24,000 bases of DNA, taken from the NCBI GenBank assembly GCA_015655975.1, contig DVEP01000035.1, positions 45,157 through 69,156 of the forward strand, given 5' to 3'. Source of the stretch: Eubacterium sp. (lineage in GTDB: Bacteria > Bacillota > Clostridia > Oscillospirales > Acutalibacteraceae). A program made the translations under genes and the position numbers. Under the pieces are notes generated by a model, which saw only the letters and a list, made by a program, of their open reading frames with translations, was not told the origin of the DNA and made no database searches. The stretch's first letter is position 1; each line of letters starts with the position of its first letter. This document shows, in pieces, positions 1-24,000 of this stretch.

Positions 1-368
1 ACGGCTACTTCAAAATGATTGAAAAGGTAACCGAAAAATACCCTAACTTTAAAGTTATTGCAACAACTTTAAGGACGGTTAAAACGGCTACAATCAATGA
101 TTGGAAAGCAATTTGTTGGGCTGACGGAAAAATATACTCTTCAATAGAGTTCCCCAACCTCGAAATATTTGACCGTGTCGGAGGCGGAGACAGTTTTGCA
201 TCGGGCTTAATTTACGGCTTAATGACATACGATGACCCTCAAAAAGCAGTCAACTACGGCGTTGCGCACGGCGCTCTTGCAATGACTACTCCGGGCGACA
301 CTTCAATGGCGTCCTTAAAAGAAGTTGAGTCAAAAATAAACGGCGGTTCTGCGCGAGTTCAAAGATAA
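1..368 (+). CDS. kdgK: PfkB-family sugar kinase, C-terminal fragment (2-dehydro-3-deoxygluconokinase-like); the 5' end lies outside the window
   Basis: The frame is open from the window edge to TAA at 366-368. It contains the PfkB signature-2 motif DRVGGGDSFASG. A KDPG aldolase gene follows directly, the classic kdgK-eda pairing. Confidence 0.7.
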   Translation, partial: GYFKMIEKVTEKYPNFKVIATTLRTVKTATINDWKAICWADGKIYSSIEFPNLEIFDRVGGGDSFASGLIYGLMTYDDPQKAVNYGVAHGALAMTTPGDTSMASLKEVESKINGGSARVQR

Positions 369-380
369 GGAGATAAAAAT

Positions 381-1040
381 ATGGCAAACAAAATAGAAAC
401 TCTCTCAAAAATTCAAAATTGCGGTATTGTAGCCGTTGTACGAGCAGAAAGTGTAGATATGGCAGAAAGAATAACAGACGCCTGTATAGAGGGCGGAGTT
501 GCCGCTATCGAACTGACATTTACAGTACCTCACGCTGAAAAACTGATTGAAGCTATGTGTACAAAATATTCAAACGGAGAAATCATTATCGGCGCAGGCA
601 CCGTTATGGACGAAGCTACGGCAAGAATTGCCATACTTTCAGGCGCCCAATATATTGTTTCCCCGTACTTTGACCCTGCAACCGTAAAGTGTTGTAACAG
701 ATACGGTGTTGCTTCAATGCCCGGTATATTCACGCCTACTGAGGCTGTGTCGGCTATGGAGTGCGGTGCAGATGTTTTAAAAGTTTTTCCCGGAGATATT
801 GCAACTCCTGCATTCATCAAAGACCTGCACGGTCCTATTCCGAACGCAGTGCTTATGCCGTCGGGCGGTGTAGATGTGAACAATGTTAAAGACTGGATTA
901 AAGCAGGCGCAGTAGCAGTAGGCGCAGGCTCATCGCTTATAGCAGGCGCAAAAACAGGCGACTATAAAAAGATTACCGAAACAGGAAAAATCTTTGTTCA
1001 AAAAATCAAAGAAGCCCGTGAAGAAATGAAAACTCGTTAA
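381..1040 (+). CDS. eda: 2-dehydro-3-deoxyphosphogluconate / 4-hydroxy-2-oxoglutarate aldolase
   Basis: 219-aa ORF with an AGGAG SD about 8 nt upstream of the ATG. KDPG-aldolase family blocks are present: GIVAVVR, AIELTF, Schiff-base lysine context DVLKVFPG, and PSGGV. Confidence 0.85.
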   Translation: MANKIETLSKIQNCGIVAVVRAESVDMAERITDACIEGGVAAIELTFTVPHAEKLIEAMCTKYSNGEIIIGAGTVMDEATARIAILSGAQYIVSPYFDPATVKCCNRYGVASMPGIFTPTEAVSAMECGADVLKVFPGDIATPAFIKDLHGPIPNAVLMPSGGVDVNNVKDWIKAGAVAVGAGSSLIAGAKTGDYKKITETGKIFVQKIKEAREEMKTR

Positions 1041-1106
1041 AATAAGATAGTTGAACATAGATGTGTTTAAAACAACTGTTCTTTTAATTTTACTTTTTCA
1101 GACAAC

Positions 1107-1156
1107 AAAAAACCACTTGTATTTCAAAGTGAGATACAAGTGGTTTCTTTTTTGTT
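1107..1156. terminator. Bidirectional rho-independent terminator between convergent eda and ilvC
   Basis: Perfect 13-bp stem: aaaccacttgtat (1110-1122) pairs with atacaagtggttt (1134-1146). An A-run lies upstream and cttttttgttt downstream, so it works on both strands. Confidence 0.8.
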
Positions 1157-1164
1157 TAAAATAA

Positions 1165-2181
1165 TTATTTTTCAGCGTATTTGTCTTCTTCTCCGCTCCA
1201 AGAATAGAGTTCACGAATTTCTGCGCCGACTTTTTCAAGTTGATGAGATGCTTCGAGTTCTCTTTTTGCTCTGAAGTGAGCCCAGCCGTTGTTGCTTTCT
1301 GTAATGAATTTTGAAGCAAATGTACCGTCCTGAATTTCTTCAAGAACTTTCTTCATTTCTTTCTTTGTTTCATCTGTAATGAGACGCTTGCCGATTTCGT
1401 AGTCGCCGAATTCAGCAGTGTTTGAAATTGAATATCTCATTTTTGAAAAACCGCCTACATAGATGAGGTCAACAATGAGTTTCATTTCGTGAATACACTC
1501 AAAGTAAGCATTTCTCGGGTCATAGCCTGCTTCAACAAGTGTTTCAAAACCTGCTTTCATAAGAGCTGTAACACCGCCGCAAAGAACTGCCTGTTCACCG
1601 AAAAGGTCTGTTTCTGTTTCACACTTGAATGTTGTTTCAAGAACGCCTGCACGAGCGCCGCCGATACCAAGTGCGTATGCAAGACCGATTTCCTGACATT
1701 TGCCTGTGTAGTCTTGGTAAACTGCGATAAGACAAGGAACACCTTTGCCCTCTTTGTACTCGGAACGAACTGTGTGTCCCGGTCCTTTAGGCGCAATCAT
1801 AAATACATCGACATTTGCAGGAGGAAGTATTTGTTTGAAATGAATGTTAAAGCCGTGAGCAAAAGCAAGTGCTTTGCCTTCTGTAAGGTGCGGTTCGATA
1901 TTTTCTTTATAAATCTTTGCCTGAACTTCGTCGGGAGCAAGAATCATAATGATATCAGCAGCCTCTGCTGCCTGTGCTGTTGTCATTACTGTAAGACCGT
2001 CGTCTTCTGCTTTTTTCCAGCTTTTTGAGCCTTCGTAAAGTCCGACTACAACATCAACACCGCTTTCTTTAAGGTTAAGTGCATGTGCATGACCTTGAGA
2101 GCCAAAACCGATTATGGCAACTTTTTTTCCTTCAAGAACGCCAAGATTACAATCTTCTTGGTGAAAAAGTTTTGCTGACAT
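1165..2181 (-). CDS. ilvC: Ketol-acid reductoisomerase (class I, NADP-dependent)
   Basis: 338 aa. N-terminal Rossmann block [23 protein letters not shown] and full-length KARI-like sequence. GGAGG SD upstream of the ATG. Confidence 0.95.
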
Positions 2182-2232
2182 ATAAATTCCTCCAATTCAT
2201 TATTTTTTAGCCATTTTCAAAACTATAATTTA

Positions 2233-2261
2233 ATTTTATTATCTTAACTTTGTCTTGTCAA
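2233..2261 (-). promoter_or_regulatory. Sigma-A-type promoter for ilvC (TTGACA-17-TAAAAT)
   Basis: On the minus strand, TTGACA is at 2261-2256, followed by a 17-nt spacer and TAAAAT at 2238-2233. The predicted leader is only about 45 nt. Confidence 0.5.
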
Positions 2262-2304
2262 GTCTAAAGTTATCATATTTAAGCGATATATTTTCACTTT
2301 TCTC

Positions 2305-2333
2305 TTGTAAATCACATATAAATAGTTTAAAAT
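2305..2333 (+). promoter_or_regulatory. Sigma-A-type promoter for the DUF815 ATPase gene (TTGTAA-17-TAAAAT)
   Basis: TTGTAA at 2305-2310, a 17-nt spacer, and TAAAAT at 2328-2333. It is divergent from the ilvC promoter. Confidence 0.45.
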
Positions 2334-2373
2334 TAAGATATATACAATATTTTTTAACTCGGTGAAGATTAAA

Positions 2374-3594
2374 ATGACAAATTTAAAAAAATTTTCTTTG
2401 TTGGCAGACTCACTTTGCATATACGATTTTTCAAACGACAGTGTTTTTAAGTCTTTCACAAAACTTTTGAAAACAAAAGATGAAATTGACTTAATTTCAA
2501 ATTACAGAGATTTTTACAGAACTCTGCCGTGTGAAAAATCTTTTAGTAAATATTTATATGACGCTGTTTTGACAAATGAAAACGAGTTTACAAAGCGCGT
2601 CGCTTTTCCCCACGAAAAAATTGACAGTTCACTCAAAGATGCGGCAATAAGCGATTTGAAAAAACTTTCAACGCTCAGCACATTTTGTACAAACGACATA
2701 TATTTTGAAGTATCAGACGAGGATGTAAAAGAGATTTTATACTCAATGCCGAAAATATCGTCTGCTGCTGAAAACCCGAATTGGAACGAAAAGACAGACG
2801 AAATTATTGCATTCAGCCGAAAAAACGGCTGCGGAATTTTTGCAAAAAGCAAGGCTTTCAGTTGGAGAAACAAGGAACTCTGCCCTATACAATCTTTTGA
2901 CAGGACAAAACTTTCCGATTTAAAAAACTATGAAATCCAGAGAAAAAAAGTAATTGACAACACAGAGAGTTTTGTTGACGGCTACCCTGCAAACAATGTT
3001 TTGCTGTACGGCGACAGAGGTACCGGCAAAAGTTCGACAGTTCACGCAGTTTTAAACGAATATTCCGACAAAGGACTGCGTATGATTGAACTTTCCAAAA
3101 AGTCAATTCCCGAACTTCCCGTTTTGCTTGAAAAACTGAACGGTTGTCCGCTGAAATTCATCATTTTCATTGACGACCTTTCTTTTGACAGCGATGACGA
3201 CAGTTTTGCAGAACTCAAGGCCGCACTTGAAGGTTCTCTCTCGGCAAAGCAAAACAACACGCTTATCTATGCAACATCTAACAGACGGCATCTTGTCAAA
3301 GAAACTTTTTCTTCCCGTGACGGCGACGAAGTGCACAGAGCCGACACAATACAGGAGCAAATGAGTTTGTCGGACAGGTTCGGACTGACTGTTACATTTA
3401 CGAACCCCGACAAGAAGAACTATCTTGAAATCATTGACAAGCTTGCGCTCGACAGAAAAATCTATGTCGAACAAACAAAACTGCACCAAAAAGCAGAACA
3501 GTGGGCGCTTGCAAAAGGCGGACGAAATCCAAGGTGTGCAAAGCAGTTTATCAACTATGTCGAAAGCTGTGAAAAGCGTGGCAAAGAATGGTAA
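2374..3594 (+). CDS. AAA+ ATPase, DUF815-type ATP-binding protein with an uncharacterised N-terminal half of about 200 aa
   Basis: Walker A LLYGDRGTGKSS and Walker B FIIFIDDLSF. The C-terminal half resembles the DUF815 (PF05673) family from memory. The six-frame ORF opens at GTG 2362, but ATG 2374 sits behind GGTGAAG and is the likelier start. Confidence 0.7.
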   Translation: MTNLKKFSLLADSLCIYDFSNDSVFKSFTKLLKTKDEIDLISNYRDFYRTLPCEKSFSKYLYDAVLTNENEFTKRVAFPHEKIDSSLKDAAISDLKKLSTLSTFCTNDIYFEVSDEDVKEILYSMPKISSAAENPNWNEKTDEIIAFSRKNGCGIFAKSKAFSWRNKELCPIQSFDRTKLSDLKNYEIQRKKVIDNTESFVDGYPANNVLLYGDRGTGKSSTVHAVLNEYSDKGLRMIELSKKSIPELPVLLEKLNGCPLKFIIFIDDLSFDSDDDSFAELKAALEGSLSAKQNNTLIYATSNRRHLVKETFSSRDGDEVHRADTIQEQMSLSDRFGLTVTFTNPDKKNYLEIIDKLALDRKIYVEQTKLHQKAEQWALAKGGRNPRCAKQFINYVESCEKRGKEW

Positions 3595-3713
3595 AAAAAT
3601 ATTTATAGCGCGTTCACAATTTTAAAAAAATGTTTACTGCATCATAAAATTATGAACAAACTATACTGATATTATCGAATAGAAGTAAAAATCAAACAGA
3701 AAAGGAGCACAAA

Positions 3714-4412
3714 ATGAACAACAGTAAAATCATGGTTGTAGATGACGACCAAAACATTTGCGAACTACTTAAACTCTATCTTGAAAATGAAGGCTGTACT
3801 GTTTTTGTTACAAACGACGGTCAATCGGCAGTTGCTATGGCAGAAGCTAAATCTCCCGATTTAATTTTGCTTGATATTATGCTTCCTAAAATGGACGGCT
3901 GGCAGGTTTGCCGAGAAATCAGAAAAACATCAAATGTTCCGATTATAATGCTTACTGCAAAAGGCGAAACTTTTGACAAAGTTCTCGGTCTTGAACTCGG
4001 AGCAGACGACTATGTTGTAAAACCGTTTGACACAAAGGAAGTTATGGCGCGCGTAAAAGCAGTTTTAAGAAGAACAAACGGCGAATCTGAAAACGCTTCA
4101 AAAGAAAAGAAGGTAGTTGTGTATGACAAACTTGAAATCAATATTACCAACTACGAACTGATAGTTGACGGCGTTCAAATTGACACACCGCCTAAAGAGC
4201 TTGAACTTATTTACCACTTTGCGTCAAATCCGAACAGAGTTTTCACAAGAGACCAACTTCTCGACGAGGTTTGGGGCTTTGATTACTACGGCGACTCAAG
4301 AACGGTCGATGTCCATGTAAAAAGACTTCGTGAAAAACTTGAGGGCGTTTCAGACAAATGGGCTTTAAAAACCGTTTGGGGCGTCGGATACAAATTTGAA
4401 ACAAAGGATTAA
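3714..4412 (+). CDS. OmpR/PhoB-family two-component response regulator
   Basis: Receiver domain motifs: VVDDD, phospho-acceptor context LILLDIMLPKMDG, and KPF. The C-terminus is a winged-helix domain (LTxKELELI...VWG...RTVDVHVKRLREKL). AGGAG SD present. Confidence 0.92.
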   Translation: MNNSKIMVVDDDQNICELLKLYLENEGCTVFVTNDGQSAVAMAEAKSPDLILLDIMLPKMDGWQVCREIRKTSNVPIIMLTAKGETFDKVLGLELGADDYVVKPFDTKEVMARVKAVLRRTNGESENASKEKKVVVYDKLEINITNYELIVDGVQIDTPPKELELIYHFASNPNRVFTRDQLLDEVWGFDYYGDSRTVDVHVKRLREKLEGVSDKWALKTVWGVGYKFETKD

Positions 4413-4418
4413 TCTCTG

Positions 4419-5933
4419 ATGTCTGATTTTTCACTTCAAAAAAAGATACAAAAGACCAAAAAAAAACAAGAAAAAAAGACAAATATTTTCACAAAATATT
4501 TTACACTCTTTTCTGTAATACTTTTTGTAACTTTTTCCGTATTAGGCACGACGCTTCTCATACTTATTAACAGTTATTGGCAGCAAGACAAAACAAAACT
4601 GCTCATTGAAAATACGAAAAGTGTGGCTACTGCAGCAGAATCTTTATTGATAATTCAGGATATGAACAATCAATATTCGATTGAAAAAAGTTTTTTATGC
4701 GACACACTCAGCATTTTATCGACTTCTATCGACGCCGATGTTTTCATTTGTGATGTGGGCGGCTCTGTGATTATGTGTAAGGAACGCGCAAGTTCAAAAC
4801 CTGTTTACGGCTCATTTCAGGCATGTAAAAAACACAGCAATTTCAATATGGATTCCGCTACACTTCAGAGGGTTTACGAGGGTGAATCTGTCGGCAGAGG
4901 AATAATAAACGGCGAAGAATACTATGTTGTAGGGCAAACAATCGTAAGCAACGGTCAAATCATAGGCACTGTTTTCGCAACTACCGAAACGGGAACATCA
5001 AGTCTCGTTTCCGATATTATGAAAATATTTATTTTATCGGCTGTACTTTGTCTTTGTGTTGCGTACATAGGCGTATATTTCCTGTCAAAGCGAATGACCG
5101 ACCCGTTGCTTCAAATCAGCACCGCGGCAAAACAGTTTGCAAACGGCGACTTCTCATACCGTGTAAATGTTCACTCAAACGATGAAATTGAAGAACTCGC
5201 ACAAACTCTAAACGATATGGCAAACGCACTTGACAAACTTGAAGGCTCAAGGCGTAGTTTTGTTGCAAATGTTTCGCACGAATTGAAAACGCCTATGACT
5301 TCCATTGCAGGTTTTATTGACGGCATTCTTGACGGTACTGTCCCGAAAGAAAAAGAAAAATACTACCTGAAAATTGTAAGCGACGAAGTTAGACGACTTT
5401 CGCGCCTTGTAGTTGCTATGCTTAATATGAGTAAAATTGAAAGCGGAGACTTTGTTATGAAATATCACAACTATGATATTTCCGAGCAAATCATCAATAT
5501 ACTTTTAACCTTTGAGCAAAAAATTGAGCAAAAGAATATTGAAATTTTCGGTTTAGACAAACTTGCTCCTACAAAAGTCAACGCTGACCCTGATATGATT
5601 TACCAAGTAATATACAACATTGTTGACAACGCAGTGAAGTTCACAAATGTCAACGGCTATATTTCAGTAAATCTAAAAGACGAAGACAATTTTGTAAGGG
5701 TTTCAATCAAAAACAGCGGAAACGGAATTAAATCAGAAGAACTTTCCAAAATATTTGAAAGATTTTATAAAGTAGATAAGTCAAGAAGCCTTGACGCTAA
5801 AGGCGCAGGCCTTGGTTTATATATTGTTAAAACAATGGTTGAAATGCACGGTGGAAAAATTTGGGCTCAAAGCAAAGAGCCGAAAAGCGCCGAATTTATA
5901 TTTACCCTTCCGAAAAAGACTTCTAACAAATGA
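4419..5933 (+). CDS. Membrane sensor histidine kinase (two TM segments, HAMP, HisKA, HATPase_c)
   Basis: H-box SHELKTPMTSI, N-box DNAVKFT, and G-boxes GLGLYIV. Two hydrophobic segments flank a loop of about 150 aa. The gene starts 7 nt after the response regulator stop. Confidence 0.92.
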   Translation: MSDFSLQKKIQKTKKKQEKKTNIFTKYFTLFSVILFVTFSVLGTTLLILINSYWQQDKTKLLIENTKSVATAAESLLIIQDMNNQYSIEKSFLCDTLSILSTSIDADVFICDVGGSVIMCKERASSKPVYGSFQACKKHSNFNMDSATLQRVYEGESVGRGIINGEEYYVVGQTIVSNGQIIGTVFATTETGTSSLVSDIMKIFILSAVLCLCVAYIGVYFLSKRMTDPLLQISTAAKQFANGDFSYRVNVHSNDEIEELAQTLNDMANALDKLEGSRRSFVANVSHELKTPMTSIAGFIDGILDGTVPKEKEKYYLKIVSDEVRRLSRLVVAMLNMSKIESGDFVMKYHNYDISEQIINILLTFEQKIEQKNIEIFGLDKLAPTKVNADPDMIYQVIYNIVDNAVKFTNVNGYISVNLKDEDNFVRVSIKNSGNGIKSEELSKIFERFYKVDKSRSLDAKGAGLGLYIVKTMVEMHGGKIWAQSKEPKSAEFIFTLPKKTSNK

Positions 5934-5951
5934 ACAAAGGAGTAATTATTT

Positions 5952-7406
5952 ATGAGTTTTAACAAAGACGAAAACGGCGGATTTCCAAACAATGAAAATC
6001 AAAACACGCAGTACACACCGCCTCAGCAGTCTCCTGTGAACAACAACGGCGAATATCATTATGTTCCACCTCAAAACACTCAAAACCAACAAAGTTACAC
6101 GACAAACAACACAAGTCAGCAAAATCAGTACTATCAACCCGAATACAATCAAAACAACAATTTTGAAAATAACCCCGTAAAGAAAAAAGGCAAAAAAAGT
6201 AAAACCGTATGGGCTATTGTAATTGTTGCCGTTGTTTGTGTTGCAGTTGCAGTTTTCGGCATTCTCTACGGTGTAAAAAACTCCAAAAACACCGACGGTA
6301 CAAGTACAACCGAATATTCAGGAGGCGCAACAGTTCAGTCAAGCGACAGTTCTCCGACAGAAGATGAAAACGGCAATCTTACAACCGTAGGCGTTGTAAA
6401 AAAAGTTCTCGGCTCATGCGTAGGAATTACCGTTTACAGCGACCAAACACAAGCCGGTGATTTTTACAACTACTTCTATTCAAACGGTCAAAACAACAAC
6501 AATTCAAATCCTGCTAAGTCAGGCGAAGGTTCAGGCGTTTTGATGTATGAAGACAAAGAAAAAGGGTTAACATATATTTTAACCTGCGCCCATGTAATTT
6601 CAGGCGGAACGAAGTTCACAGTTACTACAGCTGACGGCAAAGAATACAACGCAAGTCTTGTAGGCTACGACAACCAAACAGACATCGGCGTTCTCTCAAT
6701 TTCAGCAACAGGTTTGAGTATTGCCGAGTTCGGCAACTCGGAAGATATTGATATAGGCGAAGATTGTATAGCAATCGGTAATCCTGGCGGACTTGAGTTT
6801 TCAAACAGCGTTACAAAGGGTATAGTTTCGGGTCTTAACCGTCCTGTTGAAAGTTCAATAGGCTACGACAACAAGTGTATTCAGGTTGACGCTGCAATCA
6901 ACCCCGGTAACAGTGGCGGCGCATTATTCAATATGCAGGGTCAGGTTATCGGAATTAACTCATCTAAAATTGCCGCTACTGACTACGAAGGTATCGGTTT
7001 TGCAATTCCGAGCAATACTGCTATAGACAATGCAAACTCAATCATTAAAAACGGCTATGTTGCAGGCAGAGCTCAAATAGGCATCAAATATGCGCCTGTT
7101 TCACAGTTCAGCAACGCAAACGCAATCATTTCAGAACTTGAAAAAGAAGGCTATAAAGACGCAGAGGGCGCTATTGTAGTCAGCAGTGTCAACGAAGATT
7201 CCGACTTAGCAAGTAAAGATGTTAAACAGTATGATATTATCGTTTCAGTTGACGATAAAGTCTTGACTTCTACCGACATTTTAACCTCAACACTTGCAGA
7301 CAAAAAGCCGGGAGATACAGTAGAACTGACTTTGGCAAGAGCGGAAAACAACAAACTTAAAATTTTTAAAGTTTCCTGTAAACTCGGAGAATCAAAAGGA
7401 AACTGA
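5952..7406 (+). CDS. htrA: HtrA/DegP-family membrane-anchored serine protease with PDZ domain and a Q/N-rich N-terminal tail
   Basis: Catalytic triad contexts TCAHV, DIGVL and GNSGGAL, with a C-terminal PDZ-like region. One TM segment (WAIVIVAVVCVAVAVFGILYG) follows about 85 aa of low-complexity sequence. AGGAG SD present. Confidence 0.9.
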   Translation: MSFNKDENGGFPNNENQNTQYTPPQQSPVNNNGEYHYVPPQNTQNQQSYTTNNTSQQNQYYQPEYNQNNNFENNPVKKKGKKSKTVWAIVIVAVVCVAVAVFGILYGVKNSKNTDGTSTTEYSGGATVQSSDSSPTEDENGNLTTVGVVKKVLGSCVGITVYSDQTQAGDFYNYFYSNGQNNNNSNPAKSGEGSGVLMYEDKEKGLTYILTCAHVISGGTKFTVTTADGKEYNASLVGYDNQTDIGVLSISATGLSIAEFGNSEDIDIGEDCIAIGNPGGLEFSNSVTKGIVSGLNRPVESSIGYDNKCIQVDAAINPGNSGGALFNMQGQVIGINSSKIAATDYEGIGFAIPSNTAIDNANSIIKNGYVAGRAQIGIKYAPVSQFSNANAIISELEKEGYKDAEGAIVVSSVNEDSDLASKDVKQYDIIVSVDDKVLTSTDILTSTLADKKPGDTVELTLARAENNKLKIFKVSCKLGESKGN

Positions 7407-7437
7407 TAAAACAAATTAAACTATACTAATCTAAAAA

Positions 7438-7476
7438 AACCGTCGTTGAGCAAAATGCAATACGGCGGTTTTGTTT
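7438..7476 (+). terminator. Rho-independent terminator of the RR-HK-htrA operon
   Basis: 9-bp stem aaccgtcgt / acggcggtt (one G-U pair) followed by ttgttt. The loop is relatively long at 15 nt. Confidence 0.55.
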
Positions 7477-7537
7477 AGTTGATTATTTGAAAATACTGTG
7501 ATATATTTATTTTAAGTATTATACATAGGAGGATATT

Positions 7538-8140
7538 ATGACAACACGAGAAAGAATGCAGAACGGGTATCTCTATGACCCGGGAGAAAGTGATATACTC
7601 GAAGAACAACAGGAGTGCTTGGAAAAGTTGTACGACTTCAACGCTACAAGACCGAGTGAAATGAAAAAACGAGAAGAAATGTTAAAGGATATGTTTGCAG
7701 AAATAGGAGAAAACTGCTATATAGAACCGCCTTTTCACGCAAACTTCGGCGGAAAGCATGTTCATTTCGGAGATTGGGTATATGCCAACTTCAATCTCAC
7801 TTTAGTTGACGACTCAGATATTTTTGTCGGAAACAATGTTATGTTCGCGCCAAATGTCATTGTCGCAACTGCAGGACACCCCATTTTACCCGAACTTCGT
7901 GAAAAAGGAATACAGTTCAATATTCCCGTACACATAGGCAACAATGTTTGGATAGGTGCAGGAAGCGTAATTTTGCCGGGGGTAACTATCGGCGACAACA
8001 CCGTAATAGGCGCAGGCAGTGTTGTAACAAAAGATATTCCATCTGACTCCGTCGCTTACGGCAACCCTTGCAAAGTTGTGCGTGAAATAGGCGAAAAAGA
8101 CAAATTGTATTACTTTAAAAACAGAAAAGTAGATATGTAA
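7538..8140 (+). CDS. maa: Maltose/galactoside O-acetyltransferase (left-handed beta-helix, hexapeptide repeats)
   Basis: 200 aa. The N-terminal Mac domain (ERMQNGYLYDP), the hexapeptide repeats (IGNNVWIGAGSVILPGVTIGDNTVIGAGSVV) and the YGNPCKV tail are typical of the Maa/LacA family. AGGAGG SD present. Confidence 0.88.
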   Translation: MTTRERMQNGYLYDPGESDILEEQQECLEKLYDFNATRPSEMKKREEMLKDMFAEIGENCYIEPPFHANFGGKHVHFGDWVYANFNLTLVDDSDIFVGNNVMFAPNVIVATAGHPILPELREKGIQFNIPVHIGNNVWIGAGSVILPGVTIGDNTVIGAGSVVTKDIPSDSVAYGNPCKVVREIGEKDKLYYFKNRKVDM

Positions 8141-8142
8141 AA

Positions 8143-8889
8143 ATGCAAAACAACTCAAATTTAACCTGCAAAAGATTTTCGGAACTGTCAAACAGAGCGT
8201 ACAGTAAAAACTATGCCGTGTTTTCTGACTTTTTAAATATAGACGAGCAGAGCGAACTTTTAAATACAAAACTTGTATCGAACTTTTTTCTTTTCGGCGG
8301 TTTTGAAACGGCTGAAAGAAAAATAGCCTGCTTTTACAACGATTTCAAGCCTGAATTGAGCGATTTCCCGCTTGAATGTATTAAAATCTCCCCTGCCAAC
8401 AGTAAGTTTGCAGACAAACTTACACACAGAGATTTTCTAGGTTCTGTCATCGGTTTGGGAATAAAAAGAGAAACTTTGGGCGATATTACAGTAAACGAAA
8501 ACTGTGGCTATATCTTCTGTCTTGACACAATATCGGGCTTTATTGTCGAAAATTTAAAAAAAGTCAAACACACAACGGTTACTTGCGAAAAAATATACAA
8601 TTTGCCCGAAAATGTTGTTTCAAAGCCTGTACCTGAAAGTATCATTGTGCCGTCTCTCAGAATTGACGCCGTATGTGCAGGAGTTTATAAATTTTCACGA
8701 AGCAACGCAAAAACTCTTTTTGAGCAAAATAAAATTTTCGTAAACAGTAAAATCTGTCAAAACAGTTCCTATATTTTAAAGGAAAATGACCTGATTTCCG
8801 TCAGAGGTTTCGGCAGATTTATATATTCAAGAACAGTTAAAGAAACAAAAAAGTCAAGACTTGTGATTGATATTGAAAACTTTAAATGA
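8143..8889 (+). CDS. YlmH-like RNA-binding protein with C-terminal S4 domain
   Basis: 248 aa. The LTHRDFLGSVIGLGIKRETLGDI block and the C-terminal S4-like region (LRIDAVCAGVYKFSRSNAKTLFEQNKIFVN) match the YlmH family as I recall it. Confidence 0.65.
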   Translation: MQNNSNLTCKRFSELSNRAYSKNYAVFSDFLNIDEQSELLNTKLVSNFFLFGGFETAERKIACFYNDFKPELSDFPLECIKISPANSKFADKLTHRDFLGSVIGLGIKRETLGDITVNENCGYIFCLDTISGFIVENLKKVKHTTVTCEKIYNLPENVVSKPVPESIIVPSLRIDAVCAGVYKFSRSNAKTLFEQNKIFVNSKICQNSSYILKENDLISVRGFGRFIYSRTVKETKKSRLVIDIENFK

Positions 8890-8951
8890 TAAAATTTTTC
8901 GCCAAACATTTTTAATATAATCAATCAGTACAATCAAAATGAGGTGATTTT

Positions 8952-9368
8952 ATGAAAAAAATTATTTTAATTTCATTTGCGCTGATTTTTGCATTTTCAC
9001 TTTTTTACGGTTGTTCAAAATCAAGCACAGACAAAGATTTAAAAAATCAAAGCAACAGTTTGGCTTATCAAAAAATTTCATCAAAAGAAGCGAAAAATTT
9101 AATGGATACAGAAAAAGACTATGTCATTTTAGATGTTCGCACTAAAGAGGAATTTGATGAAAAACACATACCGAACGCTGTGCTCATCCCCGACACTGAA
9201 ATTGAGCAAAAAGCAGAGTCCGTGTTAAAAGACAAGGACCGACTTATTTTAGTCTATTGCAGGACAGGCAGACGCAGTGCTTTGGCAGCAAAGCAACTTG
9301 TTGAACTCGGCTATACAAATGTAAAAGACTTCAGCGGAATCGTCGATTGGCAGTATGAAACAGAATAA
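8952..9368 (+). CDS. Rhodanese-domain lipoprotein (sulfurtransferase-like)
   Basis: Signal peptide with lipobox LFYGC. Rhodanese fold with an active-site loop CRTGRRS. GAGGTGA SD present. Confidence 0.85.
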   Translation: MKKIILISFALIFAFSLFYGCSKSSTDKDLKNQSNSLAYQKISSKEAKNLMDTEKDYVILDVRTKEEFDEKHIPNAVLIPDTEIEQKAESVLKDKDRLILVYCRTGRRSALAAKQLVELGYTNVKDFSGIVDWQYETE

Positions 9369-9372
9369 TAAT

Positions 9373-9417
9373 AAACAAAGGTCCTCTCAACGATAAATGT
9401 TGAGAGGACCTTTGTTT
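9373..9417. terminator. Bidirectional terminator between convergent rhodanese and GDPD genes
   Basis: Perfect 19-bp inverted repeat: aaacaaaggtcctctcaac (9373-9391) pairs with gttgagaggacctttgttt (9399-9417), with a 7-nt loop. Confidence 0.8.
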
Positions 9418-9504
9418 ATGCAAAATTTACTGCACTTGTGACTTATGCAATTGTTTCTACAAAAACTAAAGAGTAGTTTTCAGGACTTGAAAACAATTTT
9501 TTCA

Positions 9505-10377
9505 TCAGTATGTTAAACAGTTTGTGGTAATGGTTGTTACGCCCCATGAAATGAGTCTGTTCATTGTTTCTTCATCGTCAATCGTCCACGCGCCGAGTGC
9601 CAAGCCCTCGTCAGCGCACTTTTGCACAATTTCTTTTGTATTTTCTTCTCTGTTGCCGTCGAAGTCTATTCCTGCGTTTTTGCCCAGAGTTTTTGCCTCT
9701 GCTATTTTCTCGTCATCAATTTCTTTGACAAGGTACCAAAGCGGACAAACATCTGTAAGTTCAAGAATTTTCTGCAAATTTTCAAGGTGGAAAGAGATGA
9801 AATATGTTTCGCTTTCAAGACCTTTTTCTTTTACAGCGTTTACAATTTCATCGTAGTGTTCCGTGTTGTTCTTGCCTTTTAGTTCGATAATAGGCTTCAT
9901 ATTGTATTTTTTGCAAATTTCCAAATATTCATCAAGCGTGGTTAATTTTAAATCGGGATACTTGTCGATATTTGAACCGGCATCAACGGTAAATTCCTGC
10001 AATTCTTCAAATGTTTTTTTCTCGATAAATGCGCTTTTATCCATCATTCTGTATGTGTGAATATCATGAGTTATGACCCAAACGCCGTCAAGAGTTCTGT
10101 AAACATCGCACTCTGCACCCCAAAACTTAGCTTTACCTGCCTCTTCAAATGCAGGAGCTGAGTTTTCAGGCGCCATTGCACTGAAACCACGGTGCGCAAT
10201 CAAATTTATATCATTTTGAGTTTCACTTATAGATGTGATTTCATACTCCTTCGGTTTACAATACAGATGAAGCGCAACACTTCCGCCCACTATCGCAACT
10301 ATGAGCAAAAATGCGATGACAGACGCTATAACGATTGCTGCTATTTTACCCTTTGAAAGTTTTTTCTTCTCGGACAT
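9505..10377 (-). CDS. Membrane-anchored glycerophosphodiester phosphodiesterase family protein (GDPD domain)
   Basis: N-terminal TM anchor. GDPD motif IAHRGFSAMAPENSAPAF...ECDV...THD. AGGAGG SD present. Confidence 0.85.
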   Translation of the reverse strand: MSEKKKLSKGKIAAIVIASVIAFLLIVAIVGGSVALHLYCKPKEYEITSISETQNDINLIAHRGFSAMAPENSAPAFEEAGKAKFWGAECDVYRTLDGVWVITHDIHTYRMMDKSAFIEKKTFEELQEFTVDAGSNIDKYPDLKLTTLDEYLEICKKYNMKPIIELKGKNNTEHYDEIVNAVKEKGLESETYFISFHLENLQKILELTDVCPLWYLVKEIDDEKIAEAKTLGKNAGIDFDGNREENTKEIVQKCADEGLALGAWTIDDEETMNRLISWGVTTITTNCLTY

Positions 10378-10486
10378 ATTAAAACCTCCTTTTAAATATC
10401 TGCAATAAAAAGTTTTAAATTATAAAAAATAACTAAAATTTCAAGCAGAATATTGCAATATTATATTTAATTTTAATATATCACAT

Positions 10487-12316
10487 TCACAATTCAAATT
10501 CAACATTATATTCCTTAATAAAATAATAAATTTGAATAATATAGGCAAGGATTTGAGGACCTTTCATAAGTTGACCGTACCACGGTTCCTTTATGCAGTC
10601 GGGGTTTTCCATCAAAGAATTTACTGTTTCAATATTTATCATATCGAACAACACAGAAGACTTATCCTGCAAAATTTCTTTTGTCATATCACAAACAGTA
10701 TTGAAGAAAATAGGATTGTGCGTTTTGGGGTACGGACTTTTTTTGCGCCAAGCAATATCGTACGGCAATTCGTTTTCAAAAGCCTTTCTGACTATTCCCT
10801 TTTCTCTCGTGTACAGCGACTTAAACTCCCAAGGCATATTGTACGCATACTCTACAAGACGAGTATCACAAAACGGCACGCGTATTTCCAGAGAACTTTC
10901 CATACTCATAGTATCTTTTCGCATAAGAAGCGTTTGCATAAACCAATTCAAGTTCAGCATAAACATCTCTCTCATTCGTCTGTCAAGAGAAGTATCGGTG
11001 TCGAGAAAATCTGTTTCATTTACTGTTTGCAGATATTTTTCATGCACATATTCCTCTGTATTTGTCAAAACTCCTTTTTTTAGAATTTTCTGACGCACAT
11101 TTGTACTTCTTGACCACGGAAAAGTTTCTTCAAACAGAATATCTTTGTTATGATACCACGGATACCCTCCGAATATCTCGTCTGCACACTCTCCCGACAG
11201 ACAAACTTTGTAGTCTTTTTTGACTTCTTTGCAGAAAAGCAAAAGACTTGAGTCAACATCGGCAAAAGCAGGGTATCCTTTCGCAACAGCGCTGTCAATC
11301 AAAGCTTTCGCCACGCTTTTGTTGTCGAGAACTATATTTTTGTGGTTTGAGCCTATATTGTCTGATATTAAATCAATAAAATCGGAGTCCTTGTTTGGTT
11401 GAAAACTGCTTTTTTGAAAATATTTATCATTTTCAGCGTAGTCAACGGAGTATGTCGATAGAGTTTTGCCCTGCTTTTTCAACTCATCACTCATCACTTT
11501 GCAAATGATTGACGAATCAAGACCGCCTGACAAAAATGCGCAAAGGTCAACATCACTGACCATTTGTCTTTTTATTGAGTCTCTGACAAGAAAATGTGTG
11601 TGTTCTATTGTGTCGCTCAAATCTTCGCCGTGTGGCTTTGCTTTTAAAGACCAATATTTTTTTATTGTAAGTTCGTTGTTTTTAAACTTCAAAAAGTGAG
11701 ACGGTTTTAATTGACGAATATTTTTGAACACCGTTTTATCAGGAGAAAAAGCAGGCCCGAGCATAAACATTTCCATAAGCCCCGTTTCATCTACAACAGG
11801 CTTGATTTGAGGGAATTTTAAAAGCGACGGCACACGGCTTGCAAAAGCAAAAGTATCGTCGGAAAAATAGTAGTAAAACGGCTTTACTCCCATTTTGTCA
11901 CGCACTGCGTAAAGTTCATTTTCTTCTTTATCGTAAATTGCAAACGCGAAAATTCCGTTGAGTTTTTCAAACGATTTTTCTTTCCACACTGCAAACGACT
12001 TTAAAACAACTTCGGTGTCGCTGTGAGTGTCAAAGTTTTCCCCGAGCGCCGTAAGTTCCTTTCTCAGTTCTTCCGTGTTGTATATTTCTCCGTTGTAAGT
12101 AATGACATATTTACCGAAGTGCATTGGCTGTTTACCGTTTTCAATATCAACTATTGCAAGACGGCGGTGAAGCAATGCCGTGTTTTCGGTAATGTACTCT
12201 CCGTGTTCGTCAGGACCGCGCATTTTCAAAGTTTCGCTTACCTGCTCCAATATATTTCTTTGGCTTTCATCTTTCAAATTAATGCTTGAATTGAGTATTC
12301 CCGCAATTCCGCACAT
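10487..12316 (-). CDS. asnB: Asparagine synthase (glutamine-hydrolysing)
   Basis: N-terminal Ntn nucleophile MCGIAG and PP-loop SGGLDSS. The six-frame ORF opens at GTG 12325, but the GAGGTGA SD is positioned for ATG 12316, which gives the obligatory Met-Cys start. Confidence 0.92.
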   Translation of the reverse strand: MCGIAGILNSSINLKDESQRNILEQVSETLKMRGPDEHGEYITENTALLHRRLAIVDIENGKQPMHFGKYVITYNGEIYNTEELRKELTALGENFDTHSDTEVVLKSFAVWKEKSFEKLNGIFAFAIYDKEENELYAVRDKMGVKPFYYYFSDDTFAFASRVPSLLKFPQIKPVVDETGLMEMFMLGPAFSPDKTVFKNIRQLKPSHFLKFKNNELTIKKYWSLKAKPHGEDLSDTIEHTHFLVRDSIKRQMVSDVDLCAFLSGGLDSSIICKVMSDELKKQGKTLSTYSVDYAENDKYFQKSSFQPNKDSDFIDLISDNIGSNHKNIVLDNKSVAKALIDSAVAKGYPAFADVDSSLLLFCKEVKKDYKVCLSGECADEIFGGYPWYHNKDILFEETFPWSRSTNVRQKILKKGVLTNTEEYVHEKYLQTVNETDFLDTDTSLDRRMREMFMLNLNWFMQTLLMRKDTMSMESSLEIRVPFCDTRLVEYAYNMPWEFKSLYTREKGIVRKAFENELPYDIAWRKKSPYPKTHNPIFFNTVCDMTKEILQDKSSVLFDMINIETVNSLMENPDCIKEPWYGQLMKGPQILAYIIQIYYFIKEYNVEFEL

Positions 12317-12365
12317 AAATATCACCTCTGTATAGTTTATGCAGCAAAATCAAAATGTTACTAAC

Positions 12366-12396
12366 TGAAAAAGTACGACAAATTTTGCCGTACTTT
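12366..12396 (-). terminator. Rho-independent terminator of rfbB
   Basis: On the minus strand, an 8-bp stem aaagtacg / cgtacttt is followed by a T-run. It begins at the rfbB stop codon. Confidence 0.5.
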
Positions 12397-13417
12397 AAAA
12401 TCTGCTGCCGTATATTTTATTGAAGTAATTTTCATATTCTTTCGTAACAATACTGTATGTCCATTTTTCATTTTGAATATACCATTCAATAGTTTTTTCA
12501 AGCCCGTCGGAAAAATCTGTTTCGGCACGCCAGCCTAATTCCTGTTGTATCTTGCTTGAATTTACGGCATATCTAAGGTCGTGTCCCGGTCTGTCTTTAA
12601 CAAATGAAATAAGACTTTTCGGCTTTTTTAGTTTTTCTAAAACAGTGCTTACAATTTCTAAATTTGACCTTTCGTTGTTGGCGCCGATATTGTATATTTC
12701 TCCTGCTCTGCCTGACCTGATGATTTTGTCAATTGCATTGCAATGGTCTTCTGCAAATATCCAGTCGCGCACATTTTCGCCTTTGCTGTATATCGGAATT
12801 TGCTCGTTACTCATTGCTCGCATAATAATCAAAGGAATTAGTTTTTCAGGAAATTGATACGGACCGTAATTGTTTGAACAACGGCTGACGGATACAGGCA
12901 AGCCAAATGTTTTGTGATACGACATTACAAGTAAATCGGCAGACGCTTTTGACGCCGAATACGGACTTGACGCGCAAAGAGGAGTCTCTTCCGTGAACAA
13001 AAGGTCTTTTCTGTCAAGCGGAAGTTCTCCGTAAACTTCGTCCGTTGAAATTTGATGAAATCGTTTTATGCCGTACTTTTTACACGCTTCAAGCAAAATC
13101 TGAGTACCGATAACATTTGTTTTAAAAAACAATGTCGGCTCGCTGATACTTCTGTCAACATGACTTTCTGCCGCAAAATTTACGACAATGTCGATTTTCT
13201 CGCTTTCAAAAATATTTTCAACACATTTTTCGTCGCAAATATCTCCCCTGTAAAACTCGAAGTTTTTGTTTTTTAAAGCATTTTCAAGGGTAGATAAATT
13301 CCCTGCGTATGTCAATTTGTCCAAACATATAATTTTGTCTTTTCTGTGATTTTCAAGTTCGTAGTATATAAAATTTGAGCCGATAAATCCTGCTCCGCCT
13401 GTTACAAGTATGTTCAT
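12395..13417 (-). CDS. rfbB: dTDP-glucose 4,6-dehydratase
   Basis: SDR-extended fold with MNILVTGGAGFIGSNF, catalytic YSASK, and a typical RfbB C-terminus (DRPGHDLRYA). An AAGGTG SD sits 6 nt before ATG 13417. The longer ORF reaching 13477 adds 20 non-conserved residues. Confidence 0.9.
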   Translation of the reverse strand: MNILVTGGAGFIGSNFIYYELENHRKDKIICLDKLTYAGNLSTLENALKNKNFEFYRGDICDEKCVENIFESEKIDIVVNFAAESHVDRSISEPTLFFKTNVIGTQILLEACKKYGIKRFHQISTDEVYGELPLDRKDLLFTEETPLCASSPYSASKASADLLVMSYHKTFGLPVSVSRCSNNYGPYQFPEKLIPLIIMRAMSNEQIPIYSKGENVRDWIFAEDHCNAIDKIIRSGRAGEIYNIGANNERSNLEIVSTVLEKLKKPKSLISFVKDRPGHDLRYAVNSSKIQQELGWRAETDFSDGLEKTIEWYIQNEKWTYSIVTKEYENYFNKIYGSRF

Positions 13418-13496
13418 AAAAGCACCTTTATATTTCTGTATTACTGAAATTATATCACTCAAACATTTTTTATTCAATATTTAAGGATTGTAAAGC

Positions 13497-13531
13497 AAAA
13501 AATTAAAGCCGGAACGCAAAGTTCCGACTTT
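13497..13531 (-). terminator. Rho-independent terminator of the SASP gene
   Basis: On the minus strand, an 11-bp stem aaagtcggaac / gttccggcttt (one G-U pair) is followed by aatttttt. Confidence 0.6.
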
Positions 13532-13579
13532 AAGCAGAATTTTAGTTTTCTGCATTTTCAATAAAAATCACATTTTGGC

Positions 13580-13771
13580 TTATTTCATTGATTCTTCGTA
13601 GGCCTTAATCATTTTCTTAACCATCTGACCGCCGACAGAACCGGCTTGTTTAGATGTGAGGTCGCCGTTGTAACCTTGTTTAAGGTTTACGCCGACTTCC
13701 TGAGCAGCTTCCATCTTAAATCTGTTGAGAGCTTCTTTAGCCTCCGGAACTACGCTTTTGTTACTTGCCAT
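13580..13771 (-). CDS. Alpha/beta-type small acid-soluble spore protein
   Basis: 63 aa. The conserved SASP blocks EALNRFKMEAAQEVGV and LTSKQAGSVGGQMVKKMI are present. An AAGGAG SD is positioned for ATG 13771; the six-frame ORF begins at GTG 13780. Confidence 0.9.
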   Translation of the reverse strand: MASNKSVVPEAKEALNRFKMEAAQEVGVNLKQGYNGDLTSKQAGSVGGQMVKKMIKAYEESMK

Positions 13772-14089
13772 TGTGAACACTCCTTTTCATTTCTTTTTGC
13801 GTTTGCAAAAGTATTGTTTGTTGAAATACGCAAAATACAAATGAAAAATTTTGACAATAAAAAAGCAGAAATTGTAAATGTATCAACACCGTTTTTTATC
13901 AGTTTCTAAGTATTTAAAAATTAATCTGTTGAATATATCAATAATTATAAATTCATAAAATTCGTATATTACTTTATCATCGAAAGTAAACGATACAGTG
14001 TACATAAAACAGGACGCTGTTTTTATTTTTGTTGAAATAAAAACATCAGTATGATATGCTCAAATCAGAATATGAAAGGAGTTGGTCAT

Positions 14090-14785
14090 TTGTCATACTA
14101 TATAAACAAAAACAGTGGAATTATTCACAAAAATACTTGTTCATATTCAAAAAGAACGCTTGAAAATAATTCTTTATATGTAACTTCTGTTTTCGACGAG
14201 TTAAACAACGGACACCGTTTTTGTAAATGCTGTTGTAAAAACAATATTATTGAAAATTTCACGGAATTGATGAAAGAAAATAATATTGTATATCAGTTGA
14301 GTGATGACGGCAGTACAGAAATAGAAACTCCTGTAAGTAAATGGAAAATAGTATATTATGGAGATAAACCTGTTCTGTATCATAAAAATGACTACTATAT
14401 CCAAAGTACAGTTTCTAAAATTGAAGGCTATCATTATCAAACAAATAAATTAAAAAATATTCACAGTATATTAAACTATATTATTTGCCACGATGATTAC
14501 AGAAAAACGCACAACATTAACTATGATTCTGTAAAAACAGGAAGATTCAGTGTGAATATCGACCCTTATATTTTAAGGCATATTAAAGCACCTTTTCCAA
14601 AAAGCGAACGAGTTAAACGATTGGAAAGTTACAGAAAAGAAAATCCAAATCCCCAAAATTTCAGCAAAAACAGTAAAAAAGGTAAAAAGAAACATTTAAA
14701 ACAAAAGCGTAATGCAATAAAACTTGCAAACAATAACAACTTTGAAAGAGTCGCTTTTCTTCTTGATTTGATTGCCGTAAAATAA
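14090..14785 (+). CDS. Hypothetical protein with a Cys/His-rich N-terminus and a lysine-rich C-terminal tail; no family recognised
   Basis: The ORF is open from ATG 14051. The only good SD (AAAGGAG, 14075-14081) lies 8 nt before TTG 14090; ATG 14072 and ATG 14051 are alternatives. The N-terminus IIHKNTCSYS...NGHRFCKCCC resembles the short YH-x3-C...C-x2-C Ada-like zinc motif. The tail is KNSKKGKKKHLKQKR. Confidence 0.55.
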   Translation: MSYYINKNSGIIHKNTCSYSKRTLENNSLYVTSVFDELNNGHRFCKCCCKNNIIENFTELMKENNIVYQLSDDGSTEIETPVSKWKIVYYGDKPVLYHKNDYYIQSTVSKIEGYHYQTNKLKNIHSILNYIICHDDYRKTHNINYDSVKTGRFSVNIDPYILRHIKAPFPKSERVKRLESYRKENPNPQNFSKNSKKGKKKHLKQKRNAIKLANNNNFERVAFLLDLIAVK

Positions 14786-14841
14786 TGAATTTCATAAAAT
14801 AGCTTGCCGTCTGCATATTTAAAATCTGCACCAAAAGTTTG

Positions 14842-14877
14842 TTTTTGCTTTATAAATTATTTTTAATATGGCATAAT
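14842..14877 (+). repeat. Decayed terminal CRISPR repeat (24/36 identity) that retains an extended -10 box
   Basis: tttttgctttataaattatttttaatatggcataat matches the repeat consensus at 24 of 36 positions. It ends exactly 30 nt, one spacer length, before the first intact repeat. It keeps TGGCATAAT at 14869-14877. Confidence 0.5.
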
Positions 14878-14907
14878 TATCCGTTTTAATTTTAATATTG
14901 TTAATAG

Positions 14908-15140
14908 ATTGTAGTTTCCTAATTATTCTTGGTATGGTATAATAGTGTAGCTATTGCTTTCGGGGTCAATAGTATTGTAGTTCCCTAATTATTCTTGGTA
15001 TGGTATAATGGAAATCGCAAAATATGCACAAGCATATTAATTGTAGTTCCCTAATTATTCTTGGTATGGTATAATTTCTTTGAACCTCATTATCAGGAAG
15101 ATACATTGTAGTTCCCTAATTATTCTTGGTATGGTATAAT
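14908..15140 (+). CRISPR. Type II-C CRISPR array: four 36-nt repeats, three spacers (30, 30 and 29 nt), crRNA sense on the plus strand
   Basis: Repeat ATTGTAGTTCCCTAATTATTCTTGGTATGGTATAAT occurs at 14908-14943 (C-to-T at 14917), 14974-15009, 15040-15075 and 15105-15140. Orientation is set by complementarity to the minus-strand tracrRNA anti-repeat. Each repeat ends in TGGTATAAT on the plus strand. Confidence 0.95.
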
Positions 15141-15198
15141 AGAAGAACGAATAATTAAGGAACAGAGCCAAATTCAAGAATTTTTAGTGAAATAAAAA

Positions 15199-15240
15199 AG
15201 AGAAAACATAGGTAATTTTCACCCATGTTTTCTCTTTTTT
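15199..15240. terminator. Bidirectional terminator shared by cas2 (minus) and the CRISPR array (plus)
   Basis: Perfect 11-bp stem: agagaaaacat (15199-15209) pairs with atgttttctct (15225-15235). An A-run lies on the left and a T-run on the right. It overlaps the cas2 stop codon. Confidence 0.75.
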
Positions 15241-15565
15241 ACAACAATGTCAGTTGTTCAAAAGACTCCGAAACATCACACTGCTTGTATTCTCCAAGCA
15301 ATATTTCTATTGACTCATATTGCTTTTCAGTAATTGTCAGCAATCTTACAGAGCCGTTTTGAGGCAAATTTTGTTTCAGTCTGTTTGTATGCGCCTTAAC
15401 AGAATCATATCCGTTGCAGACTCGAGCATATACGGAGTATTGAACCATTAGATACCCGTCTTTCAAAAGGAAGTTCCTAAACCTCGAAGCAGCTTTTTGT
15501 TCTGATTTTTCCTTTACAGGTAAATCAAAAAATACAATCATTCTCATAAACTTAGTCATAATCAA
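15239..15565 (-). CDS. cas2: CRISPR-associated endoribonuclease Cas2 (type II)
   Basis: About 100 aa. MRMIVFFDLPV...FRNFLLKDGYLMVQYSVYARV...LLTITEKQ is typical of type II Cas2. It overlaps the cas1 stop. The start is ambiguous among four in-frame ATGs at 15565, 15559, 15547 and 15541. Confidence 0.9.
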   Translation of the reverse strand: MIMTKFMRMIVFFDLPVKEKSEQKAASRFRNFLLKDGYLMVQYSVYARVCNGYDSVKAHTNRLKQNLPQNGSVRLLTITEKQYESIEILLGEYKQCDVSESFEQLTLL

Positions 15566-16448
15566 AATATGTCGTTTTAACTATCTTTGGCAACTTCAAA
15601 TTTACGGTTTCTTCTTCAAATGAAGTTACAAGACTTTGAATCAAAACCTCGATTGCTTTTGTCAAAGACCAGCGTTCATTATTTACAGTTACAACACTGT
15701 TCAAAAGTTTTTGAAGCTCTGCTTTTTGATATGTGTCAAAAGAGTTTTCCCAACTATCATAGTTTTGAGCAACAAAAACATCCACAACAGGTCTGAAAGG
15801 CTCAATCAAATCGTCTGCCAAATTAAACGAGTTCAGTTGATTTTTATGATGAACTCCCAAAGCCGGTTCTAAACCATAGCAAACCAAACTTTTTGCAATA
15901 AAAGACCTGATTACAGCGTATCCGTAATTGAGTGCTGAATTTATAACGCAGTCTCGGTCTCTTGTAAAATCGTTACCAAACAACAATTTAAAATATACAG
16001 ACGCAGCATAGCCCTCTCGATTATTTGTATCGCCTGATTGCACACTTTTTGAAATTGCAATCAATTTTCCATTGTCAATATTATTTATCTTCAGACACTC
16101 AGCCTGATTTTCTATTTTTCGTACCACTATCTGTTGCCAAATCCGTTTTAATTTTGGTTTAGATTGTGATATTTGCAACTCTATTCTCTTCAAAGAGCGA
16201 CAATATGACCCTATGGGAACAAGACTTGCACTCGGCGTATGCTTTTCATCACAAAGAATCAAGCATACGCCTTGTTCACTCAAATACGAAACTAATTTAG
16301 CGCTGAGCGTTGTTCTCGGATTGTCAACAACAATGCTTTTAATATCTTCAATCGGAAAAGAAAACTCGTTTCCGTTAAAAACAATCAACTGGTTGTTTTT
16401 AAGTCTCATTTTTGCTTCATTTGCAATAAAAATATTTCTGTACGGCAT
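15552..16448 (-). CDS. cas1: CRISPR-associated integrase Cas1 (type II)
   Basis: 298 aa with a type II Cas1-like sequence (NALNYGYAVIRS, GLEPALGVHH, DLIEPFRPVVD). The ATG lies 1 nt after the cas9 stop. Confidence 0.93.
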   Translation of the reverse strand: MPYRNIFIANEAKMRLKNNQLIVFNGNEFSFPIEDIKSIVVDNPRTTLSAKLVSYLSEQGVCLILCDEKHTPSASLVPIGSYCRSLKRIELQISQSKPKLKRIWQQIVVRKIENQAECLKINNIDNGKLIAISKSVQSGDTNNREGYAASVYFKLLFGNDFTRDRDCVINSALNYGYAVIRSFIAKSLVCYGLEPALGVHHKNQLNSFNLADDLIEPFRPVVDVFVAQNYDSWENSFDTYQKAELQKLLNSVVTVNNERWSLTKAIEVLIQSLVTSFEEETVNLKLPKIVKTTYFDYD

Positions 16449-16449
16449 A

Positions 16450-19400
16450 TCAATTATTAGTATTAAACTTTAATCTTTTTTCACTGTTCACTTTTGTAAC
16501 ATTTCCTATCGGGTCAACAGTAAATTTTTCTATGTTTAAAAGCGTCTTTATACCTAAACTTTTTATTTTGTGTGTTCCGTCAGAATTAAAAACAGTTATA
16601 GATGCTGTACCTATATCAGAATTATTGTAATACAAGAACATACCGTTACCGTAAATCTCTTTTGGAAGCGTACTGTTTTTGTTGACTAAACTTAATTTCA
16701 TATCTTTTTTTGCAGTAACACGAATTAAATCGTTTTGATAAAGTGAAAAGCAAAAGTCTTTGTCTTCCATTTCTTTCCATTCGTCGTATGATTTAAATGC
16801 AACACACGCCAAATTCGGCAACTCTTTTTTCACGGTGTCCGCAGTATAAATCGGCACAAAATAGTAGCCGTCATTTTCAACATGAAATACATCTATCCTT
16901 ACCATTGAACCGTTATCTGCAATACCGTTTCCGTTTCTCACGGAAACATTCATTGTGGACTTTTTGATTGTTTTTACCTTTTTCACTATCGGTCCGTTTG
17001 TACCGTCCGACTTTGGCTTATAGAAAGGATTTTCATCGTTGAAGTCAGCAAAAGCCTTTTCACCGTTACCTCCGTACTCTTCAAGACGCTTTTTCAAAGC
17101 GTTGTAAAGCAACAAATCGCTCTCTTTGTCGTAGTAATTTTCAATTTCACCGTCTTTCCCGAGTTTCAACTTTGTAAGAGGAACTTTTGAAACAGAATAG
17201 CCTTTGACCTTTCCCGAACGAATTGTATCCTCGTGAGCCACACCCTTTGTTTTTCTGTTCGGCATTCTTGATACAAAACACGGCTTAATGTTTTCAATAT
17301 CTTCTGCGGAATAGTTCGGCAAGCGATACAGTTCTTTAATCATATTATTGACATTCGTGCAAGTTCTTGCCTCAAGTTCCTTTCTGAAAGTCGGATATGG
17401 ATACGGAAAACTGTCAGCAACTTCCCCTTCAGAATCGACAACTATATTTTCAGAGTATTGCAACTCCTTATACTTGGAATACTTTGAAACTTTTTGTATC
17501 AAAGCATCTGTCGTACAGGCAATAACAGTTGCATCTACTGCATGGTGCAGGTCGCCGTCTTCTCTTATTTTTTTAATTCCCCATCTTTTTCTCAAGTACG
17601 AAGTTGTAGCACCGTTTACGGCTGTAACATGTTTTTTTCTTCCGTTTTCAAAATCTTCAAAAATCAAATGGTCATTAATGTAATTGTACAAAACTCTGCT
17701 CAAATACTTCGTATCGTTCAAAGTTCTTTCTTTAAACCCTTTAAATTCATTTTCACTGATATTTTCTTTAAGCAGATTTTGTCTTTTTTTAAAGTTTTTG
17801 ATATTTGCATTTACCCAAACTTTAAAGTTTTCTTGTTTTTCCCCTGTGAGATACTGCAATGGCAAACGAGTTCCTTTTTGTCTGTTTTCATTTGCAAAAA
17901 CAAGAACTTTATTATTGTAACTGTCGTCAAAACTGATACTGTAAGGTACAATATGGTCAACATCGACATATCCGTCACTGAAAAGCAATTCATACTTAAT
18001 AGGCTTTTGAGAATACGGACAAATTCCGTCCTGTTCTCTCCACAATTTCAACTTAACTATATCTAATCCGCTTGCATTTGATTTGTGGAAATTATCATAC
18101 AATTCATCCTTAATTTTAGAATTGTTCTCATTGTTTTTCTTGTTTTCGTTCTCTATGTCTTTTCTGTCAGCAAAGTTTTTGGAAAGTTCTCTTGCCAATT
18201 CAATGTTTATATATGTAGGACTGGTCCCTTGTTCTCTTATAATTGCATTTACAACTTTTATTGTCTGTGAAACGGCTCTTCTTACAACGGGGTTTGTAAC
18301 ATCTTCCAATTCATACGAAAAAGCAGGCAAGGTAAAACTTCTTTCGCCTTTATCGTGTGCTTTGAAATCAAATCCGACCTCTGCACACGCCTTATCATAA
18401 GTCAACCCTTTTTCTAAATAAGGAATAAGCATATCGCACGCTTTTACAGACAAATGTCCGAATTTTGAAAATGAACTTATATTTAAAATATAATCGTATA
18501 AAAACTCATCTATTTCAAAATCTTTCAATGCATTTAAAATCTTTGCATCATCTTTGTGAACAGTCAAAGCATATCCGATACAATTTAATTCTTCCCTTGA
18601 AAGTTTTTGAATGTACCCTTTTTGAAATTTATCAAGTGCTTTTCTGATATTGTGATACTGTTTCAGATATTCAAACTTTGACTTTTTTTCTGCTTCTTCA
18701 ATTTCTTTAAATCCGTAAGAAACTGTTGAAAATCTTTTATCAGTTGAAATATCCAATTCTTTTCTTATTTTTGAATAATTTACACTCGGAGATTTATGGC
18801 ACAATTCAAAGACTTTCGTTCTTTCTCCGTCTGTAAGAAAACGAGAACTTCCGTTATCAGAAACAATTTTTATACTATTAATTTTTTGCCACAAAGTAAA
18901 TAACTGGAAAGAATATGTTGCTTTTGCCGCTCTCGGCTCTTCAGGGAAAAATGTACATTTTCCAATCATTTTTTCTATTTGATTTCCAAAATACGGGCTT
19001 CTGCAATTTTCAGGACCTTCTCCCGGACCTAAATCAAACGGTCTTTGTGACAGTAAAATATTTTTATACTGTTCTTTTATTTCATCTGAAGCAAAGTCGC
19101 AGCCAAATGATTTTTGCACACTAAAAATTTTGTCTGCTTCATCTTCAATCATATTTCGTGAAACTGTATTTAGATATATTCCGCCTTTATTTCTTTTATG
19201 TAAAGCATATTTTTCATCTTTAAAAAACATTTCTCCGACAGTACGATAACCGTTTTTTTGCATTGTTTCTTCGTTTTCACTTATGGCATTTAACAAAAGT
19301 CCTTTTTCTTTGTCTGTACTGTCTGTTTTTCTGTTAGATTTAAAACCACGCCTTTGTGCCAAATTAATCAGCACTCTTGCAAATTCTTTGTTTGACAAAG

Positions 19401-19728
19401 GTCTGTCTAAAGCCTCTGTCCTTACTTGATAAATACCACTGAGCGGAGATTCAAAAAGATTTGTCAATTCATCTTCAGTCAATATCTTTTCTTTTATAAT
19501 GAGAAATCTTATACGCTCCAATCTGTGATTGTGTCTTCTGATTCTTCTTCGATTTCCTCTTGCCTCTCTTCTCGGAAGTGCAAGGGACGAGCCGTCTTTA
19601 GGATTTTCCGCTTCGCTGAAAATCCTTGAACCGAGTTTTACAATTCTGTATGGCTGGTCGTTTAACAATTCAACAACCGAAAAACCTACAGATGCAACAC
19701 CACAGTCTAAACCAATAGCATATTTCAT
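16450..19728 (-). CDS. cas9: Cas9 endonuclease, compact type II-C-like (1092 aa)
   Basis: RuvC-I is MKYAIGLDCGVASVGF and the Arg-rich bridge helix is RREARGNRRRIRRHNHRLERIRFL. RuvC-II is INIELARE, HNH is DVDHIVPYSISFDDSYNNKVLVFANENRQKG, and RuvC-III is LHHAVDA. The II-C-like C-terminal block is VRIDVFHVENDGYYFVPIY. A GGAGGAG SD (19741-19735) sits 6 nt before ATG 19728. The six-frame ORF start (GTG 19743) lies inside that SD. Confidence 0.95.
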   Translation of the reverse strand: MKYAIGLDCGVASVGFSVVELLNDQPYRIVKLGSRIFSEAENPKDGSSLALPRREARGNRRRIRRHNHRLERIRFLIIKEKILTEDELTNLFESPLSGIYQVRTEALDRPLSNKEFARVLINLAQRRGFKSNRKTDSTDKEKGLLLNAISENEETMQKNGYRTVGEMFFKDEKYALHKRNKGGIYLNTVSRNMIEDEADKIFSVQKSFGCDFASDEIKEQYKNILLSQRPFDLGPGEGPENCRSPYFGNQIEKMIGKCTFFPEEPRAAKATYSFQLFTLWQKINSIKIVSDNGSSRFLTDGERTKVFELCHKSPSVNYSKIRKELDISTDKRFSTVSYGFKEIEEAEKKSKFEYLKQYHNIRKALDKFQKGYIQKLSREELNCIGYALTVHKDDAKILNALKDFEIDEFLYDYILNISSFSKFGHLSVKACDMLIPYLEKGLTYDKACAEVGFDFKAHDKGERSFTLPAFSYELEDVTNPVVRRAVSQTIKVVNAIIREQGTSPTYINIELARELSKNFADRKDIENENKKNNENNSKIKDELYDNFHKSNASGLDIVKLKLWREQDGICPYSQKPIKYELLFSDGYVDVDHIVPYSISFDDSYNNKVLVFANENRQKGTRLPLQYLTGEKQENFKVWVNANIKNFKKRQNLLKENISENEFKGFKERTLNDTKYLSRVLYNYINDHLIFEDFENGRKKHVTAVNGATTSYLRKRWGIKKIREDGDLHHAVDATVIACTTDALIQKVSKYSKYKELQYSENIVVDSEGEVADSFPYPYPTFRKELEARTCTNVNNMIKELYRLPNYSAEDIENIKPCFVSRMPNRKTKGVAHEDTIRSGKVKGYSVSKVPLTKLKLGKDGEIENYYDKESDLLLYNALKKRLEEYGGNGEKAFADFNDENPFYKPKSDGTNGPIVKKVKTIKKSTMNVSVRNGNGIADNGSMVRIDVFHVENDGYYFVPIYTADTVKKELPNLACVAFKSYDEWKEMEDKDFCFSLYQNDLIRVTAKKDMKLSLVNKNSTLPKEIYGNGMFLYYNNSDIGTASITVFNSDGTHKIKSLGIKTLLNIEKFTVDPIGNVTKVNSEKRLKFNTNN

Positions 19729-19744
19729 AATAAACTCCTCCACT

Positions 19745-19838
19745 AAAAAGATAACGACCCACCGAAGTGAGTCGTTAGCGCTTTTCGGTTTTCTACCTTT
19801 TTGTAGTAACCTAATTGTTCTTGGTATGGTATAAGAAC
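19745..19838 (-). ncRNA. tracrRNA: Predicted tracrRNA (about 94 nt)
   Basis: The anti-repeat (19835-19800) is complementary to the crRNA repeat at 31 of 36 positions, with a 2-nt internal mismatch at repeat positions 9-10. It is followed by ACAAAAAGG and a 10-bp terminator stem with a UUCG loop (19776-19753), then AUCUUUUU. G19838 lies exactly 7 nt downstream of a consensus -10. Confidence 0.8.
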
Positions 19839-19844
19839 AATTAC

Positions 19845-19873
19845 ATTATAGCCGAGGAACTTGAATTTGTCAA
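19845..19873 (-). promoter_or_regulatory. Consensus sigma-A promoter of the tracrRNA (TTGACA-17-TATAAT)
   Basis: On the minus strand, TTGACA is at 19873-19868, followed by a 17-nt spacer and TATAAT at 19850-19845. Confidence 0.75.
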
Positions 19874-20141
19874 ATTTGTTTATTCAAAGTACTGTTATCC
19901 TCACTATAAAACTATAATCCTTTGATATTTGATGAAAATATAGTATAATTAAATTTTGTTAATTAAAAAAACAATGATTTTTTAATTAACATACAATACA
20001 CCTAATTTATTCCCCGCCTATTTTTCTATATATTTTTATTTATGTTATTACAGAACAAAAATATATGTAAATCAATTTCTCCGTCTTGTGTACAGACGCG
20101 GATTTTGAGAAAATGATTTTACGAGATGATATTTCTATTTT

Positions 20142-20176
20142 ATTGTAATGAGATTGTAAGAAGTGGTTGCTATACT
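20142..20176 (+). promoter_or_regulatory. Promoter of the ABC operon: extended -10 (TGcTATACT) preceded by a tandem direct repeat ATTGTAA-N4-ATTGTAA, a candidate response-regulator box
   Basis: ATTGTAA occurs at 20142-20148 and 20153-20159, 11 bp centre to centre. TG is at 20168-20169 and TATACT at 20171-20176. There is no -35 hexamer at the correct spacing. Confidence 0.45.
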
Positions 20177-20216
20177 GAACTTACAAAATAAGAACAGAAA
20201 TTTGGAGGTTTTCAAT

Positions 20217-20903
20217 ATGGCAATACTTGAAACAAAAGATTTACGCAAAACATACGGGAGCGGAGAAAACGAAGTTCACGCTTTGGACGGTGTATCCATT
20301 TCCGTAGAAGAAGGAGAATTTGTAGCTGTCATCGGCACATCTGGCAGCGGTAAATCTACGCTTTTGAATATGATGGGTGGGTTAGACCGTCCCACTTCGG
20401 GAAGTGTAACAATTCGCGGAAAAGAACTTTTGAAAATGAAAGACGAAGAACTGACGATTTTTAGACGCAGAAATATCGGCTTTGTTTTTCAGAACTACAA
20501 TCTGCTTCCTGTTCTCAATGTGTATGAAAACATCGTGTACCCTATCGAGATTGACGGCGGCAAAACTGACACGGGGTTTGTAAAAGAGATTATCCGCACC
20601 CTCGGCTTAGAAAAAAAGTTGACAAATATGCCGAACAACCTTTCGGGCGGTCAGCAGCAGAGGGTTGCGATTGCCCGTGCCCTTGCGACAAAGCCTGCCA
20701 TTATCCTTGCGGATGAGCCGACGGGAAATTTAGACTCCAAAACAAGTATGGATGTAATTTTGCTGATGCAGTCTATCAGCCGTCAGTTCCACCAAACCAC
20801 CATTATGATTACTCATAATGAGGAAATCGCTCAAATGGCAGACCGTACCATTCGCATTGAAGACGGAAAGGTAGTTTCGGGAGGTGTCAGATATGCACTC
20901 TAA
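20217..20903 (+). CDS. ABC transporter ATP-binding protein (MacB/FtsE/BceA-like)
   Basis: Walker A GTSGSGKST, signature LSGGQQQRV, Walker B ILADEPTGNLD, and H-loop ITHN. A GGAGG SD is positioned for ATG 20217. The six-frame ORF start at 20163 lies upstream of the predicted promoter. Confidence 0.92.
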   Translation: MAILETKDLRKTYGSGENEVHALDGVSISVEEGEFVAVIGTSGSGKSTLLNMMGGLDRPTSGSVTIRGKELLKMKDEELTIFRRRNIGFVFQNYNLLPVLNVYENIVYPIEIDGGKTDTGFVKEIIRTLGLEKKLTNMPNNLSGGQQQRVAIARALATKPAIILADEPTGNLDSKTSMDVILLMQSISRQFHQTTIMITHNEEIAQMADRTIRIEDGKVVSGGVRYAL

Positions 20904-23454
20904 CCGAAATAAAAGCGCAGTCAAACGAGTGGAAAAGGGAATGATGAAAGCAAACCGCACCCGTAACCTGTTTGCAGTGTTTGCAATTGTTCTCACTACC
21001 TTTATGATTACCACCGTGTTCAGTTTAGGCATTAATTATAAGGAAAATATGGAGTTAATGCAGGTGCGTACCGCAGGTACAACTGCTGATGTTTCACTTG
21101 CTATGCCGACGGCAGAACAGGAACAACAAATCAGAGATTTGGAATATGTCAAAACCGTCGGTACGCAGTATATGGTCGGCTCGGTTGCCGAAAAGAACGA
21201 CGAGGGGCGTGAGCTTTCTATTGCGCTCCAATATTATGATACAACCGAATGGGAAAAACACTACCGAGAAGCAATCAAAGATTTAAAAGGCAAATACCCC
21301 GCAAACGAAAATGAAATTATGCTGTCAGAGGATGCACTTTCACAGCTCGGCATTACTGAACCGAAGCTTAACATGGAAATTCCTCTGTCCTACTATGATA
21401 AAAACGGCCAACAGAAAAAGTCTTTCACATTAAGCGGATATTTCTGTTCCTATACAGGCACGGGAATGGGATTTGTTTCCGAATCATATTGTAAAAACGC
21501 AGGCTATACAATGGCAGAAGACGGCGTTCTCTCTTTGTCTCTGAATAAACTGCCAAATGATTTTATACGCATTCAAAATGATGTGGAGTTAAATGAAAAC
21601 CAGTCTTTCAGCGGTTCGGTTTCAATGAAATCATCAAACGGCTCAGTTATTGCAATGGTAATCCTTTTGGTGTTCTTCATCATCGGCAGCGGTTATCTCC
21701 TCATTTACAATGTCCTGTATATCTCTATTTCAAAGGACACCCGTTTTTACGGCTTGATGAAAACATTGGGTACAACACAGGCGCAGATTAAATCGCTGGT
21801 TAAAAATCAAGCGGTCAAGTTTGCCTGCATCGGTATCCCGATTGGTATCGTGTTAGCTACCGCTGTTTCCTTTGGAATTGTTCCCCTTGTTTTGAATGAG
21901 GGCTTTGAACAGGGCAAGTCGATGATGGAGGCCGAGGTATTCTTCCACCCGTCAATATATATTTTGTCAATAATTTTTTCGGCGGTAACAGTCTGGATTG
22001 CCTGCAACGCACCTGCTAAAGCCGCGGCGAAGATTTCGCCTGTCGAAGCGCTGAAATTCCAGAACTTTGCGCCAAAGAAAACGAAAAACAGAAATTCTAC
22101 AAATGGCGGTAAGCTGCATATAATGGCGTTCCACAATGTATTTCGTGACAAAAAGCGAGCAATTCTTGTATTTATGTCTTTGTTTATGGGCATCACTATG
22201 ATTTTAGGTGTGAACGGAATCTTAGGAAGTATAAAAGCTGAAAACTTTATAAAAAAATATATGGACTATAACTTTGAATATAACGATATTCAGTTTGAGC
22301 AGTATGAACAGCCAAATAAAGAAGTACCGCAGTTTGACGAACATTTTATAAAACAAATCAAGCAAATAGACGGCATTGAAAATATTGATATTCAAAAAAC
22401 AGTATGGGCAAACATAGACTTTGACGAAGACGCCTTAGAAGGTTTTATGAAAATCAAATATGAAGACAGCAGATATAAATCTAAAGGGCAGTCCTATGAA
22501 CAGATGATAAAGGCACTTAAAGGATATGCTGATGCCGGTGATTACGGTTGCTATATTACAACACTTAACGATGAAAAAGTGTTGGAAGAATACAATGCAA
22601 ATCACCCCGATACGCCGATTGACATTGAGGCATTTAAGCGTGGAGAAACAGCAATTTCAGGAACAGATACTGAATATAACGCTACTAATACCGCATTAGT
22701 AGGAAAAACGCTCGCCTTGACTGCCGACAGTACAGACGGCAAGGCAACCGATTTCAGAATCGACGGAGCTTTTTATTACGACGATTATTCAAATAATCTT
22801 TCCGATAGTATAGGACAGCGCAAAGATATTAATATTGTATCCGATATCATCTATGTAAGCGAAGCGGGCATGAATCGCCTGACGAAAGAGCCGATTATTT
22901 CGGCAATCGGTATTGATATTAAAGATATAAATAACTTGGAACGAATTGACAAAGAATTGCAAGAAGTCAACAGTACCTTGACCACATCGGAGTGGCAGTT
23001 TAAATCTTCAATTAATCAGAAAGAATTATTTAATCAGATGAACTATTCTATCAACCTGTTAGGAAACGGAGCGGCAATTCTGCTCATTGTCATCGGTTTA
23101 ATTAACTTTGTAAATGTTATGCTGACGGGTGTAGTGGCAAGAAAAAATGAATTTGCCATTATGGAAAGTATCGGCACAACGAAAAAGCAGATTATGAAGA
23201 TACTGACCTTGGAAGGCGGTATTTATGCTCTTATCTCTACTTTGCTGATTATGACTTTTGGCAACGCATTCCTAATGCTTGTAGCAAACGCGGTTCCGAA
23301 TATAGTGGACTATGCAGTCTTTGAATACCCTCTTGCTCTTGTAATCGGTTTGATTACGGCAATCTTTGTGATTTGTTTGAGTGTTCCCGCCATTGTTTAC
23401 AAGGCGACTTCTGATGAAACGGTCATTGAACGACTTCACAATTTTGATAACTAA
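20893..23454 (+). CDS. FtsX-family ABC transporter permease with two FtsX modules and two large extracytoplasmic loops
   Basis: About 853 aa. It has two copies of the FtsX-type TM bundle (ISISKDTRFYGLMKTLGTTQAQIKSL and ARKNEFAIMESIGTTKKQIMKIL), each preceded by a TM helix and a long hydrophilic loop. A GGAGG SD sits 8 nt before ATG 20893. The gene overlaps the ATPase gene by 11 nt. Confidence 0.88.
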   Translation: MHSNRNKSAVKRVEKGMMKANRTRNLFAVFAIVLTTFMITTVFSLGINYKENMELMQVRTAGTTADVSLAMPTAEQEQQIRDLEYVKTVGTQYMVGSVAEKNDEGRELSIALQYYDTTEWEKHYREAIKDLKGKYPANENEIMLSEDALSQLGITEPKLNMEIPLSYYDKNGQQKKSFTLSGYFCSYTGTGMGFVSESYCKNAGYTMAEDGVLSLSLNKLPNDFIRIQNDVELNENQSFSGSVSMKSSNGSVIAMVILLVFFIIGSGYLLIYNVLYISISKDTRFYGLMKTLGTTQAQIKSLVKNQAVKFACIGIPIGIVLATAVSFGIVPLVLNEGFEQGKSMMEAEVFFHPSIYILSIIFSAVTVWIACNAPAKAAAKISPVEALKFQNFAPKKTKNRNSTNGGKLHIMAFHNVFRDKKRAILVFMSLFMGITMILGVNGILGSIKAENFIKKYMDYNFEYNDIQFEQYEQPNKEVPQFDEHFIKQIKQIDGIENIDIQKTVWANIDFDEDALEGFMKIKYEDSRYKSKGQSYEQMIKALKGYADAGDYGCYITTLNDEKVLEEYNANHPDTPIDIEAFKRGETAISGTDTEYNATNTALVGKTLALTADSTDGKATDFRIDGAFYYDDYSNNLSDSIGQRKDINIVSDIIYVSEAGMNRLTKEPIISAIGIDIKDINNLERIDKELQEVNSTLTTSEWQFKSSINQKELFNQMNYSINLLGNGAAILLIVIGLINFVNVMLTGVVARKNEFAIMESIGTTKKQIMKILTLEGGIYALISTLLIMTFGNAFLMLVANAVPNIVDYAVFEYPLALVIGLITAIFVICLSVPAIVYKATSDETVIERLHNFDN

Positions 23455-23535
23455 ATGATTTTTCGGAACAGGCACAGTAATTTCTGTGTCTGTTTCCAAA
23501 TTCTCTATATGAAAAAAGGCGGTGAAATTTGAATT

Positions 23536-24000
23536 ATGGCAAATATCTTTTTACTGGAAGATGACAAAATTTTGAGCAAGGGTATTTCTATCGCCTTAAA
23601 AAAAGACGAGCATACTATTACGGCAGTCTATGACTGTTATGAAGCCTTACAACAATACAAAAAACAAAAATATGATTTGTTCCTGCTGGATATTAACCTG
23701 CCCGACGGCAGTGGTCTTGAGTTTTGCAAGAAAATTCGTCAAATTTCAGAAACACCTGTACTGTTTCTGACCGCCAATGATACTGAGGAAGATATGCTTT
23801 CAGGTTTTTCCGCAGGCTGTGATGACTACATTTCAAAGCCTTTTTCTATCGAAGTTTTACGAAAAAAAGTATTGGCAGTTCTAAAACGAACCGGTGTAGG
23901 AAAATTTCGTATGAAATACAGAGATTTAGAGTTAGATAAAGAAAAGTGTCTTGTTTTGATGAAGGGACAGGAAATACATTTGACCTCAACAGAATACAAA
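23536..24000 (+). CDS. OmpR-family response regulator, N-terminal fragment running off the window
   Basis: The gene is absent from the ORF track because there is no stop within the window. Translation from ATG 23536 gives MANIFLLEDDKIL...DLFLLDINLPDGSG...SKPF, followed by the beginning of a winged-helix domain (YRDLELD...LTSTEYK). Confidence 0.85.
   Translation, partial: MANIFLLEDDKILSKGISIALKKDEHTITAVYDCYEALQQYKKQKYDLFLLDINLPDGSGLEFCKKIRQISETPVLFLTANDTEEDMLSGFSAGCDDYISKPFSIEVLRKKVLAVLKRTGVGKFRMKYRDLELDKEKCLVLMKGQEIHLTSTEYK

Follow-up and report, generated by a model that had tools for sequence, protein, structure and literature searches.

A promoter for every spacer is treated in the literature as a general feature of type II-C CRISPR systems. 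For Neisseria meningitidis (Zhang et al. 2013, Mol Cell 50:488), reviews and later papers describe promoters embedded in the repeats, transcription starts about 6 nt into each spacer and dispensability of RNase III; new spacers in this species tend toward the leader end. In Campylobacter jejuni, dRNA-seq (Dugar et al. 2013) revealed a start within each spacer, served by a −10 box toward the 3′ end of the preceding repeat; the repeat side of the crRNA is processed by RNase III and tracrRNA. The array of Geobacillus stearothermophilus (GeoCas9) is transcribed opposite to the cas genes and yields 23-nt guides; the word "promoter" does not occur in the main text of the GeoCas9 paper, and repeat promoters are not discussed there. 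In Clostridium cellulolyticum H10 (CcCas9; Fedorova et al. 2020), the repeats end in nine bases resembling an extended −10 element, the array again runs opposite to the cas genes and crRNAs carry 23–26 nt of spacer, expression having been measured only in E. coli.

The locus described here lies in a 24,000-nt stretch of DNA (the window) from the metagenome-assembled genome (MAG) of a gut Clostridiales. Its cas operon consists of cas9, cas1 and cas2 only, adjacent on the minus strand (Table 1), and neither csn2 nor cas4 was found at the locus, which assigns it to type II-C. The elements are ordered tracrRNA, cas9, cas1, cas2, terminator, leader and array. An ABC transporter ATPase gene sits beyond the tracrRNA, and the only ORF adjoining the array (14051–14785, plus strand, 244 aa) had no NCBIfam or Pfam match. 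The true cas9 start is likely the ATG at 19728 (MKYAIGLDCG), behind the ribosome-binding site GGAGGAG at 19741–19735, which gives a protein of 1092 aa. On balance, we consider it quite probable that this is an intact, small type II-C locus in which an extended −10 element at the end of each repeat makes each crRNA.

Table 1 Features of the CRISPR–Cas locus, in window coordinates.
Feature	Position	Strand	Size	Basis or remark
Decayed first ("extra") repeat unit	14842–14877	+		24/36 positions as in the repeat; oldest, cas-distal
Spacer 1	14878–14907	+	30 nt	Oldest
Repeat 1	14908–14943	+		One mismatch (C10T); extended −10 TGGTATAAT at 14935–14943
Spacer 2	14944–14973	+	30 nt	Predicted start around G14950
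Repeat 2	14974–15009	+		Extended −10 at 15001–15009
Spacer 3	15010–15039	+	30 nt	
Repeat 3	15040–15075	+		Extended −10 at 15067–15075
Spacer 4	15076–15104	+	29 nt	Cas-proximal, presumably newest
Repeat 4	15105–15140	+		Last, leader-adjacent; extended −10 at 15132–15140
Leader-like stretch	15141–15195	+		Between repeat 4 and terminator
Long hairpin	15196–15238			A-run and T-run on its flanks
cas2	15239–15565	−	108 aa	TIGR01573, 4.6e-25
cas1, type II	15552–16448	−	298 aa	TIGR03639 cas1_NMENI, 6e-88
cas9, type II-C size	16450–19743	−		ORF as listed, from GTG 19743; TIGR01865, 1.4e-246, full length
Predicted tracrRNA	19745–19838	−	about 94 nt	Complementarity to repeat
tracrRNA anti-repeat	about 19835–19801	−		Followed by a short hairpin
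tracrRNA terminator stem	19777–19752	−		Followed by a T-run
tracrRNA promoter	19845–19873	−		Perfect TTGACA-17-TATAAT

The window Cas9 is a compact enzyme (class of about 1000–1100 aa) of the Nme/Geo clade, with GeoCas9-type proteins as its best PDB matches, followed by NmeCas9. The best solved-structure matches include 9ar4 (5e-246), which we take to be ThermoCas9, a relative of GeoCas9. Two others, 8uza and 8uzb (E about 1e-242), appear in GeoCas9 papers. NmeCas9 is clearly homologous (6jdq, E 1e-183), and the N. meningitidis locus likewise contains cas9, cas1 and cas2 only. In the GeoCas9 system the tracrRNA also lies upstream of cas9, whereas the host is a thermophilic Bacillales rather than a gut Clostridiales, and the middle of the repeat and the tail of the tracrRNA differ from those in the window. 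The host of CcCas9 belongs to the same class as that of the window, and its tracrRNA is, by the published description, upstream of the cas genes; CcCas9 measures 1021 aa compared to 1092 aa here, and its spacers are 31 bp long. Much more distant is the Cas9 of C. jejuni (5x2g, E 4e-69), an Epsilonproteobacterium with a promoter style unlike that of the window.

The array occupies the plus strand and comprises four 36-nt repeats, with the sequence ATTGTAGTTCCCTAATTATTCTTGGTATGGTATAAT, and a decayed unit one period upstream. A first-pass annotation had proposed that each repeat carries an extended −10 element at its 3′ end. The last nine bases of all four intact repeats are indeed TGGTATAAT, exactly at the coordinates it gave; the ending it assigned to the decayed repeat, TGGCATAAT at 14869–14877, was present as well, as were the candidate start bases G14883, G14950, G15017 and G15082. 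One step further upstream, the element reads TATGgTATAAT, that is, TRTGnTATAAT, the "−16 region" form reportedly typical of Gram-positive promoters. The same nine bases form the 3′ end of the 36-nt GeoCas9 repeat, GUCAUAGUUCCCCUGAGAUUAUCGCUGUGGUAUAAU. The 36-nt N. meningitidis repeat (GTTGTAGCTCCC...TGCTACAAT), which the annotation had given exactly, also has an extended −10 at its 3′ end. As had been claimed, the hexamer in the window is the closer of the two to consensus (TATAAT vs TACAAT), and the window element carries the TRTG motif, unlike that of Neisseria, whose phylum also differs.

No −35-like hexamer lies at 16–18 bp in the repeat, so any promoter activity must rest on the extended −10. 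A generic two-hexamer promoter scan did not call the repeats, as expected for an element without a −35, and this was not counted against them. A Bacteroidetes host, suggested by the low GC content and expected to use a different promoter consensus, was rejected in view of the Clostridiales match and the perfect sigma-70-type tracrRNA promoters found family-wide. The motif TGNTATAAT occurs five times in the window compared to 1.08 expected, a count reached in none of 100 shuffles, and the odds of a repeat ending exactly in a motif of eight specified bases are ~6e-5 as estimated from base composition. The four array copies are one repeat copied and not independent occurrences, so the real test is comparative, and conservation over 32 distinct homologous repeats (below) is a stronger argument than these odds.

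The orientation of the array was read from the tracrRNA, which was located by complementarity to the repeat because Rfam, at gathering thresholds, gave no match in the whole window. Its predicted duplex with the plus-strand repeat spans 34 bp (−42.5 kcal/mol). Since the anti-repeat, the promoter and the terminator all place the tracrRNA on the minus strand, crRNAs must be read from the plus strand, in the direction of cas2, in agreement with the crRNA sense proposed at first pass. The repeat also has the polarity of the GeoCas9 crRNA repeat (GUCAUAGUUCCC...UGUGGUAUAAU), which comes after the guide. Both the tracrRNA complementarity and the GeoCas9 crRNA homology thus agree with the earlier proposal of an array convergent with the cas operon, which would be transcribed opposite to the cas genes. 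The long hairpin between the two would then act as a bidirectional terminator. The reverse arrangement, with crRNAs made from the minus strand co-directionally with cas9–cas1–cas2 and the plus-strand TATAAT irrelevant, is highly improbable. The array does lie downstream of cas2, where operon read-through could in principle reach it, but minus-strand crRNAs could not pair with an anti-repeat that is itself minus-strand between a minus-strand promoter and terminator, and a strong hairpin terminator separates cas2 from the array. The GeoCas9 and CcCas9 arrays are, moreover, experimentally antisense to cas, and the repeat polarity agrees with the GeoCas9 crRNA. The four spacers gave only chance-level matches in an isolate-phage collection (E about 9) and therefore offer no PAM- or target-based check of orientation.

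The T-run of the tracrRNA terminator stops about 3 nt short of the ribosome-binding site of cas9. This leaves no space for a separate cas9 promoter, and expression of cas9 would have to depend either on transcripts that read through the tracrRNA terminator or on a promoter that lies within the tracrRNA gene or upstream of it.

Related loci were collected in two ways. A single-protein search of a genome collection returned one relative only (L001), the uncultured Clostridiales MAG UMGS213, whose Cas9 is 95% identical to that of the window. Its array shares the window repeat and also has a decayed unit at the cas-distal end, but all of its ten spacers are different. An alignment-based (profile) metagenome scan added another 80 loci, most of them from the human gut, whose Cas9 proteins are 48–61% identical; arrays recovered from about 70 of the 80 gave 32 distinct 36-nt repeats. 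In crRNA sense, T28 and G29 are invariant among these 32, position 30 (the "n" of the element) is free to be G, T or A, and the hexamer is conserved at T31 (97%), A32 (97%), T33 (84%), A34 (97%), A35 (94%) and T36 (88%). Per-position conservation of the repeat end, as read from this alignment, tracks the promoter consensus, while the middle of the repeat (positions 14–21) varies widely. Little or no variation is seen at positions 22–27 (TTGGTA) either; these are not part of the promoter element, and their conservation is not explained by the promoter alone.

The tracrRNA layout recurs in the relatives in which it was located, with the anti-repeat on the cas9 strand upstream of cas9 and a sigma-70-like promoter ahead of it. 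In these relatives, covariation between anti-repeat and repeat extends up to and including position 35: a repeat with GGTTTGGTACAA is matched by an anti-repeat with CCAAACC...TTGTACC, and one with TGTTATAA by its complement. The 3′ half of the repeat thus pairs and covaries with the tracrRNA, so part of its conservation reflects the RNA duplex or its processing.

Such pairing would fit a rival explanation in which the array is expressed mainly as one long pre-crRNA from outside and matured in a type II-A-like manner by RNase III and 5′ trimming. The repeat end would then be kept because it pairs with the tracrRNA, is processed by RNase III or takes part in Cas1–Cas2 integration, rather than as a promoter. 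The transcript could come by read-through from the ORF at 14051–14785 or from a weak promoter, TTGCCG-17-TAAAAT, at 14772–14800. No terminator lies between this plus-strand ORF and the array, so a read-through pre-crRNA may contribute as well, and the full covarying pairing to position 35, the reach of the invariant positions 22–29 past a minimal promoter and the weak −10 hexamers of some relatives also fit this explanation. Against it, the profile of TG, a variable n and TAtAAT follows the promoter consensus, repeat promoters have experimental precedent in homologous systems, and T36 is kept though mostly unpaired. We therefore judge an outside pre-crRNA as the main source of the crRNAs unlikely, and the family-wide conservation patterns, on the sequences compared, favour promoter function over RNA-duplex constraint alone.

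Opposite T36, most lineages have a non-complementary or wobble base in the anti-repeat, so a T conserved there is not needed for the duplex and fits the −7 T of a −10 hexamer. The window anti-repeat copies the last 13 bases of the repeat except the final one: the plus strand at 19827–19835, complementary to the 5′ end of the anti-repeat, reads TGGTATAAG, not TGGTATAAT. Read on the repeat strand, anti-repeats end in TGGTATAAG, -AAA or -AAC, the final base being G, A or C in most lineages; the exceptions are L024 and L046 (TGATACAAT) and L044 (TGGTATATT). The missing −7 T leaves repeat position 36 unpaired and would disable a potential antisense promoter within the tracrRNA gene.

The oldest end of the array bears on the same choice between a promoter in each repeat and an outside transcript. 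In the window, the 5′ half of the first unit is decayed, while its 3′ end keeps TATGGCATAAT, and spacer 1 would have this −10 as its only driver. At least eight of the last nine repeat bases are kept in 37 of 51 distinct upstream units, 29–31 nt before the next repeat, compared to 7 of 1,830 control 9-mers from further upstream that match equally well; over positions 1–12 of those 37 units, identity to the repeat is only 44%. Remnants of just 8–13 nt, essentially the extended −10, occur in several independent lineages (...ATGGTATAAT, ...TATGGTATAAT and ...GGGTATAAT). Stubs reduced to the promoter element, still 30 nt from the next repeat, speak against an outside pre-crRNA. They are as would be expected if the first unit were kept as the promoter of the oldest spacer while its crRNA-forming part was lost, and are supportive of repeat promoters, not decisive. 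In many CRISPR types the outer part of a terminal repeat is prone to decay, and a first unit that has decayed mainly on its 5′ side is therefore not peculiar to the promoter model. A decayed 5′ half would also limit extraneous crRNA arising from read-through, as has been proposed generally for type II-C arrays, and the old-end stub would be a dedicated promoter unable to form such a crRNA. Tentatively, and with slightly less than even confidence, the −10-only stubs and the loss of the −7 T in the anti-repeat may be regarded as two footprints, in this GeoCas9-like Clostridial clade, of selection on repeat-promoter activity; if so, they could be an expression-free signature for recognising promoter-per-spacer arrays.

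At one locus (L022), the stub upstream of the array is TTGACTTTGCCTCTTGACGTGGTATAAT, of which only TGGTATAAT is repeat-derived. A TTGACT hexamer lies 16 nt upstream of its TATAAT, and the remnant resembles a complete −35/−10 promoter.

In the window, as in most relatives, the decayed unit is found on the cas-distal, upstream side of the array. Three related arrays (L032, L033 and L063) have spacers 1–5 in common at the cas-distal end and diverge toward cas2; the shared old spacers fit acquisition at the cas-proximal last repeat. The window and L001 have no spacers in common, so acquisition polarity is unreadable from that pair. The wholly different ten spacers of L001 do point to recent acquisition in the lineage, which argues against the view that the array is a degenerating leftover without meaningful expression and its motif a relic inherited from an ancestral type II-C repeat. 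The small size of the array (four spacers and a decayed terminal unit), the single mismatch in repeat 1 and the lack of matches to the spacers in the isolate-phage collection would suit a remnant. Three of the four repeats are nevertheless identical, the full-length cas9, cas1 and cas2 score strongly against their families, and the tracrRNA gene retains an intact perfect promoter and a terminator, so that we regard a decaying array as very unlikely.

In the reading we prefer, an active array with a promoter in each repeat, the housekeeping sigma factor and RNA polymerase would use the extended −10 at each repeat end without a −35 element. Plus-strand transcription would start about 6–8 nt into the adjoining 30-nt spacer and proceed toward cas2, so that each crRNA would have a primary 5′ end and a guide of about 22–24 nt. 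The following repeat would pair with the tracrRNA anti-repeat and be bound by Cas9, and RNase III would probably trim the 3′ (repeat) side. New spacers would enter at the cas2-proximal last repeat, and the decayed first unit would serve mainly as the promoter of the oldest spacer. The analogy to N. meningitidis and C. jejuni drawn at first pass holds, spacer-internal primary starts having been published for both. The accompanying description of the crRNAs as processing-independent can stand at most for their 5′ ends; on the 3′ side, the long repeat:anti-repeat duplex (34 bp) predicts RNase III cleavage, as in Neisseria and Campylobacter. Among 661 unique 30-nt spacers, the purine share at positions 6–8 was 0.51–0.53, with no enrichment, which is uninformative rather than contrary to the predicted starts.

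At the cas-proximal end, the extended −10 of repeat 4 would fire into the leader and give no crRNA. Most relatives have a strong terminator (A-run, hairpin and T-run) within about 50 nt after the last repeat, so a transcript from the last repeat's promoter would be short and without a repeat. The leader-like stretch at 15141–15195 is near-identical in L001. The hairpin begins within about 15 nt of the last repeat in most relatives, after a short conserved motif (AGGCTA/AGAC...), and about 55 nt from it in the window and L001.

Earlier work has described this mechanism in type II-C systems, and the same nine-base motif has been published, so the understanding of CRISPR biology is unchanged; only the −10-only old-end stubs and the systematic absence of the −7 T from the anti-repeat are mildly new. 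One promoter per crRNA is here predicted for the type II-C system of a further lineage, an uncultured human-gut Clostridiales, and by extension for a large clade of its relatives in gut metagenomes. The prediction can be used to annotate array orientation, to predict guide length (about 22–24 nt of the 30-nt spacer) and, if the window Cas9 ever becomes a tool, in guide design.

Poor −10 hexamers (TAAAAC, CACAAC and TATATG) occur in a few related repeats, which end in TGGTAAAAC, TGACACAAC and TGATATATG (loci L020, L029, L078 and L012), and the promoter is thus not shared by the whole clade. A quick read of the sequence upstream of the L020 array showed no obvious external promoter. In L024 (6018–6850), the whole array module of decayed unit, repeats, leader and terminator is inverted relative to cas9–cas1–cas2. 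There, array and cas operon run in the same direction, with the decayed first unit overlapping the stop codon of cas2; the internal polarity of the module is unchanged, with the decayed unit first and the terminator after the last repeat.
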